A DNA stretch of 64,000 bases. It comes from a virus. Its lineage: Duplodnaviria; Caudoviricetes. The position numbers were made by a program, and so were the translations under genes. Of the stretch, positions 1 to 64,000 are shown one piece after another. Each line of letters begins with the position of its first letter. Position 1 is the first letter of the stretch. The stretch lies in the IMG/VR virus record IMGVR_UViG_3300031555_004294, positions 1 through 64,000 of that record, one strand, 5' to 3'. Under the pieces are notes generated by a model. The model worked only from the letters and a program-made list of their open reading frames with translations. It was not told where the DNA came from and did not search any database.

Positions 1-3000
1 ATTAACATCAATTGTGGCAATTTTTGTTCCAGATGTTAAATGTTGAGTGACATTTACAGTGTCACCACCGCCACCTACGCCATCTGGAGAAGGTGCATAG
101 ACATCTGTGGCTGCTGCATCACCTATTTTAATTGTAGCAATCTTAGTACCAGATTTTTGAATCTGATTCCAAGATACTTCAAGATCTTCTAACTTCTCTT
201 GTAGATCTTGTCCGTCTAAAGCAATAGTATTTGCAGTTACAGTAGTAGTATCTAACCCACTAGAGTCAATGGTAGTTCCAATATTTCCACTACCATCTAC
301 AATAGTAAATGAAGTAGAACCAGATACAATTTCTTCAGTAATTTCATCTCTGAAAGTACTAAGATCAACTGTTTTTGTATTGACTGCTGTTACATGACCA
401 TTACCATCTCTAGTAACACTATCGACAGCGGTAAATCTGTCATTGTTACTACTAGATGGTGTCTCGATGTCATCATTATCATCTGCACCCATTGTTATAT
501 CTGGATGCTTAGTTAAGAATGTAGCTCCTTTAGTTGCTGTAATGGTATTACCACTTTGTGAGATAGCAGTAATAGCATTGCCACTACCAGTAATTTTTAC
601 TTCTTTTGCATAGTTGCTATGATTATGAGAATCATCATTTACAGCAATCACACCATTTGTAATGGTTACATCACCACCAGTTTTAACAAGACCTAAATCA
701 GTACCAGCTGGACCAATTGTAAGGCCGTCAATCACAACAGTATCTGCAGTTACAGTAGTAGTTTCAAGACCTTCAGCATCGATTGTAGTTCCAATATTTC
801 CACTACCATCTACAATAGTAAATGAAGTAGAACCAGATACGATTTCCTCAGTAATCTCATCTCTGAAAGTACTAAGACTAACTGTCTTTGTATTAACTTT
901 AGTTACATGTCCATAATTGTCTCTAGTAAGACTATCAAAGGCAGTAAACGTGTCATTATTGCTATTAGATGGTGATACAGTATTACCAGTATCTATATTA
1001 CCTGTTGTAGTGTTTACATCTGGGTGTTCAGTTAGATATTGGCTGTGAGTATGACTATCATTAGCAACAGTAACGTTAATTGATACATTACCAGAACCAT
1101 CAAAAGTGGTAGAACCACTAGCATCTCCAGTTAAAGAAATTGTTCTTGCAGTAGCAAGTTTTGCTGCTTTATCAACAATACCATCATGATTTGTATCATA
1201 AGTAGATTTTAACATCATACCAGTATCTGAATTGCCAATATCAACGCCATTAAGTGAAATAGTATCTGCAGTTACAGTAGTAGTATCCAAACCATTTGCA
1301 TCGATTGTAGTTCCAATATTTCCACTACCATCTACAATCGTAAATGAAGTAGATTCAGATACAATTTCCTCAGTGATTTCATCTCTGAAAGTACTAAGAT
1401 TAACTGTCTTTGTATTAACTTTAGTTACATGACCATTACTGTCTCTAGTAACACTGTCGATAGCAGTAAACGTGTCATTGTTGCTATTAGATGGCGATAC
1501 ATTGCTTGTAGTATCTTGTAAAATAGTTGGATTGGAACCAGCAGTAACGTGCCCATAAGCATTTACAGTTACATTTGTGTAGGTTCCAGCAGTAACACCA
1601 GATTTTGCATGAGACGCTGTATAAGATACACTATTTTCTCCACCTGTACCACTAAGAACAACTACGTCATCATCAGAAGCAGTTGCAGTTATCTTACGAG
1701 TTTTAATCTCAGTATCTAACTCATCAATCATGTCAATGATACTTTCACCATTAAGCTGTATATCGGTAGTAGCATTAACAACAGTGGTATTTAACCCATT
1801 TTCATCAACTCGTGCTACAATATTGCCAGATCCATCAGCTACAATCCATTCATCAGATTCAGATACAATTTCTTCACGTAGATTATCTAAATCAGTGTTA
1901 TGTTTAGTCGTCAGACTAGTAATTGCTTCATCTACATAAGAAGTAGTAGCATGATTAGTAGGTAGATTTGTTAGATCATTGTAGCTACCAGAGAAGTCAG
2001 ATTTAGCATTCCATGCAGTTCTTTCTGCAGCAGTAATATGCAATTTGTCAGTTCTATTATCAGACTCTTCAGTATGTGTATCAATTTCAGTTCTTAACTC
2101 ATCGATTGTATCAGCAACATTTGTATCATCGATAAATACTTTCTTTGCAACTACAGTAGTAGTTTCTAAACCTACTTCAGGATTTCCATTACTACCATTT
2201 ACACTAGTTTCACCTACTTTTGCAATTATATTGCCAGATCCATCAGCTACAATCCATTCATCAGATTCAGATACAATTTCTTCACGCAGATTATCTAAAT
2301 CAGTATTGTGTTGAGTGGTTAAGTCAGTAATTACTTCATCTATTTTCTCATTGATTAAAGCATACAGACCAGTAGCATCTTTAGTAGAAGTCTTAGGATC
2401 ACCTATTTCAGTAGATAAATCACTGATCATGGTAACTACATTAGTACCTTCAGCAACATCACCAATCTTATTGTCTAGATTGTCAGTAAGATCGCTAACC
2501 ATACTAACTACATCGTCATAATCATCTGGAACGGTACCGATTTTAGTATTTATAGCATCAATTTCTGTTTGAACATCTTTACTACCAATAAACACTTTTT
2601 GTGCAACAACGTTAGTAGTTTCTAAACCTACTTCAGGGTTATTGTTTTCATCTACTACACTTGTTTCGCCTACTTTAAGAACGACATTACCATTATTATC
2701 TGTAACTAGTAGTTCAGTATCACTATCAGTAGCTGAGATATTACCTATAGTAGTTTTCTCATCATTTGTTAAATGGATATTACCATTCTCAGTATGAGTA
2801 CTTAAGTTAGTAGCTACCTCATTAAGTTCGTCTTTTGATGCTTTACTATCAAGACCAGTAGTTGCATGGTTAACTTTATTCTCCAGTGTAGTAATACGTT
2901 GACCTTCAGCAGTAATGTCACCAAATTCAACGAATTTACCATTGACAAATACCCATTCTTCTTCACCAACAGCAATTACATCACCATTATCATAAACAGA

Positions 3001-3870
3001 TAGGTCATCACCATTTTCAGCAGTGGGTACCTTATCCATAACATCAATAAAGTGCATGGCACCATTTACACCAGTGATTAACTGTTGTAGTTCATCTATA
3101 TTTTCAACAATATCTTCTCCACCAACGAATAACTTCTTTGCAACAACAGTAGTAATTTCTAAACCTACTTCAGGATTTCCACTACTATTGTTTACACTTG
3201 TTTCGCCTACTTTCATGACGATATTACCATTGTTATCAGTAACTAGTAGTTCAGTATCACTATCACTAGCTGAGATATTACTAAGGGTAGTCTTTTCATC
3301 ATCTGTAACATGAAGAGTATCTGTATTTTGTACGTGTTCAACAAAAGCAACATCTAAAACATCAATAGTAGTATCTAGTTCATCAATTCTAGTAACAATA
3401 CTTTCACCGTGAACCTTTACATCAGTAGTGTTGACACCATTCTCATCAACTCTGAAAACAATGTTACCAGCTTCATCAGTAATTTCTAGTTTTTTATCAT
3501 CACCATCAGATCTAATAGTACCTATGGTAGTTTTTTCATCATTTGTAAGGTGAATATCTGTATTTTCAGTATGAGTAGATAAGTTAGTTGCTACAGTATC
3601 TACTTGAGTAATAGTAGCGTGGTCTGTAGGAAGATTAGTTAAATCATTGTAGTTACCAGAAAAATCTGATTTAGCGTTCCACTTATTTTTATCAGCTTCT
3701 GTAACGTGAATATCTGTATCATCTATATGCTCATCGACAGTAGTATTTAAAACATCTAAATCGTCATTACTAGCTGGTGTATAACCTAGTGCTGTAGTGA
3801 CTTTTTCTTTTGTTATTGATTGTCCTGAAAGTTTCTTTAATTTACCTTCAAGTTGAATATTTACACTCAT
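1..3870 (-). CDS. Large repeat-rich tail-fibre-like protein, runs off the window start (absent from ORF track)
   Basis: ATG at 3870 with AAAGGAGG upstream; frame begins MSVNIQLEGKLKKLSGQSIT; ~515-nt internal repeats near 270, 785 and 1305; shares AMHF..GDVI.VG.EE.VF.NG.F.EFGD and ATGLYALI modules with 7021..9939. Continuity of the frame was not checked codon by codon. Confidence 0.75.
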   Translation of the reverse strand, partial: MSVNIQLEGKLKKLSGQSITKEKVTTALGYTPASNDDLDVLNTTVDEHIDDTDIHVTEADKNKWNAKSDFSGNYNDLTNLPTDHATITQVDTVATNLSTHTENTDIHLTNDEKTTIGTIRSDGDDKKLEITDEAGNIVFRVDENGVNTTDVKVHGESIVTRIDELDTTIDVLDVAFVEHVQNTDTLHVTDDEKTTLSNISASDSDTELLVTDNNGNIVMKVGETSVNNSSGNPEVGLEITTVVAKKLFVGGEDIVENIDELQQLITGVNGAMHFIDVMDKVPTAENGDDLSVYDNGDVIAVGEEEWVFVNGKFVEFGDITAEGQRITTLENKVNHATTGLDSKASKDELNEVATNLSTHTENGNIHLTNDEKTTIGNISATDSDTELLVTDNNGNVVLKVGETSVVDENNNPEVGLETTNVVAQKVFIGSKDVQTEIDAINTKIGTVPDDYDDVVSMVSDLTDNLDNKIGDVAEGTNVVTMISDLSTEIGDPKTSTKDATGLYALINEKIDEVITDLTTQHNTDLDNLREEIVSESDEWIVADGSGNIIAKVGETSVNGSNGNPEVGLETTTVVAKKVFIDDTNVADTIDELRTEIDTHTEESDNRTDKLHITAAERTAWNAKSDFSGSYNDLTNLPTNHATTSYVDEAITSLTTKHNTDLDNLREEIVSESDEWIVADGSGNIVARVDENGLNTTVVNATTDIQLNGESIIDMIDELDTEIKTRKITATASDDDVVVLSGTGGENSVSYTASHAKSGVTAGTYTNVTVNAYGHVTAGSNPTILQDTTSNVSPSNSNNDTFTAIDSVTRDSNGHVTKVNTKTVNLSTFRDEITEEIVSESTSFTIVDGSGNIGTTIDANGLDTTTVTADTISLNGVDIGNSDTGMMLKSTYDTNHDGIVDKAAKLATARTISLTGDASGSTTFDGSGNVSINVTVANDSHTHSQYLTEHPDVNTTTGNIDTGNTVSPSNSNNDTFTAFDSLTRDNYGHVTKVNTKTVSLSTFRDEITEEIVSGSTSFTIVDGSGNIGTTIDAEGLETTTVTADTVVIDGLTIGPAGTDLGLVKTGGDVTITNGVIAVNDDSHNHSNYAKEVKITGSGNAITAISQSGNTITATKGATFLTKHPDITMGADDNDDIETPSSSNNDRFTAVDSVTRDGNGHVTAVNTKTVDLSTFRDEITEEIVSGSTSFTIVDGSGNIGTTIDSSGLDTTTVTANTIALDGQDLQEKLEDLEVSWNQIQKSGTKIATIKIGDAAATDVYAPSPDGVGGGGDTVNVTQHLTSGTKIATIDVN

Positions 3871-3933
3871 TTTTTGAAATTACCTCCTTTCAAATTTTTA
3901 AATAGAGAAATTTCTTTTTTCTATATTTTTGTA

Positions 3934-3965
3934 AAAAGCTATAGGAATATGATTTCCTATAGCTT
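3934..3965 (-). terminator. Intrinsic terminator-like hairpin
   Basis: AAGCTATAGGAA..TTCCTATAGCTT inverted repeat with a U-tract on the minus strand. Confidence 0.55.
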
Positions 3966-4216
3966 AAGGAATTTTCTTTTTTTTAGGAAGTGAATCTATT
4001 GAATGACAAAAGAGAAATTTTTAGATTCAATAGATTCACTTTTTGTTTAGTATAAAGATACTAACTAGAGAATTTTTAATAGGAGAATGAACACATTGAA
4101 GTGTAAAAGAAGTATTACTATTTCTTTTTTAACTTTACCTCTGATTTCCAAAAGAGCAGTGGCAGTTTGAATTTAAACTCAATGAGTTCACCTCCTATAA
4201 AATTATTTATTCTTAA

Positions 4217-5842
4217 TTAAATAATCCAAATAGATGGGTCTGTTGAATCTAAATAGGCAGAAGGATCAGTGGCGTCAACAGTTAAATCAAACTCGGCTTC
4301 GTCCTCTTTACGAATAGAGATGCCAATAGCTTCTTCTCCGTTTCCAATATAAGTTTCTGTTTTCCATCCATCTGGGCATCTATTTCCATTTGTAGGGTCA
4401 TCAACATTAACATCATAGAAAATACCTAAATCATACCCCATCTTAGGAGAAATAACCACGTTATTTGGAATAACGATAGTAATAGGGTTAATACTTAATC
4501 TCTTTTTGCTTGTAGCTGTAGTTGCAGCATAGGCAGAACCTACTGTTACAGTATATTTCTTAATAACCTTAATATTGAAATTTCCTTGATGATTTCCATC
4601 TTGTGTAGCAACAGAAATAGTTGCACTTCCTTCTGCTAAACCTTTAACAATACAATTTAATCCATTTGGTTCAATTGATACGTAACTATCTCCACTATTT
4701 ATTGACCAAGTAACATTTTGATTTGTAGATGTAACTGGTTGAAGTTTAGCCGTTAAAGTAACTGAACCGTTAACACTTACGCTATCTTCTGAAGATATTA
4801 TTGATACTGCGCTTACAGGGATTGATTGATTTGTAACAGTTAAAGCACACTGAGCAGTGTAACTTCCATCACTTGTTTTCGCTTCTATAATAGCAGTGCC
4901 ATTAGCTAAACCAGTAACTGTACATACATTTTTATTACTTGAAATAGATATATTAGTATTTCCAGATTTAATTTCCCAACTAATATTTTGATTAGTAGCA
5001 TTTGATGGTAATATTGAGGCAGTTATTGCAATGGTTTGATTTATTTGCAACGGTGAGCTTGTTACATCCAATTCAACACCAGTAACGGGAATTGTTACTA
5101 TGGTTTCATGATTAGCGTAAACATTTAACCATTTTTGTAATAAATAAGCCATTTTCTTATGTCCTGCCTCATTTGGATGGATTCCATCTGGCATATATAA
5201 ATCACGAATAACTGATAGCTTTGGATAAAATCCTACGTCATTGAAAAAATCAACTACTGGAACAGAATATCTAGTACACACTTCTTTTATAGCATCTACA
5301 TAGTCTTTTAACACATAACCACTGGCATTTTTACTTTCTTCATCCACGTTTTTATAATATCTATGCATAGGAGTTATATAAACGAGACGAGAATTTGGAT
5401 GAGCTTCAATAATGCCCGGAATAATTACATTTAATGCTCCATAAAATGATATATCTCCAACATCTGTAATAGTACCCAATGGTGTTCCGTGTCCGTAATC
5501 ATTAGTTCCTATAAATAATGTAATTAAATCAGCATCAGGAATATTTTGCCAGCGATTAATTAATGGTTCTCTATCTGTTCCATAGTCTGATTTAGCACTT
5601 ACACATGAACCAGAAACACCCATGCCAATTACTTTACCTAATTTCAAAATTTCTTCAAGCATTTGCCAATATATTTTAGTTGTACCAACACCATGAGTAA
5701 TACTATCACCAACACAAACAGCAGTCTTACCTTCCCAGAAACTAAAATCTTTATACGCATTAAGAATGCCATTTTCCATGGCATTCAAATGCGCTGCTGT
5801 TAGTGTTTGTCCATTATTAAAATTTTGTTTGGTATAAGACAT
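4217..5842 (-). CDS. SGNH/GDSL hydrolase with two Ig-like (Big_2-type) domains
   Basis: GDSIT, G.SGS, GTND and DGIHPN blocks; two PV..V.....LTA...P.NATNQN..W Ig-like repeats. Confidence 0.85.
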   Translation of the reverse strand: MSYTKQNFNNGQTLTAAHLNAMENGILNAYKDFSFWEGKTAVCVGDSITHGVGTTKIYWQMLEEILKLGKVIGMGVSGSCVSAKSDYGTDREPLINRWQNIPDADLITLFIGTNDYGHGTPLGTITDVGDISFYGALNVIIPGIIEAHPNSRLVYITPMHRYYKNVDEESKNASGYVLKDYVDAIKEVCTRYSVPVVDFFNDVGFYPKLSVIRDLYMPDGIHPNEAGHKKMAYLLQKWLNVYANHETIVTIPVTGVELDVTSSPLQINQTIAITASILPSNATNQNISWEIKSGNTNISISSNKNVCTVTGLANGTAIIEAKTSDGSYTAQCALTVTNQSIPVSAVSIISSEDSVSVNGSVTLTAKLQPVTSTNQNVTWSINSGDSYVSIEPNGLNCIVKGLAEGSATISVATQDGNHQGNFNIKVIKKYTVTVGSAYAATTATSKKRLSINPITIVIPNNVVISPKMGYDLGIFYDVNVDDPTNGNRCPDGWKTETYIGNGEEAIGISIRKEDEAEFDLTVDATDPSAYLDSTDPSIWII

Positions 5843-5855
5843 ATATTCTGCCTCC

Positions 5856-6947
5856 TTACTTTACTTCCCAAATAGAAATATCAGTAGAATCTAAATAATC
5901 ACCAATAAATGTGCTTTCAGTGGCAAAATCAAAATTGTTGTTATCTGTTTTCCTTATGCAGATACCAACTTCACTACCGTCTCCTGTGTAAGCTTCACTA
6001 GACCAAGCAGTAAATGTTGCTTCTGGAGTTGGAATATCATACTTATTTAAACCAGACCATACAGAAATCTGATAACCACTCTTAGGAGTAATAACTACGC
6101 CAGAAGGAACAACGATGGTGTAAGGATCATGTGTTGCACGATTTTGCATCTGGTTGGATGAAGCAGAATCATCAAACCAGTTACCAGCATATAAAGTATA
6201 CTGAGTAGGCACAACTTCTTCTTTAACTTCCCAAATTGAAGTATCGGTAGCGTCAACGAAATCAGAAATTGGTTTACCAAAGTCACTATCACTAAAATCA
6301 CTATCGTCTGATTTCTTAATACTTAAACCGATAGTTGTAACACCATTACCAGTCCACTCTGTTAATTTCCATCCATCTGGACATCTAAATCCATTTGTAG
6401 GGTCATCTGGGTTAACAGCATAGAAAATACCAATCTTATATCCATCTTTTGGTGTAATTGTTACACCATTAGGAATCTTAATAGTGACAGGATTAATAGA
6501 TGCTCTATTAGCTGAGCTTGCTGTAGATGCAGCATAGGCAGATCCTTTTGTAACAGTATATACAGTAGTAGGCTGTTCAGAAGTATCGGGTTCAACAACC
6601 TCACCACTGCCTTCTTCACCAGTAGAAGTATTCTTAGTAGGAACGTTAATTGTAACATTACCAGTAACAGATGCAATAGCAATAGTAATTGTATTACCAT
6701 TTGTAGTAACAGCAGTACTAGTTATATCACCACTTCCAACCATAGTAACAGTTACACCAGCGGTACCAATTTCATAACCATCCTTAAGAGTTACAGTTGC
6801 ATTAAGAGCAGCACCTTTAGTTACGGAAGAAGGAATAGTATTACTATCTACACCACTTCCTAAAGCCTTAGAAATACTCCAAGTTGTTAATGTGGCAATA
6901 TGCTTACCTTCGCCACTAAAATCGGCACCTTTTAACTTAATAATCAT
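5856..6947 (-). CDS. Putative virion/fibre accessory protein
   Basis: 363 aa, beta-rich; two copies of a domain also found at the C-terminus of 4217..5842 (DDPTNG.RCPDGWK). Confidence 0.6.
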   Translation of the reverse strand: MIIKLKGADFSGEGKHIATLTTWSISKALGSGVDSNTIPSSVTKGAALNATVTLKDGYEIGTAGVTVTMVGSGDITSTAVTTNGNTITIAIASVTGNVTINVPTKNTSTGEEGSGEVVEPDTSEQPTTVYTVTKGSAYAASTASSANRASINPVTIKIPNGVTITPKDGYKIGIFYAVNPDDPTNGFRCPDGWKLTEWTGNGVTTIGLSIKKSDDSDFSDSDFGKPISDFVDATDTSIWEVKEEVVPTQYTLYAGNWFDDSASSNQMQNRATHDPYTIVVPSGVVITPKSGYQISVWSGLNKYDIPTPEATFTAWSSEAYTGDGSEVGICIRKTDNNNFDFATESTFIGDYLDSTDISIWEVK

Positions 6948-7020
6948 ATAGAGTTTCCTCCTTTTATCTATTTTTATTTTTTGTTGTTGTTTTCATTTTA
7001 TATAAAAATTTAGGATTACA

Positions 7021-9939
7021 TCATCCTAGAACCATATATCCTAGAACACCAGTACCTAAGATAGAAGACGTTTTATCTCCACTAGGAATATCTCCACTAG
7101 GAATATCGCCGCCAGAAGTAATGTCATCATCTTCCTCATCAGTAATCACTACTATAGTACCAACTGGAATTTGATTAGCTGCATATGCAGTATCATATTC
7201 AGCTCTAGTACCAACCCATGTAGTATTAAATGATCCAGTAGTTCCATCACCTTTAGTGAAAGAAATTAAAGAACCAAGTATTGTTAGTTCCTTTATATAC
7301 TCTTCAATTTTAGTTTTTAATACATCTACTTGATCGGCTACATAAGATAAAGCAGCTTTCTCATCAATTAATGCATGTAATCCAGTAGATGCGGTTTTTA
7401 ATACAGTAGAAGTTTCACCAGTAGTTTCATCTTCAACTGTCTCATAAACTGCTGCATTACCAACAGTAGTCTTTAGATCAGTAACATCTTGAACTAAACC
7501 ACTACTAGAACTACCAACAGTAGTCTTTAAAGCAGATACATCAGCAACTAAACCGCTATCTTCATTACCAACAGTAGTAGCTAGCTCATCTAAGTCATCC
7601 TGATCAGCTTTTTCATCGATTAGTGAATACAAACCAGATGCTGGAGTTTTTAGTACAGTAGAAGTCTCGCCAGTAGATTCATCTTCAACTGTCTCATATT
7701 CAGCTGCGTTACCAACTTCATCAGAAAGATTAGCTAAGCCAGTCTTATTCTCATCAATTAGAGCATACAGACCAGTAGATGCTTTAGTAACATTACCTTC
7801 ATCATCAGTAACAGCTGCTTCACCAATTTCTTCACCTATGTTAGTAGCTAGTTCATCTAAATCATCATGATCAGGTTTAGCATCAATCAGAGCATACAGA
7901 CCAGTAGCTTCTTTATCTACTACAGTTTCAGTAGTAGTTTCACCAGTTTCTTCATCTGTAACTTCGACTATCTTATAAGTAGTAGGATCACCTACTTCAA
8001 GAGATAAATTATTAAAATCATCTTGATTAGCTTTAGCATCAATTAGAGCATACAAACCAGTAGAAGCAACAGGTTCACCATCTGCATCAGTATGAGCAGT
8101 TTCACCTATTTCAGTTTTGATTTCATCTACATCATCTTGATCAGCTTTCTCATCGATTAATTCATACAGACCAGTAGATGGAGTAATAACATTACCATCT
8201 TCATCAGTAACAGCTGAATCACCTATTTCTTCAGATAAGTTGTCAATTAATGCGTAAATACCAGTAGAATGGACAAGTACATGATTCTCGTCAATATATG
8301 CAGGAGTACCTACTTCAGTTTGATCGGCTTTAGCATCAATTAGAGCATAGATACCAGTAGATGCAACAGTATCACCATTTCCATCAGTATGAGTAGCTTT
8401 ACCTATTTCAGTTTTGATTTCATCTACATCATCTTGATCAGCTTTCTCATCGACCAATGCGTAAATACCAGTAGAAGCAGTTTTTAATGTAGTTTCACCA
8501 GTAGTTTCATCTGTCTCATAAACTGCAGCATCACCAATTTCAGAGGATAAGTTATTTATTTCAGTCTGGTTAGCATCAATCAAAGCATAGATACCAGTAG
8601 CAGCCTTAGTAACGTTACCTTCTGCATCAGTAACTTTAGGATCACCAATTTCATCACCCAAAGTAGTAGCTAAGACATCAAGATCTTCATGATCAGGTTT
8701 AGCATCAATCAGAGCATACAGACCAGTAGATGAAGTAATAATATTTCCTTCATTATCGGTAACTGCAGGATTACCTACTTCTTCAGAAAGGTCGTCAATT
8801 AATGCATGTAAACCAGTAGATGCAATAGGGTTACCATCCTCATCAGTAGATTTAGGATCACCTATTTCTCTAGAAAGATTACCGATCATACTAGCTACAT
8901 CGGTATCTTCAGGGATTTCACCAATTTTAGTACTTAAAGTGTCTAAATCACCTGTATTAGCTTTAGCATCGATTAAAGCATACAAACCAGATGCAGGTAT
9001 CTTTACAGTAGAAGTTTCACCAGTAATTTCATCTTCAACTGTTTTTTCAGATTCAGCACTACCAACTGCAGTTTCTAAAGCAGAAATACGATTACCTTCA
9101 GCAGAAACATCACCAAACTCAATAAATGTACCATTGCTAAAGACGTATTCTTTCTCACCAACAACGATTACGTCACCATTGTTATAGTCACTTAGTCCAG
9201 TAGTAGGTACTTCACTCTTAACACCAACAAAGTGCATAGCACCAGATAAACCATCAATTTGTTCTTCAAGAGTACCAATACGTATAGTATGAGTATCTAC
9301 TTCAATCTGAGATGCCTTATTGTCAATCAGAGCATACAAACCAGTAGCAGGAGTTTTTAATACAGTAGAAGTTTCACCAGTAGATTCATCTTCAACTTCT
9401 TCATATTCAGCTGCATTACCAACAGCAGTCTGTAAACCAGCTACATTTTTAACTAAGCCACTAGTAGCATTACCAACAGCAGTCTGTAAACCAGCTACAT
9501 CTTTAACTAGACCAGAATCTTCATCACCAATAGTAGTAGCTAGTTCATCTAAGTCGTCCTGATCAGCTTTTTCATCGATTAAAGCATACAAACCAGTAGC
9601 TTCTTCAGTAACATTACCTTCATCATCAGTAACTTTAGGATTACCGATTTCATCAGTTATCTCACTTAAATCAACTTCACCAATCTTTTCGTCAATCAGA
9701 GCATAGATACCAGTAGCTTCTTCAATAACATTACCATTTTCATCAGTAACTTCAGGTTTACCGATCATACTAACTACATCAGTATCTTCTGGTACAGTAC
9801 CAATTTTAGTATGCAATTCATCAAGTGCTTCATTTAATCTTTGTTCGTCAGAAACATAAATATCTTTTGCTTCTGCAATAGGGAAGTCATTTCTTGGATA
9901 GAAACCTGAGTTAACAGGTACACCACCTTTAAACGCCAT
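7021..9939 (-). CDS. Acidic repeat-rich fibre protein
   Basis: More than ten (A/S)TG(L/I)(Y/H)ALID repeats alternating with short coiled-coil segments. Confidence 0.7.
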   Translation of the reverse strand: MAFKGGVPVNSGFYPRNDFPIAEAKDIYVSDEQRLNEALDELHTKIGTVPEDTDVVSMIGKPEVTDENGNVIEEATGIYALIDEKIGEVDLSEITDEIGNPKVTDDEGNVTEEATGLYALIDEKADQDDLDELATTIGDEDSGLVKDVAGLQTAVGNATSGLVKNVAGLQTAVGNAAEYEEVEDESTGETSTVLKTPATGLYALIDNKASQIEVDTHTIRIGTLEEQIDGLSGAMHFVGVKSEVPTTGLSDYNNGDVIVVGEKEYVFSNGTFIEFGDVSAEGNRISALETAVGSAESEKTVEDEITGETSTVKIPASGLYALIDAKANTGDLDTLSTKIGEIPEDTDVASMIGNLSREIGDPKSTDEDGNPIASTGLHALIDDLSEEVGNPAVTDNEGNIITSSTGLYALIDAKPDHEDLDVLATTLGDEIGDPKVTDAEGNVTKAATGIYALIDANQTEINNLSSEIGDAAVYETDETTGETTLKTASTGIYALVDEKADQDDVDEIKTEIGKATHTDGNGDTVASTGIYALIDAKADQTEVGTPAYIDENHVLVHSTGIYALIDNLSEEIGDSAVTDEDGNVITPSTGLYELIDEKADQDDVDEIKTEIGETAHTDADGEPVASTGLYALIDAKANQDDFNNLSLEVGDPTTYKIVEVTDEETGETTTETVVDKEATGLYALIDAKPDHDDLDELATNIGEEIGEAAVTDDEGNVTKASTGLYALIDENKTGLANLSDEVGNAAEYETVEDESTGETSTVLKTPASGLYSLIDEKADQDDLDELATTVGNEDSGLVADVSALKTTVGSSSSGLVQDVTDLKTTVGNAAVYETVEDETTGETSTVLKTASTGLHALIDEKAALSYVADQVDVLKTKIEEYIKELTILGSLISFTKGDGTTGSFNTTWVGTRAEYDTAYAANQIPVGTIVVITDEEDDDITSGGDIPSGDIPSGDKTSSILGTGVLGYMVLG

Positions 9940-9963
9940 AGTTCATTATTCCTCCCCTCTTTA

Positions 9964-10854
9964 TTAAGATACCTTGACATTTATGCTGCCAAGGCCAGCA
10001 TAGTCAGATCTATAAACATAGTATTTTTCTGTGTAATTAGATGCATTCGTAACATCAATAGTAGCAACTAAAGATAAACCAGCACCTAATCCAGTCTCAA
10101 TATCAGTAAAGGAGCATGCACCTAAACGAGTAGGTACACAATACCAGAGATATTGACCATTACCTGCATTATATGCTACCTTACTATTAGTTCTAGAGCC
10201 AGCTAATTTCTTTGTAGCAAGGCTATTAACGAAATCGCTATTAACTTCATCTGGCTGTGCAGCCACACCATAACAAACACGATTGTAGAAATATACAGAT
10301 GTTTCTTTATTGTCAGTAGCTCCTTTATTGTCAGTAACTACCAGCTTATATTTCTTAGTAGCAGTTAAAGGTGACTCAGCACTATAAGTATAGGTATGAG
10401 ATGTTAGAGTTTTTTCAATAGTAGTACCATCTAATGTTAAAGTTGTAGGAGTCTTACTAGTCGTCCAGTTTAAAGTAACTGAAGTTAGTTTAGTACCCAT
10501 TTCAACAGTTCCAGTTGTATTAGTAAAACTAGAAATAGTGATAGGTACATACTCTAGTTCTTCTAATCTAGTTTTAATCTCATCGAGAGCTTCACCAACT
10601 ACACTTGCATCAGCAGCTTGACCAGAATTAGCTAATGTATTATCAACTGCGACACCTTCATGGCAGAATAGTAACTCTTTAAGTGTTTTACCATTACTAC
10701 CTACCTTCATACGAGGTTGACTATGTGTATCATCAACTGCATAAATAATAATCTCACCAGACTTTGGTACAAAACTCTCTTCAATAGTTTTCCAGTTTGC
10801 TTCAGTATCGTACAAATGTTGTATTCTAGCTTGTAAGATTTGTTCTTCAGCCAT
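9964..10854 (-). CDS. Fibre-associated protein with Mtd-N-like N-terminus
   Basis: DTEANW....FVPKSGEIIIY......RMKVG pattern. Confidence 0.6.
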   Translation of the reverse strand: MAEEQILQARIQHLYDTEANWKTIEESFVPKSGEIIIYAVDDTHSQPRMKVGSNGKTLKELLFCHEGVAVDNTLANSGQAADASVVGEALDEIKTRLEELEYVPITISSFTNTTGTVEMGTKLTSVTLNWTTSKTPTTLTLDGTTIEKTLTSHTYTYSAESPLTATKKYKLVVTDNKGATDNKETSVYFYNRVCYGVAAQPDEVNSDFVNSLATKKLAGSRTNSKVAYNAGNGQYLWYCVPTRLGACSFTDIETGLGAGLSLVATIDVTNASNYTEKYYVYRSDYAGLGSINVKVS

Positions 10855-10951
10855 ACTTATAAGTCAACTCCTTTCATTTGTTATTTTTGCAAAAATATTT
10901 AAGAAAAGGGACGAACCAATTGTTTTAGGTTCGCCCCCATAATTTTTTAAT

Positions 10952-11599
10952 TTAGAAAAGCTTGAATCCATATTCAATCTTTCTAATTTCCTCAACACTA
11001 TCTAATCCATTTATATAGCGTTTCAGTTGATTAAAGTAAGTCAGATGATACATTTTATGTTGTTCAGCCGACTTATATAGCAAAAGCATATCTTTTGAAG
11101 TGTAAGTAACATATTCACCATCTGTTTCATGATAGGTAACTTTCTTAGCACCATTGTCAATTGCATTCTTAATTGAAAGTAGATTAATCTGATCTTCAAT
11201 TGTCAATGCAAAATGATGTTCTTTCTTATCACTAAGAACAACAGTAACACCATCAACGATATTTTTATGGCAAATTGCACTCATTTCTTCTATTTTTTCT
11301 GCTTTTAGTTTTTCTTTTACAGTTTCATCAGCATAGATTGTAACATTAGCTGCTAGTAAACTAGCAAGTCTGTCATATTCAGATTCTGAAATCTCTTCTA
11401 AATTAACAATCTTACAGACAATTCCTTTAGGAACTACCATACTGTCTGTACAATACTTGTCTTCATTATTTGATGCAAGTATACAGTTTGCAGTTTTTTC
11501 ATTAGCTGAGAGTAACTGATTTATTGAGGGTAAAAACTTTCGGTATTCTAGTTTTTTTAGAACATCGATTACGACATTATTATGAATTACCTTATACAT
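10952..11599 (-). CDS. DUF4376-like tail fibre assembly protein
   Basis: C...IVDG.......HF.LT.EDQINL...YH..GE...Y...YFNQLK.YI pattern; directly follows the large fibre gene. Confidence 0.6.
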   Translation of the reverse strand: MYKVIHNNVVIDVLKKLEYRKFLPSINQLLSANEKTANCILASNNEDKYCTDSMVVPKGIVCKIVNLEEISESEYDRLASLLAANVTIYADETVKEKLKAEKIEEMSAICHKNIVDGVTVVLSDKKEHHFALTIEDQINLLSIKNAIDNGAKKVTYHETDGEYVTYTSKDMLLLYKSAEQHKMYHLTYFNQLKRYINGLDSVEEIRKIEYGFKLF

Positions 11600-11602
11600 T
11601 TC

Positions 11603-14600
11603 TTACAACTCCACACCGTTTTCATATTCCATTACTACGGTTGAAGAGGAAGCACCCCAGTAACCATTTGTAGGAGTAAGTTCTCCTTGTTTCCATGGTA
11701 CACTGATCTTAGTAAGATTACTACAGTTAATGAAAGCTTCAGAAGATATATTTGGTAGAATGATTTCCTGATCCTTGATCTTATAGAAAACAATTTCAAC
11801 ATTGTCTGCAGTTGAGTAAGAACACAATCTTGCACCAACTTCAAGACCATTACAAGGGATATAGAACTTAGATACCTTAGACTTATAGAATACCATTCCG
11901 TTTATATCGTAAACTTGTTTAGGAATTACCAGTTCTGCATTTTCAGTAACCTTACAGTTCATGAAAGAGAAGTTACCAAAATATCCTACATTGTCTGGTA
12001 GTTTGTCAATTACTAATCTTGAGTTAGCCTTAAACGCACTAGACCCAAATGTAGTTATCGAATCAGAGAAATAAAGTTTTTCTAAAGAATAAGTTGAGTT
12101 CTCATAGTTAAATGCATCAGAGCCAATACCAGCTAGAGTATAATCTACTCCATCTATCATATAACTCTCTGCAAATCTACCAAATGCGTACTTCTTTTTG
12201 TTTTCATCAGTGCCTACATCTTTAAAGCCAGTAATAGTTATGGTATTGTTGGCTGTATTTTTTGTATAAATAAAATCATCAATTTCGTAATCATAGACAT
12301 TGTCCTCATTGAAAACATACTGAGCTACACAGTACATATCTCCCTTGACATTTATAGGTTCAGGATACCAACCAGTAAGTTCATAATACTCAGGACATAA
12401 TGTATCTGAGTTAACTGGTACTTGACCAGGATATGCTGCATCCTTACCATATTCAACTGTAACAGTTGATAATAAATTTTCTGCAGCTATACTAGCACGA
12501 TAGAAGTATACCTTATACTTCTTAACTGTCTTCTTATAAGCAACATAAATAGTTGTATTGTACTCTATATTCTTTAGAGCAGAAGTATTTGGATCACCAT
12601 CAATTTCTCTAGACCAGCCACCATACACATACGTATATTGAGCATCTTCTGCTCTTGTAGGAGTAGAAATAATTCCCTTTGCAACTATATCAGTAGCATT
12701 ATAGGTTTCACCATATGCCTTTGTAAAGTCTATAGTATGAAGAGTTTCAGTACCAAGATCATTCATATAAGTGACAGTTGCATGTAAAGTAGTATAAACA
12801 ACATCTAATTCAGGATAAGCTTCTCTTAATCTCTTAAGAGTTGCACCATCAATTTCACCTACAGTTAAAGTACCAGAAATGTAAGGATACTTAGTTTTAT
12901 CACCAGAAAGTACACCATTGTTGTCAATGTACTTACCCTTAGCATCATCACTCAAAAGTAAGTTGATGAAATCTCTATTATCACCTACTACTTCATTAAG
13001 ACCTACAATTCTAACACCGTTAGTTAATTGAGTGAGGTAATCTGTCAACATTTCTACTACAGGAATACTAGGAGTATTCTCAATACGTAATCTGTTGATA
13101 CCACTGATGTCAGTACAATCAAATTCCCTTAATTTAGTCTGGTTCAGAATCTCAAGATTCTTAACCGTACCAAGGTAAAGTTCTTCAATAACACCACCAA
13201 CAGGAAGATTTAAAGATGTAAGATTGGTATTACGTGCATCAAGTTTCTTCAAAAGTCCATTATTAGTTAGATCCAATACACTAATTGCAGAACAACCTGC
13301 AATATTTAATTCTTCAAGTAACTTACAGTTAGAAAGGTCAAGTCCTTCTAAAAGAGAGTTACCTACATACCCTTCTTCATTTGAACCAATGATTAATTTC
13401 TTTAAACATGTAGCGTTATACAATTTAACGTCGTACGGTCTAAACTTTGAAATGTCACCAATTTCTGTAATGAATGAACTACCATAGATATAAATAGCGT
13501 CACTATAACCCATGGTCTGGTTGTTACTTTTAAGTTCTATTGAGGTATTTGCATTAGTTTTAGGACCAGTAACTAATGCACTAGGATCCATAGTATCACT
13601 ATATTTGATAGATGGATATAAAGTCTGGTTAGCCTTTATTTCAATGCCAGTATCTTCAGCTGCAACACCGTCAGACCTACCAACACGGAAGTTGATAGTA
13701 TTTGTAGTGTTACCAATATTAAATGTTAAGCAGTTATACTTACTGTAAAGCATGTTAGAACGTTTATAAATATACGAGTCTTTTTGCTGAGTACGGCTAC
13801 CACGGTGTAAATATTTATAGTCAGACGTATATATTGTAGTTGGTTTTTCTGGATTGGATAAATCTACAAAGCCATCAACCCAGTGGTCTTCATATTTGAA
13901 TTTCATATCTTGGTTGACAATTGCAGGACATACAAGTTTAGCGTTATCTTCGATATGGTACTTATACAAACTACCATAGTTTAAGCCACCACCATCAACA
14001 CTTCTATTTGTAAGTGTTTGTGCTTTGCCCTTAATTTCACCAGAAAAAGCATCCATAATCATATTCCAAAGTCTTGAGTCTATACCATTGAATACATTAT
14101 CTCTTTCGTGTTTATAATCCCAACTTGCATGATAAGGAATATTCATAGAACCTTCATTATTTACACCAAAACCAGAGTCAAGGTCATATAGGTCGGTGTA
14201 CCAAATTCCAAATTCAGAATTCTCCCAGTCTATCATATCAGCGTTTACTTCACCAGTAGATGTATTAATGGCATCGCTAATTTTCATATCTTCACCAGTA
14301 TATGCGTTCTTTAGCTTTTCGGCTGTAACATCTTCACATTTCAAGAACATGTTCTTTGCAAAGTTATCGCACAATCCAGTAAATTCTAGGAACAGATAAT
14401 AAACCAAAGCATGGTTTTTGTTAAAGTGTTTTTCAAATTCGTTTATGAAAATTACCTTACGATATTCACGTTCAGTATAAAATTCTTGTGTCTCTAATGT
14501 TTCAACACCAGTAGTTGGATCCTTAACCTTAACAGTATAGGTAAAAGGAGTTTCTCTAATATCAGTTTTAGCATCCCAGTAATTAGCTCTCTGACATACC

Positions 14601-17600
14601 CAAGTAAATAAAGTCTGGATATAGTCATAGATAGGAATTAATCCTTTATCTTCAAGATCACCCTGGTCAGGATACATAGACTCTAAACCAAGTATTGCAC
14701 GTTTAGCTCTAATAGGATTTCCTTTATCGTCTAAAGCATCTATTACTTCTTGTAATCTATCTGTTTTAAACATACAAAGAGCGTCACTATTGTTTAAGAA
14801 TTCCCACTTTTGACGCTTAGTTACATTACCTTTGTCACCATCACATTCCAGACCAAACGTCTTCGAGTTACCTTTATCGTTGTTTAAAGCACCATCACCT
14901 ACAAAGTTAATTGCTCCGTCAACAGTATCTCTCTGGAAGAGTAAGCAACGGAAACCATAGACAGTATTCTGAACACGAGGGTCACCACCTAAAGATTCAT
15001 TTTGAGAAGGTAAAGTATCTTGGAATAAAGTATCTGCCAAGTTAGCGTTAAAAGTATTAGGGTGGTCAGAGGACATGAAGTCAGCCTTCCAACATAATGT
15101 AGATTCAGGAATAGAGATTGGGTTACCATCAGAATCAAGACCCTTAAGTGCATAATTGACCTTTGGTGTGGTTATAGTAGTTAGTCCAGTCTCTTCATTA
15201 AATTCTTCTTTAACTTTTGCAAGCTTAAACTTATAGTTCTTTCTAGGATATTTTGCTGAAGATGTACCCTGTACGTCATTTTCACATACATACTTTCCAT
15301 CCTTCATACCCATCAGATTAAACTCTTCAGTAAAGCTACCCTTACCATCTGGTCTAGTAAGCATACATGCACACTTGTTTTTGTTTCCTTTATATGCTGC
15401 TAACGTACCAGTTATTAACATACAGCTATACTTATTTCTAGCCTTGTAGTAGTCAATGTCTCCAGTACCGTCATCTTTTAGTACGTCATTTTCTTTATGT
15501 CTGGCAATCTTATCGTCAATTACAGAAGGAGATACCATGTAATTCTGAAGAATTTCAGAGTCACTAAGACCACGATTATAGATACGGACATTATATACAT
15601 CTAGGATACAAGTATTACTACCAAAGGTTATAAAACCGTCGTTTGAGAAAGATGCATTATCTAAATAAGGTACAGATTTTGCATATTCACCATTGATATA
15701 AATGTCGATACACTGACCAAATCTATTGCCATCGTAGCTCTTTAAGAAATGGAAAGGTTGAACTACAAAGCTCAAATAAATGCGTTCATCACTCTTAATA
15801 TATGCAGCTGCGATATTTTTCTCATTCATAATGAAACCTGTAGTACTAGTAATTGTGTTACCATCTTTATCAACAGACTCAAATTCATCAAACTTGATCT
15901 CCTGTCCGTTAGCAAGCAAATAGCAATGCTGAGGAGTAACTACAAAACCTGCGGCATTAGCACTTGGTGTGCATTCAATTACATGAGCTGTATCATCAGT
16001 TACATTGCTAATTTTAAACTCAACTTCAAATGTACGTCCATTAGTTACAACGCTAGCATCTGTAGCACTTTCAAGATCATGAATAATGCCATCCTCATCT
16101 GTATAGGTAGTAGAGAAAATTGGGAACTTAATGGTATGACGAGCATCACCGCTTAAAGTTAATGCGCCACTTTCAACATAACCATTGGAAACCCAGTTAA
16201 AGTTCTCAAAGGTACTCTTAATATCAATCGTCTCATTGTTAATGGTTGTGTAAGAATAGCTATAGCTATTCTTATTTACATCGTTATTAGTACGACCATT
16301 AGCAGTATAGGAATAAACGAGGTTTGCAGAAACTGGTTGTAAAGGATATTTACTCTTAAGTTCGTTAATCTTAAGCTCGATAGTTCTCTTAATATTCTTA
16401 CTGGTAAATTCGATATAAGCTACACCAGAAGTAGGATAAGATACTGGAATCCATTTATATCCTGGTTTTTCAGTTTCAGGATTAATAAAAGGGATTTTTT
16501 CAAGTGAAGTAGCATCATAAGTATGCTCTCCACTATTTTCTATAGTATAAAGACGAATGCTTAATTCATCTGTAGTTTCTTTTTTAGGGGTATACACATC
16601 ATATTCTATTTCAATCTGTTCACCATATGTATACTCGGTTTTGTTACATATAATGCCAATCATAGGTTCAGAATTTAAAGAACTCTTGTCGTAATAGAAT
16701 ATTTCGTGTTGTAAAATTACAGAAGGTGCTCCTGTATCAGTCATAAAGTAAACATTTAAACTATGGACACCATAGCCGTATTCACTCATGTTGATGATCT
16801 TTTGCTTAGTTTCATTATGGCTAGCACCTACGTCAATCTCATCATATACATCACCATCGATTTCAAAATAGACGACTTTATTCAGGTTACGTCCTATGCA
16901 TTTATACTGGTACTCGATGTTACCACTATATGCTGCAAAGCTACCAACATTCAAAGCTTCAATCTTAGCTTCAACCTGTGTAAGTGTAAAGTCTAAGTAA
17001 CGAGACTCTTTAGACTCACCACCAGTAACAGTAAGTTTAATGTCTACTGCCGTATCATTTACAAGAATATTTGCTACGTTTACTGAGAATTCTCTGCAGT
17101 TCTTAATATTTTCTGTTTTAAAGACTTGCCATTTTGTATCATCGTCCTCATGAAGTTTATAAGTTACTTCGAGTTTACATTCAAGCGTTGTAGGCACACC
17201 ATCACAATATTCATAGAACGTAGCATTTAATAAAGTTTCATCAGTTTTAGCAACTGTAAACTCAGTTGATGTCATATTAGTTCTAAGACGTGTACTATAT
17301 CCAGGCTCGCCAACCACACCAGAGCCGCCAGCAATAATAACTGGATTTCCTACTTTCTCGCCATTAGAAGTCAGAAATAGTTCGTACGTATTCTTATCGT
17401 AGGTTAAACCATCAACGTTAACATTATTAGCACCCTCAAATGCGTCTAATCTGGTAATGATGTTAGAAATATCAGTTCGAATAGTTTCAATGACAGTTAG
17501 ATCACAATCACAACCATCGTCTTCACTGTTTTCAAGTATCTCTAATCTAGAAACGATGTTGTTAATATCATTTTGAAGAGAAGTTAAATCACAATTACAT

Positions 17601-18112
17601 TCAACATCACTGTCGCCTTCAATTGCGTCTAATCTGGTAATGATGTTAGAAATATCTTCTTGAATTGAAGTTAGATCACAATCACAATCAGTATCATCGC
17701 CACTGTCATTACCACTTTCAAGTGTTTCTAATCTAGTGATGATGCTAGAAATGTCATTTTCAATAGAAGTTAGATCACAATTACAATTAACATCACTATC
17801 ATCACCGCTATTATTTTCGAGTACTTCTACTCTAGTTTTAAGATCGTCAATACTATCTTCAATGGAAGTTAAATCGCAATTACAGTTAACATCTCCAGTA
17901 GTGCCATTGTTGATGATAGTTCCGCCTATATATTGCGAATTTTTGAATGTGTCTCCATCACCAGCTTTAGCTTTAATTGTGCCATCTTCACAATACTCTA
18001 AAACTATTTCACCACGTTCAATGATTGGATTTAGTTCATTCCATCGTTCAGTAGTACCTCTTTTATGTTTAATAATCGTTGTGTTTTGAGAATCGGACAT
18101 ATTCGGTATCAC
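11603..18112 (-). CDS. Giant multidomain fibre/RBP protein: Mtd-N-like, CxCDLT repeats, LamG-like, CotH-kinase-like, LRR and BspA-like C-terminus
   Basis: KRGT..W...NP....GE...KAGDG; QGTSSAKYPRKNYK, DNFAKNMF, YDLDSGFG; LDLSNCKLLEELNI LRRs; FG.SAF/AF.NC repeats. Confidence 0.7.
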   Translation of the reverse strand: MIPNMSDSQNTTIIKHKRGTTERWNELNPIIERGEIVLEYCEDGTIKAKAGDGDTFKNSQYIGGTIINNGTTGDVNCNCDLTSIEDSIDDLKTRVEVLENNSGDDSDVNCNCDLTSIENDISSIITRLETLESGNDSGDDTDCDCDLTSIQEDISNIITRLDAIEGDSDVECNCDLTSLQNDINNIVSRLEILENSEDDGCDCDLTVIETIRTDISNIITRLDAFEGANNVNVDGLTYDKNTYELFLTSNGEKVGNPVIIAGGSGVVGEPGYSTRLRTNMTSTEFTVAKTDETLLNATFYEYCDGVPTTLECKLEVTYKLHEDDDTKWQVFKTENIKNCREFSVNVANILVNDTAVDIKLTVTGGESKESRYLDFTLTQVEAKIEALNVGSFAAYSGNIEYQYKCIGRNLNKVVYFEIDGDVYDEIDVGASHNETKQKIINMSEYGYGVHSLNVYFMTDTGAPSVILQHEIFYYDKSSLNSEPMIGIICNKTEYTYGEQIEIEYDVYTPKKETTDELSIRLYTIENSGEHTYDATSLEKIPFINPETEKPGYKWIPVSYPTSGVAYIEFTSKNIKRTIELKINELKSKYPLQPVSANLVYSYTANGRTNNDVNKNSYSYSYTTINNETIDIKSTFENFNWVSNGYVESGALTLSGDARHTIKFPIFSTTYTDEDGIIHDLESATDASVVTNGRTFEVEFKISNVTDDTAHVIECTPSANAAGFVVTPQHCYLLANGQEIKFDEFESVDKDGNTITSTTGFIMNEKNIAAAYIKSDERIYLSFVVQPFHFLKSYDGNRFGQCIDIYINGEYAKSVPYLDNASFSNDGFITFGSNTCILDVYNVRIYNRGLSDSEILQNYMVSPSVIDDKIARHKENDVLKDDGTGDIDYYKARNKYSCMLITGTLAAYKGNKNKCACMLTRPDGKGSFTEEFNLMGMKDGKYVCENDVQGTSSAKYPRKNYKFKLAKVKEEFNEETGLTTITTPKVNYALKGLDSDGNPISIPESTLCWKADFMSSDHPNTFNANLADTLFQDTLPSQNESLGGDPRVQNTVYGFRCLLFQRDTVDGAINFVGDGALNNDKGNSKTFGLECDGDKGNVTKRQKWEFLNNSDALCMFKTDRLQEVIDALDDKGNPIRAKRAILGLESMYPDQGDLEDKGLIPIYDYIQTLFTWVCQRANYWDAKTDIRETPFTYTVKVKDPTTGVETLETQEFYTEREYRKVIFINEFEKHFNKNHALVYYLFLEFTGLCDNFAKNMFLKCEDVTAEKLKNAYTGEDMKISDAINTSTGEVNADMIDWENSEFGIWYTDLYDLDSGFGVNNEGSMNIPYHASWDYKHERDNVFNGIDSRLWNMIMDAFSGEIKGKAQTLTNRSVDGGGLNYGSLYKYHIEDNAKLVCPAIVNQDMKFKYEDHWVDGFVDLSNPEKPTTIYTSDYKYLHRGSRTQQKDSYIYKRSNMLYSKYNCLTFNIGNTTNTINFRVGRSDGVAAEDTGIEIKANQTLYPSIKYSDTMDPSALVTGPKTNANTSIELKSNNQTMGYSDAIYIYGSSFITEIGDISKFRPYDVKLYNATCLKKLIIGSNEEGYVGNSLLEGLDLSNCKLLEELNIAGCSAISVLDLTNNGLLKKLDARNTNLTSLNLPVGGVIEELYLGTVKNLEILNQTKLREFDCTDISGINRLRIENTPSIPVVEMLTDYLTQLTNGVRIVGLNEVVGDNRDFINLLLSDDAKGKYIDNNGVLSGDKTKYPYISGTLTVGEIDGATLKRLREAYPELDVVYTTLHATVTYMNDLGTETLHTIDFTKAYGETYNATDIVAKGIISTPTRAEDAQYTYVYGGWSREIDGDPNTSALKNIEYNTTIYVAYKKTVKKYKVYFYRASIAAENLLSTVTVEYGKDAAYPGQVPVNSDTLCPEYYELTGWYPEPINVKGDMYCVAQYVFNEDNVYDYEIDDFIYTKNTANNTITITGFKDVGTDENKKKYAFGRFAESYMIDGVDYTLAGIGSDAFNYENSTYSLEKLYFSDSITTFGSSAFKANSRLVIDKLPDNVGYFGNFSFMNCKVTENAELVIPKQVYDINGMVFYKSKVSKFYIPCNGLEVGARLCSYSTADNVEIVFYKIKDQEIILPNISSEAFINCSNLTKISVPWKQGELTPTNGYWGASSSTVVMEYENGVEL

Positions 18113-18199
18113 TTCCTTTATTAGATTTAGAAATTACCCTATCATAATGCTATGATAGGGTAATGTCTTTTAAAAGTTATTTTTTTTTATAATCTGTGA

Positions 18200-19648
18200 T
18201 TATTCAGCAGCCTGAGTTCCTGTTAAAGAAGCTACATTACCACACTGTAGAACTAAAGTATCAGTGTTCTTAACGAATACCTGTTCTACTGCATCCAGTC
18301 TAGTGACTAAATCCTTACCTTCTGCAGCAGTTGCACTGCTCTCAGAGCCAGTAATATACTTCCAGAGAGCCTTGTTATCAGCATCGTTAGCTGCAACTCT
18401 CTTATCTAAGGAACCGTCAGCATCTCTTACATAGTCCCAGAGAGCCTTATCAGCAGCATAGAGACCAGTAGCATCCTGACCTTCTGCAGCAGGCTTACCT
18501 ACAGCAGTCTCAAGAGCTTCAACAGCTTCATCGTTAGCAGTAATGTACTCGTCAACCTTATCTACAAGACCCTTAGTAGCTTCGCCACCTTCAGCAGCTT
18601 CAGTACCATACAGAGTAGCATTGATAGCAGCAAGTTCAGTATCATTAGCTTCGATCTGCTTAACTAAGGAACCCTCTTCGTCTCTAACATAGTCCCAAAG
18701 AGCCTTATCCTTATCAGCAACATCCTGCTCAAGTTCGCCAATAGCTTCATCGTTAGCAGTAATGTACTCGTCAACCTTAGTTACAAGACCCTTCTTAGTT
18801 ACGCTACCATCTTCACCTGTAGTATCGAATAATGCTTCATTGATATCGTTGATATCAGTAACGATCTGAGTTGCAGTTGCACCATCTTCCTCATGACCTG
18901 CAAAGAACTCTAACATTTCGTTATAAGTGTCAATAGCAGCCTGATTGGTATCAGTGTTGAGCATTGCATTAACCTTATCTTCAACATTCTTATCGAAGTT
19001 GTCATTTAAGGTCTTGATATCCTCAGCGTTCTTATCAATCTGAGCAGCTAAGCTATCTTCGCCATCCTTAACATATTCCCAAATCTGCTCATCAGCAAGG
19101 AATAGACCAGTAGCTTCCTCAGTATCAGTAGCAGCCTTACCTACAGAAGTCTCTAGTTCACCAACTCTAGCACTAATAGTCTGACCATTACCAGCTACAC
19201 CACCAGTAACTTCTGCCTCTAAGTTTGCGATAGCATCACTTAATGCCTTAACAGACTTGTAAGCAGGCTGGGTTTCGTCAGCTTCGTCATAACCCTTGAT
19301 AGCGGTTACAAATTCGTCATAGTTGCTTACCTGAACGAAAGGACCATTTTCTAATTTACCTTCAGTAGTCAGAAGTCCATTAAGGTATTCTAGAAACTCT
19401 TCCTCAGACTGCTTAGCCCAAGCCTCAACATCTGCTGCCTTTGCACTACCATATGCAAGAGTTCCAAAAGGAGTTACACCGTCGCCTACCTTAAAGATAA
19501 CGTCCTTAGAACCATCTTCATTGGTAACTTCAACAAATGCAACTTCACCAGCCTTAAGTACTACTGCCTTGGCAGCGTCAGATTCCCAGTTGCTAAGCGT
19601 ATCATAGAGTAGCTGAACTCTAGTTTGTAAAATTTGCTCATTAGCCAT
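18200..19648 (-). CDS. Coiled-coil fibre protein with Mtd-N-like N-terminus
   Basis: DT..NW....VLKAGEVA....FKVGDG; internal repeats KGLV.KVDEYITANDEA and DKALWDYVRD. Confidence 0.65.
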   Translation of the reverse strand: MANEQILQTRVQLLYDTLSNWESDAAKAVVLKAGEVAFVEVTNEDGSKDVIFKVGDGVTPFGTLAYGSAKAADVEAWAKQSEEEFLEYLNGLLTTEGKLENGPFVQVSNYDEFVTAIKGYDEADETQPAYKSVKALSDAIANLEAEVTGGVAGNGQTISARVGELETSVGKAATDTEEATGLFLADEQIWEYVKDGEDSLAAQIDKNAEDIKTLNDNFDKNVEDKVNAMLNTDTNQAAIDTYNEMLEFFAGHEEDGATATQIVTDINDINEALFDTTGEDGSVTKKGLVTKVDEYITANDEAIGELEQDVADKDKALWDYVRDEEGSLVKQIEANDTELAAINATLYGTEAAEGGEATKGLVDKVDEYITANDEAVEALETAVGKPAAEGQDATGLYAADKALWDYVRDADGSLDKRVAANDADNKALWKYITGSESSATAAEGKDLVTRLDAVEQVFVKNTDTLVLQCGNVASLTGTQAAE

Positions 19649-19678
19649 AATAAATTTACCTTCCTTTTTTAAATTTTT

Positions 19679-21013
19679 TTATGTTTTAGAATTTAAAAGC
19701 CAAGAACTACCGTCAAGTATGATTAAATCACCTTCGGTTTGAACTAGCTTATTAAAGTTGATGCTATTTACTTCCATAGCACCATCCTCATGGATTATAA
19801 TTTTGTTCTCTTCAGTGGATGATTTTACAACACCAAAGAGTTCAGATGTCGCAATAGGAATATCTACTGCGTTATCTACAATTGGTAGATCTACTTTATT
19901 AATAGAGATTCGCTTAATAAGACTATTTTGTTGACTACTTTCTAGATCGTCTAATCTAGTAGCATTTTCACTTACTTGAGTTTCAAGTCTATTAATAAGA
20001 GAAGACATGTTAGCTGCTTCTGGTCCGTGATTCTTGACGTAAGTAATCAATTCCTTATACGTATTGACAACCTCATCGGCAGTTTCAGTTGTCATAAAGT
20101 CATTGAATGCTTTTTCAATTTTATAATCTACAGAACCTTCAACAGTACTATTACCAGTTAAGACACCAATAGATGTTGTATTGGCATCGACTTTAGATAC
20201 AAGTTGTTCGTAATCAGATTGATCTACTTTTAAACTAATTGTGTCTAATAGAGAACGTTTATCTGCAGAAGTCAAATAGTCTTTCTTAATAGCATCAATC
20301 GTAGTGCTATTACTAGAAACGATACTTCTAAGATCGGATACTTTATCTTCAATCTTCTGGTCAATAGTATCAACAAGATCAGTATGTGCAGATTGAAGGT
20401 TAGTAATAAGTTGCTTCATGTTACTAATATCAGACTGATTAGTAGTAACAATTGCCTTAAGGTCTGTAACTTCCTTACTAACAGGTTTTACTGCATTTTC
20501 AATCTTCTGATCAATGGTATCCTTAAGTTCAGTATATACAACTTGAAGATTATCTACATCTCCCTTGATAGTATTGAGAAGACTAGTATTACTAGCTATG
20601 TTTGTAGTATTACTAGTAACTATCGATTTGAGATCTGTAAGCTCTTTATTAGTTTCTTTTACTGCACTTTCAATCTTCTGATCAATTGTATCGCTAAGTT
20701 CAGTTAATCTTGACCTTAGATCTTCAATATCGACTTCAAGATCGTCATTATGACTACCAACTCGCTTAAGATCACCAGCTTCATTGTCAATTTTATAGAC
20801 GTCAACTGATAAGGTACCATCGTTAGCTCTATTAACTACAGATAGGATTTGACCTACATAAGCTATAGGACTTGTTCTAGCATAGGTCTGTGCAGCTTCT
20901 AAAGAAATGTGTACAGAACTATTGTCAAGAGGATTAGGATTACCACGTCTAAAGTTCATTGGAAATCCAATGCCATCTTTTTCAGTGTATTTGAGCAGAT
21001 TATAAATAGCCAT
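19679..21013 (-). CDS. Coiled-coil fibre protein
   Basis: DTIDQKIE repeats and heptad pattern; N-terminal FRRGNPNPLD. Confidence 0.6.
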   Translation of the reverse strand: MAIYNLLKYTEKDGIGFPMNFRRGNPNPLDNSSVHISLEAAQTYARTSPIAYVGQILSVVNRANDGTLSVDVYKIDNEAGDLKRVGSHNDDLEVDIEDLRSRLTELSDTIDQKIESAVKETNKELTDLKSIVTSNTTNIASNTSLLNTIKGDVDNLQVVYTELKDTIDQKIENAVKPVSKEVTDLKAIVTTNQSDISNMKQLITNLQSAHTDLVDTIDQKIEDKVSDLRSIVSSNSTTIDAIKKDYLTSADKRSLLDTISLKVDQSDYEQLVSKVDANTTSIGVLTGNSTVEGSVDYKIEKAFNDFMTTETADEVVNTYKELITYVKNHGPEAANMSSLINRLETQVSENATRLDDLESSQQNSLIKRISINKVDLPIVDNAVDIPIATSELFGVVKSSTEENKIIIHEDGAMEVNSINFNKLVQTEGDLIILDGSSWLLNSKT

Positions 21014-21029
21014 CTTTCATCCTCCTTTC

Positions 21030-22268
21030 TTATGCAAGTTCAATAGCATGAATTTCACCAGCATCAATAGATGCAGGTTCATACACCCAAACATCGTAAT
21101 TAACAGCATCCGCACCATTTACGCCTTCTACTCTTACTGCAGCAGATGTTTTATCATAAGAATCAGTTATAGGTGTATTCATAGCAGAAGTTAGAATTAC
21201 TTCTTTTAAGCCACTACGACTAGAATTACTAGGAATTACAATAACAAATCGTTTAGCATTTTCTATATCTTTACCAGTAAGTGTAAGAGATTTAGGTTCA
21301 TCATAAGCACCTCCATTAATGAGTTGCTCACGAATAATTGCAGAAGTTAAAGGAGCTTCTGTAGAAGAAGTAGCAAGCACACCATAAAAGAAACTTCTAT
21401 AGCCAGTAATTGAACTAGAAGTTTTACTTTTACTACCAGCAGCAATCTTCTTAGTAAGTAATTTACAAGGATTACCTTTATTAGTTAAAGGAACACTACC
21501 TGCAGTATAAGTAACTTTAACAGCTACATTAAACTTAGTAGTATCAGTTACAGTTACATCAGGTAAATCACTAGAAGGTGTAGAATAAAACTCATTATTG
21601 GTATCAGTTATAGTCCAATCTATAACCTCAACACCAGTGGGTTCAGGACCATAACTATATTTACCGTCTTCAAAAGAAGCAGTATACTTAATATCAGTGA
21701 CAACAGTACCAACTTCATAAGAACCAGCACCAGTTAATGTTACAGACACAGAAGGATCTGTTTTTTCAGGATCCAATTCCTTATTATACATTGCCTCAAA
21801 TACACCAATAAGATTTTTACCAGTAGATGGAATAGTACCAACACCATTAGTGGTCTTAATATATCCTACATCTATAGTAACATCCATATCAGTATCAAAA
21901 TAGACATTCGACGCATTATAATTACCGTCCATAGCAATCCATTTTTCGCCATCATAAAGATATGACGTATAAAGGTATTTATCAGCAACAATAAGTTCTT
22001 TTACAATACCAATGTCATGGATATTAAGTTCAGTAGTACCAACCGCAGCTGTTAAAGCAGCTATATGATCTTCACCTTTTTCTATAATAACACCAAATAT
22101 ATGCGCGTCATCAACATAAGGAAGTTCTGACCAAGCATTTATACCATCGCCAATTTTAAGCTTATGTTTAGCAACGTCATAACCAGGTTCACCAGCCTTT
22201 AAGATTGTATCCTTTTTTACATCCCATCTATCAGTAGTACCACGTTTAAATTGAATCGTTTGTCCCAT
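21030..22268 (-). CDS. Fibre-associated protein with Mtd-N-like N-terminus
   Basis: IQFKRGT...W....ILKAGEPGY....LKIGDG...WSELPY. Confidence 0.7.
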   Translation of the reverse strand: MGQTIQFKRGTTDRWDVKKDTILKAGEPGYDVAKHKLKIGDGINAWSELPYVDDAHIFGVIIEKGEDHIAALTAAVGTTELNIHDIGIVKELIVADKYLYTSYLYDGEKWIAMDGNYNASNVYFDTDMDVTIDVGYIKTTNGVGTIPSTGKNLIGVFEAMYNKELDPEKTDPSVSVTLTGAGSYEVGTVVTDIKYTASFEDGKYSYGPEPTGVEVIDWTITDTNNEFYSTPSSDLPDVTVTDTTKFNVAVKVTYTAGSVPLTNKGNPCKLLTKKIAAGSKSKTSSSITGYRSFFYGVLATSSTEAPLTSAIIREQLINGGAYDEPKSLTLTGKDIENAKRFVIVIPSNSSRSGLKEVILTSAMNTPITDSYDKTSAAVRVEGVNGADAVNYDVWVYEPASIDAGEIHAIELA

Positions 22269-22287
22269 ATATCAACCACCCATAGAC

Positions 22288-22548
22288 TTAAATTTCACCG
22301 CCATCAATGACATCTATTGACACATTTAAATCAACAATATCACTAACGCTATGCTTATGCTCACAGTCAGCTTTTTGCTCAATTACAGCGGCTACTACTT
22401 TAGTTGCTACAGGAAGTTCATACACTTCTGGAACTACTTCTTCAACATCAGTAACAATTTCATTCTTCTTTAAAAATAATTCATCCAGAGCAGTTTCCAC
22501 ACTCTGAATGTCAATTTGTTTTGCATGTATTTTATGATTGCCAGGCAT
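22288..22548 (-). CDS. Small hypothetical protein, first gene of the fibre operon
   Basis: AAAGGAG RBS; H.H..SDI.DL and terminal IDGG motifs seen in fibre proteins. Confidence 0.6.
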   Translation of the reverse strand: MPGNHKIHAKQIDIQSVETALDELFLKKNEIVTDVEEVVPEVYELPVATKVVAAVIEQKADCEHKHSVSDIVDLNVSIDVIDGGEI

Positions 22549-22605
22549 ATAAGTCTCCTTTCTGTCGTATTTTTTCCAAATTATAAAGGTGTAATATCAC
22601 TGCTT

Positions 22606-22617
22606 TAATAGTATGTT
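22606..22617 (-). promoter_or_regulatory. Putative late promoter AACA-N6-TA for the fibre operon
   Basis: Minus strand AACATACTATTA upstream of 22548. Confidence 0.65.
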
Positions 22618-22684
22618 CGTTTCCAAAAAAAAGAAAATGAAAGATTAGCTATATCATAAAACTAGCTAATCTTTCATTAAAAGT

Positions 22685-23050
22685 TTACAAATTTGCTAAA
22701 TATCTATCAAGTTCTACAGTTATGTAGTCTTCTAGATAAGCAGCTAAGATAGTGTTACCTTCTTGGAAGTAAATTAAGTTGCCTTTCTTACCTAAAGTCT
22801 TGGCATCTTGGAAGTTAAGTTGATCCTTTAGAGACTTTACATTCTTACTTTCAGTGTTAAGGTAATTGATAATGGAATCTTCCGTTAAAGGAATGAAATA
22901 TGACTCAGAAACAGGCATATAAGAAGTAGATTCTTGTAAGACGGAAGTCATATAAGCAGGACGGTGTGAAGGATGAATTACCCAGTCATAGGTCAGAATA
23001 TGGAGTGGATCCTTGATATAGGTAATATCGCCTTTTTTCTCTGAAACTGG
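22685..23050 (-). CDS. Prohead protease (T4 gp21-like), exon 3
   Basis: PVSEKKGDITYIKDPLHILTYDWVIHPSH continues in frame into ORF 22685..22951; D.V..PS motif. Confidence 0.85.
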   Translation of the reverse strand, partial: PVSEKKGDITYIKDPLHILTYDWVIHPSHRPAYMTSVLQESTSYMPVSESYFIPLTEDSIINYLNTESKNVKSLKDQLNFQDAKTLGKKGNLIYFQEGNTILAAYLEDYITVELDRYLANL

Positions 23051-24335
23051 CAGGTTATTTTGTATAGTACGTGAAGCTATACATTCTTTACATATCTGTA
23101 AAGTTTAGACTATATCTTTACCATTTTAATGAATGGTATTCTTTATAGACGTAATACTTAATACGCCAATAGTCGTTGGACCTAGCTATACTAGGATGCT
23201 GATTGTCTTTTGAGTTTCCAGCAATTAAAAGAATTTATATTATGGATTCAGCACAGTTATTAAAAAAGTCATCTAATAATTTTTCAATATCAGACATCTC
23301 TTTATATGAGATGCGGATAAAATTCATATTATTTTCAATTGCCCATTCATCTTTAATTCTATCATGCTTTTGAGTTTTTTCAAGATTTTTTATTTTATTT
23401 TCTTTAGTTGAACCATATGATGGTTCAAAATGTTGTTTTCCATCAAACTCAATAAGCATATCATAGGATTCTATATAAAAATCAAATGGCAATGGTAAAA
23501 TATCTCTACAATCTTTAAAACAAACTTCTTTTTGATATTCGATATTTCGAGTTTCTAAATACTTTGTTATCATTCTACTTCCTAATGATTCACCTAATAT
23601 TTCATTGCATCTTGGACACCTAGCATTATGATTTATAAATTCATTTGGACTACAATCGTATTCATGATTGTTACAAATATCTGAAAAATGTTTCATTTTT
23701 ATTGGAATCTTACAGTCAATATATTCATCAGCTATGACTGTATATTCTTTATCCGTTAGGTCTTCAACCTGCTTTTTATATTCTTCAAGAGTAGGTTTTA
23801 TAGTTCCATAACAATATTTACAGCCTTTAGATATTTTATCGTGAATCATATCATTAGCTTTTGGATACCATACTTCCCCACATTTTTTACAAAGGACAGC
23901 TATATTAGTATGTACCTTACTAAAAGGTCCTACGATTTCATAGACATCTATAGACCAACGTGAATAAAATCGTTCTTCATATTCTTGTTGTGTCATAGGT
24001 TTATTACCTCTATGAGATACCTTACGTTTTTTATAAAAAAATGCAGGATCTCCACATGTCCCTTTATCATCTAAGTAACGTGGTTTAGTATTCCAAATAT
24101 GTCCATCTTTATGTCTTAATGCAATATCTCCTCTAGCACCTTCAGGTGGATATGGAGTTATAAGCGTATAATCAGGATAATGTTTTTTAATTCTATCTTT
24201 TAGAATCTCTTCTCGTTGTTTTAAAGTTTTAGTAGCACCCATGTAATCAACTCCTTTTAATAAAATTAATAATTTGTTGCATGAGTGGTTTTTCTTTTTT
24301 GTAAATTATTAGACTTAGCTTAAAATTTCGGGTTT
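23051..24335 (-). mobile_element. Group I intron (IA-like) carrying a homing endonuclease, second intron of the prohead protease
   Basis: P AAUUGCUGGAA (23216-26), Q AAUCAGCA (23197-204), R GUCCAACGACUA (23170-81), S AAGAUAUAGUC (23108-18); exon ends in U, intron ends in G; removal restores SMRGFG|PVS. Confidence 0.9.
23235..24242 (-). CDS. Intron-encoded homing endonuclease, CxxC repeats plus EDxHD/Vsr-like nuclease domain
   Basis: LPFDFYI...IEFDGKQH...HD.IK....IRI; CKKC, CKYC and CPRC; own AAGGAG RBS. Confidence 0.8.
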   Translation of the reverse strand: MGATKTLKQREEILKDRIKKHYPDYTLITPYPPEGARGDIALRHKDGHIWNTKPRYLDDKGTCGDPAFFYKKRKVSHRGNKPMTQQEYEERFYSRWSIDVYEIVGPFSKVHTNIAVLCKKCGEVWYPKANDMIHDKISKGCKYCYGTIKPTLEEYKKQVEDLTDKEYTVIADEYIDCKIPIKMKHFSDICNNHEYDCSPNEFINHNARCPRCNEILGESLGSRMITKYLETRNIEYQKEVCFKDCRDILPLPFDFYIESYDMLIEFDGKQHFEPSYGSTKENKIKNLEKTQKHDRIKDEWAIENNMNFIRISYKEMSDIEKLLDDFFNNCAESII

Positions 24336-24530
24336 ACCGAATCCTCTCATTGAGAAAGCCACTTGCATTCCTTGTCTGATTAAGCCTTGCATGTCTCGAC
24401 CTCTTTCAGTTAGACATGTTTCTACTCGTCCTTTAAGTAAGTTTCTTTCCCACCAAACATCAGTAATTAAGTGAGATAGATTTGATTGATCAATGTATAG
24501 CTGTCTCTCTACAGTTGGGGATAATGGATG
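24336..24530 (-). CDS. Prohead protease, exon 2
   Basis: HPLSP...SHLI...GRVET...GR...FSMRGFG contains the gp21-type His and Ser motifs. Confidence 0.9.
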
Positions 24531-24771
24531 CAAAATATTCATACAAGTTCATTACACTTGCACAGATTATCATCTCTAGTTTAGACACTAGAGTTTAGAC
24601 TATATCTTCATCTGTTTACCAGATGTTTCTCATTTAGAACCAATTTTAGTTCTCTATAGTCGTTGAACCTTAATTTAAATTAAGGATGCTGATTACCTTA
24701 TATTAAGTACTTCCAGCAATTAAAGAAATAAGTAGTTTGCATATCACTATGCAAATCGGCAATCCTTATTT
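24531..24771 (-). ncRNA. ORF-less group I intron (241 nt), first intron of the prohead protease
   Basis: P (24711-21), Q (24687-94), R GUUCAACGACUA (24657-68), S AAGAUAUAGUC (24598-608); removal gives GEAG|HP. Confidence 0.9.
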
Positions 24772-25005
24772 ACCAGCCTCTCCCAACCATGATTTAGTTC
24801 TCAAACGTTCTTGAACATATTCAGATCTAAGAGCATTTTTAATTACATCAGCAGGATAGATACGTTTATTTCTATTTTGTATATCACCCTCTTGAAGAAC
24901 AGTTTCTATGACAGTAGGCTGACCAGATTTATCACTGATAATCTTAGGTGTACTAATCATAGCGTCTTCAGAAATGATATAACCCTTAATTTTTTCATCT
25001 CTCAA
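24772..25005 (-). CDS. Prohead protease, exon 1 (spliced product ~264 aa)
   Basis: LQEGDIQNRNKRIYP...WLGEAG matches the gp21 NRN.R.YP and GE..HP motifs; TTG start with AAGGAG. Confidence 0.9.
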
Positions 25006-25039
25006 GTTAAATAACAGCTCCTTTCTGTATTAGATTATT

Positions 25040-25051
25040 TAATGTAATGTT
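25040..25051 (-). promoter_or_regulatory. Putative late promoter for the protease
   Basis: AACATTACATTA on minus; identical 12-mer on plus at 25447. Confidence 0.65.
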
Positions 25052-25139
25052 GACTTTTATAATTTAAGCTATGATATACGATTACATTCCAAAAAAAAAA
25101 ACTTCCTTTTTAAGTAAAGGAAGTTTTTAGTAAAGTTTC

Positions 25140-25355
25140 TTACTCTTTTCTTGCTTCTACTATATCAATCGCTAACAAAGTTAAAACAAACTCTAAAGCA
25201 TTGTTATATCCTTGCTCAAAAGAAATTGATACATCAGAAATTCCATCATCTGTGATTCCATTTTCATCTATAATATTCTCTAGTTCACGTAGTTCTTCTC
25301 TATTGCTTCTGTAAGCACCTTTTATCTTTCGGATTGCATCATCAGAAATTGTCAT
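25140..25355 (-). CDS. Hypothetical protein
   Basis: 71 aa, RBS AAAGGTAGGA, TATATAT motif upstream. Confidence 0.6.
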   Translation of the reverse strand: MTISDDAIRKIKGAYRSNREELRELENIIDENGITDDGISDVSISFEQGYNNALEFVLTLLAIDIVEARKE

Positions 25356-25446
25356 AAAATTTAAATCCTACCTTTCTTGTTTTTATTTGATTACAAGATG
25401 AGAATATATATTTGAAACAGGCTTTATAATTTTTCAATAAAATTCC

Positions 25447-25458
25447 AACATTACATTA
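25447..25458 (+). promoter_or_regulatory. Putative late promoter for the head operon
   Basis: AACATTACATTA upstream of 25522. Confidence 0.65.
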
Positions 25459-25521
25459 AAGTATGACAAAAATTAATGTTTAACTTTAATCCTAGAATAT
25501 ACAGAAAGGAGATAATATTTC

Positions 25522-26127
25522 ATGATTGACGAAAAGAATATTTTGCAAGAAATAGAAAATGAAAGTAATGTATTATTAGAAGAACTAAATCTATTATCTG
25601 AAGAAAAGAATGAAAACAAACCAATTGAAAGCATTCAAGATGATAATAAGAAAGACGTACTAAAGAAGAAAATAGTCAATAAAGGCAATGAGATTCTTAA
25701 GCACATGCAAAAAAGAGTTAGTGATGAAGAATATATCGTTAACGGCTACGGTTATCATAGCAAAACATTATATAAAATGTCGACAAAATTCCCATTCTTA
25801 GGTAAAACAATTGGTATGCCGCTAATGGCAATTACTAGAACTGTTACAAATAATGCCATCAGTAGAAAAATGGAACAAGAAAAAGCTCTAAAAGTATATA
25901 CTACACTTAAAGGCGATAAAGCAGCTGTTGATGCTCAGATTGCTATTTTAGAAAAGTTACAAAAACCTAAAAAAGAACAAAAAGAGCAACTAATTCTTTT
26001 AAAGAAGATGTCAGCTGAACTGGAATTTAATTTAAAGCGTGTAGAATATAATTTTAAGATGTCCCATATAGAAGCAGCTCGATCTAAGAATTCCTTTAGT
26101 TCAGGAAGAAAGATTTACAAAATGTAA
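25522..26127 (+). CDS. Hypothetical protein, probably head-associated
   Basis: Strong RBS; acidic N-terminus with L-x-E sites; lies upstream of MCP. Confidence 0.6.
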   Translation: MIDEKNILQEIENESNVLLEELNLLSEEKNENKPIESIQDDNKKDVLKKKIVNKGNEILKHMQKRVSDEEYIVNGYGYHSKTLYKMSTKFPFLGKTIGMPLMAITRTVTNNAISRKMEQEKALKVYTTLKGDKAAVDAQIAILEKLQKPKKEQKEQLILLKKMSAELEFNLKRVEYNFKMSHIEAARSKNSFSSGRKIYKM

Positions 26128-26151
26128 TTATCTATAAAAGGGAGTAAAGAA

Positions 26152-26745
26152 ATGGAAAGAGATTTTAAAATTTTAAGTGAAGAATACTTATTATCCCTTT
26201 TAAATGAAGCACCTGGTAACGTACAACAAACTAACCAAACTCAAACAACATTCTCAAATGAACCTAATACTACATACGAACCACAAGAACAAGATGCAAG
26301 TATGGGGATTGAGAATGATATGGGTGAGGGAAGTTTTGACCCAGGTATGGAAGAAATGGATATGGGCAGTGGAAATAATATGTCTGGTGATATGACAATG
26401 GGTGGAGATCCATCTATGGGTCTTGGTAGTCCTTCAGTAAATGTCAAGGATATCTTTAAGAAAAGAAAGCTATTTAATGACTACAAAGCATTACTAGAAG
26501 TAATTGAAGAATTATTAGGAACAACAAATAAAATATTATCCAGAGATCTTTCAGATGATGCCCAAAAAATATACATGTTTGTAAACCAAAAAATGGAAGA
26601 AAACAAACAGAAGGTATTAATTATTTTAACTGAGCAGTACCTAATTTTGCCTTATAAGCAGCTTTTAACGCTTTATATGTACATCAAAATAGCCACAAAG
26701 TCATATGCGGATATAGTAAAACAAATTAGTGTCATGTATCAATAA
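26152..26745 (+). CDS. Hypothetical protein, possible prohead core/scaffold
   Basis: LLNE-A site, acidic Met/Gly-rich linker, helical C-terminus; adjacent to MCP. Confidence 0.55.
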   Translation: MERDFKILSEEYLLSLLNEAPGNVQQTNQTQTTFSNEPNTTYEPQEQDASMGIENDMGEGSFDPGMEEMDMGSGNNMSGDMTMGGDPSMGLGSPSVNVKDIFKKRKLFNDYKALLEVIEELLGTTNKILSRDLSDDAQKIYMFVNQKMEENKQKVLIILTEQYLILPYKQLLTLYMYIKIATKSYADIVKQISVMYQ

Positions 26746-26912
26746 CTAAAACGAAATTTTTTCTAAACAAAAAAGTAAACAAATAAATAGTCTACTAAAT
26801 TATGTATTTGCAGTGGTAATAGTAAAACTAACTATGACACTACAAATTATAGAAAAGATTTTAATATACTACATCATATTAAATCAAACAAAAATTAAAT
26901 TTTTTCTAAATG

Positions 26913-26979
26913 AAAGGAGGAAATCATACACTGGATTTGATCTCTTTCGATCAAATTACGTATGATATTTAAACTTATG
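26913..26979 (+). promoter_or_regulatory. Hairpin-bridged ribosome-binding site of the major capsid gene
   Basis: AAAGGAGG (26913-20), stem-loop 26921-26969, ATG 26977 seven nt after the stem. Confidence 0.65.
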
Positions 26980-28643
26980 TCTATTGAATATCGTCAAACA
27001 GCTCGTTCTAGAATGAACGATGGTTTCTCTGATGTATTAAGAGAAGCAGCTGAGTTCTTTGCTAACAAAGGCATTCAGATGACTTCCCATCAGGGTATGG
27101 AAGAAATTCTATCTGAGCAGACTCTCTTCAATGAGTATAAAGATCACTTACTTGAAGGTATGGAGCCTGACCAGGTTGAAAACTTCAATCAACTTATGGA
27201 CAACGCTCGTACCAGCATGCTTCAGGAAGCATCTGTATCTGGCGTTCAGCAAATCGCTGGCTTATCTATGCCTACCATTCGTAAGATGTGGGCAAAGGTA
27301 GCTCTAAAGCATGCTATTCCTACTCAGGTTGTTGCAACTCCTCGTTTTGCTATTTCTTACACCAAGGCATACTTAATGGATGCTGAAGGCAACAAGAAAG
27401 AGCTTCCCGATGCTATCAATAATCTAAACAACAGAGAAGCTCAGCTTCCTAGATTCGTTAACCCTGCTGATGGTCTTGTACTTCCTATGATTGACTTCGA
27501 CCTCTATGCTAATGGTTTCCCACAGGTTCCTGCTCTAAAAGGCACTGACACCATTGACAAGGTCTTCTATGTTGAGACTGTTAAGGTTAACAAGGCTGCA
27601 GTTCAGGCTGCTGCTCAAGCTGCTGAACAGGCTGCTGCTGGTAGCATGAATGGCTATGCAGGTGGTGACATTGATGAGATGACCATTCGTGTTCACATCA
27701 AGACCGACCTGAATGCTCTTATTTCTGCTCGTGTTGCTATTCCCGTTCAGTTAACTGATCCTACTACTGGTGTAGTTACTAAGTACGGTGAAGTTTACGA
27801 GACTCTACTTGGTCGTGTTGACTATGCAGATGGTAAGTTCACTTTAATGTCTTCTGGCAACATGATTACTCATGCATTTATTGATGCTCGTCTCTCTCAA
27901 GAAGCAAATGACTACGGTCAGTCTGTAAGCTTCGACGTTCTTACTAAGGACGTTACCATCGGTGTTGGCAGCCACCTGAATGCTCCTCTGCCTATTGAGT
28001 GGCTTCAGGATACTATGGCTATCTACAATATCGATGGCGCAGCTGAAGTTGTTGACTTAATGTCTCAGACCGTTGCTCAGCAGCTTGAAATTGAGATTTA
28101 CAACTTCCTTAACAACTCTATCGAAGTAAATAACATTCAGTACTTAGGTGAGTTCAATATGATTCCTTCCGCTGGTTACAATGGTACTCCTAAGAGCTGG
28201 CGTGAAGAGCTGAAGACTGTCATTGACTACTATGCAATCAAGATGAAGTCTGATGCTAAGTTCCACGGTGGTAAGTTCATGATCATTGGTAACCCCATTG
28301 ACATGCAGATCATTCCTAACGTTGACTGGGTATTCAACCACACTTCTGACCAGATGTCTGGTGTTGATGTATCCTTCAACCTTGGTGCTTTCTCTGGTGC
28401 TAACAAGTATGAGATGGTTTCTAGTGACCTAGTTCCTGCAGGTGCGTTCATTATGTTCTTCGTACCTGGAATTGATCGTCTCATGACCTACAAGTACTAT
28501 CCTTACACCTTTAACGTAGAAAGAGGTTACCGTGATCCTAATATGCCTAACGTTCCTAGTCTTATGATGACTAAGCGTCATGCACTTGAGGAGTTCACTC
28601 CCCTTATCTGCCGTATTACTATCAAGAATAATATCGGTGCCGT
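26977..28643 (+). CDS. Major capsid protein (T4 gp23-like), exon 1
   Basis: MLQE-AS putative cleavage site; E..QD..A...ID...E...LMS pattern; YKYYPY....P...P..MMTKRHA C-terminal motif; strongly biased codon usage. Confidence 0.85.
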
Positions 28644-28868
28644 TAACAAATATAGCGGTTTTATGCAGAAATGCATATCAAATCTAAAAGAATTGCTGGA
28701 AAAGCTATTGCCAATCAGCATCCTTAGAAATAAGGTTCAACGATTAAGTGTCGCATAAGTTTGCGATCTGTATTTAGAATCCAAAAGCGAGAAATGGATT
28801 ATGATATAATCTCTACTTCTATGAAAATAGAAGACTGACATCTAACAAATGTCAAACTAAGATATTAG
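28644..28868 (+). ncRNA. ORF-less group I intron at the 3' end of the capsid gene (3' splice site at G28861 or G28868)
   Basis: P AAUUGCUGGAA (28691), Q AAUCAGCA (28713), R GUUCAACGAUUA (28735), S AUGAUAUAAUC (28801) with a compensatory P7 pair; P1 GCCGU/GCGGU with U.G. Confidence 0.85.
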
Positions 28869-28890
28869 ACCTCAGACTCCTGGATATTAA
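28869..28890 (+). CDS. Major capsid protein, micro-exon 2 (V-PQTPGY-stop if spliced at G28868)
   Basis: GT|A CCT CAG ACT CCT GGA TAT TAA is in frame and followed by a terminator; the alternative splice gives VY-TAG. Confidence 0.5.
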
Positions 28891-28927
28891 TCTAGGAATT
28901 CTTAATAGAGTATAGCTAGATATATTG

Positions 28928-28962
28928 ATCCCCTATTCCTTAAATGGAATAGGGGATTTTTA
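28928..28962 (+). terminator. Intrinsic terminator after the capsid gene
   Basis: ATCCCCTATTCC-TTAAAT-GGAATAGGGGAT followed by a T-tract. Confidence 0.8.
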
Positions 28963-29036
28963 TTTGTTAAAAGAGAACAAAAATATATATTATACACCTG
29001 GTTATAAAAATAAGAAATATAAGAAAGGAAAATAAT

Positions 29037-30032
29037 ATGAGTAATAAAAATGCAAAGGGTTATGTTCCTCCTATGACAGATAAAGAATTTAGAGATTTAG
29101 TTTATAGTTTAGTGGGAGATGAGTATACGGTTTTAGGAAAATATGTGAAAACTGATGTAAAAATTAAAATGAGGCATAACACATGTGGACATCAATATGA
29201 AGTTACACCAAATAAATTTCAACAAGGAAGAAGATGTCCAAAATGTTATGGAAATAAAGAAAGAACTTTAGAAAGTTTTAGAGAAGAAATCAAAAACCTA
29301 CCAGATGGAGATGAATACGAATTACTAAGTGTTGAGTGTAAAGATAACAAAACACCAATGGAATTTTTCCATAAAATATGTGGTGAAAAATTTAAAAAAC
29401 CAACTGTTGGATTCTTAACAAATCCAAAGAATAAAGCAAATACTAGATGTCCTATATGTTCTAGACAATACCAAGTAATTAATCATCCAAATAGGTTATC
29501 TTATGAAGATGTTAAGAAAATTGTTGAAACTAAACATTCTGGTGAATATAAACTTCTTTCAGACAATTATAAAAACACTAAGAGTTTGATAAAAATCTTA
29601 CATATTGGTGGTTGTGGTAGAGACTTCGATACCGATATAGACCATTTCAAAAGAAAAGACTATAAATGTCCAAGATGTAATGAATCTGTAGGTGAGCAAA
29701 GAGTAAGAAAAGTCTTAGAAAGTAGAAATATAGAATTTATACAGCAATACAGATTTAAAGACTGTAGAGATAAAAATCCTTTACCATTTGATTTTTATAT
29801 TCCAGCTTATGATCTTTGTATAGAGTTTGATGGTATACAACATTACGAAAAAGCTAATTTTGGTTCTTATGCAGCTGACTTAGATACAATTCAATTACAT
29901 GATGAAATCAAAACTAACTATTGTTTAGATAACAATATTGGTCTCATACGAATTAGTTACAAAGACTTTGATAATTTAGAAAAAGTTTTAAAGAAAGATC
30001 TAAATGAATATCTTAAGGAGTTAGATATATGA
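29037..30032 (+). CDS. Free-standing homing endonuclease, CxxC repeats plus EDxHD/Vsr-like domain
   Basis: CPRCNES.GE...FKDCRD..PLPFDFYI...IEFDG.QH...HD.IK; clearly paralogous to 23235..24242. Confidence 0.8.
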   Translation: MSNKNAKGYVPPMTDKEFRDLVYSLVGDEYTVLGKYVKTDVKIKMRHNTCGHQYEVTPNKFQQGRRCPKCYGNKERTLESFREEIKNLPDGDEYELLSVECKDNKTPMEFFHKICGEKFKKPTVGFLTNPKNKANTRCPICSRQYQVINHPNRLSYEDVKKIVETKHSGEYKLLSDNYKNTKSLIKILHIGGCGRDFDTDIDHFKRKDYKCPRCNESVGEQRVRKVLESRNIEFIQQYRFKDCRDKNPLPFDFYIPAYDLCIEFDGIQHYEKANFGSYAADLDTIQLHDEIKTNYCLDNNIGLIRISYKDFDNLEKVLKKDLNEYLKELDI

Positions 30033-30262
30033 CCTCACCCTACCCTTTCATCAATAATACCACTATCAACTCCCACAAACTCTTCCCAATATGTCCTATC
30101 TGTAATAAAGAACTCATCATACAAGTCTCACTTACTAATAACGATGGTAATACAGCTAGTTTATGTAGTTGTACTAACTGTTCATCAGGTCATGATGAGG
30201 ATTGGGAAATTATTTGGAATGATACTGAAGTTATTAGTGTCGAGAAGTACTATTTTGGATAA
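30029..30262 (+). CDS. Small Cys-rich (zinc-ribbon-like) protein
   Basis: CPIC and CSCTNC; AAGGAG RBS; ATGA overlap with the upstream gene. Confidence 0.55.
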   Translation: MTSPYPFINNTTINSHKLFPICPICNKELIIQVSLTNNDGNTASLCSCTNCSSGHDEDWEIIWNDTEVISVEKYYFG

Positions 30263-30326
30263 AAATTCGATAAAGTATTAAAAATGTATGAAAAACAATA
30301 AAATAAAAAGATAAGGAGTAAGTATT

Positions 30327-30653
30327 ATGGGATGGTTAGACGCAAAAACATTTTATAAAAGTGGTGATAAGCCTAGATTTAAAGTAGGCGATAAGGTATT
30401 TAAGATAGTTGAAATCCGCCCCAATATATTAAAACGAACTTTAAGATTCTGTGTTGAGTATACTGTTGAGGAAGTATCTAGTAAGAAGAGCGGTTTATTT
30501 TTTAAAGAATTTACTTATGTAATTAAAGAAGTTGGAACTGATAAATTATATGATGGTATATATGAATCAGAATTATTTACAGAGTTTAAACATATTGATA
30601 ATCCTAATACTGATGATCCTGACTGGTGGCTGGATTATTTTAATTTTGAATGA
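30327..30653 (+). CDS. Hypothetical protein (SH3/KOW-like FKVGDKV motif)
   Basis: TAAGGAG RBS; 108 aa. Confidence 0.6.
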   Translation: MGWLDAKTFYKSGDKPRFKVGDKVFKIVEIRPNILKRTLRFCVEYTVEEVSSKKSGLFFKEFTYVIKEVGTDKLYDGIYESELFTEFKHIDNPNTDDPDWWLDYFNFE

Positions 30654-30738
30654 TAAACATAACTTATGGGATGGACTAGATCTAAGCCGTACTATAAGAG
30701 CAGCAAACTATTTTGGATTAGAATGTATAGAAAATTAT

Positions 30739-30773
30739 AGAAGATTACCTAAATGAATTAGGTAATCTTCTTT
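30739..30773 (+). terminator. Terminator of the GATTACC/GGTAATC family
   Basis: AGAAGATTACCTA..TAGGTAATCTTCT; near-identical copy at 36497. Confidence 0.7.
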
Positions 30774-30819
30774 CAAAAAAAAAAAAGAAACTCTTGGTAA
30801 TAAGAGTTTCTTTTTTTTA

Positions 30820-31437
30820 TTATTCCCATGGTTCTTTAAACTTATCAACATCAATTCCAAGATGCTCAAAGTACTCCATAATCCTAGTAATAGCAGCATT
30901 ACCTATACCACGTATATCATAAAGTTCCTTCCTACTATTTAATTTCAATATCTCATCAAAAGTCTTAATCCCTTTCCTAGTCATAGCTCTTTCGATTCTA
31001 ACTTTCATTTTGTCATGTTTAATGAAAACCATACTAATTCCATTAACAGTCCAGAAAAATAATCCATTACTACTGTCAACTCCATTAACATTTCTACTAG
31101 AATAGTTCCTTGACTTATACTCACTAAATCCACCATTATTAATATAACTCATCCTTTCTCTCATTCTTAATTTTCTTAGTTCTTTAAGTATGATTTGTGT
31201 TATTCTTCCTGTTGTTATGTCATGTATTTTACTAATCTCTTTTAAGGCTAATCCATCAGAAAAATATAGTTTAAGGATATCTTTAGACCTATCAGGAAAA
31301 ATTTCATCATTTTGTATGACACTGATAAGTCTATCACCTATATCGGAAGTATATTTTTCATCATCTGAATCTAAAATTGCTCTGAAAAGGTTCTCAGGAT
31401 AATTGTAATATTTGGCGTAATCATAAAATCTGTACAT
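30820..31437 (-). CDS. Sigma70 region-4-like HTH fused to an RNAP alpha-CTD-like domain
   Basis: LKEISKIHDITTGRITQIILKELRKLR; RAMTRKGIKTFDEI....ELYDIRGIGNAAITRI. Confidence 0.7.
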   Translation of the reverse strand: MYRFYDYAKYYNYPENLFRAILDSDDEKYTSDIGDRLISVIQNDEIFPDRSKDILKLYFSDGLALKEISKIHDITTGRITQIILKELRKLRMRERMSYINNGGFSEYKSRNYSSRNVNGVDSSNGLFFWTVNGISMVFIKHDKMKVRIERAMTRKGIKTFDEILKLNSRKELYDIRGIGNAAITRIMEYFEHLGIDVDKFKEPWE

Positions 31438-31650
31438 AGTATATATCTCCTTTTGTATGGTAAATTTAAACTAACAATGGTTCTTATAGTTGAAAGATAT
31501 ATAGATGTAAGGGTTGATAATACGAATTGGAAAAAATATAAGAAGAATAATTAAGAAAATAGTTGCTAATCTTCTTATGAAAAACAAGTTATTAAACAAT
31601 GTATAAAGCATATAACTTAATACATTAAATTTAAAAAGAAAGGGTGAATT

Positions 31651-32943
31651 ATGTTGACCTTTGATGAAAAAGTGTTTCAAATGCGAAACAATGGACTAAC
31701 ATGGAGAGAGATAGCTACTAATCTAGCAATCGATTATCCAGATTTAACTTTCCAACAATGCTACGATAAAGCAAGAAATGTATGGAGACGTGAAAGAAAA
31801 CTTAAAACTCAACAAGAACAAGACATAAAAATCAATGAATCAGAGGAAAGAATCCAGCAAAAAAGCTATGAAATAAGAGCAGATGGAAGTAGAGTGTTTG
31901 AAGATATTCTAACTGTCATGGAAAATGAAAAAGATATAAGCCCAGAAGAAATAATAGAAGCACATAATCTTAATCCAAGACAATGGGAAGTACTCAATTA
32001 TAAAACAAACTACTGGCAAGCGCAAGCAAAAGATAATAAAAAAGCACTCTTATATCAGAGCAAACTTACTGTAAAACCAAAAGATAAGGTAGAGATTACA
32101 TTTGAAGATATAGATGACTATTTTAAGGATAAAGACTATTCAAAAGATAAGTTACCTACTTGTAGTTATGATTATGATCCAGATGGCGAAATATTAGAGA
32201 TAAAAATTCCTGATTTACATATTGGTTTACTATCATGGAGAGAAGAAACCAATGTAGATTATGATTTGAAGATAGTAAAACAAAGATTCTTCCAATGCAT
32301 TAATGATATACTTGAAAGATGTAAAGGACGTAAATTTAAAAAGATAGTATTCGTAACTTTAGGAGATTTACTCCATGTAGATAATGATAAACAAGAAACT
32401 ACAAATGGTACTTTCCAGCAAGTAGATGGAAGAGTAGCTAAGATAACAGAGTGTGCAGAAGATTTATTAATAGATACACTTACAATGCTGGGAGATAAAG
32501 CACCAGTTGAATACATATATCTTTGTGGTAATCATGATAGAACAGTCGGTTATATGCTTGCAAGAAGTGTTTCAAATGCTTTTAGAAATGATAAGAATAT
32601 TACGTGTGATATATCACCAAATCCAATTAAATATAGAAGATATGGAGTTGGTTTGGTATTATACCACCATGGTGATGCTCCTAAAAAGAATATTGCAGAA
32701 TTGCCAATGAAATATGCAAAAGAAGAATTATCATATGCAAAGTTTGTTGAAATAAACTTGGGCCATTATCATGATGAAGAAGTAAAGTCTATTAATGGTT
32801 CAAGAGTAAGATATTTTCCAACTATATGTGCATCAAGTTATTGGGAACATCAACAAGGATATAAATCGCCAGTAAATGCAATAGTGTGTGATATAAGAAA
32901 TGAAAAAACAGGTCTAAGAGACACATGGTATAGTATGGTCTAA
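31651..32943 (+). CDS. Calcineurin-like metallophosphoesterase with N-terminal HTH
   Basis: DLH, GDLLH, GNHD, HHGD and GHYH motifs. Confidence 0.85.
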   Translation: MLTFDEKVFQMRNNGLTWREIATNLAIDYPDLTFQQCYDKARNVWRRERKLKTQQEQDIKINESEERIQQKSYEIRADGSRVFEDILTVMENEKDISPEEIIEAHNLNPRQWEVLNYKTNYWQAQAKDNKKALLYQSKLTVKPKDKVEITFEDIDDYFKDKDYSKDKLPTCSYDYDPDGEILEIKIPDLHIGLLSWREETNVDYDLKIVKQRFFQCINDILERCKGRKFKKIVFVTLGDLLHVDNDKQETTNGTFQQVDGRVAKITECAEDLLIDTLTMLGDKAPVEYIYLCGNHDRTVGYMLARSVSNAFRNDKNITCDISPNPIKYRRYGVGLVLYHHGDAPKKNIAELPMKYAKEELSYAKFVEINLGHYHDEEVKSINGSRVRYFPTICASSYWEHQQGYKSPVNAIVCDIRNEKTGLRDTWYSMV

Positions 32944-33038
32944 TAAGATGACAATTAATACGAGTTTCCCTTATATCTTAATTGGTATAAATGGTAAAAA
33001 ATAGAAATCTTTTATAAAGAAAGGTAGAAATACTAAAA

Positions 33039-33479
33039 ATGACACTCAATGAAAATCAAAAAGAAATGTATAAAAATTGTATTTTCTTAAATGAAAGTCT
33101 AACTAAAAAGAAAGAAACTATTCCAGCAACTTACTATACTACTATAGCTCAGTTAAGCTCAGCTTTATCAACTAAGATACTTCAAATAAAAACGATAAAA
33201 TCAGTGAATGCCAATAAAGATGACCACAATTTGATTATTACTTTAAAATATCCTACAGATAAATTTCGTTTTGAAAATGCTAAAGATGAAAAGATATGGA
33301 GTGATAGTATAAAGGATATCGATAAAGTTTTAGGTAGTTTAAAGAAACTAGTAAGAGATAAAACTGAGTTGCATGATACTGTATCAAACTACTATTTAGA
33401 TTTTAGTGAGTTTATTGTAAAGATTTCTTTTTATCATGAAGATGATAATTTTCAGATTAAGTTTAAATATGTTAAGTAA
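33039..33479 (+). CDS. Putative internal head protein with shared leader
   Basis: MTLNENQKEMYKNCIFLNE leader shared with the next two genes. Confidence 0.55.
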   Translation: MTLNENQKEMYKNCIFLNESLTKKKETIPATYYTTIAQLSSALSTKILQIKTIKSVNANKDDHNLIITLKYPTDKFRFENAKDEKIWSDSIKDIDKVLGSLKKLVRDKTELHDTVSNYYLDFSEFIVKISFYHEDDNFQIKFKYVK

Positions 33480-33519
33480 ATTTAAAGAGGATTACCAAAG
33501 TAGGTAATCCTCTTATTTA

Positions 33520-34110
33520 TTACTTAGCATTTTTTAATCGTTTGTATTCATTTATAAAATTTCTTACATTAATAGAAATTTTTAAATTTGATTCTTGGAC
33601 TAGTTTTATATATGCAATAGCATCTACATAGTTTTTATGTTCTTTAGTAAAAATTTTATTAAAGAACTTACAATGCTGCATTGAATTTTTATATCCTACA
33701 AATTCCATATAAAATTGAAGTTTGTTTTGATATTCAAAACAAAATCCATTTAAATACTGTATTAAATCTTTATCAGATTTTGGTTTTTCGTCATGTGTAG
33801 TTTCATAATCTTTTATTAAATACTTTTTTAGTTCTGGGTGTTTATTTATATAGTCTAAACTAAAACTATTATTTCCTAGTGTAATTAACTTTACCTCACT
33901 GCATTTAGGTAATTTTTTTATACTAGCATAATCATCCATAGCAATAGGTAAAGCTTTTATAGCCTTTTTATTTAAGACACCCTCAACAATGACGTCTGCA
34001 GCAGTAAGAATAGCTAACACGGCAGTAATTGTTAATCCTGCTCCAACAATTCCTTCATTCAAAAATGTACAATCTTTATACATTTCTATTTGTTTTTCAT
34101 TAAGCTTCAT
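33520..34110 (-). CDS. Putative internal head protein with shared leader
   Basis: MKLNEKQIEMYKDCTFLNE followed by a hydrophobic segment. Confidence 0.55.
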   Translation of the reverse strand: MKLNEKQIEMYKDCTFLNEGIVGAGLTITAVLAILTAADVIVEGVLNKKAIKALPIAMDDYASIKKLPKCSEVKLITLGNNSFSLDYINKHPELKKYLIKDYETTHDEKPKSDKDLIQYLNGFCFEYQNKLQFYMEFVGYKNSMQHCKFFNKIFTKEHKNYVDAIAYIKLVQESNLKISINVRNFINEYKRLKNAK

Positions 34111-34127
34111 CTTTTTATTTCACTCCT

Positions 34128-34955
34128 TTACTTTAGGACTTTTAAATAATAGTAACCGTCATCCCAGTCACCATCTGCTTTTATCTGGCATTTATACTTA
34201 GATAACTTTGCATTAACATTTCTTTCAAACTCATCAGAATACTTCCAGAATTCATTTTGAATATCTGTGTCTCTAGGAGTCTTACTAAATTTAAGTAAGT
34301 CATAATCACCTATAGGAAGTTTATCCTTAACACCATCTATAAAGTCATCTCTGTAGTTATCCTTATAAGATTCACTAGCATAATCTAAAATGCCAATTGA
34401 GTTCTTTATTGGATACTTAGCTTTTATTGCTTTTAACTCTTCCTTGAAAGTATTTATTGCAAATACTAGCAGCTTTTTACGCTCATCAGGATTACTCTTA
34501 CTATCTTCAAATGTAATTGGGATATTATATTTCTTGATGAAATTAGCAGCACTATCAACTTCAGTTTCTAATATTTCTGTTTCTGTTCTTAATTGTTTAC
34601 CGTATTTTTTATCACTCTTACTAACAAATGAACCTTGAAATCTTACCTTATATAAGTAAATCTTTAAGTTTTTTAAAGCAGATTCATACTTTCTGTTTAT
34701 GATGATAGGAGTATTATATTCATTAATACTTGATTCATGTTCTTTCCATTCTGCTAATCGTCCTTTAGCACTAAAACCTATTTGAACTCTTAATGTTTTG
34801 CTTTTTGTCTCATGTACACTAGTGTTAGTTCTTAACGTATTACCACTTACTGGATATGTAGTTGCGTAGTAACCTACGGATTGTTTATTAAATAAACTTT
34901 CGTTCAGGAACACACAATTTTTATACATTTCTGTTTGTTTTTCATTTAAAATCAT
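34128..34955 (-). CDS. Putative internal head protein with shared leader
   Basis: MILNEKQTEMYKNCVFLNE; AACA-N6-TA upstream (35004-15). Confidence 0.55.
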   Translation of the reverse strand: MILNEKQTEMYKNCVFLNESLFNKQSVGYYATTYPVSGNTLRTNTSVHETKSKTLRVQIGFSAKGRLAEWKEHESSINEYNTPIIINRKYESALKNLKIYLYKVRFQGSFVSKSDKKYGKQLRTETEILETEVDSAANFIKKYNIPITFEDSKSNPDERKKLLVFAINTFKEELKAIKAKYPIKNSIGILDYASESYKDNYRDDFIDGVKDKLPIGDYDLLKFSKTPRDTDIQNEFWKYSDEFERNVNAKLSKYKCQIKADGDWDDGYYYLKVLK

Positions 34956-35115
34956 AACTTTTCTTACTCCATCCTTTCCTTATGAATTAGTAAGTTTTCC
35001 TATTAATCTATTGTTTTTCATGTAAAAATATAATTTATCAAAACATTAAAAATGAATGAAAATTTTATTTATATATCATTACCTTAGTAAAATTTTAATA
35101 AGGAAAGGATAGACT

Positions 35116-35742
35116 ATGAAACCACTAACTAAGCAACAAGTATTTGATTTGCAGCTCAAATGGAACATTAAGGCATCACCAAGTATAATGAAAAAGAAAA
35201 ATTGGTGGAATCATAAAGAGTACTGGGATTGGATTTCTGAAAATTGCGAGTTACCTAATGACTTCATTGACGAATTTAATGAGTATTTGGACTTCTATGA
35301 GCTTTCTAATAACGAATCAATATCAGAAGAAGTTTTTAGAAAATTCAAGGATAAAAAAGATATAGACTGGTTTTCTATAAAAGTTAGATTTCCACCATTT
35401 TCTAACAACTTTATCAATGATATGATAAAAGAGCATTACATAGAACCAACTTTAGATGATTCTCAGTATGACGATCTCGGAGGTAAATATTTCAGTATTA
35501 CTGATGATTTCGTTAAACAATATCATACTAGTGATTTCTATAATAAGTTTTACGATATAAGATTTTGGCGAGATATGCATGAATTTATCACTGAAATGAG
35601 TGTCGATTATTTCGACCAAGATATAATCAATCAATTTAAGAAGCAATATAAGAAACAACTTGACTATATTTCCGACCAAAAGAATCATGATAGATTTTAT
35701 TACACAGATGATGATGCATTCTTGGCTGTTTTTTGTTGGTAA
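35116..35742 (+). CDS. Trp-repeat family protein
   Basis: LTKQQVFDLQLKW leader; L..DFI.EF...LD repeats. Confidence 0.65.
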   Translation: MKPLTKQQVFDLQLKWNIKASPSIMKKKNWWNHKEYWDWISENCELPNDFIDEFNEYLDFYELSNNESISEEVFRKFKDKKDIDWFSIKVRFPPFSNNFINDMIKEHYIEPTLDDSQYDDLGGKYFSITDDFVKQYHTSDFYNKFYDIRFWRDMHEFITEMSVDYFDQDIINQFKKQYKKQLDYISDQKNHDRFYYTDDDAFLAVFCW

Positions 35743-35771
35743 TAAATTATTAACTTTGGAGGTTTAATCAT

Positions 35772-36047
35772 ATGTCCAGAAAAAACAATCTTAATGTACC
35801 TGATGATTATCTTGAACAGGTCTGGTGGGCAGAAGGCTTTAAAGAATATCATGAAGTAAATCATGGTTACTTACTTGCTCAGTATTCACTTGGTAATAAG
35901 CAAAAGTATATTGTTTCATTAGGAGATATAACTTCTACAGTTGTAAGACATGTAGACAAGTATTATTACACTGAGAAAGAAGCATATGCATCTATAATTG
36001 AGTTACCATCTGCAAATAGAATGGGAGAATATAGTAGATACAGCTAA
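35772..36047 (+). CDS. Hypothetical protein
   Basis: GGAGG RBS; 91 aa. Confidence 0.55.
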   Translation: MSRKNNLNVPDDYLEQVWWAEGFKEYHEVNHGYLLAQYSLGNKQKYIVSLGDITSTVVRHVDKYYYTEKEAYASIIELPSANRMGEYSRYS

Positions 36048-36489
36048 CATGAAACCACTAGAACTAACTAAAAAACAACTATTTGATTTACAGTTCAAGT
36101 ATCCTGAAATAGATGAAATTGGAAGGAATAATATTGATCTTGGTAGATACGGTGGCTATTATAAGAATTTTCTAAGTTGGTACGAAAATGAAGAAACTTG
36201 GAATTTTCTTATTACAAATCATAAAGATAAACTAACTGAAGAATTCCTTAGTGAGTTTATAGAGCAAGTAACATGGGTGAATGTTTATTGCATTTGTGAA
36301 CACTATGAACTTTCTGAAGAATTTATGAAAAAGTATAAAGATTATCTATACTGGCCGTATATTCTTATGTTCCAGAAACTTTCTTTATCATTTTTAGATG
36401 AAATGTCAGAATACTTGAACTATTTAAACAAAGAACGGTTTTTACCACCAAGTCTATTAGATGATACAAGAAAAGCATTAACACAATAA
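35998..36489 (+). CDS. Trp-repeat family protein (true start may be the downstream MKPLEL)
   Basis: LTKKQLFDLQFKY; LSEEFMKKYKDYLYW. Confidence 0.65.
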   Translation: MSYHLQIEWENIVDTANMKPLELTKKQLFDLQFKYPEIDEIGRNNIDLGRYGGYYKNFLSWYENEETWNFLITNHKDKLTEEFLSEFIEQVTWVNVYCICEHYELSEEFMKKYKDYLYWPYILMFQKLSLSFLDEMSEYLNYLNKERFLPPSLLDDTRKALTQ

Positions 36490-36561
36490 AACGTTTAGAA
36501 GATTACCTATTTCATTAGGTAATCTTCTTTCTTTTTTAATGACTCGTTAAAGGAAATTATT

Positions 36562-36903
36562 ATGAGTATTTTACCAAAACCACTAACGAAAAAACAGATA
36601 TTTGATTTAAAGTTTAAATGGAACTTAGATACTGGTCTATTAGACGAAGGCGATGTTTTACTATTCTTTAGAGTTTTAGCATATACTACTGAATTATCTG
36701 AAGACTTTATGAGAGAGTTTAAAGATAATTTAGATTGGAAAAGTGTTTGTATGTGGCAAAAATTATCATCAGAAGAATTTATCTATGAGTTGAGAGAATA
36801 TATAGATTGGAGATGTTTGATTGAATATCAAAGAGATAATATTTCTTTAGATTTTTACCAAAAAATGAAACATGAAGGTTATATAAAACCATGGTATCAC
36901 TAA
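36562..36903 (+). CDS. Trp-repeat family protein
   Basis: LTKKQIFDLKFKW; LSEDFMREFKDNLDW; EGYI end. Confidence 0.7.
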   Translation: MSILPKPLTKKQIFDLKFKWNLDTGLLDEGDVLLFFRVLAYTTELSEDFMREFKDNLDWKSVCMWQKLSSEEFIYELREYIDWRCLIEYQRDNISLDFYQKMKHEGYIKPWYH

Positions 36904-37229
36904 CTAAGAAACAGATATTCGATTTAAAGTTTAAATGGGGTGTAGAGAAGGGAAATTTTGAAAGTCCACTTTTTCAAAAATTATTCTTTATAGATGTTGC
37001 ATACAAAGCTATTTTATCTGAGGAATTTATAAGAGATTTCAAAGATCAGTTAGATTGGGATGGTATTTCTAGATACCAACAGTTATCAGAAGACTTCATT
37101 GAAGAAATGAAAAATTATGTAAACTGGCAGATAATAATTAACAGTCAAAAATTATCTACTGCGCTCTATGAGAAAATGAAGAAAGAAGGATATATAAATG
37201 AAAACATTAACAAAGCATCAAATATTTAA
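36891..37229 (+). CDS. Trp-repeat family protein
   Basis: LTKKQIFDLKFKW; LSEEFIRDFKDQLDW; EGYI. Confidence 0.7.
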   Translation: MVSLTKKQIFDLKFKWGVEKGNFESPLFQKLFFIDVAYKAILSEEFIRDFKDQLDWDGISRYQQLSEDFIEEMKNYVNWQIIINSQKLSTALYEKMKKEGYINENINKASNI

Positions 37230-37485
37230 CCTAAAATTTAAATGGCAAATACAACCCAACCCAGATGTTCCAAATGCATATCAAGATCCTTATTATAACG
37301 ATGATGAATTTTGGTATGATGTATTTGATAGTTTTGATCTTTTTATAGGTGATGAACTATCATTAGATGAGCTTGATAGACTTAATTCTGAGTTTGTAAT
37401 GGATTATTGGCCACAGATAGAATGGTTTTTAGAAGATGGTGGCTATTGGTCTAAGGAGTATCCTGAATGTATCTTAGATGAATAA
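37198..37485 (+). CDS. Small acidic protein with the same N-terminal motif
   Basis: LTKHQIFNLKFKW. Confidence 0.6.
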   Translation: MKTLTKHQIFNLKFKWQIQPNPDVPNAYQDPYYNDDEFWYDVFDSFDLFIGDELSLDELDRLNSEFVMDYWPQIEWFLEDGGYWSKEYPECILDE

Positions 37486-37568
37486 TCATATTCCGTATTT
37501 ATCCTCGTTTTAACTATATATCCTAAATTTGATTCAAAAATCAATATTTTTTACAAGGAGAAACAAAA

Positions 37569-38114
37569 ATGAAAAAAGTTTTAATCGTTGTCGATATGCA
37601 AAATGATTTTATCGACGGTGCTCTTGGAACTAAGGAAGCACAAGCAATTGTACCAAAGGTCATTGAAAAGATCAAAAATTTTGATGGTCAGGATATAATT
37701 GTAACCAAGGATACCCATAACAGAAGAGATTATTCTGTAACTCAGGAAGGAAGATTACTACCTGTAGAGCATTGTATTGATGGAACTACTGGATGGGAAC
37801 TTAATAGAGAGGTTGATGATCTTCTTTTCCGTTTAAACAATGTTGACTATGTTAAAAAGGCAACTTTTGGCAGTACTTATATAGCTGAAACTTTAAAAGA
37901 ATATGGTGAACAGTATGAGAGAATTGGTGAAATTACACTCATTGGTCTTTGTACTGACATCTGTGTGGTTTCTAATGCGATGCTTCTTAAAGCTTTCCTT
38001 CCTGAGACTAAAATCATTGTTGATGCTTCTTGCTGTGCTGGCGTAACCCCTGAAACTCATAAAGCAGCATTGACCACTATGAAAATGTGTCAAATCGAAG
38101 TGATCGGAGAATAA
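37569..38114 (+). CDS. pncA: Nicotinamidase (isochorismatase family)
   Basis: VVDMQNDF, D.H, HC..GT.G, KATFG, GLCTDICV; adjacent to pncB. Confidence 0.85.
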   Translation: MKKVLIVVDMQNDFIDGALGTKEAQAIVPKVIEKIKNFDGQDIIVTKDTHNRRDYSVTQEGRLLPVEHCIDGTTGWELNREVDDLLFRLNNVDYVKKATFGSTYIAETLKEYGEQYERIGEITLIGLCTDICVVSNAMLLKAFLPETKIIVDASCCAGVTPETHKAALTTMKMCQIEVIGE

Positions 38115-38117
38115 TAT

Positions 38118-38666
38118 ATGAACATCATCAAAAAGTTTTTTGGTCATTTAATGACTGTTCATAAACATCGTAAAACAGTCCGTAGACTTTGTTTCCGTTG
38201 TGGATTATATTGGCAAGGAATTACACATGACTTGTCAAAATACTCTCCCACTGAGTTTATTAATGGAGTTAGATTCTTTACTGGGAAAGGATCACCCCAT
38301 CTTGGTGAAAGAGCTAAGTATGGTTATTCAAAAGCATGGCTTCATCATAAAAGTCATAACAAGCATCATGCAGAATATTGGCAAGATATTCTACCAGATG
38401 GAAAGTCTGGACCTATTAGAATGCCAGTAAAATATTTTGCAGAAATGATGTGTGATAGAGTAGCGGCATCTAAAATCTATTTGAAAGATGAGTATACTTG
38501 CGAGTCTCCTTTGAGGTATTATAGAACTCATAGAGATGAAAACCAGTTTAATCTTTCAGATAGAGAAAAATTAGAAGACCTTTTATTAGTGATGGCTTTA
38601 TCTGGAGAAGATATTATGTTTGACCGTTTGAAAAAGATGTGTAAAACCAATCAGAAAGGGAAATAA
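38118..38666 (+). CDS. HD-superfamily hydrolase (DUF5662-like)
   Basis: H...HDLSK...AWLHHK..NKHH.EYW...EM.CDR. Confidence 0.75.
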   Translation: MNIIKKFFGHLMTVHKHRKTVRRLCFRCGLYWQGITHDLSKYSPTEFINGVRFFTGKGSPHLGERAKYGYSKAWLHHKSHNKHHAEYWQDILPDGKSGPIRMPVKYFAEMMCDRVAASKIYLKDEYTCESPLRYYRTHRDENQFNLSDREKLEDLLLVMALSGEDIMFDRLKKMCKTNQKGK

Positions 38667-38668
38667 TT

Positions 38669-39886
38669 ATGATGACTCTAAGTCCTATTATTGTATCGCT
38701 TCTTGATACTGATCTGTACAAGTTCAACATGAATCAGGTCATGTTCCATAAACACACTAACTTGAATGGTAAATATCTATTCAAGTGTAGAAATGAGAAT
38801 ATTGACTTTACTCCTGAAATGGTTAAGGAAATTAACGAACAAATTGACTATTTATGTTCTCTTACTTTTTCAGATGAAGAACTTGATTATCTTGGCTCTT
38901 TAAGATTTATTAAGAGTGACTATGTAGAGTTCCTTAGACTTTGGAGACCTCTCCGTAGATATGTAAATTGTTGGAGGTCTCCTAAGAAACTTGAAAATGG
39001 AAATATTATAGGAGACTTGAATATTACAATTGAAGGTCCACTCTTCTCAGTCATGCAATTTGAAATCTATCTTCTTGAAATTGTTAATGAAACCTATTTC
39101 AGAATGAAGTATGATTATATGCGTCTTATGGATTCTGCAAAAGAAAAACTTGATCATAAGATCGAAGGATTCAAAACAGAAGAATATAATTTCAAGTTTG
39201 CAGAATTTGGTTGTCGTAGAAGACTTTCCAGAGAATGGCAAGATTATGTAGTAGGTGAACTACTTAAAACTGGTAAGTGTGTTGGTACATCAAATGTTTA
39301 TCTTGCTATGAAATATGGTTGTAAGCCTATTGGAACTTATGCTCATGAGTATGTACAGATGTATCAAGGCATTCCTGGTGTTACTCTTGCATATACAAAT
39401 AAAATGGCAATGGAAGAATGGTTTGATGAATATCAAGGTGATAATGGAACTGCATTAACTGATACACTGGGAACTGATTTGTTCCTCATGGATTTCAACA
39501 AGCTTCAAGCTACCTGTTATACTGGGGTAAGACATGATAGTGGCGATCCTATTGAATGGGGTGAAAAGATTATCGCTCATTATATCAAGCTTGGCATTGA
39601 TCCCAAAACAAAGACTTTATTGTTTAGTGATAGTCTTAACTTTGTTAAAGCACAAGACATATATAACCATTTCAGAGGACGTATCAATGTAAGTTTTGGT
39701 ATTGGAACTTATCTCTCCAATGATACAGATGTTGATCCATTAAACATTGTTATCAAACTTCAGTATGTTAATGGACATCCTGTAGCAAAGATCAGTGATA
39801 CACCTGGAAAGGCAATGTGTCAAGATAATAGTTATCTTGCATATTTGAAAAACGCAGTCGATTATAGACTAAAGGAAAAAATTTAA
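38669..39886 (+). CDS. pncB: Nicotinate phosphoribosyltransferase
   Basis: SLLDTDLYK, FGCRRR, GTSN, GTYAHE, GVRHDSGDP, FSDSL, FGIGT, KISD. Confidence 0.92.
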   Translation: MMTLSPIIVSLLDTDLYKFNMNQVMFHKHTNLNGKYLFKCRNENIDFTPEMVKEINEQIDYLCSLTFSDEELDYLGSLRFIKSDYVEFLRLWRPLRRYVNCWRSPKKLENGNIIGDLNITIEGPLFSVMQFEIYLLEIVNETYFRMKYDYMRLMDSAKEKLDHKIEGFKTEEYNFKFAEFGCRRRLSREWQDYVVGELLKTGKCVGTSNVYLAMKYGCKPIGTYAHEYVQMYQGIPGVTLAYTNKMAMEEWFDEYQGDNGTALTDTLGTDLFLMDFNKLQATCYTGVRHDSGDPIEWGEKIIAHYIKLGIDPKTKTLLFSDSLNFVKAQDIYNHFRGRINVSFGIGTYLSNDTDVDPLNIVIKLQYVNGHPVAKISDTPGKAMCQDNSYLAYLKNAVDYRLKEKI

Positions 39887-39912
39887 AATTTTTATAAAAG
39901 GAGAAACACAAA

Positions 39913-41961
39913 ATGGAATTTAAAAACTTCCTAATCAAATTTCAGGAAAACTTCAAAAATCTTACAAAAGATGAAACTCATCTTTATGAAGTTGAAGTAG
40001 ATAAGGATGTACTCTGGAATCTTTATCTCGACAGTTTCCCTGAAGGAACCAACCCCATTTACAGAGAAAGAAGAGAGTTTGATTGTAGCTGTTGCAGACA
40101 TTTCATCAAGCAGTTTGGTAATGTTGTCGTCATTAAGGACAACATGATCAAGACTATTTGGGAGTTTGATGCATGTAGTACAACCTTCCAGCCTGTTGTA
40201 AACGCTCTTGATGCATTTATCAAGGCTAATGTCATCACAAATGTTTACATCAGCAAGTTTAATAAAATCGGTACTGCATCCAACTTTGAAGATCTTGGAA
40301 ATGGAGAAGTAAAGAAATGGGAACACTTCTTTATTGATCTTCCATCTAAGTTTGTTGACAGATCTAATCGTTCCATTGGTGATCTTCAGGGTGATTTTAG
40401 AGACACTAAGAATGTTTTTAAACGTTCTCTTGACGAAATTACCAAGGAAAGTATCGATACTGTACTTGAACTTATTTCTTCCAACACGCTTTATAGGGGT
40501 GATGAATGGAAGCATGCTCTTACTGATCTCTTAAAGTACAAGAAGCAGTATGAAAAGCTTACTACAGAAGAAGAAAAAAATAACTATGCTTGGGTTATGT
40601 CTTCTAAAGTAGGTGCAGTTATTGGACGTATCCGTAATCATAGTATTGGTACACTTCTTTTAAACATCAGTGAAGATATGGATCTTGATCTTGCTGTTCG
40701 TAAGTATGAACAGATCGTAGCTCCTAGTACTTACAAGAGACCTAAGGCTATCTTCACTCAGAAGATGCTTGAAGATGCAAAGAAGACCATTGAAGAACTC
40801 GGTTACATGGATTCTTTGTCCAGAAGATATGCTACACTTGATGATATTACGGTCAACAATATCCTCTTCTCTAATAAGGATTCTGCTAAGAGAATTCAGG
40901 GAGGACTTGATATCTTTGATCAGATGTCCAAGGAGGTAGCTGTAAACCCTAAGAAGTTCTCTAAGGTTGAGGAAATTACAATTGACAATTTCATCAGCAA
41001 TGTTCTTCCTACAGCAAGAGAACTTGAAGTTCTGTTTGAGAATAAGCATGCTTCTAGCATGGTATCTTTGATTGCACCCAAGGATACGAATAGTAAGACC
41101 ATGTTCAAGTGGAACAATGGATTTAGCTGGGCATATTCTGGTAATATGACTGACAGCACTATGAAGGAAAATGTCAAGGCTGCTGGTGGTGATGTCACTG
41201 GTGATCTCAGATTCTCCATTCAGTGGAACGATACATCCTACAATCCTAATGACTTTGATGCTCATTGCATTGAACCCAGCGGTCTTGAAATCTATTATGG
41301 TAATAAGAGCTATCGTCATCCTTCCTCTGGTATGCTTGACGTAGATATTATCAACCCCATTCAAAATAAAGCTGCTGTAGAAAATATTACTTATGCAAGT
41401 AGAAATAAGATGCCGAAGGGTACTTATCAGTTCTTTGTACACTGCTATAATAACAAGGGTGGTAGAGATGGATTTAGTGCAGAGATTGAATTCGATGGAC
41501 AAATCTATTCTTTCGCTTACAATAAAGAACTTAGAACTGGAGAGAAAGTTTATGTAGCTGATGTTACATGGGACGGTCAGAGCTTTACTATCAAGGAAAA
41601 GCTTCCTTCAAGTACTTCCTCTAAAGAAGTATGGGGACTTAATACCAACCAGTTTATTCCTGTTTCTGTTATGTGTTACTCGCCTAATTACTGGGATGAA
41701 CAGAATGGCATTGGTCATAGACACTATTTCTTCATGCTGAAGGATTGTATTAACCCTGAATCTCCTAATGGATTCTATAATGAATTCCTCAAGCAAGAAC
41801 TTGAAAAGCATAAGAGAGTATTTGAAGCTCTCGGTGGTAAGATGAATGTTGAAGACACCAATGATCAGCTCTCTGGCATTGGATTCTCTTCTACTAAGAG
41901 AAATGAAGTAATCGTAAAGGTTAAGGGAACCACTGAAAGAGTTCTCAAGGTGAAATTCTGA
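39913..41961 (+). CDS. Conserved phage protein with a TerD/YfaP-like beta-sandwich region
   Basis: LRFSIQW...DFDAH...IYY...LDVD...AVENI; N-terminal DCSCC. Confidence 0.55.
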
Positions 41962-41962
41962 T

Positions 41963-42139
41963 ATGGATGAGAATAATAAACTTGATCAGGTCATTGAATT
42001 CTTAAATGAACACATAGCAGAAGTAACTGAGTATGCTAATTCTAAAGAGTATAGTGGCCTAGACCAACATGACTGCCGAATTGCAGCTGAAGCATACGAA
42101 CTTGTCTTGAATTTCGTTCAAGACTTAAAAACCAAGTAA
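41963..42139 (+). CDS. Small hypothetical protein (58 aa, not in ORF track)
   Basis: MDENNKLDQVIEFLNEH...KTK; abuts the upstream stop codon. Confidence 0.55.
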   Translation: MDENNKLDQVIEFLNEHIAEVTEYANSKEYSGLDQHDCRIAAEAYELVLNFVQDLKTK

Positions 42140-42172
42140 AACAAAATAAAATTATACAAAGGAGAAAATATC

Positions 42173-42544
42173 ATGTTTGAAATTGCAACTAGAAAGAAGT
42201 TTAGATTCCCCTTTAGAGGTATGGTAAGTGTTGAGGATCTTTGGGATCTTAAGGTAGAAGATCTCGATAGTATTTTCAAGACTCTTAACTCTCAGAAGAA
42301 GCAAATCAATGAAGAAAGTCTGCTTCACACTCAGACCGAAGCAGATGTAGAACTCAACCAGAAGATTGAGATTGTCAAGCACATTGTTTCTGTTAAGCTC
42401 GCTGAAGCTAAGGCAAGAACTGAAGCTAAGGCAAAGAAGGAACAGAAGCAGAAGATTATGGCTATCATGGAAGCAAAGAAGAATGAAGCTCTTGAAGGTA
42501 AAACTATTGAAGAGCTTGAAGCTATGCTTACTGAACTTGATTAA
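42173..42544 (+). CDS. Hypothetical coiled-coil protein
   Basis: AAAGGAG RBS; FRFP.RG..SVEDLWDL; terminator follows at 42553-88. Confidence 0.7.
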   Translation: MFEIATRKKFRFPFRGMVSVEDLWDLKVEDLDSIFKTLNSQKKQINEESLLHTQTEADVELNQKIEIVKHIVSVKLAEAKARTEAKAKKEQKQKIMAIMEAKKNEALEGKTIEELEAMLTELD

Positions 42545-42626
42545 AAACTTTAGAAGGTTACCTAGAAATAGGTAACCTTCCTTTTTTTAAACTTGATAGA
42601 TATTAGAAAGGAACTATAGATAAAAC

Positions 42627-42872
42627 ATGCCAAAAATGAAAGTTTACAGCTTTAAAGAAGCACAACGGATTGTATATAAGAATGGTTGGAAATTAGTTAG
42701 GATGAATGGTGATCACTTCTATTACAAAAAAGAAGGCAATCCAAGGCTCTTAACCCTAAGTCTAAACTTAAATCGAATGATTTGGCAACGGCTTATTAAA
42801 GAATTTGATATAAATTTGAATTGTAAGAAGAAAAAAGAAAATGAAGAAACTATCAAAGAAACAACTATTTGA
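42627..42872 (+). CDS. HicA-family toxin-like protein
   Basis: NGWKLVRMNGDHFYYKK matches the HicA G.....R..GSH pattern; 81 aa. Confidence 0.7.
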   Translation: MPKMKVYSFKEAQRIVYKNGWKLVRMNGDHFYYKKEGNPRLLTLSLNLNRMIWQRLIKEFDINLNCKKKKENEETIKETTI

Positions 42873-43323
42873 TCTACGATTCAAGTACTCTAATATAAAG
42901 CCACTTACTATAAGAAGTAAAAATATCAAGAATGGTGAATGGTGGAGATATAAAAAATATTGGGATGATCTTTGTGCATTTTCAACATTACCTGAAGACT
43001 TCATAAGAGAATATATAGATGTGGTAAATTGGAGGTTTATTTCAATTCGTCAAGATCTCTCTGAAGATTTCATAAGAGAATTCCAAGATAAAGTAGATTG
43101 GGAGTGTATTTCTATCAATCAAGATCTCTCTGAAGATTTCATAAGAGAATTCCAAGATAAAGTAGATTGGAAGATAATTTCTGAGTGTTGTATACTTTCA
43201 GAAGACTTCATTAGAGAAATGAAAGACAAAATAAAATGGAAATATGCTTATACTATAAACTTTATTTCCAGAGAATTTAGACGAGAAATGAGAGAGGAAG
43301 GGTATATTCCAAGTGGAGATTAA
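42841..43323 (+). CDS. Trp-repeat family protein
   Basis: LSKKQLFDLRFKY; four L.EDFIRE...W repeats; exact DNA repeat at 43051 and 43120. Confidence 0.75.
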   Translation: MKKLSKKQLFDLRFKYSNIKPLTIRSKNIKNGEWWRYKKYWDDLCAFSTLPEDFIREYIDVVNWRFISIRQDLSEDFIREFQDKVDWECISINQDLSEDFIREFQDKVDWKIISECCILSEDFIREMKDKIKWKYAYTINFISREFRREMREEGYIPSGD

Positions 43324-43585
43324 CTTAACAAAACAACAAATATTCAATCTACAAATTAAATGGTCATATATCTATCCAATAAATTTTAATAATAGTGCAG
43401 TTAAAAACTGGTGGGAACACCAATTTAATTGGAATCTTATTTCTTTGAAGAAAGACTTACCTGAAGGATTTCTAAGAGAATTTAAAGAACATCTCAATTG
43501 GGATATTATAAAAACTAATTACAGTTTACTCTATACTCTATCAGTAGAATTCAAAAAAGAATTGATGCAAGAAGGATATATTTGA
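43313..43585 (+). CDS. Trp-repeat family protein
   Basis: LTKQQIFNLQIKW; LPEGFLREFKEHLNW; EGYI. Confidence 0.65.
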   Translation: MEINLTKQQIFNLQIKWSYIYPINFNNSAVKNWWEHQFNWNLISLKKDLPEGFLREFKEHLNWDIIKTNYSLLYTLSVEFKKELMQEGYI

Positions 43586-43707
43586 TAGCAAGAAAAAAAA
43601 TAGTAAGTTCCAATAAAACTTACTATTTTTTTTTTCTATGTTCCCGATGCCAAAAAAAAAAGTAATAAGAAGGTGAAGATAACCTATTACTTTTTCTATC
43701 ATTAATT

Positions 43708-44259
43708 TTAACTACATAATTTTTCTAAGTATACTTTGTATTCTTTATCATAAAACATAAAGAACTCTCTAATAAACTTTTTCACAGTTTCAGGATCTAC
43801 TGTAATATTTCCTCTATTAAGTATGTACTCAAGTATAGGTTTGTTACCATATGCAAGTGTATAATTAACAACAGACTCAGTAATTTCAACATTTCGCTTC
43901 TCTACAAAATACTTAAACCAATCAAGTGACTTTCTGTCAATACAACCAGTTAATGCTATAGATAGTAATTCTTTTTCTTCACAAACAGTACCATACTTAT
44001 CAAGCCAATAAATTACATTTTCAAATTTACCATTGATAGCTGCAACTGTCAGATGGTTGTCATCACCAATATGAGGATCACATCCATATTTAACTAGCAA
44101 TTCTGCTTCTTCAAAACTACCATATGCTAATGCTCTTGTAAGTGCAACTGGTATGTATGTGTAATAGGTTGCCTTACCAGTCTTTAATACCTCCTCAATC
44201 TTTTTAAGATTATGTGTGTCTAATACTTTCATAAGTTGTTGGTCGTCTTTAGATAACAT
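43708..44259 (-). CDS. Ankyrin-repeat-like protein (start reassigned to ATG 44259)
   Basis: ALTRALAYGSFEEAELLVKYGCD and LTVAAINGKFENV; AAGGAG lies before 44259. Confidence 0.6.
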   Translation of the reverse strand: MLSKDDQQLMKVLDTHNLKKIEEVLKTGKATYYTYIPVALTRALAYGSFEEAELLVKYGCDPHIGDDNHLTVAAINGKFENVIYWLDKYGTVCEEKELLSIALTGCIDRKSLDWFKYFVEKRNVEITESVVNYTLAYGNKPILEYILNRGNITVDPETVKKFIREFFMFYDKEYKVYLEKLCS

Positions 44260-44389
44260 AATACATCTCTCCTTTTCATGATAAAAATTATTCCATTTAC
44301 AAGGTAAAGATATATAGATATAAACACTCAAAATACGTTATTTGAAAAATTTGAGATATAACCCAATACAGGTTATATCTCAAATAAAA

Positions 44390-45238
44390 TTACTTTACGA
44401 CTTGATTGTAAAGAGGAGTATAAACTTGAATCCAATGTTTCATAATTGGCATTTGCTCAGAAATGTAGTTATTTGCCTTTACATTTTTGACAACATTGTC
44501 ATACATATTCTTTAATTGGTTGGGATGTTTAACAAATACACCACTCTTAGTATCAAGTCTAAAGAATTCATCAACCTCAGATTCAGATAATGCAGGGAAG
44601 AATGCTTTACCTTCAGCTTTAGCTTTCTTTCTCCATTCTTGATACTTCTTATTGTATTCTTTATTCGTTTGCATTTGTTCTTTAACTCTTGCAAAGACAT
44701 CTCTAATACCTTCAGCTAGAATTTTCGTATCTTCTTTAACTGGTTGTAGAGTAACTTGAGGAGTAACAGGTAGTTCTGCAGTTTTCTCATCAGACATATT
44801 ACGAGCATTTCCTTTATATCTAGCTTCTAAACGGAAATAGTAAACATGCTCATCAAGCTTAGATCTAACATCACTAGGTAGGCTTTCATCCTTACCTGCA
44901 GCTTCATAAAGAGCCATCAAATGACAGAACATTTCATTTACAGATTGTGTCATCTGTTCCTCAGTATAAGACTGTCCATATTCACAGGATACTACTAAAA
45001 AAGTTTCACTTGGATCATTAGCAGTACTGTCTAAAACAGTCTTAAGATCTTTAGGCGCGTGACCTAACATCATCATCATTTCTGCAACTTCATCTACAAA
45101 AGCATCTAGTCTTTGATAGTAGTCTTGAGCTAGAAAATGTTTCCCATCAAAGTTCTTACCCTTAATCTTCCAATGTAATGCTCGCATATTGTAAGAGTAA
45201 AGAACCAGTGCATTAAAAATTTTTACTAAATGTGCCAT
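44390..45238 (-). CDS. dps: Dps/ferritin-like domain with C-terminal extension (start reassigned to ATG 45238)
   Basis: HWKIKG.NF...H......Y......DEVAE ferroxidase pattern. Confidence 0.7.
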   Translation of the reverse strand: MAHLVKIFNALVLYSYNMRALHWKIKGKNFDGKHFLAQDYYQRLDAFVDEVAEMMMMLGHAPKDLKTVLDSTANDPSETFLVVSCEYGQSYTEEQMTQSVNEMFCHLMALYEAAGKDESLPSDVRSKLDEHVYYFRLEARYKGNARNMSDEKTAELPVTPQVTLQPVKEDTKILAEGIRDVFARVKEQMQTNKEYNKKYQEWRKKAKAEGKAFFPALSESEVDEFFRLDTKSGVFVKHPNQLKNMYDNVVKNVKANNYISEQMPIMKHWIQVYTPLYNQVVK

Positions 45239-45351
45239 ATATCTTTTGTACCTTCCTTTCTTGAAGATCAATTTATAAATTTGTTGAACCGTACAAAGTA
45301 TTTTTTAAATATATATCCTAGATTTACATAAAAACAAAGGAGGCTATTAAA

Positions 45352-45702
45352 GTGAATGAATCTAAAGCTGTTAACGATATTTTCAAAAGATTTGAATTTG
45401 ACTTAACATTCAAATACAATCCTGCGTATTTTCTAATTAATGATAGAAGTGAGTTATATTTATTATGGATTTACGTTACTAAATTCTTAAAAATTTCTAC
45501 TAATGAAGCCTATATCGACCACTTACTATATACATCGGCTAAGTTTAAAGCATTTAGTTGTATCTTTTATATAGACTTTCTAAATAGACGATCTGATGTT
45601 TACTCAAAGAGTTATGCAATTGAACGAAAGAATTTAAAAATGGAAATGACATCTACTCTACCAGAATATTTTACAGTTTTAGCTACCTATAAGTTTGACT
45701 AA
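45352..45702 (+). CDS. Hypothetical protein
   Basis: AAAGGAGG RBS, GTG start, TATATAT upstream. Confidence 0.6.
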   Translation: MNESKAVNDIFKRFEFDLTFKYNPAYFLINDRSELYLLWIYVTKFLKISTNEAYIDHLLYTSAKFKAFSCIFYIDFLNRRSDVYSKSYAIERKNLKMEMTSTLPEYFTVLATYKFD

Positions 45703-45821
45703 ATCTTTAATTTAAAAGGAAGTATCAGAATTATAGATACTTTCTTTTTTTAATTTTAAAGTAGAAATGTAAAAATACATTAAAAATCCACATACTTATA
45801 AGGAAAGGAAATTAGTTTAAA

Positions 45822-46124
45822 ATGAGCGAATTAAGACCTTTAAATGACAATGTTATCGTAATCCCCTATATTCAAAAAGAAACTGAAAGCGGTATAGTAC
45901 TTCCTTCAAAATTAGTAGAGACGGAGGTTCCTGCATTCCATATTGTATCTTCTGTTGGTCCAAAAGTAAGAAACAAAGATATTAAAGAAGGTGCAGTTGT
46001 AATTATTCCTAAAAGAACTGGAAAATGGGTACCTTTTGAGGGATTTAAGTATATAATGGTCAACGAATCAGATATTCTGGCAGTTGTAGAAGGTGCTACT
46101 TATGAAAAAATGCCAGAGAATTAA
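45822..46124 (+). CDS. groES: Co-chaperonin GroES-like protein
   Basis: LRPLND.V....ETESGIVLP....VGP....ESDILAVV. Confidence 0.9.
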   Translation: MSELRPLNDNVIVIPYIQKETESGIVLPSKLVETEVPAFHIVSSVGPKVRNKDIKEGAVVIIPKRTGKWVPFEGFKYIMVNESDILAVVEGATYEKMPEN

Positions 46125-46148
46125 ATAGAAAGAGAGGAAATAAGTAAA

Positions 46149-46952
46149 ATGGTCAATCAAATAGACAATGACTTTAACTTGTTTCAGCCAACTGAAACAG
46201 AACGTGCTGATCTTTTAGCAAAATTATCAGATGATATCATTACTTCTAACATTGAAGAACAGTTAAAGACAACTATGGTTAACTCTGCAATATACAATGA
46301 TATGCTTGCTGTATTTGAAACACGTTTTCAATTTATAACACAGTTCTATCCAGAAGATGAAATAATCATTGAAAGATGTAAAGATATTAGAAAAAGTGTT
46401 TACAAAAAGATCTATGATGCATTAGCAGAACGTTTTTCAATTTCATCTGAGCTTAGTAATAACTTAGACAGCGATGATTTCTTTTTTTATACTAGAGAAC
46501 TGTATAATTTCCTAGTTCTAAAGTATAAGAATAACCTCATCAATTTCTTTGTCAGTTACTTGTACTCACATAAAAAAGACTTAATCGTAAACTATGTCGA
46601 TGAAGAAGAAAAGAAAGATTTAATGTTCAAGTCTTTAAAGAAATCTTTAAGTAATCCTGATAATATCACACTTCTTTATAACATCGAGGAAATCATAGAG
46701 AACATATCTCAATACAATGATGAACCAGAATCTATTGTGGAAGAAATTATAAGTACTGATGAGTATGAAGCTACTAATTTTGCAATGAAAGAGTTACTTG
46801 TTGAAAACAAGTTTAACACTTACTTGGAAAAGATGTTCATTGAAGAGTACTTTAAACCTATCAATGATGATGACTTCAAATATGATCTGTATTCTTCCAT
46901 TAGAATTGACTTAATCACTCTGCTAAGACATGAAGAAAGTAGAAAGGTATAA
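46149..46952 (+). CDS. Hypothetical protein
   Basis: 267-aa ORF with RBS, in operon. Confidence 0.65.
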   Translation: MVNQIDNDFNLFQPTETERADLLAKLSDDIITSNIEEQLKTTMVNSAIYNDMLAVFETRFQFITQFYPEDEIIIERCKDIRKSVYKKIYDALAERFSISSELSNNLDSDDFFFYTRELYNFLVLKYKNNLINFFVSYLYSHKKDLIVNYVDEEEKKDLMFKSLKKSLSNPDNITLLYNIEEIIENISQYNDEPESIVEEIISTDEYEATNFAMKELLVENKFNTYLEKMFIEEYFKPINDDDFKYDLYSSIRIDLITLLRHEESRKV

Positions 46953-46958
46953 TAGTTT

Positions 46959-47681
46959 ATGGGTAGCAAAAAAAGAAGTAAATTCGTACAACAACAAAAA
47001 TATAATCGACATTTACAAAATAAGTCTGCATCGAACATGAATCATGCTATCAATAAAACTAATCGTAAGATAGCACAGTACAAACAGGATTACGAAGAAT
47101 CTGTTAATGCTATCATAGGTGACTTTATTAGAGAAAACAATTTAGACCCTGAAAAGATTCCTAACAATTCCAGAATCATTATTTTTGAATTGCTTAGAAA
47201 GAACGTTCAGAACAAACTTGATATGTACACTCAATATATTGCAGAACATCAAGAAGATGAAAATATCAAGGAATTCTATGATGCTCAAACTGTTTGTACT
47301 GAAGCTTTAGAACAGATTGACTGGATCTATGATTGGACTAGACCTTTGAAAAATGATAAATATCATCTGTACGATGGATATGAAGAATTGCTTGATAAGG
47401 CTAGCGAGAAACTAGAAAATAGTGGAAAGAAATTTGAATCTCTAAAGTCTGTTCTTGAAGTTATTGAAAATACAAATGTAGATTGTATTAAACACCTGTT
47501 ACATTATAGATTTTACCAGTTCTGTTACTTTATTGAGCAGAATGATGTTGACAGGTATTACATTTACATTTCAAATACCATTAAAAACCTCCTAATTTTA
47601 GATAGTACGGATCCTCTTGTAGAATTTTTAGTAAAAGACTTTAAGAAAGATGTCGATAATACTGAAGAATGCGAGAATTAA
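46959..47681 (+). CDS. Hypothetical protein
   Basis: 240-aa ORF in operon. Confidence 0.65.
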   Translation: MGSKKRSKFVQQQKYNRHLQNKSASNMNHAINKTNRKIAQYKQDYEESVNAIIGDFIRENNLDPEKIPNNSRIIIFELLRKNVQNKLDMYTQYIAEHQEDENIKEFYDAQTVCTEALEQIDWIYDWTRPLKNDKYHLYDGYEELLDKASEKLENSGKKFESLKSVLEVIENTNVDCIKHLLHYRFYQFCYFIEQNDVDRYYIYISNTIKNLLILDSTDPLVEFLVKDFKKDVDNTEECEN

Positions 47682-47687
47682 TTAACT

Positions 47688-48479
47688 ATGACTTATACCT
47701 TTTTAAAACAAGAAGAAGATAAAGTTGTATTTGTAGGCAATAGACTAGATATTTACCTCCCTAAATCTTATTTTGATGAAGATATGCTTGCTGAAGAACT
47801 TGGAACTCAGATCAAGACTATAGCTTGCTTTGTAATGCGTTATTATAAAGACCCTGACAGTACTAAGTATGAAACTTATCAGCTATCTTTACCAGAAGAT
47901 ATTACTTTTTCATTTTCTGAGTTCAAAGATAATGTTAAAGAAGTATTAGTTGAGAGGAATTTTAATGAAGATGGAATAGATGAAGAACTTGATAGTGATG
48001 ATGAAGTAGAAGATAGTTATAAGATTTTTACTCTTTATCAAAATGACATTTTCATCAATAATCTTAACCATGCAAAAAGCTATAAAAACACAGAAAAGTT
48101 ATTAAAGTTACATCAGAAGGGAAAACTCCCAAAAATGATTAAGTATAGTGACTTTATTAAACTTTATCTAGAAAACATGGAAACAAATAGTACTGATTTA
48201 CAGGTTCCTTCATTAATTCTAGAAATGACTATTTCTGAGTTAGCAAGGTATAAGCAAAATCCAGAAATTCCATTTAGACAAGTTATAGGAAAATCTAATT
48301 CAAAGATTTCAGAATTAGATTACAAGCAGGCATCTATTAAGGAATTAGCTATGCTTTCCTCCTCATTTACAGCTATGACTAGTGAAAACATTAACAAAGC
48401 GATTGTATATTCTGTTTCTAAATCCAGAGATGGCGGAAAAGAAGCAGAAACTCCAATCGAACCAACCATAAAGTACTAA
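47688..48479 (+). CDS. Possible RNA polymerase beta' C-terminal subunit
   Basis: LILEMTISELAR...ASIKELAMLSSSFTAMTSENINKAI loosely parallels beta' HIEVIVRQM...GITKASL..SF.SAASFQET. Confidence 0.4.
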   Translation: MTYTFLKQEEDKVVFVGNRLDIYLPKSYFDEDMLAEELGTQIKTIACFVMRYYKDPDSTKYETYQLSLPEDITFSFSEFKDNVKEVLVERNFNEDGIDEELDSDDEVEDSYKIFTLYQNDIFINNLNHAKSYKNTEKLLKLHQKGKLPKMIKYSDFIKLYLENMETNSTDLQVPSLILEMTISELARYKQNPEIPFRQVIGKSNSKISELDYKQASIKELAMLSSSFTAMTSENINKAIVYSVSKSRDGGKEAETPIEPTIKY

Positions 48480-48660
48480 TAACATTTAAACTTCGATTAT
48501 TCTTTTTTTAGAATAATCGAAGTTTTTATCATTTTTTCAGAACAAGATATTAGATTTATTCTCCTAGTTTTATGAATTCTATGAAAAGTTCTCATTCGTT
48601 TCAACAAATATATAAAACTTTATAAACTGCTATAACTTTATAAAATTTATGACAAAAAAA

Positions 48661-48733
48661 GAAAGGAGGTTTCTGCTGTATAATATAAAATAAACAACTA
48701 CATTATATTTTTAACAGCAGGAAATTTTATATG
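48661..48733 (+). promoter_or_regulatory. Hairpin-bridged ribosome-binding site of the tail sheath gene
   Basis: GAAAGGAGG, stem 48670-79/48714-23, ATG seven nt after the stem; AACA-N6-TA at 48541 and 48603. Confidence 0.65.
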
Positions 48734-51658
48734 GCAATTAGTTATGTACATCCTTCTGTAAGCAGTACTATTACTGACAATTCTACTACGTATATTACTG
48801 CTTCAGGAACTACTAAATTATTCGCTGTTTTTACTTCTGAAAAGGGTATTGACAATGAAATCCAAACTATAACTTCTGCTTCTGAGTTTATTTTTAACTA
48901 TGGCGAACCTAACATGAAGCTATATGGTCAGGCTGGTTACAATATTGTTAACTGGTTGAATGCTGGCGGTGCTGTATATTGCTTACGTGTTCTTCCTGAA
49001 GATGCTGGCTATGCAAATGCTATTGTTAACATTCAGACTAAGAAAACCCAGAAAGAAGTATTAGATGTTAATGGTGAGCTTGTAGTTGTAGATAATGTCG
49101 AGTTACGTCCTTGCATTACTTATACTAACCTTAACAATACGTCTAAAACGGAAATTGAGTCTGAATTAAGACGTGTCACTGCTGAAACTATTGATGGTTA
49201 TACAAACAATATGCTGTTTGCAGTAATTCCAAATGGTAGAGGTAAGGGATATAATAACTTAGGTTTCAGATTTAGCTTAACTGAAGCTTATGATTCTACT
49301 TACGAATTCCGTCTTTATAATTTTGAAGTAACACAAACTTCTAGTACTGGTAGTGTATCTGTTATTCAAGGTCCTTTCCTTGTTTCTTTAGATCCTGATG
49401 CTATGTCTAACAGTGGTAGTTCTTTCTTTATCACTGACGTAATCGACAACTACTGTGATTACTTCACAGTTATCTTCAATGAAGACAACTATGAGAAATT
49501 AGCTAAGCTTATCAATCCTGAAGTTCATCCTAATAAGATTGACTTTTTCAGTGGTTTAAGTCGTCAGATTAATGGTGAGTACGAAACTTATTATGATGAG
49601 CGTACCAACAAGGAAGAAGATATTCATATGTCTGTTATCAGATATACTGATGATGGCAAAGCTACCAATGAGCGTAATATCATCGATGCTTCTGATGCTA
49701 TTGAGAATTCTATTGCATTGATCGACAATGCTTATCGTAATGAACAGTATGAACGTTATAATGAATCTTTTGAGCGTTCTAAAGAAGTTTTAAGTATTAT
49801 CAAGAAATTTGAAGATGCATCTACTCGTAAAGTTGCATATAATAACATTGAACTAGATACAATTAAAGACGAAAATGGTAAAGCATATACGCTTGATGCT
49901 GGTGTTGCAGCTTTTGAAGCTGATAATTCTGTAGCAGAAGCATATGATGTCTTTGAAGTTGCTAAGGGCGAATTAACTAATGATGTTTCTGAAGCTACTT
50001 ACAATATTGCTAATGCAGAAGTTTATGCTCTATCCGTTTGCATTAATGCTTTAGTCGATCAGCTTTATGAATTATTTGACTATGCAAGAATTAGTCAAGG
50101 TGTAGATGATTCTCATGCATCTACTGTTGCTACTCTTTTAACAGATCTTCAAACTGTTGAAGGTAAACTTAAGTCCATGACTGTTGCTGAACTTAATTGC
50201 AATAAGCATAAGAATACTGTTTCTGAGCTTTCTGAAACCTTTAACAATCTGAATGTTAATTCAATTAACTCTGAAAAAGAAGAATTTATTTATGAGGTCA
50301 TTGGAAAAGTTGAAAGTATCTTAGCAACAATCAAGAATATTTCTGATGCGGTTGAGGGTTCTTCTAATACCTTTGCAGATAGCCATTTAGAAGAAGTAGA
50401 AACTGCTCTAAATGTAATTAAGACTGATTATGATACTCTCACTGATGATTATACAACTGCTGTTGATTATGAGATTTCATTAGAATCTGCATGGAGAACC
50501 ATTAGAAATCTGTTAAAGGTTGAGTCTCTCTATTTTACAATTAATCTTGCACTTTTAGAGAATAAATCTGTTGCTTACAATGAGCTTAAAGAGCCATTAA
50601 ATAGCTTAAAGGCAAGAGTTGTTTCCTTCATTAATACTGTCAAGTCTGAAATCGGTGGTTTCGATTATGCGGCTGCTAAAACTTCTATCGTTTCCATCCA
50701 GAAGGATACAACCGATAAGAAGCAGGAAACCTACTACACAGTTTCTCAGAACTTTGATAACTATGTATCTCTACTTTACGGTACCGATGGTTCTATAGAA
50801 GATGTTTCTTATAGAGATCATGCAGTTGAGAAACTAATCATTGAAGGCTATAAGGGTATGATTGATGACTCCTTAACTGATAAGGAACAGTGGCCCATCG
50901 ACATGGTTCTTGACGCTAACTACTCTGCTAATATTAAGAGTGCAATTGCTGTTCTTTGTACTGAACTTCGTACTGACTTTATGGGTATTCTTGATACTGA
51001 GTTACAAGCAACTCCTGGTGATGCTATCAACTATAGAAAGAGTTCCATCAACTTCAACAACTATCGTCTTGCTATCTTTACTCAGGACTTTGTTGTTTCC
51101 GATAGTGAATATACTGGTAATGAGATTAGAATAACTCCTACTTATTTCCTTGCGTCCAAGATTCCTTCTAATGATAACACTAATGGTATCCATTGGAATT
51201 TTGTTGGTCCTCGTCGTGGTACTGTTACTGGCTTTAAGTCTGTTTCCTTCTTACCTAATGTTGAGTGGAGAGAAAGACTATATAACGCACAGATTAACTA
51301 TGTACAACAGGATCAGATTTCTACTAGATTCAACTCTCAGTTAACCTCTCAGCACAGTGTTTCTGCACTGTCTAATATTAGCTGTGTACGTACTCTTCTC
51401 AGAATTCAGCGTGATGTTGAAGATTTAATGAAGAACTACCAGTTTGAATTCAATGATTCTGTAACTATTACCAACGCACAGACCGATCTTAGTGCTTATC
51501 TGAATAAATGGATTGCTAACCGTGCTTGTGATTCTATCTCTGGTACTGTTTATGCATCCGACTATGATAGACAACAGAAGCTTCTTCGTGTTAAGGTTGA
51601 ACTTACCTTCAATTCTATCATCGAACGTATCGCTATTGACCTGGTTGTCAATGCATAA
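48731..51658 (+). CDS. Tail sheath protein with a large helical insertion
   Basis: HP.V...I.D.S, EFIFNYGEP, YCLRV; C-terminal R.D...ILD, GPRRG, LY..QINY, S.LS.I...R.L, FEFND. Confidence 0.9.
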   Translation: MAISYVHPSVSSTITDNSTTYITASGTTKLFAVFTSEKGIDNEIQTITSASEFIFNYGEPNMKLYGQAGYNIVNWLNAGGAVYCLRVLPEDAGYANAIVNIQTKKTQKEVLDVNGELVVVDNVELRPCITYTNLNNTSKTEIESELRRVTAETIDGYTNNMLFAVIPNGRGKGYNNLGFRFSLTEAYDSTYEFRLYNFEVTQTSSTGSVSVIQGPFLVSLDPDAMSNSGSSFFITDVIDNYCDYFTVIFNEDNYEKLAKLINPEVHPNKIDFFSGLSRQINGEYETYYDERTNKEEDIHMSVIRYTDDGKATNERNIIDASDAIENSIALIDNAYRNEQYERYNESFERSKEVLSIIKKFEDASTRKVAYNNIELDTIKDENGKAYTLDAGVAAFEADNSVAEAYDVFEVAKGELTNDVSEATYNIANAEVYALSVCINALVDQLYELFDYARISQGVDDSHASTVATLLTDLQTVEGKLKSMTVAELNCNKHKNTVSELSETFNNLNVNSINSEKEEFIYEVIGKVESILATIKNISDAVEGSSNTFADSHLEEVETALNVIKTDYDTLTDDYTTAVDYEISLESAWRTIRNLLKVESLYFTINLALLENKSVAYNELKEPLNSLKARVVSFINTVKSEIGGFDYAAAKTSIVSIQKDTTDKKQETYYTVSQNFDNYVSLLYGTDGSIEDVSYRDHAVEKLIIEGYKGMIDDSLTDKEQWPIDMVLDANYSANIKSAIAVLCTELRTDFMGILDTELQATPGDAINYRKSSINFNNYRLAIFTQDFVVSDSEYTGNEIRITPTYFLASKIPSNDNTNGIHWNFVGPRRGTVTGFKSVSFLPNVEWRERLYNAQINYVQQDQISTRFNSQLTSQHSVSALSNISCVRTLLRIQRDVEDLMKNYQFEFNDSVTITNAQTDLSAYLNKWIANRACDSISGTVYASDYDRQQKLLRVKVELTFNSIIERIAIDLVVNA

Positions 51659-51776
51659 TTTTATGAACTAATTATTAGAGCCAATAATTATAATTGGGAG
51701 GATAGAAGATTAAACTTTTCTATCCTCCCATGATTAAAATTCTAAATTAAAAATTTGAAAGGAGATTTTCCTATAT

Positions 51777-52640
51777 ATGTTAAGACATGATCCACAAAAT
51801 GTTGTAGTCTTTAATAATAATGGCGGACCTGCTAGCAATAAAAGTTTCTTTAATGGTTCTTACAATACAATGAACTTAGACTTCGATCCTCTAGTAACTG
51901 GTTATTCCTTCTTTAAATGGGTCGTTGTTCCTACTTGGATTACAGATACATTTGCTGATTTCCAAGCTATGACTGAAAAGAACTTCTTAACTGGCTTCTC
52001 ACTTGCTGATATGGAACTACAGACAACTGATATTACTCATGGTTTTGCAGCAAATACTTATAACGTTGCTTCTAACATCCAGAAGGGTAATAATGAATTC
52101 TCTATCACTCACAGAGAATTCTCTGGTTCTCCCATTCGTAATATGTATCAGTACTGGGTATCTGGTATCCGTGATCCTGAGACTGGTATTGCTACCTATC
52201 CTCGTGTTCATGGTGTTGACTACTCTGCCAAGAACCATACTGGTGAGCTTGTTTACATTGTAACTCGTCCTGACGCAGATAACGTTGGTAGACCTAACAT
52301 TGAGTTTGCTTGCTACTACACTGCAGTTATGCCTACTAAGATTCAGCTTTCTCAGTTTGCATTTACACATGGTACTCATGATGCTGTAGAATATGAACAA
52401 AACTTCCGTGGCGTATTCCATATGTCTAGTAAAGTTGATGCTTTTGCTAAGCAAGTTTTAGCTGAAAAGGTTTATGGCTTTATGGAAATGGGTGAATTTG
52501 ATCCCAAGAATCCTGACATGGGTTATAAAACTATGAAAGATACATATTCTGCTAATTATGGTAAGAGTATGATTGGTAATTATGGTGCTACTTCTCTGTT
52601 AGATAAAGAACTTGGCGGTTCTGCTAAGAACTATGTCTAA
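51777..52640 (+). CDS. Probable tail tube protein
   Basis: Directly follows the sheath; E.SG.......YW...I.DP.TG pattern. Confidence 0.65.
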   Translation: MLRHDPQNVVVFNNNGGPASNKSFFNGSYNTMNLDFDPLVTGYSFFKWVVVPTWITDTFADFQAMTEKNFLTGFSLADMELQTTDITHGFAANTYNVASNIQKGNNEFSITHREFSGSPIRNMYQYWVSGIRDPETGIATYPRVHGVDYSAKNHTGELVYIVTRPDADNVGRPNIEFACYYTAVMPTKIQLSQFAFTHGTHDAVEYEQNFRGVFHMSSKVDAFAKQVLAEKVYGFMEMGEFDPKNPDMGYKTMKDTYSANYGKSMIGNYGATSLLDKELGGSAKNYV

Positions 52641-52693
52641 TTTTTAATAAAAATGACAAGAATACCTTTACGGTATTCTTGTCATTTAATTTT

Positions 52694-55201
52694 TTATAGA
52701 CCACCAAAATCAGAAGTTCCACCATCATCGCCACTCATAGAAGCGTTCTTAATGGAAGTTTCAGTTTTATTAATCTTAGCTTTTTCTAAGAGTTTTTCAT
52801 ACTTATCCCATTCAAATGTGCTTAACAAGTCTTTTGTTAGTTCACGTTTAAATTCAGTTGATAGTTCTGCATCATTAGGATCTACTAATGTCTGGGTTAC
52901 AAAATCTATAATATCTCTAGAGTTTGTAATACGTTCAGTAATGGTAGTCATATTTAATGCTTGAGGGGGTGGGAATTTAACAGTTAGAGAATCTAAGTCA
53001 AAATAAGTATCTTCTAACAGACTCTTATCCTTAGCTACCTTATTTCTTTCCTTTTCAGTATCAACTAAAATTGTCTCATCATTTTCTCTACTATTGAGTT
53101 TCTTAAGATCTCTTTGTTTCTTTTTCAAGTCATAATCATTAAGATACTCATTTTTATAAAGTAAACGGAACATTTTAGTAAACTGATCTCCAAACATTGT
53201 CTGGAAAACAAGGATAGAACGAACAAATTTACCATTCATCATTCCGAGAGATCTAGCAAATTCTGTCTGTTCGGAATAACTAAGGAATTCTGGAGGAATA
53301 CCTATACCAGAAATCATAGCTTTTAATAAGTAATCTAAGAAATCATTTGTTATTTCGACGTTCATCCCAGGTATAGTGTCTATTTCAACAGGTTTTTGAC
53401 CCTCTACTACAGGAATGTAATAATCTTGGAAAGTTCCTATAGCTTGTAGTAACGTGTTAATGTCTCCACCAAAATTACTCATTTTGATATCTTTCGTCTT
53501 GATATCTCTCATAAACTGTTGAACTACAGCTTCTGTATCATTATCAAGATCGACTTCCACATAAAATGCTCTCTTTTCAGGCGATCTTACTAGTCTTAAC
53601 ATTACTTGTGAAGTTAAGACTGCTAAATAAAGTTTAGCAGAGAATAATACATTCTTGAATAAGCTGTCATAGTAATCTCCAGAACCACTACCAAAATGTA
53701 TAACTTCGTTAGGTCTTAAATATACCATACGAATTTGCTTATTCAGTAGATAGTTTTGCTTAAGTAACTCATAAACTGTATTTTTAAATTCTGGATGCTT
53801 ATTGATGAATTTTTTATCAATACGCTTTGCCATATTTTTAACAAAGATATCAGTAATCAGTCTATACTTAGCATTAATTATATCTGGCTTGTCATTTGCT
53901 TGAGACTTAAAAGAAGTGAAAATATTAGAAGACATACTGTATGAACCAGTAGTTAACATATCAGCATTATTTTCTAAGTTTTCAATGTAATAGTAACCAT
54001 ACTCAAAATCATCCAGTACCAACTTAATAGTTCTTTCTGGCTTTAATATTTTCAATACAGAACCACCGACTCTAATATCATCAGTCTTTTTAGTCTTATT
54101 ATAGGGATTTAGATTCTTTCTATCTTCACTATCTTGATTCTGGAAGTTATTGAATAATTCCTTTTTACTAGCATAACCAAATTGTTTTGAGATTTCTACA
54201 TTATCTTCTAACAAACAAGATGAATCTTCAGAAAAGACAAAATTATTGTTCAAGATTTCTGCTATATCATGAGAAAACTTTTGTTTGGTCTCATTGAATA
54301 ATTTTACCTCTTCGTTATAGATGGCTAGATCGGCCTGATATGATTCATTTAAATTTTTCTTATCCTTATAATCTGATGGTACTGGTTTCTTTGCAGGTAC
54401 TTTAACGTTACTTATATCAAAGATTTCTGACAATTGTAAGATGTCATCATTAGATAACTCAATTTCAGATTCAGCTAATGGTTTAAATGTAGAACTTTCT
54501 TTAAGACTACTATCTTCAGATAGCATTACCTTAGAAATTTCGTCATTTAGTTTTAATACTGCAACAAATTGATCTCCTAATACTAATGTATCTCTTATGA
54601 TATTTTTAGTGTGTTTATTTATATTGTACTTCTCAATTAAGGTCTTACAATTTTTTATGATATTTGTATTTTCCTTGTCTTCTTTAACCATTGATGTAAT
54701 AACATCATCTAGATAAATTAAAAAAGTATCTTTTGTAAAGTCATCAGGAGACATAATATTGTCAACATACGTATTTATTGCCTGACTCATCTGAGGGATG
54801 TTATCATAAATTAACTGATAACTGCTGTATAACTGAAATCTACCAGATTCTTGGCTGAAAAGCTCATTCATAGAATAAATGTCGTTTTCATTAGCCATTT
54901 GTTCTATGCTTCTTAGTTGTTTTTTTGCTTCTTCTACACTAGCACTTTTACTAGGACGTCCTATGCCAGATGAATTTTTCATGTTTACTGCATTGAAAAA
55001 CTCTATGATGTCATCGCCTGTGGATTTCTTATATTTATACATGACACTGTCAACAAAATTTTTTATATCAGCAATGTCTTGAACGTTAGAATCTCCGAAT
55101 TTTTCAGTGGTCCCATATAATTCAGAAGTTGATAGTTTAGATACTACGCGAAATTGATCTAACTTATCTTTCATGGTTAATTCTTTCTTCTTATCGGCCA
55201 T
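52694..55201 (-). CDS. Portal protein (T4 gp20-like)
   Basis: RLVRSPEKRAFYVEV, QDYYIPV..G...EIDTIPG, IP..FL. Confidence 0.85.
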   Translation of the reverse strand: MADKKKELTMKDKLDQFRVVSKLSTSELYGTTEKFGDSNVQDIADIKNFVDSVMYKYKKSTGDDIIEFFNAVNMKNSSGIGRPSKSASVEEAKKQLRSIEQMANENDIYSMNELFSQESGRFQLYSSYQLIYDNIPQMSQAINTYVDNIMSPDDFTKDTFLIYLDDVITSMVKEDKENTNIIKNCKTLIEKYNINKHTKNIIRDTLVLGDQFVAVLKLNDEISKVMLSEDSSLKESSTFKPLAESEIELSNDDILQLSEIFDISNVKVPAKKPVPSDYKDKKNLNESYQADLAIYNEEVKLFNETKQKFSHDIAEILNNNFVFSEDSSCLLEDNVEISKQFGYASKKELFNNFQNQDSEDRKNLNPYNKTKKTDDIRVGGSVLKILKPERTIKLVLDDFEYGYYYIENLENNADMLTTGSYSMSSNIFTSFKSQANDKPDIINAKYRLITDIFVKNMAKRIDKKFINKHPEFKNTVYELLKQNYLLNKQIRMVYLRPNEVIHFGSGSGDYYDSLFKNVLFSAKLYLAVLTSQVMLRLVRSPEKRAFYVEVDLDNDTEAVVQQFMRDIKTKDIKMSNFGGDINTLLQAIGTFQDYYIPVVEGQKPVEIDTIPGMNVEITNDFLDYLLKAMISGIGIPPEFLSYSEQTEFARSLGMMNGKFVRSILVFQTMFGDQFTKMFRLLYKNEYLNDYDLKKKQRDLKKLNSRENDETILVDTEKERNKVAKDKSLLEDTYFDLDSLTVKFPPPQALNMTTITERITNSRDIIDFVTQTLVDPNDAELSTEFKRELTKDLLSTFEWDKYEKLLEKAKINKTETSIKNASMSGDDGGTSDFGGL

Positions 55202-55327
55202 AAAAATATTTCCCTTCCTTTCTACTGAAATTTTATTGAATTGTTTTTGTTATAAATTTTTGTAAAAGATTAAAGAAATCTAGAAATATATATTCTAAGT
55301 GTGTAGTAAAGAAGGAGAAATAAACCG

Positions 55328-55615
55328 ATGAAAATAGTACAAAGGAAAAATCTTGAAAAGTATATCGATAAATGTTTTGATGAAATAGCATTAAAGTATG
55401 TTATAATGCATGGTGGCATAATAGAAAATGAAGGTTATCGTATAAAATATTTTAAACTACTTCTTGGCAAAGCTAGGAATTTTGTAATACCTTTTGAAAA
55501 AGGAAAATTTGAATACATCAGCTATAAAGATTGCTTTATAGTTAACCGATCTTACATTAAGCATTACTTAAAGCAAGCTATATTTGATATAGAAATGCAA
55601 ACTTTAAATAACTAA
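55328..55615 (+). CDS. Small paralog-family protein
   Basis: C-terminal LKQAIFDIEM. Confidence 0.65.
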   Translation: MKIVQRKNLEKYIDKCFDEIALKYVIMHGGIIENEGYRIKYFKLLLGKARNFVIPFEKGKFEYISYKDCFIVNRSYIKHYLKQAIFDIEMQTLNN

Positions 55616-55633
55616 AAAGGGAAAAATGGTAAT

Positions 55634-55915
55634 ATGATTTTAGAATTAAATGTACATGAATTTGAAGAATTTATTGAGAACTATCTTGAATCACTTAATT
55701 TGAACTATTGCATAGCTAATCTAATTGAATGTAATAGTGGTTTCCATATACGTTTTTATAAGCTATTTACTAGAAAATATCAAACTCTAATATTGGAATT
55801 CAATCATAAAGATTTCAACTATGATCAGAGAAAAAGGATATTCACATTTAACTCAGACGTTTTAGAAAAGAAAATAAAATCCCTAATTTTTTATCATGAA
55901 ATGAAAGGAGAATAA
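55634..55915 (+). CDS. Small paralog-family protein
   Basis: C-terminal IKSLIFYHEM; G..I..KL similarity to the preceding gene. Confidence 0.65.
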   Translation: MILELNVHEFEEFIENYLESLNLNYCIANLIECNSGFHIRFYKLFTRKYQTLILEFNHKDFNYDQRKRIFTFNSDVLEKKIKSLIFYHEMKGE

Positions 55916-55917
55916 AG

Positions 55918-56202
55918 TTGGCAGTACTATCAAAAGGATGTTTTGATATTTATATTAAAGGTTTACTTGCAGATTTAAATCCTGATGATGAAAAATGTAT
56001 TTACTTTACTAATACACTTAGCAATTCTTATTTTATAAAGATCACAAACCCATTTAAAGATAAAATTAGTAATAATTTTTTATACTTTGACTATGGAAAC
56101 CTTGAGTACAATATGGAAAAGGAAGAATTTAAATTCAATCCTAAGTTTATCATACATAAACTGAAACAAATCATCTTTAATATAGAAATGGAAAAGTCCT
56201 AA
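55918..56202 (+). CDS. Small paralog-family protein
   Basis: C-terminal LKQIIFNIEM. Confidence 0.65.
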   Translation: MAVLSKGCFDIYIKGLLADLNPDDEKCIYFTNTLSNSYFIKITNPFKDKISNNFLYFDYGNLEYNMEKEEFKFNPKFIIHKLKQIIFNIEMEKS

Positions 56203-56256
56203 CATATAAAAAATTTTACGAACCTATAATTAAAAACTTTTTACAGAAGATAAGGA

Positions 56257-56502
56257 GTGTTTAACTATATGGCATCGATTAAAAAAGCATCCGTATTTAG
56301 CGACTTTGCATCAGAAACACAAATTACAGATGAAGACCTTAAAATACCACCAACAGAAGGTGATTTAAAAGATGTACAACAGGTTTTAGATGATTTTAAA
56401 ATTGACGTTTGTGTATTAGATATGAAATTTAATACTAGATTTGCACTACAACGATTTTTAAGAGATCAGATTACAAAAAAATTAAAACGAAAGGGAGAAT
56501 AA
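56257..56502 (+). CDS. Hypothetical protein (likely start ATG 56269)
   Basis: TAAGGAG RBS; coupled to the polymerase gene. Confidence 0.55.
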   Translation: MFNYMASIKKASVFSDFASETQITDEDLKIPPTEGDLKDVQQVLDDFKIDVCVLDMKFNTRFALQRFLRDQITKKLKRKGE

Positions 56503-56505
56503 CTT

Positions 56506-58164
56506 ATGGGATTCCATCAGTTAATAAAAACGGTAAAATGTCAAGACTACGATGATCGAGGAAATAAATTTGACGTTTTAATCAAGGTTTTGAAAGATGA
56601 AGAAACTGGAGAAAAATTTACTGAGATTATTGAAGATCCAGATTTTACCTATTATGTAACCAAAGATGAGTATGAGTTAACAGAACAAGTCAACTATATT
56701 GAAAAAGATAAAGTTAGAGAAGTAACTACATCTTCAAGTAATATTGTAAAATCAGTTGCATATGAAACTGGAAATGAAGAGTTTTTCTGGAAATGTATTA
56801 GGGACAAAAAGTTCAGTCAGTCTAAAGCCGTATTTTTAGACCCTAATGTTCATGGTTCTGATATCGATTTAGAAGACTATTATATTGGAAGACACTATAA
56901 TAAGTATCCAGCTGAAAATTCTAAGAATGCTTTTACAAAAGCGTTTATCGATATTGAAGTTGATTCAATGAAAATTATAGGATTCCCTGAACCAGAAGTT
57001 GCTGAATGCCCTGTTAATGCAATTGCATTCTTCAATGATTCCAATATGACACTATATGGTCTATTTTTAAGAAATCCTGAGAATCCTTTAATTGAAGATT
57101 TTGAAAAGAATAAACTCAAGGAATTTAAAAAGAGAATCAAACAGAAGTATAAAGATAAGGGTTTGGACATTAAGTTAAAGCTAACTTGGTATGATGAAGA
57201 AAATGAGTTAGGTTTGATTAGTGATTTCTTCTATTTGGTTAACTATTTAAAACCTGACTTCTTAGGTGCTTGGAACTTCTGTGGTTTCGACTTTTCGTAC
57301 TTAATGAATAGAATTGTCACGTTAGGAGAAAACCCAAATGACATAATCTGTTCTGAAGATATACCATATAAACAGTGTTATTTAAATAAGGATACTAAAT
57401 CGACAGATTTTGCTGATGACGCTTCTTACATTGCTGTTAGTAGTTATACAAACTATCTTGACCAAATGCTATTATTTGCAGCCTTACGTAAAGGAGCTGG
57501 TAAGCGAGAATCATATTCTTTGGATGCTATTGCATTTGAAGAACTTGGTGAAAACAAGTTGGAATTTAAAGACCCAAATACATCAACTAAGAATTCTGCA
57601 TGGGTTGATTATGAAGAGTTTATTGAATATAACCTGCACGACACGATGCTGTTATATATGCTTGAGAACAAGAATAAAGACTTCAACATGATTTACACTG
57701 TAGCAGCTAAGACTGAAACTCGTATTCAAAAGGCTCTAAAGAAAACTGTCTGTCTAAAAAATCTTGCGAGAAGGTTTTATTATGATAGAGGTTACATCAT
57801 GTCTAACAACCATAACACGAATTATGGTGGAATGAATGAACATGATAAGGTAAGCTTTCGCGGTGCGTTTGTAGCAGATCCTTTGTTAAACAAAGCCTTG
57901 GGAATTATGATAAATGGAATGAGATCAAAATTTGTCTTTGAAAATGTTATTGACTTTGACCTTACATCACTTTATCCTAGTATCATCTTAGCATTTAATG
58001 TAGATGCTACAACGCAAATAGGTAGAATTGAATCCGATTTCTTTGATTCACCAAGACTAATGGATGATATAGTCACGAAAGACTATATAAACATTGGTAA
58101 GACATATTTTGACTTACCTAACGTTACTGATATGTTAAATGTATTAGAAAGTAAAACCGCATAA
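56506..58164 (+). CDS. Family-B DNA polymerase, N-terminal half (3'-5' exonuclease plus motif A)
   Basis: DIEVD, WN..GFDFSY, YSLD, YNLHD, GAFV..P, DFDLTSLYPSII; no motif B or C. Confidence 0.9.
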   Translation: MGFHQLIKTVKCQDYDDRGNKFDVLIKVLKDEETGEKFTEIIEDPDFTYYVTKDEYELTEQVNYIEKDKVREVTTSSSNIVKSVAYETGNEEFFWKCIRDKKFSQSKAVFLDPNVHGSDIDLEDYYIGRHYNKYPAENSKNAFTKAFIDIEVDSMKIIGFPEPEVAECPVNAIAFFNDSNMTLYGLFLRNPENPLIEDFEKNKLKEFKKRIKQKYKDKGLDIKLKLTWYDEENELGLISDFFYLVNYLKPDFLGAWNFCGFDFSYLMNRIVTLGENPNDIICSEDIPYKQCYLNKDTKSTDFADDASYIAVSSYTNYLDQMLLFAALRKGAGKRESYSLDAIAFEELGENKLEFKDPNTSTKNSAWVDYEEFIEYNLHDTMLLYMLENKNKDFNMIYTVAAKTETRIQKALKKTVCLKNLARRFYYDRGYIMSNNHNTNYGGMNEHDKVSFRGAFVADPLLNKALGIMINGMRSKFVFENVIDFDLTSLYPSIILAFNVDATTQIGRIESDFFDSPRLMDDIVTKDYINIGKTYFDLPNVTDMLNVLESKTA

Positions 58165-58290
58165 TTGACAGTTTTAACTATATATTTTAAACTTGAAGAA
58201 ATTAAATGTTTTCTTCAAGTTTAAAATTCTTTATTTGACATCTTTAGTAACTTGAATTAATTGACAGGAGGACTTATGAAGTAGCTAATT

Positions 58291-58989
58291 ATGATTAACA
58301 GATTGACAGAATTTATAGCACAAACAAAAGGTATATCAACTAATCGATGGATATACTTCGATCAGGGTCTAAGTTATACTTATGACGGTGATCAATTAGT
58401 ACAAGCAATAACAAATTTTAAAGAAGACAAAAAAGGTGGAGAATTTTTTAGTGATAAAACTTTTAAGATTCAAGTAGACGAATTTAATGATTTTCTAAAG
58501 GAATACAAGAAGTCAATAATCGGAACCAATATTTTAGAAGATAACACTATTGAAATCAAAACAAGTATACCAAATGTCAAGTTAGAATTTAAATGGACAA
58601 ATGCAGATACTCTAAAGTTAGAACAGATTAAAACTTTCTTTAATAGCTTAGTAGCGTCTGATAGTACAAAAATTTTCGATCATAGTTTTTCAAAAGAAGA
58701 AATCTCAAAATTCACATCAGAAAAAAGTAACAGAATTTATACTTTCACAGATAATAGTATCTCCTTCGATAGTATCAGTACAAAGGACATGATGTTGATG
58801 ATTTCAATTTTTCCAAAGTATCTTGGAAAAATACTATCATCTACTAAAGAACTAAACCTAAAAATTTATTCTACTGAGAAAGATTTTATCTATCTAGTTC
58901 ACTTTAATGTCAAAAACATGAATATAGTGACGGATTACTATGGTTTATGTTCAGATCTCATTCCAATAGAGGAAGGAGGTTTGGACTGA
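58291..58989 (+). CDS. Hypothetical protein
   Basis: 232-aa ORF between polB and sbcC. Confidence 0.6.
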   Translation: MINRLTEFIAQTKGISTNRWIYFDQGLSYTYDGDQLVQAITNFKEDKKGGEFFSDKTFKIQVDEFNDFLKEYKKSIIGTNILEDNTIEIKTSIPNVKLEFKWTNADTLKLEQIKTFFNSLVASDSTKIFDHSFSKEEISKFTSEKSNRIYTFTDNSISFDSISTKDMMLMISIFPKYLGKILSSTKELNLKIYSTEKDFIYLVHFNVKNMNIVTDYYGLCSDLIPIEEGGLD

Positions 58990-59187
58990 TGCCTATCGAA
59001 GTAGAAGTTGATGTAAGCAATGTAAATGAAAACAATAACAATTCCAATAATAGCAACGACAACTAAATAAAACAAATCTCAAAAATAGTGAAATTGTAGT
59101 AAAATACAATTTCACTATTTTTTTTTTATTTTAGTTTTGGATATATATAATTCATTAGATTACAAAAATTAAGGAGGAAAAATTTTC

Positions 59188-61953
59188 ATGAAAATTTTAT
59201 ACTTAAGATTGGTAAATTCAGCAGGTATCTATGCAGGTACAAGTAAGCGAGAAATTGAGATTGATTTTACCAAAGGTAAGAATAATATTGTCATGCTTTT
59301 CGGTGGGAATGGATCGGGTAAAACGACACTAATGAGTTCACTTCATCCTTTCACTGGAACTTGTAATGATGAAAGAGACAAATTCTTTATAGAAGGAAAA
59401 GATGGAGAAAAAGAAATTCATTATTTAGTGGATGATAGAGTCTACATGATTCGACATTATATTTCTGCTAAGAACAAAACTAAATCGTTCATTTCTTTTA
59501 TGGACTACAATGACTACATTTCAAAACCACAAGCAAAAGATGAGCTAGCTGACAAATATGGAAATGAACTTAATGAAAATGGTGGAGTACTTACTTTCAA
59601 AGATCTAGTTGAAATCCATTTAGGCGTTGATGAAGAATTCTTTAAGATTTCTCGTATTGGTTCTAATGTTACTAACTTCATTGATCTATCAACTGCAAAT
59701 CGTAAAAAGTATATTTCAACTTTCTTACCAAACATTGAGGAGTACTTACAACGTTATAAGATTGTCAACGAAAAGTACAAAGCAATGACTAAAGAAATCA
59801 AGTATCTTTCTGATGAGATTTTAAAGTTAGATGATGAAGCTACTTTAAAGCTAGAAAGAACTAGATTAGAAAAACAGTTAGAATCTCTAAGAACGTCTCT
59901 TGAAAAATGTAGTAACCGTATTGCATCTGCTAAGGTAATGGTAACTACTTTGGATAAGGATGGCGTATTAAAGGCAGCTAAGTATGAGAATCCCTACACT
60001 AAAGAGTTGACTTCTTTAGAAACTGAAAGGGTTAAGATTGAGGAATACACAAGCAATTACTCATTAGAACAAACTAAAATAAACATCGAAGCTACTGAGA
60101 AAGAATTAGCAGAACTTGATAATGACATTCTACAGCTCAAGGAAAAAATTGGATTTGATAAGGAAAATCTAGGTACTATTTCCGTTAGTATCAGAACAAA
60201 AAAGAAGCAGATTGATGGTATGTCAGTTCAAGACTTATCTGAACTAAGAGAAATGTTAGATGACAGAGATAACCGAATCAAAAGCTTAAATGAAGAATTG
60301 AGTGGATTTGATATGTCTGTTTTCATCAAAGAAAATATCGATAGTTCTTCTAATGTAGCTCCTGCTATGCGTCGTATCTATTCAGTACTGTCTGAAGAAC
60401 AAAGTAAGATTAGCATAGGAGCTGAATCTATTTTAAGTAAACTTTTCATTTCTAAAGTGATGTCTTGGTCCAAGTTCAATTTTGAAATTGACAGCATGAA
60501 GAAAGCTAAGAAAGAAAAAGAATCTACAAGACAAGATTTAAGAAGTAAACTTACAGTAGCAAACTCTAACAAGAAGTATCTGTCTATCTTAGAAAAAAGG
60601 CCTGTAGATTGTACCGATGATAGTTGTCCTTTCATAGCTAATGCTCTTCAGTACAAAAATGTTGAATCTGAGATTGAGAAGTTAGAAGAAGATATCGAAA
60701 CTGTAACATCTGAGATTGAGAAGTTAGAAGAAGATATCGAAACTTTTGAGTCCGTAAAGAACATTGGAGATCGAATTGAAAGATTGTACAATACAGAAAA
60801 GGGTTGTTTTGAGAGTTTGAATGAAATTTTGAAAGATTTTTCTGTTAACTCATTTGAGGACTTAATGGTATATTTCCTAACTACAACCACTCTAGAAAAG
60901 AGACAAGTATTGTTTAATGGTTCTGAAACTTTAAATTCTTACTTCAACTTTACAACTGAAATTTCAGACTTAGAGAAAGAAAAAGAAACTATCAACGAGA
61001 AGATCAAAGCTAATGAGCAAATTGGTAGTATCTATAAAGATCTGAATGAAGAATTAGATGGACTAAACACTAGATACAATGAAATTAGTGACAATATTAC
61101 TGAACAGAGTAAGACATTAGATCTTTACACTTTCAATAAATCTCAACTTTCCAATAGAATGGATAAACTAAATGAGATTATTGCACAATTTGAAAGAGAA
61201 AAAGAATTCTTAGAAAAGTACAATGAAGTTAAGACCAAATATGAAGATGCTGAAAAGGTATTAAATGAGATTTCTGATCTAGCTGATACTATTGCAGAAG
61301 GTAAAGAAGAAAAAGAGTCTTATAGTAAACAGATTCCTATCATTGAGGAAGCTTTGGACAATGTAAAGTTGAAGATTAACAAGTTGAAGGATTATACTGA
61401 ACGTAAGAAAGTTCTTGATGAAAACTATGAAAAGACAAGTTGGATTAAAGATAGCTTGAATCCTACTAAGGGAATTCCAGTTTACTTTATCGATGACTAT
61501 CTTAACAGAACTAAGTTCATTACAAACAACCTGCTTGACATTTCTCAACATGGTAAGTTCGCTATTGCTTTTGAAGTAACAGATAAAGATTTCTTTATCA
61601 AGGTCTATAAAAATAATGGTGACGTACTGTCTGATATATCTCAAGCTTCTCAGGGAGAGACTGCTCTGACTTCTCTATCCTTATCTTTGGCTTTGATAGA
61701 ACAGTCTATGAAGAAGTATAACATCTTCTTGTTAGATGAATTAGATGGTGCTTTAGACACTGCTAACCGTAGAAGTTTCATTGATATGGTCCAAGCTCAA
61801 ATGAAGATTCTAAACTCTGAGCAAGTATTTATCATCTCACATAACAATGAGTTTGAAAACATACCAGTTGATATGATTCTGTTGAGAGATAACGGTATTG
61901 ATTTGAACAATAAAGAGTTCATGGAAAATAAATCTGTACTTTTTAACGTGTAA
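59188..61953 (+). CDS. sbcC: SbcC/Rad50-like (gp46-like) SMC ATPase
   Basis: Walker A GGNGSGKT, long coiled coils, central CTDDSCP, signature SQGE, Walker B LLDELD, IISH. Confidence 0.9.
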   Translation: MKILYLRLVNSAGIYAGTSKREIEIDFTKGKNNIVMLFGGNGSGKTTLMSSLHPFTGTCNDERDKFFIEGKDGEKEIHYLVDDRVYMIRHYISAKNKTKSFISFMDYNDYISKPQAKDELADKYGNELNENGGVLTFKDLVEIHLGVDEEFFKISRIGSNVTNFIDLSTANRKKYISTFLPNIEEYLQRYKIVNEKYKAMTKEIKYLSDEILKLDDEATLKLERTRLEKQLESLRTSLEKCSNRIASAKVMVTTLDKDGVLKAAKYENPYTKELTSLETERVKIEEYTSNYSLEQTKINIEATEKELAELDNDILQLKEKIGFDKENLGTISVSIRTKKKQIDGMSVQDLSELREMLDDRDNRIKSLNEELSGFDMSVFIKENIDSSSNVAPAMRRIYSVLSEEQSKISIGAESILSKLFISKVMSWSKFNFEIDSMKKAKKEKESTRQDLRSKLTVANSNKKYLSILEKRPVDCTDDSCPFIANALQYKNVESEIEKLEEDIETVTSEIEKLEEDIETFESVKNIGDRIERLYNTEKGCFESLNEILKDFSVNSFEDLMVYFLTTTTLEKRQVLFNGSETLNSYFNFTTEISDLEKEKETINEKIKANEQIGSIYKDLNEELDGLNTRYNEISDNITEQSKTLDLYTFNKSQLSNRMDKLNEIIAQFEREKEFLEKYNEVKTKYEDAEKVLNEISDLADTIAEGKEEKESYSKQIPIIEEALDNVKLKINKLKDYTERKKVLDENYEKTSWIKDSLNPTKGIPVYFIDDYLNRTKFITNNLLDISQHGKFAIAFEVTDKDFFIKVYKNNGDVLSDISQASQGETALTSLSLSLALIEQSMKKYNIFLLDELDGALDTANRRSFIDMVQAQMKILNSEQVFIISHNNEFENIPVDMILLRDNGIDLNNKEFMENKSVLFNV
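60666..60744 (+). repeat. Exact 37-nt direct repeat with a 42-nt period inside sbcC
   Basis: ATCTGAGATTGAGAAGTTAGAAGAAGATATCGAAACT at 60666 and 60708. Confidence 0.85.
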
Positions 61954-62154
61954 AAAACGAACAATAAAATAAATCATCAATAAAATCATATTACATTTCT
62001 TAATCTAAAGATGACAATTTTTATTTCCTTTCTTTAAAAATCAGTTATCTAAAATGAGACTATCTGGAGTAAAATCTAGATAGTCTCATTGACATTTCAA
62101 AACAAAAAATTATAAAATTTGACAACTCTAAAAGAAAGGAGACTTATTAGAGTC

Positions 62155-62619
62155 ATGTTTTTAAGAAACGACAATAATGCAGCATTTACGCTGTCTGAAA
62201 GTATACAATTCAAAGAATTTTTAAGAAATTCTGCAACAAAAGTTGAAAAATTTCTATGTTCCTGCTCTAAATTTGCTAAGAATGCTATTACGAAAGAAAA
62301 ATTTAAACAGATGAAAATCACAGGTTCACTTCCTCAAATTAAGGAACTTTTAGAGCCTGACTGTGTACAAAGTTTCATTCTTGCAGGTAAACATGGTTGT
62401 ACTGTTCTTTTACTTCCTCTAATAGCCGAGTTCTTTAGTTCTTCAGCAGTTACAAATAAAGAAAAAGAAGCTAAAGTAAAACAATTAAGAGATGATCTTA
62501 AAGAAGCAGAGAGAATTACTAAAGAAGAATTTGATGAAGGAATGAAGAAAATAAATGAAACTGGTATAGCTTGTTTCAAAGAAAATATAAATACGGTGAT
62601 TAAACCATACAAATTCTAA
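62155..62619 (+). CDS. Hypothetical protein, possibly head-associated (start reassigned to ATG 62155)
   Basis: AAAGGAG RBS; AACA-N6-TA at 62101; TLSE-S site. Confidence 0.5.
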   Translation: MFLRNDNNAAFTLSESIQFKEFLRNSATKVEKFLCSCSKFAKNAITKEKFKQMKITGSLPQIKELLEPDCVQSFILAGKHGCTVLLLPLIAEFFSSSAVTNKEKEAKVKQLRDDLKEAERITKEEFDEGMKKINETGIACFKENINTVIKPYKF

Positions 62620-62689
62620 GATAATTTTTTACAAGAAATATATGACTTTTTCAGATTAAAAAATTTTCCTATAAACAGTTTTATAAAAT

Positions 62690-62998
62690 TTGTTTATGGG
62701 AGGTCATATAAAAACTATGGCACGTAATACTGAGAAAGAACTCAAGTATACCATCATAGAACATGTTGCTGACTTATCCGAGCCTGATAGTAAAGGTTAT
62801 GTGAAACAGCTCAATATTATGACTTGGGGTAATTATAAGAAGCCAGTCATTGATATTCGTAAGTGGCAGTATAAAGAAGATGGTACTGTAGTTTGTGGTA
62901 AAGGTATAACCTTAGACTTGAATGATTTGGTTGCTTTACAGAAGATCAACACAAAGAATTTAGAACGTTACTTCGAAGAAGAGAACGATGAAGAATAA
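62690..62998 (+). CDS. PC4/YdbC-family ssDNA-binding protein
   Basis: KQLNIMTW.....IDIRKW.....GKGITL. Confidence 0.8.
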   Translation: MFMGGHIKTMARNTEKELKYTIIEHVADLSEPDSKGYVKQLNIMTWGNYKKPVIDIRKWQYKEDGTVVCGKGITLDLNDLVALQKINTKNLERYFEEENDEE

Positions 62999-63072
62999 AA
63001 TTTGAGAGTATAGGTTATATTGTACGCCTATACTCTCAAATTTTTCATCAAAAGAAAGGATGTGTTTGATTT

Positions 63073-63381
63073 ATGATTGCATATTATGAAGATGACTTTT
63101 TAGAGTTATTACGAGATAAATTTGGTTCCGAAATGGTACAGTACAATATAGATTTTAAAATTATCAAATTAAATGATCAGGATGTCTTAATTTTAATTGT
63201 CAGCACGAATAACAAAAGACGAATTAACAGTAGCGTAAGAGACACAGATATAGTTTTTAACGAAACTCAAGATGAAAATGGAAATGATGTATGTGAAATT
63301 ATTCTGCTAAATGAAAAAAATTTAAATACATTTTTCTCAAAAATAAAGAAGACTATTTTTGACATCTGCTTAGTCAAATAA
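63073..63381 (+). CDS. Hypothetical protein
   Basis: RBS; C-terminal IKKTIFDI resembles the 55.3-56.2 kb family. Confidence 0.6.
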   Translation: MIAYYEDDFLELLRDKFGSEMVQYNIDFKIIKLNDQDVLILIVSTNNKRRINSSVRDTDIVFNETQDENGNDVCEIILLNEKNLNTFFSKIKKTIFDICLVK

Positions 63382-63391
63382 GGAGACAAAC

Positions 63392-64000
63392 ATGATAAAG
63401 GTAAGAAGAGATTTTAATAAGACTAAACCAAGATCTCAAATGAATGAAAAAGAAAGAGAGCAGGATGATATTTACAATTCTGATACTACAATGGAGAAAA
63501 TACTAAACTCCAAAAAAATCAGATATGAAATTTTAAACTCACTGTTTTCTAAGATTCCAAAACATATTACAACTGTTACAATGTACATTGATGTTTTCAG
63601 TATCATCAATAATCTTTACAATCCACAAGTTTTAGAAAATATCAGTGCTTTCAATGATGAAAAGTCTTTCATATTTTCATCGAATTTGATAAACTTAGCT
63701 GCTCATTTCCGTAATTACTTTGCAACTAGAAAACAGTTTTACACCAACTTTGTATTTTACTACTCTACTGAAAAAAGTGAAAAAGAATTAGGTGTCTACC
63801 CTGACTATAGGAAAGAATTTTATACAAAACGTCTTGATAATAATTCAGAGTTCATTTTAATGAATAATCTGATTAGAGAAAACTTAAAGTTATGTGAGAT
63901 TTTAAGTAACTATCTACCACACATTTACTTTGTAAACACTAAGGAACTTAATCCAAACTTAGTTCCTCATCACTTCATTCAGTGTCAAGAAAAAGATGAA
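63392..64000 (+). CDS. Truncated ORF, possible PIN/5'-3' exonuclease-like protein
   Basis: TAAGGAG RBS; open to the window end; MYIDV and YPDYRK resemble the FEN/T4 RNase H N-terminus. Confidence 0.45.
   Translation, partial: MIKVRRDFNKTKPRSQMNEKEREQDDIYNSDTTMEKILNSKKIRYEILNSLFSKIPKHITTVTMYIDVFSIINNLYNPQVLENISAFNDEKSFIFSSNLINLAAHFRNYFATRKQFYTNFVFYYSTEKSEKELGVYPDYRKEFYTKRLDNNSEFILMNNLIRENLKLCEILSNYLPHIYFVNTKELNPNLVPHHFIQCQEKDE

Follow-up and report, generated by a model that had tools for sequence, protein, structure and literature searches.

A prohead protease gene of an AR9/PBS1-like jumbo phage is interrupted beside its catalytic residues by two predicted group I introns

The closest described system is the head maturation protease gene of the Bacillus phages AR9 and PBS1, which in AR9 carries an intron. 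In the RefSeq annotation of AR9, gp113 (NC_031039.1, YP_009283018.1) is a joined coding sequence of two pieces, separated by an intron of 345 nt, which scores 66 bits against the Rfam group I intron model RF00028 and is one of 18 RF00028 matches in AR9. The IA-like introns of the T-even phages and of phages of Gram-positive hosts, including those in T4 td, nrdB and sunY, in the SPO1 DNA polymerase gene and in Twort orf142 and nrdE, have the P/Q/R/S core and the P7.1 hairpin, contain stop codons early in the reading frame and are inserted where conserved active sites are encoded. All these features recur at the locus described here, but its host gene encodes a morphogenetic protease and not a protein of DNA metabolism, and the ORF of its second intron lies in the P1 loop, where it overlaps the guide sequence. 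Twort orf142 was reportedly described by Landthaler and Shub as a single gene with several introns. Homing elements are known to favour active-site coding sequence (PMC12908238).

Virion-assembly genes have also been found to carry introns. Introns are described in the terminase genes of LL-H and Moonbeam (PMC4299906), in capsid and tail genes of Cluster J mycobacteriophages (PMC3706429) and in terL of the Jug phage, where the portal and protease genes are reported merely as "fragmented" (PMC12880540). The common ground with the present locus consists of self-splicing introns in essential assembly genes, often with homing endonucleases, and of two or three introns in some genes. No description of a prohead protease split beside its catalytic residues was found in the accessible parts of these three papers.

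The window considered here is a stretch of 64,000 nt on the minus strand of an IMG/VR virus record of 156.8 kb (IMGVR_UViG_3300031555_004294, bases 78162-142161), which is estimated to be 61% complete. A megablast search against phage genomes gave no match, and the nearest named relatives of the protease gene are those of the Bacillus jumbo phages AR9 and PBS1 and their kin. A sequence-only reading had proposed that three ORF fragments of 78, 65 and 121 aa join in frame when two intervening elements are removed. Joining the exons at precisely the coordinates of that reading (Table 1) gives a single open frame of 264 aa, or 795 nt including the stop codon, and the motifs GEAG↓HP and FSMRGFG↓P (arrows mark splice junctions) appear in the joined protein. 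The boundaries have the proposed U↓...G↓ form, with U as the last base of exon 1 and G as the last base of both introns. The early stops expected in unspliced RNA are also present, one codon past junction 1 (AAA TAA) and six codons past junction 2 (AAA CCC GAA ATT TTA AGC TAA). The hairpin that follows the gene was absent from the list of a consensus scan, probably because its stem has too few G-C pairs. A scan for sigma-70 promoters returned fewer sites than were found in shuffled sequences and so carries no information.

Table 1. Features of the split protease gene and of its introns (coordinates refer to the window)
Feature	Position	Strand	Description
Protease exon 1	25005..24772	-	78 codons, TTG start, ends in ...GEAG, last base U
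Intron 1	24771..24531	-	241 nt, predicted group I intron without an ORF
Protease exon 2	24530..24336	-	65 codons; catalytic His is codon 1; holds the Ser of FSMRG
Intron 2	24335..23051	-	1285 nt, predicted group I intron; endonuclease gene in the P1 loop
Intron-encoded homing endonuclease (predicted)	23235..24242	-	335 aa, own AAAGGAG Shine-Dalgarno sequence
Internal guide sequence of intron 2	23244..23258	-	AACUGUGCUGAAUCC, within the last codons of the endonuclease gene
Protease exon 3	23050..22685	-	121 codons and stop; invariant YDWVIHPSH with the catalytic Asp
Hairpin and T-run, likely terminator	22625..22675	-	directly 3' of the protease stop; gaaagattagcta...tagctaatctttc followed by a T-run, read from the sequence
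Intron-less site 2 in relative L010			...GGATTTGGA↓CCTGTTTCT...

The three exons belong to one protease family. Exon 1 matches positions 30-88 of the Pfam profile Peptidase_S77 (PF03420), its 31.9 bits exceeding the cut-off of 27, and exon 2 follows with 17.5 bits at positions 97-149. The family phrog_3014 is matched colinearly by exon 1 (27-74), exon 2 (89-157) and exon 3 (166-253). Exon 1 also matches phrog_31489 and phrog_207 (head maturation protease), the latter being matched by exon 2 as well, and a tblastn search with exon 3 led to the head maturation protease of AR9/PBS1 (E 3e-17). A profile built from uninterrupted homologues reached T4 gp21 (PDB 5JBL) with an E-value of 7e-9. The His of GEAGHP and the Ser of FSMRG are aligned to two Ala positions of the crystallised T4 gp21, which we take to be its mutated catalytic residues, and the Asp of YDWV is aligned to the D of VDAVWGPS. 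All three residues, numbered His79, Ser138 and Asp165 in the 264-aa protein, are invariant across the protease family, and T4 gp21 has a His-Ser-Asp triad (PMC5694885). With a Pfam match above the cut-off that runs colinearly across the exons, and with this triad, the joined product is, judged by its sequence, a T4 gp21-type (Peptidase S77, MEROPS S77) prohead protease. The introns had been read as lying at or near the catalytic motifs, and this is their position: site 1 directly precedes the His codon and site 2 lies five codons past the Ser.

Four comparisons with homologues support the placement of the junctions. The joined protein aligns with spliced AR9 gp113 over 261 residues with 43% identity (E 2e-75); exon 1 is aligned to residues 6-76 of gp113, and there is no gap at either GEAG↓HP or RGFG↓PV. 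The two phages share the intron at GEAG↓HP, the design of its guide sequence and a compensatory P10. AR9 has only this one intron, with a P5 extension, P7.1 and P7.2, and none at the Ser site, whereas in the window phage the intron at site 1 is shorter and a second, endonuclease-bearing one is found at RGFG↓PV. In four metagenomic homologues (L012-L015) the protease gene is uninterrupted and reads through both sites without a gap. In two relatives (L010 and L011), with 83-98% protein identity per exon, an intron is found at site 1 and none at site 2. The site of intron 2 is empty in AR9, L010/L011 and L012-L015 alike, where the sequence is a continuous FSMRG.G-P/G.

A short ENA contig (L024) carries exon 1 fused straight to exon 2, with window position 24772 abutting 24530. 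Counted from the start of exon 2, its identity to the window is 99.4%, against only 75% in exon 1, and the divergent tract extends 36 nt into exon 2 and then ends. By its sequence, this contig is a natural allele without intron 1, with breakpoints exactly as predicted, and the edge of the divergence, close to where the intron inserts, has the appearance of a boundary left by recombination or co-conversion. Precise excision of the elements gives back a host gene colinear with AR9 gp113, L012-L015 and L024.

A covariance-model search, suggested as a check when the elements were first noticed, placed both of them above the curated RF00028 gathering score of 50 bits. The values are 55.3 bits for intron 1 (E 1.1e-13, span 24574-24781) and 56.6 bits for the core of intron 2 (E 4e-14, span 23086-23271), margins of only 5-7 bits above the cut-off. 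These matches surfaced only with lax speed filters, in stretches of about 270 nt and in a covariance-model search of the genome. A gathering-threshold Rfam scan of the whole window and a scan at E<=10 over 2.9 kb gave no group I match; since the narrow stretches match at about 1e-13, the blank wide scans represent losses to speed filters. The RF00028 E-values, the gap-free match to AR9 and the intron-less allele with identical breakpoints indicate, at the level of sequence, that the splitting pattern exceeds chance.

The P/Q/R/S cores reported for the two elements are indeed present, with P4 UGCUG/CAGCA and P7 GACUAU/AUAGUC in both introns. P3-P4-P6 and P7-P8-P9 occur in canonical order, all helices having been located by script, and each intron has a complete set from P1 to P9.1, a U.G pair at the 5' splice site, a terminal G (omega-G) and P10. 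Covariation between the window introns and those of AR9 and L010 is seen in P3, P6, P8, P9 and P10. Compensatory changes in P3, P6, P8 and P9 were found among five or six related introns, and the intron of the capsid gene shows them in P7 as well (GAUUA/UAAUC). Extra helices P7.1/P7.2 between P7 and P3' are the criterion for subgroup IA (IA2-like). A single hairpin occupies this place in intron 1 (AGAAC/GUUCU) and in intron 2 (GGCGUA/UACGUC), and AR9 has two.

In intron 1, P1 is UGGU↓AA/UUGCCG with a U.G pair at the splice site, and the Rfam alignment gives the same register; a hand-drawn register, GGC/GCC with mismatches, was rejected in its favour. P10 is GGAU/AUCC and adjoins the P1 portion of the guide sequence, and the remaining helices comprise P2 with a GUGA loop, P3 (UUUCUU/GAGAAA), P5, P6, the P7.1 hairpin, P8, P9 and P9.1. 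This P1 is short, with four exon pairs and two intron pairs, and was matched in 2867 of 5000 shuffles, so that alone it is not significant. Its assignment is supported by position and by covariation in the compared sequences: position -4 of P1 is U.G in the window, U-A in AR9 and A-U in L010, and P10 changes in a compensatory manner from AUCC/GGAU in the window to ACCC/GGGU in AR9.

Intron 2 shares the core of intron 1, and its guide sequence follows the 5' splice site at a distance of 1083 nt. For P1, GCUGAAUCC of the guide forms 9 bp with the end of exon 2, GGAUUCGGU, including the U.G pair at the junction; for P10, the neighbouring AACUG pairs with CAGUU, which is bases 2-6 of exon 3. A P1 of this length arose in 536 of 5000 shuffles, and a combination of P1 and P10 at least this good in 10 of 5000. 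A local UUCGG/CCGAA pairing at the start of the intron was also considered as P1 and was rejected in favour of the distal 9-bp guide, the splice-site U being opposite C in it. This local hairpin could be a competitor of P1 and may represent a transient alternative structure.

Among the PHROG families matched by the ORF of intron 2 are phrog_559 (E 4.7e-54), phrog_9084, labelled "homing endonuclease", and phrog_7140, labelled "intron encoded nuclease". Metagenomic homologues are numerous, and some bear the name very-short-patch-repair endonuclease; an NCBIfam search gave nothing useful. PDB sequence searches with the single sequence and with a 40-sequence profile returned noise only and no match to Vsr or I-Bth0305I, so a fold search was needed. 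In an AlphaFold2 model made with 40 homologues (pLDDT 89.7), the top Foldseek matches in the PDB were Vsr (1CW0, 1VSR) and the catalytic domain of I-Bth0305I (3R3P), with a probability of 1.00, modest E-values of 2e-3 to 2e-2 and TM-scores on the target of 0.55-0.66, which suggests that the C-terminal domain shares their fold. Conserved residues present in the protein are D254, E265, D267, H271, D294 and K297, which include the conserved E, D, H and D (E265, D267, H271 and D294). As with these enzymes, the protein is intron-encoded in a phage of Gram-positive hosts, but its N-terminal half differs in consisting of three zinc-ribbon repeats of the DUF723/DUF4379/CapR type. On the basis of the model, the ORF is predicted to encode a Vsr/I-Bth0305I-like (EDxHD-type) homing endonuclease.

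A free-standing paralogue of the endonuclease with 33% identity is located at 29037-30032, where it adjoins a third group I intron, that of the capsid gene.

It might be supposed that mobile elements have broken the gene, that their cores no longer splice and that another protease encoded elsewhere matures the head. The record is 61% complete and could have a second protease gene outside its bounds, and the RF00028 scores are barely above the cut-off. However, the window and L010 have spliced coding sequences of equal length (795 nt) with no indels between them, and their codon differences comprise 89 synonymous and 30 non-synonymous changes (21 and 2 in exon 2 alone); this comparison indicates that the split gene is under purifying selection, which acts strongly on all exons between two intron-bearing lineages. 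All core helices and all three triad residues are preserved, the 156.8 kb yielded a single S77 locus, and the same arrangement is retained in AR9, a cultured and viable phage. A dead gene is accordingly a very improbable explanation. Slightly less probable still is a protease whose three pieces are translated separately and then assembled without RNA splicing. Gene callers do cut the gene into separate "hypothetical" pieces of 79, 75 and 88 aa, phrog_31489, a family of 91 positions, matches exon 1 alone, and an ATG at 24542 opens a 75-aa frame running into exon 2. But this ATG has no recognisable Shine-Dalgarno sequence, and translation from the first ATG of exon 3 (22951) would miss the invariant YDWVIHPSH block, and with it the catalytic Asp, which lies upstream. 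Separate translation would also leave unexplained the exact excision in L024, and the boundaries coincide with canonical U↓...G↓ sites in elements whose scores are those of group I introns.

The same scores, with P4, P7 and the other core helices in both insertions, speak against group II or other intervening elements as well as against inteins, which would be removed at the protein level and which phage genes, those of huge phages included, also carry (PMC12880540). Both insertions have in-frame stops within 1 and 6 codons, which is at odds with an intein; intron 1 has no long ORF, and neither an intein nor a reverse-transcriptase domain was found in the 335-aa ORF by Pfam, PHROG and NCBIfam searches. 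Such elements are the least probable of the alternatives and highly unlikely.

The explanation that we regard as very probable, on the observed anatomy, homology, covariance scores and presence/absence polymorphism, is that this is the sole head-maturation protease gene of an AR9/PBS1-like jumbo phage, and that two group I introns, related to each other, have inserted into it. The course of splicing we infer from established group I chemistry. The gene would be transcribed as a single pre-mRNA, in which each intron would fold into a ribozyme. Guanosine would attack after the terminal U of the exon, held in the U.G pair of P1, and the freed exon would then attack after the terminal G of the intron, with P10 aligning the two. 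The ligated mRNA would encode the 264-aa protease with its full triad, whereas translation of unspliced RNA would end 1 or 6 codons inside an intron. The initial suggestion that head maturation depends on two splicing events is thus supported by sequence evidence, namely the single S77 locus, the early termination of unspliced RNA and purifying selection, at a strength tempered by the 61% completeness of the record. The endonuclease of intron 2 presumably spreads its intron by cutting those protease alleles of co-infecting relatives that lack it, into which the intron is then copied.

A further intron was found in L010/L011. It is 1424 nt long and splits the Tyr codon immediately before the Asp, and its excision at U↓...G↓ boundaries restores HILT-YDWV. 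Across the relatives there are three insertion sites, each 0-5 codons from a triad residue, which agrees with the bias of homing elements noted above (PMC12908238). A broader reading, which we offer tentatively and consider rather unlikely as a whole, joins these observations. Each triad residue would mark a homing site of its own, that at the His being occupied in the window, AR9 and L010, that at the Ser in the window and that at the Asp in L010/L011, and introns would be exchanged between co-infecting relatives. Intron 2 would moreover tie its own spread to expression of the protease, since ribosomes translating the endonuclease gene, whose last codons hold the guide sequence, would block P1 and P10 and delay maturation of the protease mRNA. 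The ORF-less intron 1 would be mobilised in trans or by co-conversion with intron 2, 195 nt away, and the 36-nt divergence tract of L024 would be a trace of such a transfer.

The locus had initially been set against the DNA-metabolism genes in which phage introns are best described. The novelty so implied is lowered by the annotated join of AR9 gp113 and by the published terminase, capsid and tail introns (PMC4299906, PMC3706429, PMC12880540). The arrangement is known in kind, as the AR9 protease intron is annotated, AR9-like phages are intron-rich and structural-gene introns are published. New, on a smaller scale, are the presence in this protease gene of a second intron that carries an endonuclease, the overlap of its guide sequence with the final endonuclease codons, and the association, seen across relatives, of three insertion sites with the three triad residues.

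Because gene callers split such genes and default Rfam scans miss the introns, protease and capsid genes of such phages are likely under-annotated in metagenomes. The alleles with and without introns are ready-made substrates for testing homing by the Vsr-like endonuclease. The protease gene is a recurrent target of mobile introns, and in AR9-like jumbo phages an essential assembly enzyme would, to judge from the sequences, depend on RNA self-splicing, twice in the window phage.

Both group I introns of the prohead protease gene were missed by the Rfam cmscan search with standard or moderately relaxed filters when the inputs were 64 kb or 2.9 kb long (the protease region was scanned as window positions 22400-25300), and both rose above the gathering threshold once the inputs were 270 nt. 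Routine scans probably under-call the AT-rich introns of phages. In intron 2, a local hairpin surrounds the 5′ splice site, and the guide sequence is located 1.08 kb 3′ of this site. The hairpin could keep the splice site until the distal guide sequence has been transcribed.

At its 3′ end, the major capsid ORF (598 aa) holds a further group I intron candidate. The P4 of this candidate is the same as in the protease introns, and its P7 (GAUUA/UAAUC) shows a compensatory change relative to them. A free-standing endonuclease ORF comes after this candidate on the same strand.

Features of the window, the phage's own genome (G000, the whole record) and related sequences
Feature	Location	Strand	Remarks
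Local hairpin UUCGG/CCGAA	window 24327-24341	-	surrounds intron 2 5′ splice site
Third group I intron candidate	window 28634-28833	+	RF00028, 44.7 bits, under cut-off
Free-standing endonuclease ORF, 331 aa	window 29037-30032	+	33% identity to intron 2 enzyme
Sub-threshold RF00028 match	G000:C1:33536-33632	-	30.3 bits, outside window
Sub-threshold RF00028 match	G000:C1:74289-74320	+	18.3 bits, outside window
Intron-1-less allele (L024)	L024 1-320		ENA ERZ27248314 k141_3166604
Third protease intron, 1424 nt	L010 2581-4004; L011 alike		close relatives

The additional protease intron of L010 and L011 interrupts the Tyr codon immediately 5′ of the catalytic Asp. Its P6 loop contains, on the opposite strand, a 348-aa ORF composed of about seven tandem repeats (W..YEL.LLKKYYP..G..IPELLKTRT), which look Myb/SANT-like. 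The allele lacking intron 1 is mosaic, being 75% identical to the window 5′ of the intron 1 insertion site, with 13 mismatches in exon 2 within its first 36 nt and 100% identity over the following ~2.1 kb, intron 2 included. The divergence boundary beside the homing site looks like an edge of recombination or co-conversion.

The sub-threshold matches in the phage's own genome suggest that additional group I introns, or their remnants, exist elsewhere in it. In the genome of the Bacillus jumbo phage AR9 (NC_031039.1), RF00028 has 18 matches with E ≤ 0.001, of which 14 exceed the cut-off. The matches cluster near 95-96 kb, 150-153 kb and 174-175 kb, and they show the AR9-like phage group to be rich in introns.

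Follow-up and report, generated by a model that had tools for sequence, protein, structure and literature searches.

Background

Homing endonuclease genes of group I introns may share sequence with the ribozyme in which they reside. Among the open reading frames (ORFs) listed by Edgell et al. (PMC3073962, Table 1), those located in P1 include I-Ssp6803I, which overlaps P1/P2 by 61 nt, and I-PpoI, with an overlap of 0 nt. The same authors propose "core creep" and predict that the tails of such ORFs are variable and dispensable. In the td intron of phage T4, the 3' end of the I-TevI ORF contributes 20 nt to the core helices P6a and P7, and the C-terminal residues of I-TevI are dispensable, as expected from core creep (PMC3073962). 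Translation of this ORF on the pre-mRNA impairs splicing, a hairpin sequesters its ribosome-binding site (RBS), and opening this hairpin leads to less td splicing (PMC3073962). Core-overlapping ORFs are under tight control (Hausner et al., PMC3984707). The EDxHD family of homing endonucleases is described in PMC3239194.

Here a phage locus is compared with these systems. The window (64,000 nt of an IMG/VR virus record) is part of a phage contig of 157 kb, estimated to be 61% complete. Its prohead-protease gene contains two introns, and the second of these is very probably a mobile group I intron with a Vsr-like endonuclease gene in the P1 loop, where the tail codons of the endonuclease are the guide of the ribozyme. 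The direct support for this explanation comes from the anatomy of the intron, the exon junction, the covariation of guide and exon, and the fold of the endonuclease.

The prohead-protease gene and its introns

The head genes in the window resemble their counterparts in the Bacillus jumbo phages AR9, PBS1, and BpSp. The S77 prohead-protease gene (Pfam PF03420) is on the minus strand and consists of three exons split by two group I introns.

24772-25005, minus strand: exon 1 of the S77 prohead protease, 78 codons, ending in ...GEAG; Pfam PF03420, E 1.2e-7
24531-24771, minus strand: intron 1, group I without an ORF, 241 nt; 55.3 bits against RF00028 (cut-off 50)
24336-24530, minus strand: exon 2, 65 codons, HPLS...AFSMRGFG; weak match to Pfam PF03420, colinear with homologues
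23051-24335, minus strand: intron 2, putatively mobile group I intron of 1285 nt, starting at the base that follows the splice-site U (24336) and ending with omega-G (23051)
22685-23050, minus strand: exon 3, beginning with PVSEKKGDITYIKDPLHILTYDWVIHPSH... and running to the stop; P10 takes its exon strand from CAGUU (23049-23045)

The spliced exons give a product of 265 aa, and the frame and junction of exon 1 are colinear with AR9 and BpSp. Intron 1 has a short local P1 and is inserted between GEAG and HP, directly ahead of the latter. Intron 2 is located four codons past FSMRG. We take HP to be the catalytic His motif and FSMRG the catalytic Ser motif of S77 proteases. Intron 1 is missing from two related metagenome phages (L016/L017) and from contig L130, which has an identical intron 2. 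No match to the protease locus is found among GenBank phages by megablast. In AR9-like jumbo phages, introns have entered the head-protease gene at no fewer than four sites near the predicted catalytic His and Ser motifs, which makes this gene an intron hot spot. A lesson for annotation is that these genes are routinely mis-called as fragments.

Splice junction and ribozyme core of intron 2

When intron 2 is removed, the reading frame is colinear, without a gap, with the AR9 protease, which is uninterrupted at this position. The uninterrupted site is also found in two IMG/VR phage groups (L014-L017), whose exon 2 is 97% and 85% identical to that of the window. At the site these intron-less alleles read GGATTTGGA CCTGTTTCT and GGATTTGGT CCTGTTTCT. 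The ligated junction predicted for intron 2 is ...GGAUUCGGU followed directly by CCAGUUUCA..., and since the intron-less alleles match it exactly, the splice sites do not depend on an RNA model. A search of JGI metagenome contigs did not turn up the exact spliced junction. Sister phages make the same protease without an intron at this site, which shows the element to be dispensable, and it behaves like a selfish insertion.

24315-24317, minus strand: in-frame UAA, read from the sequence, which ends the read-through of exon 2 seven codons into intron 2
23051-23234, minus strand: ribozyme core, P3-P9.1, from the Rfam alignment and the minimum free energy (MFE) fold

An early in-frame stop after read-through of the 5' exon is usual in phage group I introns (PMC3073962). 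Intron 2 scores 56.6 bits against RF00028 (Rfam group I) over 23271-23086, where the curated cut-off is 50. Note that both introns were found only with laxer Rfam filters; the default filters, applied to the whole window, missed both. The Rfam alignment of intron 2 contains P3 (AUUCUUU/AAAGAAU), P4, P6, P7, P8, and P9, and it has P2 aligned as deleted. The MFE fold of the ORF-free 3' part of the intron contains P4, P5, P6, P7, P7.1, P8, P9, and P9.1 (z -3.7). The omega-G is G23051, the terminal base before the 3' splice site. An identical intron 2 with its ORF is present on 8 contigs from several samples. Intron 2 appears to be a mobile group I intron with a compact IA-type ribozyme, which would be self-splicing.

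The endonuclease of intron 2

23235-24242, minus strand: homing endonuclease ORF, 335 aa; PHROG 559, E 5e-54

The protein has three Zn-ribbon repeats, followed by a C-terminal nuclease domain that is Vsr/EDxHD-like. Its relatives carry DUF723/DUF4379/CapR Zn-ribbon repeats, and some sources name them DUF2726 or Vsr-like. PHROG 559 and several GenBank records label this ORF family "HNH endonuclease". This label is probably a misnomer: no HNH family is found in the protein with Pfam at E up to 0.1, and the only nuclease-like domain found is the Vsr-like one.

Sequence and profile searches of the PDB with the endonuclease returned spurious matches only, so a fold search was needed; a single-sequence search of IMG/VR returned nothing. 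The AlphaFold model (36 relatives) has a pLDDT of 90. In the fold search, residues 217-335 match Vsr (1CW0; Z 12.1, rmsd 2.7 A, 109 aligned residues) and the catalytic domain of I-Bth0305I (3R3P; Z 10.1, rmsd 2.7 A, 97 of 97 residues). D254, E265, H271, D294, and K297 are invariant, a comparison made within the 36 relatives and not by residue-by-residue mapping onto the E-D-x-H-D of Vsr or I-Bth0305I. The model and these residues suggest a Vsr-like homing endonuclease of the EDxHD type whose DNA-binding part differs. Its candidate substrates are the intron-less alleles of the L014 and L016 types, which it would cleave beside the insertion site.

The C-terminal tail is not conserved, alignments to relatives stopping near residues 313-329, and the last five residues have a pLDDT of 62. 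A tail that is both unconserved and of low pLDDT fits the published predictions of core creep.

The guide in the last codons of the ORF

In the initial annotation, the end of exon 2 was paired with the last codons of the endonuclease, and the adjoining bases with the 3' exon.

23244-23258, minus strand: guide segment at the end of the ORF, consisting of the P10 guide AACUG, one U, and the P1 guide (IGS) GCUGAAUCC

P1 consists of 9 bp between the end of exon 2, GGAUUCGGU (24344-24336), and GCUGAAUCC (23252-23244), including U24336.G23252 at the splice site and a single G.U further inside. The duplex has an energy of -13.2 kcal/mol, and intron 2 contains no other helix of its kind of at least 7 bp. 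P10 consists of 5 bp between AACUG (23258-23254) and CAGUU (23049-23045) of exon 3. The P1 guide is read as codons A331-E332-S333, and the P10 guide and IGS together as codons N329-S333 of the 335-aa ORF. The guide is 7-15 nt upstream of the stop codon (23237-23235), and the 5' strand of P3, AUUCUUU (23234-23228), begins at the very next base. Only 9 nt exist between the guide and P3, and they contain no 3' strand for a P2. With no P2, and with the ORF between the 5' splice site and the guide, the ORF occupies the P1 loop.

A helix of at least 9 bp is found anywhere in the intron in about 10% of shuffles of intron 2, and the pairing by itself is therefore unconvincing. When the test is limited to the 50 nt just 5' of P3, where the guide must lie, p = 0.0036. 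Further evidence comes from the exon. At the splice site, the intron-bearing allele has TTC GGT before and CCA after the junction, and the intron-less alleles have TTT GGA/GGT CCT. These changes are synonymous. They convert a U.G to C-G in P1 and complete P10. As judged from these alleles, the synonymous sites of the exon are adapted to the guide of intron 2. All four sequence features of the initial annotation, namely this P1, P10, and the local hairpin and AACA-N6-TA match described below, are found at the coordinates given there. [quoted passage not shown]

Homologous introns and retargeting of the guide

The closest relative of the ORF among GenBank phages is gp188 of BpSp (38% identity), in the same protease gene, a gene given as fragments in the BpSp record. 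Homologous introns are found in BpSp, a Bacillus phage, and in two metagenome phages of IMG/VR, L017 (also L016) and L127. They are located 60 nt downstream of intron 2 in the protease gene (site 4), after DW-V in BpSp. Each carries the ORF homologue within the P1 loop, and each guide is complementary over 7 bp to the exon of its own phage. The exon end and guide are given below with the position of the ORF stop codon.

Window intron 2 (site 2): GGAUUCGGU/GCUGAAUCC; stop 6 nt after the guide
BpSp (site 4), ORF 38% identical to the window: ACUGGGU/GCUCAGU; stop directly after the guide
L017/L016 (site 4), ORF 34% identical to the window: ACUGGAU/GUCCAGU; stop at the 5' edge of the guide, overlapping its first base
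L127 (site 4), ORF 40% identical to the window: ACUGGGU/GCUCAGU; stop inside UUAAUUGCUGG (J3/4-P4)

The BpSp ORF ends in the codons C-S-V-stop, which contain the guide GCUCAGU. Where BpSp and L127 have G at exon position -2 and C in the guide, L017 has A and U, a compensatory change (G-C to A-U). The guide of each of the three site-4 introns begins 19 nt ahead of the P3/P4 motif (p 0.003-0.011 each). L127 has a weak P10 and also possesses a site-2 intron with a short local P1. The C-terminal residues of the endonuclease vary with the target exon (AES, CSV, AQY), because the guide is rewritten to match each exon. Note that three of the four comparative cases are at one insertion site and are not independent. 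The four different stop-codon positions are the pattern that core creep predicts.

The flanks of the guide (AAUAAY ... AUAA) are shared. The core of the window intron is 67% identical to that of BpSp intron 2, against 52-59% for six other cores. By this small margin in core identity, the ORF and the ribozyme probably moved as a unit between the two sites, with the guide rewritten, and transfer of the ORF without the ribozyme is disfavoured.

With an E limit of 0.01, Rfam gave no match at the BpSp or the Twort locus, yet the introns are visible by eye. In IMG/VR, 117 sites of a shared P3/P4 17-mer were checked for ORFs ending just upstream. This screen was rejected as a measure of the frequency of P1-loop ORFs because most matches are upstream exons (e.g., Hsp70). 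Three IMG/VR contigs (L040, L038, and L043) have, as judged by eye, GIY-YIG ORFs just upstream of the P3/P4 motif. Among these, L043 alone has a clear pairing with a guide in the ORF, AGUGCGU/GCGCACU; its GIY-YIG ORF is unrelated, and its intron belongs to the same subfamily.

Start region of the ORF and 5' splice site

24236-24287, minus strand: predicted start-masking stem, CACUCAUG (24287-24280) with CAUGGGUG (24243-24236), burying the AUG of the ORF
24327-24341, minus strand: local hairpin over the 5' splice site, UUCGG (24341-24337), loop UAAAC, and CCGAA (24331-24327)

The ORF has a strong Shine-Dalgarno (SD) sequence, AAAGGAG (24257-24251), 8 nt from the AUG. The predicted stem in the window (z -2.04; 6 of 200 shuffles as good) encloses this SD and a match to AACA-N6-TA (24278-24267). 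Stems are also predicted at the ORF starts of BpSp (SD and AUG paired, z -2.8), L017 (AUG paired, z -1.3), and L127 (SD and AUG paired, z -3.0). Start-masking stems are therefore predicted in four of four introns. The stems differ in sequence and have a common layout; they are thermodynamic predictions, only moderately better than shuffles (z -1.3 to -3.0). Masking of the start region in all four suggests that competition between translation and splicing may be avoided, not used, as in T4 I-TevI.

AACA-N6-TA is the late-promoter consensus of AR9 (PMC5449584). Its match in intron 2, AACAAATTATTA (24278-24267), is between the arms of the stem, and likewise in BpSp. The motif pointed out in the initial annotation is thus present within the intron. 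It is, however, not enriched in the window (77 against 88 expected), and it is found in only two of the four homologous introns, being absent from those of L017 and L127. At this chance frequency the match carries no statistical weight, and it was rejected as evidence by itself.

The local hairpin had been proposed as a decoy that sequesters the 5' splice site. It exists, but it is weak: its energy is -4.6 kcal/mol, compared with -13.2 kcal/mol for P1 (z -1.4; 22 of 200 shuffles fold equally well). No counterpart is found in BpSp or L017, and the hairpin is rejected as a conserved element.

Proposed working of the element and its alternatives

In the P1-loop arrangement, the 5' splice site would have to find a guide about 1.1 kb downstream, within the final five to seven codons of the ORF. 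The whole ORF would thus be transcribed before P1 forms, and hence before splicing. The 9-bp P1 and 5-bp P10 would then dock both exons on the core, and the protease frame would be restored. The 3' tail of the ORF would represent core creep, i.e., a reading frame extended into ribozyme sequence, and the amino acids of the tail would be set by the exon and not by the function of the endonuclease. A ribosome ending at the ORF stop would cover the guide and P3, and so would unfold the substrate helix on unspliced RNA. Physical interference by the ribosome follows from the geometry, since the guide is 7-15 nt before the stop and P3 directly after it; the experiment on T4 I-TevI/td provides a precedent (reviewed in PMC3073962). 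Interference may be limited by burying the start region of the ORF in the stem on the full-length pre-mRNA. Alternatively, the endonuclease may be made from a separate transcript starting within the stem, in which the AUG would be free. In this scheme we infer that the intron self-splices, that ribosomes interfere, that the start site is masked, and that an internal promoter exists.

Another explanation, put forward in the initial annotation, is a regulatory RNA switch, in which P1 formation competes with translation of the endonuclease on one pre-mRNA, the local hairpin acts as a decoy, and the balance sets the level of the protease. In its favour, the guide and P3 are within the footprint of a terminating ribosome, the SD is strong, a local hairpin exists at the 5' splice site, and td splicing falls when the I-TevI RBS hairpin is opened (PMC3073962). 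The switch itself finds no support. In each of the four introns a stem is predicted to mask the start region, the decoy is far weaker than P1 and not conserved, and no signal is linked to the balance. Furthermore, sister phages lack intron 2, and some lack intron 1, so that control of the protease is independent of the element. Such a switch is unlikely.

The 5' exon is joined to the ribozyme by P1 alone, and a late promoter may exist in the P1 loop. These two features give rise to a reading as a natural two-piece ribozyme, in which a transcript started in the intron (ORF, guide, core, and exon 3) would first be translated and would then capture the exon 1-2 RNA in trans via the unusually long P1 of 9 bp; or the passage of ribosomes over the guide would time the synthesis of protease versus endonuclease. 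We regard this as quite unlikely.

A decaying or splicing-impaired relic is very unlikely. In such a relic the distant P1 would be inefficient, and the protease would be partly inactivated or a protein cofactor would be needed. A P1 loop of 1.1 kb is kinetically unfavourable, and P2 is lacking in intron 2. Against this, every core helix is intact, the ORF is of full length with invariant nuclease residues, the same ORF and intron recur unchanged on the 8 contigs, and the synonymous sites of the exon are adapted to the guide. The head protease is also an essential gene in phage assembly.

Finally, P1 could be local, with the nearby CCGAA as guide, the ORF in a P2-type loop, and the distant complementarity due to chance. 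In favour of this are the frequency of helices of at least 9 bp in shuffled introns (about 10%) and the short local P1 of intron 1 and of the L127 site-2 intron. It is extremely unlikely, since in the hairpin the splice-site U would be an unpaired loop base and form no U.G, the 9 nt between guide and P3 contain no 3' strand of a P2, which Rfam aligns as deleted, and the three homologues have no local alternative, each having a distal guide at -19 from P3.

Comparison with known systems

The reading preferred here, an endonuclease gene in the P1 loop whose tail codons are the guide, leaves the known workings of group I introns and their endonucleases unchanged. What it adds is a worked example of guide retargeting within a coding tail. 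The same ORF-plus-ribozyme unit occupies two sites of one gene, separated by 60 nt, with the guide rewritten for each exon, and the four stop-codon positions are a record of ongoing core creep.

Among related phage introns, those of Twort, PBS1, and Enterococcus phages have a homologous endonuclease (28-31% identity) and an ORF whose 3' end abuts or overlaps the core. Their ORFs are not in P1. In Twort IepA/IepB, Enterococcus Ef2.3, and probably Mawwa, the ORF follows the 5' strand of P7, in the loop on the P8 side; the ORFs of PBS1 and Internexus occupy the P6 loop, with an overlap into P7. The I-Bth0305I enzyme, from the recA intron of Bacillus phage 0305phi8-36, is similar in having a Vsr-like catalytic domain and in being encoded by a phage group I intron, and no sequence match between the two endonucleases is detectable. 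It differs in that its ORF interrupts P5 and its DNA-binding modules are NUMOD/HTH (PMC3239194), where the enzyme of intron 2 has three Zn-ribbon repeats.

In T4 td, as in intron 2, the 3' end of the ORF feeds the ribozyme core, and the dispensable C-terminus of I-TevI can be likened to the tail of the intron 2 ORF. The hairpin over the I-TevI RBS corresponds to a predicted stem in intron 2, and the impairment of td splicing by translation to an effect that intron 2 would share. Unlike intron 2, td has its ORF in the P6 loop and encodes a GIY-YIG enzyme. In intron 2 the overlapped element is the guide itself, so the tail codons follow the exon sequence. The ORF of Physarum Pp.LSU3 (I-PpoI) is also in P1 (PMC3073962, Table 1). 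However, Pp.LSU3 interrupts nuclear rDNA and encodes a His-Cys box enzyme, and its ORF has no overlap (0 nt) with the core.

I-Ssp6803I, in the tRNA-fMet intron of Synechocystis, has its ORF in P1, and its coding sequence doubles as the substrate-binding helix, as in intron 2. It differs in that the host gene is a bacterial tRNA gene without translated exons, the enzyme is of the PD-(D/E)XK type, and the intron is not from a phage. The arrangement is thus already known from I-Ssp6803I, and intron 2 is a new phage example of it and not a new kind of switch. It provides a clean comparative case in which one RNA stretch is both a protein-coding sequence and the guide that selects both splice sites.

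Intron insertion in the protease gene

The S77 prohead protease gene is a hot spot for introns, with four insertion sites in about 270 nt of its coding sequence:
at GEAG/HP
at RGFG/PV
inside the Tyr codon of T-Y-D-W
at DW-V

Hot-spot loci in the compared contigs are:
L014:4255-5691
L006:1390-2141
L127:374-523

An ORF on the opposite strand is carried by the L014 intron and by intron 1 of the Bacillus jumbo phage BpSp. In L127, an ORF-less intron of 155 nt occupies site 2 of the window. Occupancy also varies between close relatives. In an ENA contig (L130), exons 1 and 2 are fused into an S77 ORF of 149 aa, while intron 2 and its ORF are identical to those in the window. Among near-identical phages, some thus have intron 1 (window 24531-24771) and others lack it.

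Intron-like elements and an endonuclease paralogue outside the protease gene

The window has two further features of this kind:
28634-28833, plus strand, third group I intron-like element (44.7 bits against RF00028, below the cut-off of 50 bits)
29037-30032, plus strand, free-standing gene paralogous to the endonuclease of intron 2 (313 residues align at 33% identity, E = 2e-41)

The intron-like element spans the 3' end of the gene for the Gp23-like major capsid protein (ORF 26962-28758, plus strand; Pfam PF07068), partly inside the ORF and partly past it. A compensatory change is seen in its P7 (GAUUA/UAAUC). Because the capsid frame continues into the element, the true C-terminus of the capsid protein is uncertain. 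The paralogue starts about 200 nt past the element. Outside the window, the same phage contig has a partial group I intron match of 30.3 bits (G000:C1:33536-33632, L004).

Candidate late promoters

Three 12-nt sites precede genes in this region:
25040-25051, minus strand, AACATTACATTA, upstream of the protease gene
25447-25458, plus strand, identical copy of AACATTACATTA, upstream of the divergent gene at 25522
22606-22617, minus strand, AACATACTATTA, similar to AACATTACATTA, ahead of the gene that follows the protease gene

These sites are candidates for genuine late promoters, with a consensus longer than the AACA-N6-TA of phage AR9 (PMC5449584).

Guide sequence within a second endonuclease family

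A related intron on an IMG/VR contig (L043:5831-6673, plus strand) has a GIY-YIG ORF in its P1 loop. The upstream exon ends in AGUGCGU, and the sequence that pairs with it, GCG CAC U, consists of the last two codons of this ORF plus the first base of its stop codon. The GIY-YIG ORF thus ends in its own guide, and the guide-in-ORF layout recurs with an endonuclease family unrelated to the Vsr/EDxHD-like one of intron 2.

Follow-up and report, generated by a model that had tools for sequence, protein, structure and literature searches.

The major capsid and tail sheath genes of an uncultured giant phage carry leaders that are likely split (noncontiguous) ribosome-binding sites of the type described for T4 genes 25 and 38. 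Along the linear sequence, the Shine-Dalgarno (SD) sequence stands 56 nt from the AUG in the capsid leader and 61 nt in the sheath leader, beyond the functional range (up to about 15 nt), and in both leaders a predicted RNA hairpin occupies the interval. The structure is kept in relatives despite sequence change, in seven capsid leaders with unrelated stems and in four sheath leaders in which the stem is kept. In the mechanism that we propose, a 9-11-nt SD in the late mRNA would pair strongly with the 16S rRNA 3' end, a stable hairpin (44 nt in the capsid leader, 54 nt in the sheath leader) would begin 0-2 nt past the SD and end 7-10 nt before the AUG, and its folding would bring the SD and start codon to a normal functional distance. 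The 30S subunit would then hold the SD and AUG together, with the hairpin protruding from the platform side. We infer that the hairpin forms in vivo and that initiation depends on its fold; the payoff would be a high and robust output of the two most abundant virion proteins, perhaps with extra protection of the mRNA.

The stretch of DNA analysed here (the window, 64,000 nt) is the minus strand of positions 78162-142161 of a 156.8-kb IMG/VR contig, which has a G+C content of 32% and an estimated completeness of 61%. The capsid gene (26977..28758, + strand) matches the phrog_20655 major head protein profile (E 8e-148) and, weakly, Pfam Gp23, and its product is 41% identical to g117, the major head precursor of Bacillus phage AR9/PBS1, in an alignment that starts from residue 1. 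Because of these three capsid matches, we assign the source to the AR9-like jumbo phages, kin to Bacillus phage AR9. A megablast search of the region against cultured phages returned no matches. The tail sheath gene (48731..51658, + strand; 975 aa) matches the phrog_19666 tail sheath profile (E 6e-239) and the sheath genes of AR9-like and Staphylococcus jumbo phages.

At its 3' end, the capsid gene enters a group I intron-like element, where the Rfam Intron_gpI model matches window positions 28634-28833 with 44.7 bits (E 1.5e-9), a score that does not reach the gathering score of 50. Because of this match, the 593-aa capsid frame probably reads into the intron; capsid homologues align to about residue 562 only. 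In the relative L003/L006 the capsid gene is likewise interrupted (ORF 1501-3012, then 3242-3424), with 19 stops in the matched span.

The capsid leader and its folds

The extended SD of the capsid gene, GAAAGGAGG, lies at 26912..26920 (+ strand). An earlier sequence-only reading had placed AAAGGAGG, at 26913-26920, 56 nt from the AUG, and this is indeed the length of the spacer (26921-26976) that separates the last G of the SD from ATG 26977. The same reading had described a nested stem-loop in the spacer, and both of its stems were recovered when the spacer was folded alone. The predicted 44-nt hairpin (26923..26966, + strand) has an outer stem at 26923-26929/26960-26966 (AUCAUAC/GUAUGAU) and an inner stem at 26934-26942/26949-26957 that closes the loop 26943-26948. 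This minimum free energy (MFE) fold has -15.8 kcal/mol and accounts for 78% of the ensemble, with a z-score of -5.55; equally stable folds were found in 0 of 200 dinucleotide shuffles, and the bridging hairpin geometry in 0 of 500. An unpaired A/U-rich tail of 10 nt (26967..26976, + strand; AUUUAAACUU) connects the hairpin to the AUG. The reading had left 7 nt there, which holds if an AAA/UUU extension with a bulged A forms, while the MFE fold leaves 10 nt. Gap and tail together measure 12 nt (2 + 10), within the usual SD-AUG spacing of this genome. No SD-like sequence was found in the last 20 nt before ATG 26977, where the best anti-SD duplex has +0.2 kcal/mol, in agreement with the earlier remark that no other SD lies nearby.

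The apex of the hairpin (26943-26948) is pyrimidine-rich and anti-SD-like (UCUCUUUC in the window). A similar apex is found in L003 (UUUCUCUUUUUU, about 1440-1455) and in L005 (CUUCUUU), and is absent in L004 and L025.

The mechanically derived ORF list places the capsid start at ATG 26962, which is in frame and which, as had been noticed, is buried by the stem-loop, in its 3' arm. The counterpart ATG in L003, the closest relative, is out of frame and the homologues align from MSIEY. Since the L003 ATG is out of frame and both proteins open with MSIEY, we take the start to be 26977 rather than 26962. An upstream ORF that could couple translation to the capsid gene was also considered: a 20-codon frame from ATG 26910 ends 4 nt before ATG 26977, but it has no SD of its own, and neither its start codon nor its frame is kept in L004, L005, L025 and L026. 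Bypassing of the T4 gene 60 type was rejected as well, as the SD lacks a start codon within working range and no pair of take-off and landing sites is conserved. Terminator or attenuator features were sought after the hairpins of both genes; no U-run follows them, their stems are A/U-rich, and the tails of the relatives read GACAGUAAA, GUCAGCCGCC and others. An intrinsic terminator is excluded because of this lack of a U-run. A covariance-model search of 26700-26980 against Rfam 15, with E values up to 1, gave no family match. A mobile or repeated element was rejected too, since a blastn search of the capsid and sheath hairpins against the 156.8-kb contig finds only themselves.

When flanking sequence is included (26905-26995 or 26897-27010), the MFE structure of the naked RNA is a competing fold rather than the bridge hairpin. 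In the 26897-27010 segment, the SD is weakly paired at GGAGGAAA with a U-tract, UUUUUUCU (about 26899-26907; -5.0 kcal/mol), and capsid codons 2-6 (26984-26995) pair with the hairpin's 3' arm; this closed fold reaches -21.5 kcal/mol, as compared with -17.1 kcal/mol when the bridge forms and the SD is left free. With a longer 5' flank, or when the SD is kept single-stranded as it would be on a 30S subunit, the bridge returns as the MFE structure. The predicted capsid hairpin is context-sensitive in silico. A similar U-tract is also present in L003, and the competing pairings are not seen in all relatives.

The closed fold predicted for the window's capsid leader raises the question of whether the hairpin is mainly a regulatory switch or operator, either by binding a protein or by gating capsid and sheath synthesis by time or temperature through alternative folds. 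The limitation of the design to two co-regulated structural genes would fit such a role. However, the competing pairings are weak, at -5 kcal/mol versus about -16 kcal/mol for the SD/anti-SD duplex, and absent in some relatives. The sequence-only reading had considered control by protein binding; loops and stems have no sequence in common among the relatives, nor between capsid and sheath, and we see no sign of a conserved protein site. It had also considered thermosensing, from which the layout departs: the hairpin includes neither the SD, which lies outside it, nor the AUG, which follows 7-10 nt on its 3' side, unlike in ROSE, fourU or other known RNA thermometers. We therefore regard a mainly regulatory hairpin as improbable.

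The tail sheath leader and the search for further sites

The tail sheath gene has the same layout. Its extended SD (GAAAGGAGG, 48661..48669, + strand) is part of an 11-nt match, AGAAAGGAGGU, with a predicted duplex energy of -18.7 kcal/mol. The predicted bridging hairpin follows directly (48670..48723, + strand; 54 nt) and is closed by a 10-bp stem, UUUCUGCUGU/ACAGCAGGAA; an unpaired tail of 7 nt (48724..48730, + strand; AUUUUAU) leads to ATG 48731. The linear distance of 61 nt is thereby reduced to a gap plus tail of 7 nt. The spacer has a folding energy of -14.5 kcal/mol and a z-score of -5.36, with no equally stable fold among 200 shuffles.

L062 (68% aa identity) shares this layout, as do L063 = L064 = L065 (62%) and L068; L064 and L065 lie on the contigs of the capsid loci L003 and L006, and L068 on the L004 contig. 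The four distinct sheath leaders (the window, L062, L063-65 and L068) keep the stem, and in L068 it carries two compensatory double changes, C-G to U-A and G-C to A-U, which were read from individual folds, as a MAFFT alignment of the sheath leaders shifts the 3' arm of L068.

We scanned the contig for all GGAGG sites that are 'orphans' without a nearby start codon, and in a second scan worked backwards from the start codons. Only two clean split cases were found, the capsid and the tail sheath genes. A looser scan that allowed weak SD motifs and 6-bp stems gave 58 matches, nearly all of them inside ORFs or with a canonical start beside the SD, and only capsid and sheath survived as candidates. 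The same two genes are split elsewhere. In a complete 319.6-kb relative, 2 of the 14 GAAAGGAGG sites are split, those of the capsid and the sheath only, and the split genes of the L004 contig are again these two. L084, on the L004 contig, was rejected as a further split site: GAAAGGAGG lies 40 nt before the ORF, but there is no hairpin (z-score -0.4).

A possible third split site lies 582 nt past the end of the window, on the minus strand at G000:C1:77580 (L097:1781-1850, minus strand). Here AGGAG is separated by 8 nt from a hairpin of 13 perfect base pairs that has a U8 run and a z-score of -5.3; a 7-nt tail then leads to an ATG. The gene that follows encodes a 537-aa endolysin/transglycosylase-like protein, and the hairpin is terminator-like. 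It may be a terminator hairpin that doubles as a bridge within a ribosome-binding site, or the arrangement may be a coincidence.

Within the sheath gene, codons 7-9 (window 48749-48757, CAUCCUUCU, His-Pro-Ser) are complementary to the SD and pair with it in the MFE structures of the window and L062 leaders. AR9 and L067 have the same His-Pro-Ser residues in their sheaths, encoded by codons that are non-complementary to the SD. The complementarity could be a matter of chance codon usage.

Leaders of relatives, spacing and SD strength

Using the capsid protein to scan viral and metagenome contigs, we recovered about 35 distinct loci. Seven distinct capsid leaders share a common design of GAAAGGAGG, a gap of 0-4 nt, a hairpin of 30-77 nt, a tail of 8-13 nt and the AUG, and the GAAAGGAGG sequence is identical in all seven. 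The lengths of gap, hairpin and tail are 2/44/10 nt in the window, 2/70/11 nt in L003 = L006 (84% aa identity to the window), 2/43/9 nt in L004 (70%), 4/77/10 nt in L005 (68%), 2/38/8 nt in L025 (59%), 0/40/13 nt in L026 (59%) and 0/30/10 nt in L009 (44%). The closing stems of these capsid leaders are unrelated to each other: AUCAUAC/GUAUGAU, GUUGUAUU/AAUACAAC, UUUGCUAUA/UAUAGCAAA, GAUAUUUUAGUU/AACUAAAAUAUC, ACUCUAU/AUGGAGU and GGUCUUCC/GGAAGACC. Spacer z-scores of the seven are -5.6, -4.3, -2.3, -4.1, -2.0, -4.6 and -2.7. When capsid and sheath leaders are taken together, 0-2 of 500 shuffles gave a hairpin of bridging geometry that reached at least 80% of the observed energy for 10 of the 11 leaders, and 25 of 500 did so for the G+C-rich L009.

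In a maximum-likelihood tree of the capsid proteins of 30 loci, six of the hairpin leaders form one clade with 100/100 support together with L024, which has no hairpin and carries GAAAGGGG 12 nt from its ATG, while L009 is placed outside this clade. The simplest history of the capsid hairpin suggested by this tree would be one gain, one loss and one independent gain (L009). Capsid leaders are canonical in AR9 and in the five other cultured relatives checked (BpSp, SA1, LPJP1, MarsHill and phiR1-37). Both the capsid and the sheath leaders are canonical in AR9 and in a 53%-identity relative (capsid locus L007, sheath locus L067).

The inverted repeats might instead act at the level of DNA, where a dimeric DNA-binding protein would use them as its operator downstream of the late promoter, or be neutral palindromic insertions that the ribosome tolerates. 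The inner repeat of the window, ATTTGATC-N6-GATCAAAT, is a perfect palindrome, and a comparison of the window with L003 shows the SD and outer stem conserved and the entire inner part replaced wholesale. Sense and antisense strands of the hairpins also fold about equally well, and because their energies are similar, strand asymmetry provides no proof of a role at the RNA level. Against this stands the position of the repeat, which in 11 leaders sits precisely in the SD-AUG interval and leaves a canonical residual spacing. The stems contain G-U pairs, are nested and imperfect and range from 30 to 77 nt in length, and they offer no common sequence for a DNA-binding protein to recognise. A neutral insert of 40-90 nt between the SD and AUG of the most expressed genes would moreover be strongly counter-selected unless folded away, as the split-site model proposes. 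Overall, we consider a DNA-level or neutral origin of the repeats very improbable.

In support of split ribosome-binding sites, the folded spacing agrees with that of ordinary genes. In the strong-SD ORFs of the contig, the start codon follows the end of the GGAGG-equivalent after 5-13 nt, with a mode of 8-12 nt, and gap plus tail amount to 10-14 nt in the capsid hairpin leaders and 7-10 nt in the sheath leaders. Because gap plus tail matches the canonical spacing, the hairpin behaves as if inserted into a spacer of ordinary length, from which it folds away. In the hairpin-bearing leaders of relatives, the best anti-SD duplex in the last 20 nt before the start codon has at most -5.9 kcal/mol, and its site is inside the stem. 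Seven capsid and four sheath leaders keep the layout with a canonical folded spacing and no proximal SD, so that the main proposal of the sequence-only reading, structure-dependent initiation through a hairpin-bridged SD, is well supported by comparison; translation would then depend on the stem.

The hairpin leaders also differ from canonical ones in the strength of the SD. Duplex energies were predicted with a Bacillota-type 16S tail taken from general knowledge, which may differ from that of the host. They amount to -15.6 kcal/mol for the capsid SD of the window and -15.6 to -17.5 kcal/mol for the distal SDs of the hairpin-bearing capsid leaders, as compared with -6.0 to -12.5 kcal/mol (median -9.1) in 24 canonical capsid leaders. 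The two ranges do not overlap (Mann-Whitney p 4e-5, for loci that are not phylogenetically independent). The full GAAAGGAGG is present in every hairpin leader; L009, of separate origin, carries the same SD, and L024, a presumed revertant, has the strongest canonical SD. Because the hairpin-bearing loci belong mostly to one clade, the association with SD strength rests on about two independent origins. We infer that a split site would require a long SD duplex to keep the 30S subunit bound, and with a gap of 0-2 nt the duplex may stack on the hairpin stem.

A long SD far from the start codon is also reminiscent of the STAB-SD of Bacillus thuringiensis cry3A, which is described as a 5' mRNA stabiliser (Agaisse and Lereclus 1996, as covered in PMC4113751). 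According to this source, the cry3A element is SD-like, lies in the 5' UTR far from the start, binds the 3' end of the 16S rRNA and stabilises the mRNA (PMC4113751). By analogy, a 30S subunit parked on the distal GAAAGGAGG would block 5'-to-3' decay by RNase J1, the capsid AUG would initiate independently of an SD, and the hairpin would be a further barrier to decay. The two cases share a strong SD-like element far upstream in the 5' UTR of a very highly expressed gene and a Gram-positive-type translation system, and the SDs here are unusually long and located on very highly expressed late genes. However, the STAB-SD does not direct initiation, and such mRNAs keep a separate working ribosome-binding site at the start codon; here there is none, and the hairpin would bring the distal SD to the AUG. 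A pure stabiliser would need neither the canonical folded spacing nor a hairpin end at a set distance of 7-13 nt from the AUG, and both are present here. Finally, we interpret the distal SD as a translational SD because L024, which lacks the hairpin, carries the same SD 12 nt from its AUG. A role of the distal SD as a stabiliser in place of initiation is thus quite unlikely, and a stabilising side-effect could be compatible with a split ribosome-binding site.

A broader version of the split-site model combines several of these elements. The extra-long SD, with its 9-11-bp duplex stacked on the hairpin, and the large hairpin might form a dedicated module for the highest-copy virion proteins, which would provide initiation, a STAB-SD-like protection of the leader and competing folds (the U-tract on the SD, the 3' arm on the first codons) that close the mRNA until ribosomes engage. 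If this is true, the leaders would be split ribosome-binding sites that also act as stabiliser and as switch, and the design would have evolved in AR9-like phages at least twice. We offer this reading tentatively and consider it doubtful as a whole.

Known split sites and candidate late promoters

To our knowledge, very few split ribosome-binding sites have been proven (T4 genes 38 and 25), and these have small hairpins. The sequence-only reading had named these two genes as precedents, which we could confirm in PMC3014915. As described in PMC3014915 and PMC7297116, the hairpin shortens the distance between SD and AUG from 22 to 5 nt in gene 38 and from 27 to 11 nt in gene 25, and mutations in the stem lower translation, which provides mutational proof. 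Such split initiation regions have also been termed 'noncontiguous' or 'accommodated' (Gold 1988; Nivinskas et al. 1999; Malys and Nivinskas 2009, as reviewed in PMC3014915 and PMC7297116). PMC3014915 gives the split site of gene 25 as present only in close T-evens.

The leaders studied here resemble those of T4 genes 38 and 25 in that the SD is too far away in linear terms and a hairpin restores the distance (from 56 to about 12 nt and from 61 to 7 nt), in the lack of a proximal SD, in their location on late structural genes, and in being confined to one clade of close relatives and absent further out. They differ in several respects. The hairpins are 30-77 nt long and nested or branched, whereas the T4 stem-loops fill gaps of 22 and 27 nt; they are two to four times larger than the proven ones, and the 30S subunit would have to tolerate 44-77 nt at this place. 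The SD is a Bacillota-type GAAAGGAGG of 9-11 nt rather than the GAGG of T4, the genes encode the major capsid and tail sheath proteins of an AR9-like jumbo phage, the closing stems are entirely different from one lineage to the next, and the function is predicted. In the split ribosome-binding site of Escherichia coli thrS, a long hairpin is reported to fit, still folded, into the region of the 30S subunit that binds the mRNA (Sacerdot et al., cited in PMC3936740 and PMC7297116). The thrS hairpin, as described there, serves as an operator for ThrRS and sits upstream of an SD with normal spacing, whereas here it lies between SD and AUG, with no protein ligand indicated.

The kind of site that we propose is known, if rare; here it comes with unusually large hairpins and a Gram-positive-type SD. 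The 11 leaders form a natural series across the capsid and sheath genes: the hairpins span 30-77 nt, their stems are unrelated, the residual spacing is fixed and an extra-long SD is obligatory. This series could serve as a test set for the size of folded insert that the 30S subunit tolerates between SD and start codon in a Gram-positive-type system, and for whether strong SD anchoring is the price of a split site. The leaders also matter for annotation, as gene callers that require an SD within about 15 nt will mis-score or mis-start the key structural genes of such phages.

Upstream of these leaders we identified candidate late promoters. The late promoter consensus of AR9 is AACA-(6N)-TA/G, with the last base being the transcript start (PMC5312081). 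A match to it, AACA-N6-TA, precedes the capsid leader at 26778..26789 (+ strand) and is conserved in L003; its last A would be the transcript start. A similar AACA-N6-TA motif precedes the sheath leader at 48603..48614 (+ strand; AACAAATATATA), also matches the AR9 consensus and is conserved in L062 and L063, and is a putative promoter. A second promoter candidate for the capsid gene is an A/T-rich block, ATATTAAATCAAACAAAA (26876..26893, + strand), about 20-35 nt before the SD and identical in L003; here AACA (26887-26890) is followed by N5-TA, not N6-TA. Candidate transcript starts for the capsid gene are thus 26789 and about 26897. Many AR9-like relatives have a block of the TATATTAAAT(C/T)AAA type 20-35 nt before the capsid SD (window 26876-26893, L003, L004, L012, L024, L025 and L034), and this block may be a late promoter element of the group, distinct from the published AACA-N6-TA/G of AR9.

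Follow-up and report, generated by a model that had tools for sequence, protein, structure and literature searches.

A predicted ORF-less group I intron within the last seven codons of the major capsid protein gene of an uncultivated AR9/PBS1-like jumbo phage

Introduction

The closest described counterparts of the intron studied here are those of AR9/PBS1 and other jumbo phages. In AR9, they interrupt g114 (protease) and g189 (RNAP beta), and the protease gene is annotated as two joined pieces. Together with the introns of the 'Jug' gut phages (PMC12880540), they have a length of ~200 nt, mostly lack an ORF and are found in late genes with essential functions. The endonuclease genes are either stand-alone or intron-borne, and in AR9 early promoters drive them (PMC5312081). 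In jumbo gut phages, some 18 group I introns, small and without ORFs, occur in each genome beside numerous stand-alone endonuclease genes, and splicing of the introns was seen in metatranscriptomes (PMC12880540). The locus described here resembles the AR9/PBS1 and 'Jug' systems in intron size, in the lack of an ORF, in its late host gene and in its endonuclease genes. It differs from them in its position, only six codons from the stop, and in having no early in-frame stop; furthermore, no intron is annotated in the major capsid protein (MCP) gene of the AR9/PBS1-like records that we examined.

The td, nrdB and sunY introns of T4 (subgroup IA2) are a second point of comparison. They share with our intron a P7.1-type extra pairing, peripheral hairpins capped by GNRA loops, the U·G wobble at the 5' splice site and omega-G. 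The T4 introns encode endonucleases, and the reading frame that enters them meets a stop almost at once, whereas the intron described here is ORF-less, has a single P7.1 hairpin and a P5 of 2 bp, forms no P10 for the functional acceptor and is read into by its host gene for 37 codons.

A third comparison is with collaborative homing pairs, represented by the psbA intron of cyanophage S-PM2 with F-CphI and the T4 nrdB intron with MobE (PMC3984707, PMC6083498, PMC2790892). Here too, an ORF-less intron at a conserved site lies adjacent to a free-standing endonuclease gene. These known endonucleases are Endo VII-like or HNH, in contrast to the predicted Vsr/EDxHD-type fold at our locus, and in the relatives of our phage intron and endonuclease occur apart.

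Results and discussion

The phage and its major capsid gene

The window, i.e., the whole 64,000-nucleotide stretch that was analysed, is part of the IMG/VR virus record IMGVR_UViG_3300031555_004294. This record has 156.9 kb, is 61% complete and belongs to an uncultivated AR9/PBS1-like jumbo phage. The capsid gene, its intron, the terminator hairpin, the early promoter and the free-standing endonuclease gene described below all lie on the plus strand.

The MCP shares 41% identity with the MCP of the Bacillus phages AR9/PBS1, and 7X30 is a solved homologue (E 8e-93). The MCP ORF as listed spans 26962–28758 and encodes 598 aa, run-on included. It matched PHROG 20655 "major head protein" (8.7e-148) and also Pfam Gp23. 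Because the PHROG match is confined to residues 6–565, nothing in the family corresponds to the final ~35 residues. At the other end, the first ATG of the ORF is at 26962, and the methionine of MSIEYRQ (ATG 26977) follows five codons later. The MCPs of relatives begin at this second methionine, and thus the true start is probably ATG 26977.

With the PHROG and Pfam matches and the homologue N-termini as evidence, exon 1 was placed at 26977–28643. Its last two bases are the GT| of Val codon 561. Exon 2 (28869–28890) contributes the one base that finishes this Val codon, followed by PQTPGY and TAA. A strong terminator-like intrinsic hairpin of 13 bp with a T run (28927–28958) closes the capsid transcript.

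Identity and fold of the intron

The stretch between the exons, 28644–28868, is by its sequence and predicted fold a genuine group I intron, which interrupts the MCP gene within its final seven codons. It has 225 nt, a G+C content of 32% and no ORF of its own. We assign it to an IA-like subgroup, with G28868 as omega-G. The presence of a group I intron at this place had been proposed in a first-pass annotation, and the proposal held up in an Rfam match, in a complete helix check and through an orthologue in a related phage (see below).

The Rfam model RF00028 covered positions 28634–28833 over the full model length, with 44.7 bits (E 6.1e-10 in a 1-kb search and 2.3e-11 per genome). This score does not reach the gathering score of 50, and other introns of the same genome scored 55–57 bits. 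When the whole window was scanned with Rfam at gathering stringency, the MCP intron and two stronger introns were missed, and a 5-kb scan with an E-value cut-off missed two introns of 55–57 bits. The misses in long stretches occurred because the speed filters lose AT-rich introns. Introns were searched instead in short stretches (600–1000 bases) and by genome-level model searches. Whole-genome cmscan counts of introns will be too low for such AT-rich phages.

P1 (28639–28659) is formed by 28639–45 and 28653–59, with seven of seven pairs, between exon GCCGU plus intron UA and the internal guide UAGCGGU. U28643, the base just before the 5' splice site, forms a wobble with G28655 in P1. P3 pairs 28683–88 with 28773–78, and P5 has only 2 bp. 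The P7 region (28742–28811) consists of P7 itself (28742–46/28807–11, GAUUA/UAAUC) and encloses P7.1, the 3' strand of P3, and P8 (28779–99). P7.1 is a single, intact hairpin (28750–67) between P7 and the P3 3' strand. A scripted helix check found that P1, P2, P3, P4, P5, P6, P7, P7.1, P8, P9 and P9.1 all pair without mismatch, and GAAA loops cap P2, P6 and P9. Within P7, a bulged C28741 adjoins the pair G28742-C28811, which we take to be the G-binding pair, by analogy with G264-C311 of Tetrahymena. The minimum free energy z-score of the intron was −4.1, and an unconstrained fold recovered the local hairpins.

RNAalifold was applied to the MCP intron and three sister introns, two from the prohead protease gene in the window and one from the MCP gene of a relative (L008). 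It found P4, P5, P6, P7, P7.1 and P9, with compensatory double changes in 16 of the 36 pairs. In P7, the MCP intron has changed a C-G to a U-A pair relative to the three sisters. This is a true compensatory change, in agreement with the earlier description of GAUUA/UAAUC as a compensatory P7.

A search of the rest of the genome and of GenBank phages showed core similarity and no close copy of the MCP intron. When IMG/VR was scanned for patterns of the GAUUA-type P7 core and of P9/P9.1, only the known intron of L005/L008 and chance matches came up. Judged from its sequence, the MCP intron is of an ordinary group I type and probably active, and its position is unusual yet has precedent; we infer that it splices efficiently in vivo. 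These findings leave current concepts unchanged.

Splice junction

Joining 28643 to 28869 produces an MCP that ends in ...IGAVPQTPGY*; the product end predicted for the spliced MCP is the peptide ...NNIGAVPQTPGY. All 31 full-length MCP relatives (53–86% identity) end in GY, nearly all of them in VPxTxGY. The intron-less relatives P0002–P0009 have 82–86% identity to our MCP, and in P0003–P0009 the end of the protein is identical to the spliced end, so that the comparison with intron-less homologues called for by the first-pass annotation agrees with one of the two junctions that it had named, the one at G28868. Exon 2 is identical to L008 in 20 of its 22 nt and to the relative L054 in 21 of 22, and the differences are all synonymous. 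From the conserved ends of the relatives, the 3' splice site was placed at G28868.

Among the U...G combinations, 28643/28868 is the sole one that gives the MCP end of the relatives exactly. A junction of the G28868 type is also the only one to yield the same conserved product in the window phage, in L054 and in the intron-less relatives. Omega-G is present, and exon ligation at G28868 restores the end of the host gene. A P9.0 of 2 bp (28814–15/28866–67) fits G28868 and is kept in L054. No P10 between the guide and the 3' exon could be formed for G28868.

The 3' tail of the intron (28855–28868) contains a cryptic acceptor candidate, G28861. Bases 28861–67, at the end of the intron, repeat the last bases of the gene, 28883–89, in the same register; the two copies stop one base short of the end, at the terminal G of the intron and at the last A of the stop codon, respectively. 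The probability of an in-register match of at least 7/8 here is about 0.0016, calculated post hoc. In L054, the two corresponding ends are likewise similar (GGUAUAG vs GGUUAUUAA). We considered that the last seven intron bases might be a remnant of the 3' exon of a donor (...AVY*). This idea does agree with the P10 potential and the in-register repeat; it was rejected, since no donor MCP was found and the L054 tail differs.

An orthologous intron at the same site

Direct searches with the MCP protein in IMG/VR and JGI metagenome contigs yielded no intron at the same site. One was reached through a truncated-looking MCP match (P0021), which led to the JGI contig Ga0307249_10444662, here called L054. 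The third MCP intron of this contig (L054:2461-2690; RF00028, 33.7 bits) lies at the identical site, after ...NNVGSV and within the Val codon (GT|). It is 83% identical to the window intron and retains both the unusual GAUUA/UAAUC P7 and the UAG|ACC acceptor.

All 58 base pairs of the window intron were followed into L054: 47 were unchanged, three had changed on one side to another standard pair, seven were compensatory (five in P7.1 and one each in P2 and P5) and one was an apparent break. The break results from the alignment, because P8 is extended on both sides. Between the two phages, the exons are 78% identical at the DNA level and the intron 83%. Together with the compensatory changes, this makes the insertion look old and its fold under selection. 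By these comparisons, the intron is a long resident common to at least one diverged relative, apparently retained by selection on RNA structure.

The run-on of the capsid frame

The capsid frame continues into the intron from 28644 to 28758, for 37 codons and a TAA (28756–58) in the P7.1 loop. The run-on peptide has a net charge of +5. The first-pass annotation had counted about 38 codons and noted that this reading, up to a stop at 28758, hides the intron; the ORF listed as 26962–28758 and the public gene calls bear this out. In the public calls, the run-on product of 593/598 aa appears on at least seven contigs. These MCP entries carry a false tail of 37 residues and miss the true conserved end, the right product being exon 1 plus PQTPGY.

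A UAA directly follows the 5' splice site (28644–46). It is out of frame because the intron is inserted in codon phase 2. The run-on spans P1 to P7, and each of its bases is accounted for by RNA helices. In L054, the P1 loop has an indel of 1 nt that puts the ribosome into another frame from intron codon 2 onwards, and the run-on stops after 13 codons, with its UAA in a P3 strand, as against 37 codons in the window. Neither the sequence nor the length of the run-on peptide is thus conserved, and the peptide is not under selection.

The sister introns are read into for one codon (protease intron 1), six codons (protease intron 2) and one codon (MCP of L008), and the other two MCP introns of L054 for zero (intron A) and eight codons (intron B). 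Among 27 arbitrary frames of nine intron matches, three were open for at least 35 codons, which puts the length of the window run-on within chance. As read from these comparisons, the run-on of 37–38 codons is a lineage-specific accident that gene callers have taken as coding.

According to reviews, the frame that enters a bacterial group I intron is in most cases closed by a stop soon after the splice site; ribosome entry is expected to disturb folding and, as a rule, to hamper splicing (PMC3073962, PMC3984707). The window intron is atypical in this respect. Since it lacks the early in-frame stop, ribosomes could unfold P1–P7 on translated RNA. It can be entered by ribosomes for 112 nt and could serve as a natural case for measuring how far translation into the ribozyme core harms splicing. 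At its start, the intron does not encode a substitute in frame for the displaced C-terminus with a stop behind it. A likeness of the first run-on residues, NKYSGF..., to the capsid end of Bacillus phage BpSp was considered as a tail mimic and rejected: the codons are P1 loop and guide, the likeness was picked among about 90 tails, and the frame read in L054 is a different one.

Proposed splicing route and alternative readings

The best explanation for the whole locus, to which we give a probability of roughly 0.85, is a group I intron that has no ORF, is selected for its structure and is spliced at 28643/28868, with a run-on that has no coding role. Guanosine would attack after U28643, which the guide UAGCGGU keeps in place in P1. 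Exon 1, now free, would then attack after omega-G28868, joining GT to A-CCT... and restoring ...VPQTPGY*. The intron's own UAA would be left out of frame by the phase-2 site, and the next stop would have been removed in the window lineage by an insertion of 1 nt in the P1 loop. The position of the intron would reflect homing-endonuclease traffic in the intergenic region just downstream. Counted against this reading are the Rfam score (44.7 vs 50 bits), the lack of a P10 for G28868, when a P10-like pairing is present for G28861 and G28883, and the missing early in-frame stop, which would let ribosomes unfold the core. No MCP product of the spliced type from the window strain was found in the protein collection.

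If G28861 or G28883 were used appreciably as acceptor, the MCP would end in ...IGAVY*, with a TAG stop in the case of G28861. The pairing potential is there: AAUAU (28649–53) can form a P10-like pairing of 5 bp, offset by 1 nt, with AUAUU (28862–66) behind G28861, and equally with the AUAUU behind G28883, a candidate that the first-pass annotation had not listed and where splicing would also give ...AVY*. The end of the sister intron of L008 aligns with the window stretch that ends at G28861, and some distant MCPs are short-tailed, such as that of Staphylococcus phage SA1 (...GSVYAR) and 7X30, which extends five residues past the aligned NNNG. Yet an end in ...AVY* is at odds with the GY of every full-length relative of at least 53% identity, and with an exon 2 that has varied at synonymous sites only. 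The equivalent of G28861 in L054 would give ...V-YR-PQTPGY* instead of ...AVY*, and an acceptor in the canonical P10 register would there give an out-of-frame product. P9.0 agrees with G28868 in both phages, and G28883 lies within a hairpin of exon 2 and the 3' UTR. We therefore consider appreciable use of either acceptor unlikely. The first-pass annotation was right about the TAG ending and the better P10 of G28861, but a role of G28861 as a real alternative acceptor is not supported. Another reading takes the intron as dead for splicing, with the phage living on the 593/598-aa run-on MCP that the public gene calls imply. A score under the Rfam cut-off, a very short P5 (2 bp) and the absent P10 could be cited for it. 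The core helices and the G-binding pair are all intact, however, compensatory evolution since the split from L054 speaks for continuing selection on the fold, and both phages have an undamaged exon 2 in the right phase, all of which leaves this reading with hardly any credibility.

The remaining readings give the run-on a function. Minor capsid proteins with C-terminal extensions are known, namely 10B of T7 and A1 of Q-beta. By analogy, retention of the intron might be used: unspliced mRNA would produce an MCP with a basic tail of 37 residues and a role in the virion, and splicing would set the ratio of isoforms, as the first-pass annotation had suggested. The open frame and the charge of its tail are consistent with this, as is the missing early stop, in which the window intron differs from its sisters. 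Translation into the intron is also expected to compete with folding (PMC3073962). Against it, the orthologue in L054 keeps the fold and loses the frame after two codons; open frames of this length occur in about one of nine arbitrary frames of these introns; and the helices P1–P7 fully explain the sequence. The extended tail would be a lineage-specific novelty at most. On the sequence evidence, control of the capsid isoform ratio by splicing is not supported, and we hold used retention to be very improbable. A restricted version would apply to the window lineage alone. Here the P1 loop, with its insertion of 1 nt, would have opened the frame through half of the ribozyme; translation ahead of splicing would prevent folding and yield a minor tailed MCP, a very young and accidental analogue of T7 10B and Q-beta A1 that selection is perhaps using. 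This, too, is quite improbable. An extended capsid protein may arise by accident, and we saw no sign of its use. We thus retain the reading of a spliced, structure-selected intron.

Introns in the 3' region of capsid genes

In three related phages that occur together, the 3' region of the MCP gene is a dense hot spot of introns, with four sites, after ...SFNLG, ...GIDRL, ...DPNMP and ...G(A/S)V. L054 has three group I introns within the last ~100 codons of its MCP gene (L054:1690-2700; RF00028 scores of 28.6, 52.7 and 33.7 bits), separated by exons of about 50 and 33 codons. L008, a relative of 83% identity, has a 235-nt MCP intron after ...GIDRL (L008:5512-5746, the same as in L005; 57 bits), in which a stop follows one codon in. 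The intron-less P0003 is 98.8% identical to the exons of L008, so the presence of an intron is polymorphic among nearly identical phages.

In the window, two further group I introns split the prohead protease gene on the minus strand (24771–24531, and 24335–23051 with its core at 23271–23086). The second of them contains an ORF for an endonuclease of 335 aa (24242–23235), which shares 33% identity with a free-standing endonuclease encoded at 29037.

The downstream endonuclease cassette

This free-standing homing endonuclease gene (29037–30032; PHROG 559, 1.6e-73) is a neighbour of the MCP intron and lies outside it, starting 168 nt downstream. Its product is predicted to consist of repeated zinc-ribbon modules and a C-terminal nuclease domain of the Vsr/EDxHD type. 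Sequence searches against the PDB gave no match for it, and it was placed by fold search alone. Its AlphaFold model has a pLDDT of 78, and the best Foldseek match was the catalytic domain of I-Bth0305I (3R3P; TMt 0.75, E 1.3e-3), along with Vsr (1CW0). The alignment of the endonuclease showed an invariant E..G..H..K block.

Upstream of the gene, at 28981–29000, lies an exact copy of the AR9 early promoter consensus, which is recognized by the virion RNA polymerase (consensus from PMC5312081). It is the only exact match in the window; three matches with at most one mismatch were found vs 0.29 expected. A late-type motif, AACA-N6-TA, at 28976–87 overlaps the early promoter. Going by the promoter sequence, the endonuclease is probably made early and the preceding capsid gene late.

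Homologues of the endonuclease follow the MCP gene in L006, L007 and L008, and a paralogue is the one inside the second protease intron. L054 has no endonuclease after its MCP. DNA homology to L054 continues past the terminator hairpin to about 28987, and the next gene of L054, directly after the MCP terminator, matches the window ORF at 30327–30653. The stretch ~28988–30300 is therefore an insertion absent from L054. It comprises the promoter, the endonuclease gene and an overlapping ORF of 77 aa that is rich in CxxC (30029–30262).

Across the relatives, intron and endonuclease are not a constant pair: L054 has the intron without the endonuclease, and L006 and L007 show the opposite, with endonucleases and no detectable group I intron in the record. 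In the genomes compared, the endonuclease cassette is thus separable from the intron, as far as their sequences tell. Both might still be connected in a way that complements the structure-selected intron and does not exclude it. The intron could be kept because it splits the target of the downstream endonuclease, in the manner of collaborative homing or self-immunity, and this would explain the clustering of introns at the 3' end. The known homing pairs are precedents, and the locus offers an endonuclease gene of predicted Vsr/EDxHD type under a separate early promoter so close to the intron, members of the same family as next neighbours of the MCP gene in L006, L007 and L008, four intron sites within the last ~100 MCP codons of three phages, and alleles with and without intron that are 98.8% identical in protein (P0003 vs L008). 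The separate occurrence in L054 and in L006 and L007 counts against it, and we regard this connection as a reasonable but tentative possibility. The last ~100 MCP codons in the AR9-like clade are a natural system for intron gain and loss beside free-standing endonucleases.

The genome of the window phage contains at least four or five group I introns, and up to nine matches were found in a relative with a genome of 320 kb (G002). One of the latter (L038; G002:C1:66462-66669) is a group I intron of 56.7 bits, into which the upstream frame seems to stay open for 54 codons. This frame may be another long run-on or the result of a mis-set boundary.

Follow-up and report, generated by a model that had tools for sequence, protein, structure and literature searches.

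The window analysed here is a stretch of 64,000 nucleotides from an uncultivated giant (jumbo) phage of the gut, AR9/PBS1-like and with about 32% G+C, whose sheath protein is recorded on a 299-kb contig as well and whose host is probably a Firmicute. A tail sheath gene lies on the plus strand at positions 48731 to 51658 and encodes 975 amino acids (phrog_19666, E value 6e-239). Its start codon, ATG 48731, can be taken as fixed because the N terminus MAISYVHPS is common to the relatives. The upstream gene, which encodes a virion protein (ORF 47688-48479), is followed on the same strand by an intrinsic terminator at 48488-48525, called by a terminator scan as a 16-pair stem with a T tail; it is kept in relatives with compensatory changes (alignment A3). 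The sheath gene is therefore a transcription unit of its own. From this terminator to the Shine-Dalgarno sequence (SD) of the sheath gene, the DNA is A/T-rich.

The sole strong SD of the sheath gene is AGAAAGGAGGT (plus strand, 48660-48670), with the core GAAAGGAGG at 48661-48669. It offers 11 nt of complementarity to a 16S tail of the Bacillus type, and with that anti-SD the predicted duplex has 11 bp and -17.5 kcal/mol. The core is directly adjoined by the 5' arm of an outer stem, TTTCTGCTGT (48670-48679, with covariation), which pairs with the 3' arm ACAGCAGGAA (48714-48723) over 10 pairs, one of them a G-U (T48672-G48721). The interior of the hairpin (48680-48713) comprises an inner A-U helix, AATATAA (48682-88) with TTATATT (48703-09), and an apical loop. 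A single-stranded spacer, ATTTTAT (48724-48730), leads from the stem to the start codon and is 7 nt long, relatives having 7 to 10 nt. On the linear molecule, 61 nt (48670-48730) lie between the final G of the SD and the ATG, of which the hairpin takes up 54, leaving 0 + 7 unpaired nucleotides once folded. A preliminary description of the locus had claimed an SD abutting a 10-bp stem, this inner helix, the linear distance of 61 nt, the 7 nt from stem to AUG, and a weak AGGA near the AUG hidden in the stem; all of these proved correct, the AGGA being found at 48719-22 within the 3' arm.

In ordinary genes of this genome, taken as those whose SD matches over 6 nt or more, the SD stands 3 to 14 nt from the AUG (median 9). 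At 61 nt, the sheath SD lies beyond the linear working distance, and the predicted hairpin would restore a working spacing. For the 91-nt leader region, the folding energy is -15.9 kcal/mol (z = -3.4), a value matched by none of 200 shuffles; for the 61-nt spacer alone (-14.5 kcal/mol), none of 500 dinucleotide shuffles was as stable. A single helix leaving 4 to 14 unpaired nucleotides was obtained in 24 of 500 shuffles of this spacer (5%). Extending the test to other leaders, we found that 15 out of 15 shuffle-tested leaders were bridged, versus 3 to 30% of their shuffles. An alternative register exists for the sheath leader, in which GAGG of the SD (48666-48669) pairs with a U run (48725-48728) by G-U and A-U pairs, so that only 2 nt are left free. 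It is the minimum-energy fold of the 91-nt region, at -15.9 kcal/mol versus -15.4 kcal/mol for the centroid in the simple register, and it is not conserved, the relative L005 being devoid of the U run.

The SD, the stem and the spacing are kept in relatives whose sheath is 53 to 68% identical over the whole protein (L004/L034, L005-7/L035-37, L008/L038, L012 and L013, taken from IMG/VR and from assemblies), while the 5' half of the loop has diverged. Two further members of the clade to which the window belongs, clade A, have stems that are partly or wholly different (L042 and L066). The hairpin is kept in eight sheath leaders of clade A, and in a covariance-model alignment of these eight, 98% of the cells pair, with compensatory double changes at four of the eight core pairs; both figures are to be read as coming from an alignment fitted to the structure model. 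Slid controls gave zero compensatory pairs, and the covariation score was reached by none of 500 shuffles. As judged from these alignments, the hairpin layout is real and under selection. P0007-P0019, as well as several relatives at 45 to 55%, lie outside the leader comparison.

One part of the loop deserves a separate mention. In its 3' half, TATATTT (48704-48710) is conserved and stands 4 to 6 nt before the 3' arm, the 5' half being variable. This run was seen in the window and in L004, L005, L008, L012, L013, L042 and L066; TATAT is invariant in the eight clade-A leaders, with differences at the two final T in L038 and L042. Such conservation exceeds what a mere pairing partner needs.

Sheath leaders of a second clade carry unrelated hairpins at the corresponding place. 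That of L044 has a 9-bp stem with 12 nt to the AUG, that of L067 is G+C-rich (-24.3 kcal/mol, 0 + 7 nt), and that of L053 is weak or marginal, with 16 nt by the minimum-energy fold and 9 nt with a bulged extension. By minimum-energy folding, the more distant sheath leaders leave 7 to 12 unpaired nucleotides from SD to AUG, L053 excepted. Taking all leaders of this layout together, for capsid as well as sheath genes (hereafter split leaders), the linear distance from SD to AUG ranges from 23 to 91 nt and the distance in the minimum-energy fold from 7 to 14 nt, except for the marginal L053 sheath leader (16 nt). Capsid leaders of some relatives have spacings as long as 10 to 14 nt, again by minimum-energy fold, and these, like the L053 sheath leader, speak against a bridged site. 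The hairpin begins 0 to 4 nt past the SD and stops 7 to 12 nt before the AUG. A metagenome scan for further relatives yielded two loci only, one of which is conventional.

In AR9, late promoters have the consensus AACA-N6-TA/G, the last base being the transcription start site (TSS), and the TSS of the sheath gene was mapped to a motif of this type, giving a 34-nt UTR (PMC5312081). We found two late-promoter-like motifs on the plus strand ahead of the sheath gene in the window. The first, P1 (AACAAGATATTA, 48541-48552), matches the AR9 consensus and predicts a TSS at A48552; the second, P2 (AACAAATATATA, 48603-48614), predicts a TSS at A48614 and a 117-nt 5'UTR. The P1 block (roughly 48534-48556) is identical or nearly so in five relatives while its flanks have diverged, and the 14-nt P2 block (48603-48616) shows no change among five relatives, in contrast to the diverged stretch that separates P1 from P2. 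The bare AACA-N6-TA motif shows no enrichment in the window (77 found, 88 expected) and was rejected as promoter evidence, so that the case for P1 and P2 is one of conservation and position only. These conserved motifs, with their predicted start sites, argue for an SD and hairpin that lie within the 5'UTR.

An AACA-N6-TA motif is also present on the minus strand at 48938-48949, within the sheath ORF and directed back over the start codon and the leader. In the AR9 study, antisense RNAs are reported to reach their highest abundance at the sheath gene and the gene next upstream (PMC5312081). The motif falls in a conserved coding stretch and could be due to chance.

The hairpin could in principle be an element acting on the DNA or on transcription, such as a promoter in the loop, an attenuator or terminator, or a processing site for RNase III. 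The 5' arm indeed holds an extended -10-like sequence, TGTATAAT, the loop holds AACAACTACATT, and a stem-loop of this length resembles the substrates of RNase III. However, neither TGTATAAT nor AACAACTACATT is conserved in relatives, and a cut by RNase III in the stem would sever the sole SD from its AUG. Besides, AR9-type phages do not depend on the sigma-70 RNA polymerase of the host (PMC5312081). We consider any such role extremely improbable.

The individual candidates were also rejected on grounds of their own. The AACA motif of the loop ends in TT and not in TA/G, and a regional sigma-70 scan was no richer in sites than shuffles. No U tract is conserved after the stem (L005), and the terminator scan does not call the hairpin. 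A leader peptide translated from the distal SD would require a start codon, and there is no ATG, GTG or TTG 4 to 13 nt past it; CTG codons are present in the 5' arm, at a spacing that is inconsistent among relatives. Rfam has no match for the sheath hairpin.

The preliminary description had also considered the case in which the proximal AGGA drives full translation by itself, the distal SD being dispensable. The AGGA is absent in L004, L005, L012 and L013, where CAGAAAA(T/A) precedes the AUG, and since most relatives are without it, the distal SD cannot be dispensable there. Because the AGGA is not conserved, the distal SD is the only SD: beside the start codon, the window has just the AGGA enclosed in the stem, and the four relatives have none. 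The 9-mer GAAAGGAGG occurs nine times in the 157 kb of the genome that were scanned; two copies are those of the capsid and sheath leaders, and the seven others precede ordinary starts, so that it is a working SD elsewhere in the same genome.

The leader of L042 presents a particular situation, as it contains at 392-400, besides its distal SD and a hairpin with a perfect stem of 10 bp, a second SD-like sequence, GAAAGGA, which stands 2 nt before the sheath ATG and is too close for an ordinary SD.

A strong SD-like sequence well upstream of a start codon may have another function. The STAB-SD of Bacillus is a 5'UTR sequence of this kind that binds 16S rRNA and stabilises the cry3A mRNA without directing initiation (PMC4113751, and, as cited there for Bacillus thuringiensis, Agaisse and Lereclus 1996 and Mathy et al. 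2007). The sheath leader resembles it in having AGAAAGGAGGT, complementary to the 16S 3' end, far from the start of a gene whose expression is very high and whose setting is Gram-positive, where a bound 30S subunit would likewise shield the mRNA. The cry3A element is presumably the very 9-mer that forms the core of the sheath SD, GAAAGGAGG. If the distal SD were mainly a stabiliser of this type, a parked 30S subunit together with the hairpin would block 5'-to-3' decay of the RNase J1 type, and initiation at the sheath AUG would be independent of GAAAGGAGG. The unusual length and strength of the SD (9 to 11 nt, -17.5 kcal/mol predicted) would fit, as would the fact that SDs measure 8 to 11 nt in all split leaders versus 5 to 8 nt in conventional relatives, and that capsid and sheath genes need abundant late mRNA. 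A stabiliser, however, needs no fixed geometry, whereas the hairpin sits 0 to 4 nt past the SD and 7 to 12 nt before the AUG in many unrelated versions. A STAB-SD is joined to its AUG by no hairpin, whereas folding of the sheath leader would bring the AUG to an initiation distance of 7 nt; most relatives lack any other SD, and ribosomes must still be recruited to their AUG. Moreover, the SD lies at least 47 nt from the predicted 5' end of the transcript. We therefore regard a mainly stabilising role as unlikely, while noting that stabilisation and initiation could coexist in the same distal SD.

The same layout is found on the capsid gene of the window, at 26912-26979 on the plus strand, with GAAAGGAGG at 26912-20 and the start codon at ATG 26977, which is fixed by the conserved N terminus MSIEYR. 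The capsid hairpin is two-tiered (outer stem 26923-29/26960-66, inner stem 26934-42/26949-57), leaves 7 to 10 nt to the ATG, and is unrelated in sequence to that of the sheath, as the preliminary description had noticed. Split capsid leaders were found in the window, L014/L017, L015, L016, L020 and L065; stems differ among relatives while the place stays the same, and the looped-out hairpin reaches about 77 nt. Directly downstream of the major capsid gene, the window has an HNH/homing-endonuclease-like ORF (29037-30032; phrog_559, E value 2e-73).

Strict and relaxed scans of all ORF starts in 157 kb of the approximately 299-kb genome returned the capsid and sheath genes as the only credible cases, so the earlier remark that the design is confined to these two genes holds for the part scanned. 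The remaining matches were internal start codons, the SD of which serves an ordinary start just upstream. Elsewhere in the window, at 58262-58293, AGGAGG is followed by a two-codon mini-ORF (ATG-AAG-TAG) and then by ATG 58291 of a 232-aa ORF, which is 16 nt past the SD in aligned spacing; this could be a start-stop/re-initiation arrangement, or simply a long spacer.

The tail tube of contractile tails is presumably made in amounts comparable to the sheath. In the clade of the window, the tube gene has an ordinary SD. In the distant relative L053, downstream of the sheath stop (3337), a tube gene is preceded at about 3415-3465 by GAAAGGAGA, a 10-bp hairpin (-9.4 kcal/mol) and 11 nt before the ATG, and the phage of L053 thus has distal-SD-plus-hairpin leaders on capsid, sheath and tube.

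The restriction of the layout to particular genes bears on the question of whether it brings any benefit. A palindromic insertion between SD and AUG might survive simply because it folds away, leaving a split binding site that is a neutral passenger. Indeed, AR9, S6 and many relatives do well without the layout, and the loop drifts freely in length as in sequence, the linear spacings ranging from 23 to 91 nt. On the other hand, within the 157 kb it is restricted to the virion genes of highest abundance, and the hairpin is not a repeated element of the genome: a mobile palindrome was tried as a candidate, and no second intergenic copy of the arm pair was found in the 157 kb. Compensatory changes also maintain the hairpin in relatives whose protein identity falls to about 50%, and new hairpins take its place where it would otherwise be lost. 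A neutral origin without benefit thus appears very improbable to us.

Among 15 phage records, seven have the layout on both capsid and sheath, and eight, including AR9 and Staphylococcus phage S6, have it on neither. Ordinary SDs are used by AR9, BpSp, S6, LPJP1 and several uncultivated relatives, the sheath gene of AR9 included; the hairpin device is therefore not needed. In the sheath tree, split leaders occupy two clades with conventional ones between them, and a single split clade is not firmly rejected (AU test borderline, p-AU 0.057). A test for correlated evolution of capsid and sheath states was not significant, as the records provide no more than two independent contrasts (p = 0.5 in a sign test).

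This distribution may call to mind a regulatory switch, in which a factor of the phage or the host (a protein, an RNA, a helicase or temperature) opens or stabilises the hairpin and so sets the timing or the amount of capsid and sheath. The states of the two genes agree in all 15 records, the tube gene is included in one lineage, TATATTT is conserved in the 3' half of the clade-A loop, and the alternative fold masks part of the SD. Against this, stems and loops have no sequence in common between capsid and sheath or across lineages, hence no common recognition element; the co-occurrence amounts to those two contrasts, and the AU test leaves room for the split clades to have arisen once. No candidate factor is at hand, and the alternative fold is not conserved, as L005 has no U run. 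A switch of this kind is, in our opinion, rather improbable. The preliminary description had proposed a shared translational control for virion stoichiometry or timing. Its first half stands, inasmuch as the layout is shared with the capsid gene through an unrelated stem, is present on both genes or on neither in seven and eight records, and reaches the tube in one relative. Its second half does not: nothing points to regulation, the stems are without common sequence, the tube gene is conventional in the clade of the window, and the co-occurrence has the weight of two contrasts.

To our knowledge, split ribosome binding sites (RBSs) have been proven only for two genes of phage T4, and they are usually regarded as curiosities. 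A targeted search, limited to the library of papers used, found no report of them in jumbo phages. In T4, folding brings the SD of gene 38 from 22 to 5 nt, and that of gene 25 from 27 to 11 nt, from the start codon; mutations provide the proof, those that open the stem reducing translation (PMC3014915; PMC7297116; the original work of Gold 1988, Nivinskas et al. 1999, and Malys and Nivinskas 2009 is used as reviewed there). The sheath leader is similar in that the SD is too distant linearly and a stable hairpin restores the spacing (from 61 to 7 nt), and in that late virion genes of a large myovirus are concerned. As with gene 25, the layout is limited to a subclade, and relatives farther away do not have it. 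Several differences are nevertheless to be noted. Roughly 16 to 17 nt are looped out in T4, in contrast to 54 nt here, or three to five times more if capsid leaders are included. The SD is much longer here (9 to 11 nt), and the phage, which is AR9-like, has a Firmicute as its probable host. The T4 proteins are minor ones of the baseplate and of fibre assembly, whereas here they are the two, and in one lineage the three, most abundant virion proteins. Unlike in T4, unrelated stems recur at one site. Finally, T4 genes 38 and 25 are backed by mutations, whereas the split site described here is predicted from sequence.

Another system to be compared is E. coli thrS, whose RBS is split by an operator hairpin (Sacerdot et al. 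1998, as cited in PMC7297116). According to that citation, the ribosome there tolerates a sizeable stem-loop inside its binding site; the thrS hairpin, however, is an operator bound by the repressor and stands between the SD and an enhancer region upstream of it, whereas the sheath hairpin lies between SD and AUG.

Given the anatomy of the leader, its predicted stability, its conservation with compensatory changes and the fact that no other SD is conserved, we consider it likely that the sheath leader is a non-contiguous, hairpin-bridged RBS of the T4 gene 38/25 kind. Transcription from a late promoter, with a predicted start at A48552 and/or A48614, would produce a monocistronic mRNA with a leader of 117 to 179 nt. 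The very strong SD AGAAAGGAGGT would be the docking point of a 30S subunit; the following 54 nt would fold, and the hairpin would protrude from the ribosome. This would leave 7 unpaired nucleotides and the width of a single helix end between SD and AUG, the normal working distance in this phage, and initiation would proceed as at an ordinary strong site. In this sequence of events, we infer the TSS, the formation of the hairpin on the ribosome, and its being a help rather than a hindrance to translation. The scheme assumes that the ribosome tolerates a looped-out hairpin of 54 nt, and of up to about 77 nt in other leaders, far above the proven T4 cases. The bridged site is probably constitutive, and not a proven 'control'; the strongly bound initiating ribosome would probably also protect the 5' region of the mRNA.

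A more speculative extension, to which we give little credence, is a translation programme proper to certain lineages and acting late in infection, in which a factor encoded by the phage or supplied by the host, or a change of the ribosome in the course of infection, favours or licenses initiation on those mRNAs whose SD and AUG are joined by a hairpin. Were it true, capsid, sheath and, in some lineages, tube would be switched on together, and this would explain a joint gain in separate clades with stems of no common sequence.

The hairpin-bridged RBS itself, if confirmed, would mean that ribosomes can cope with large structured inserts separating the SD from the AUG, and that gene finders and RBS calculators expecting an SD within about 15 nt of the start mis-score such genes. 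The natural variants, from 23 to 91 nt linear and from 7 to 14 nt folded bar one marginal case, make up a ready series for the study of initiation geometry. Uncultivated AR9-like jumbo phages carry the layout on their most abundant virion genes, where it appears to have been rebuilt repeatedly with unrelated hairpins; if confirmed, it would be, beyond a tolerated accident, a design that can be preferred for very high expression.
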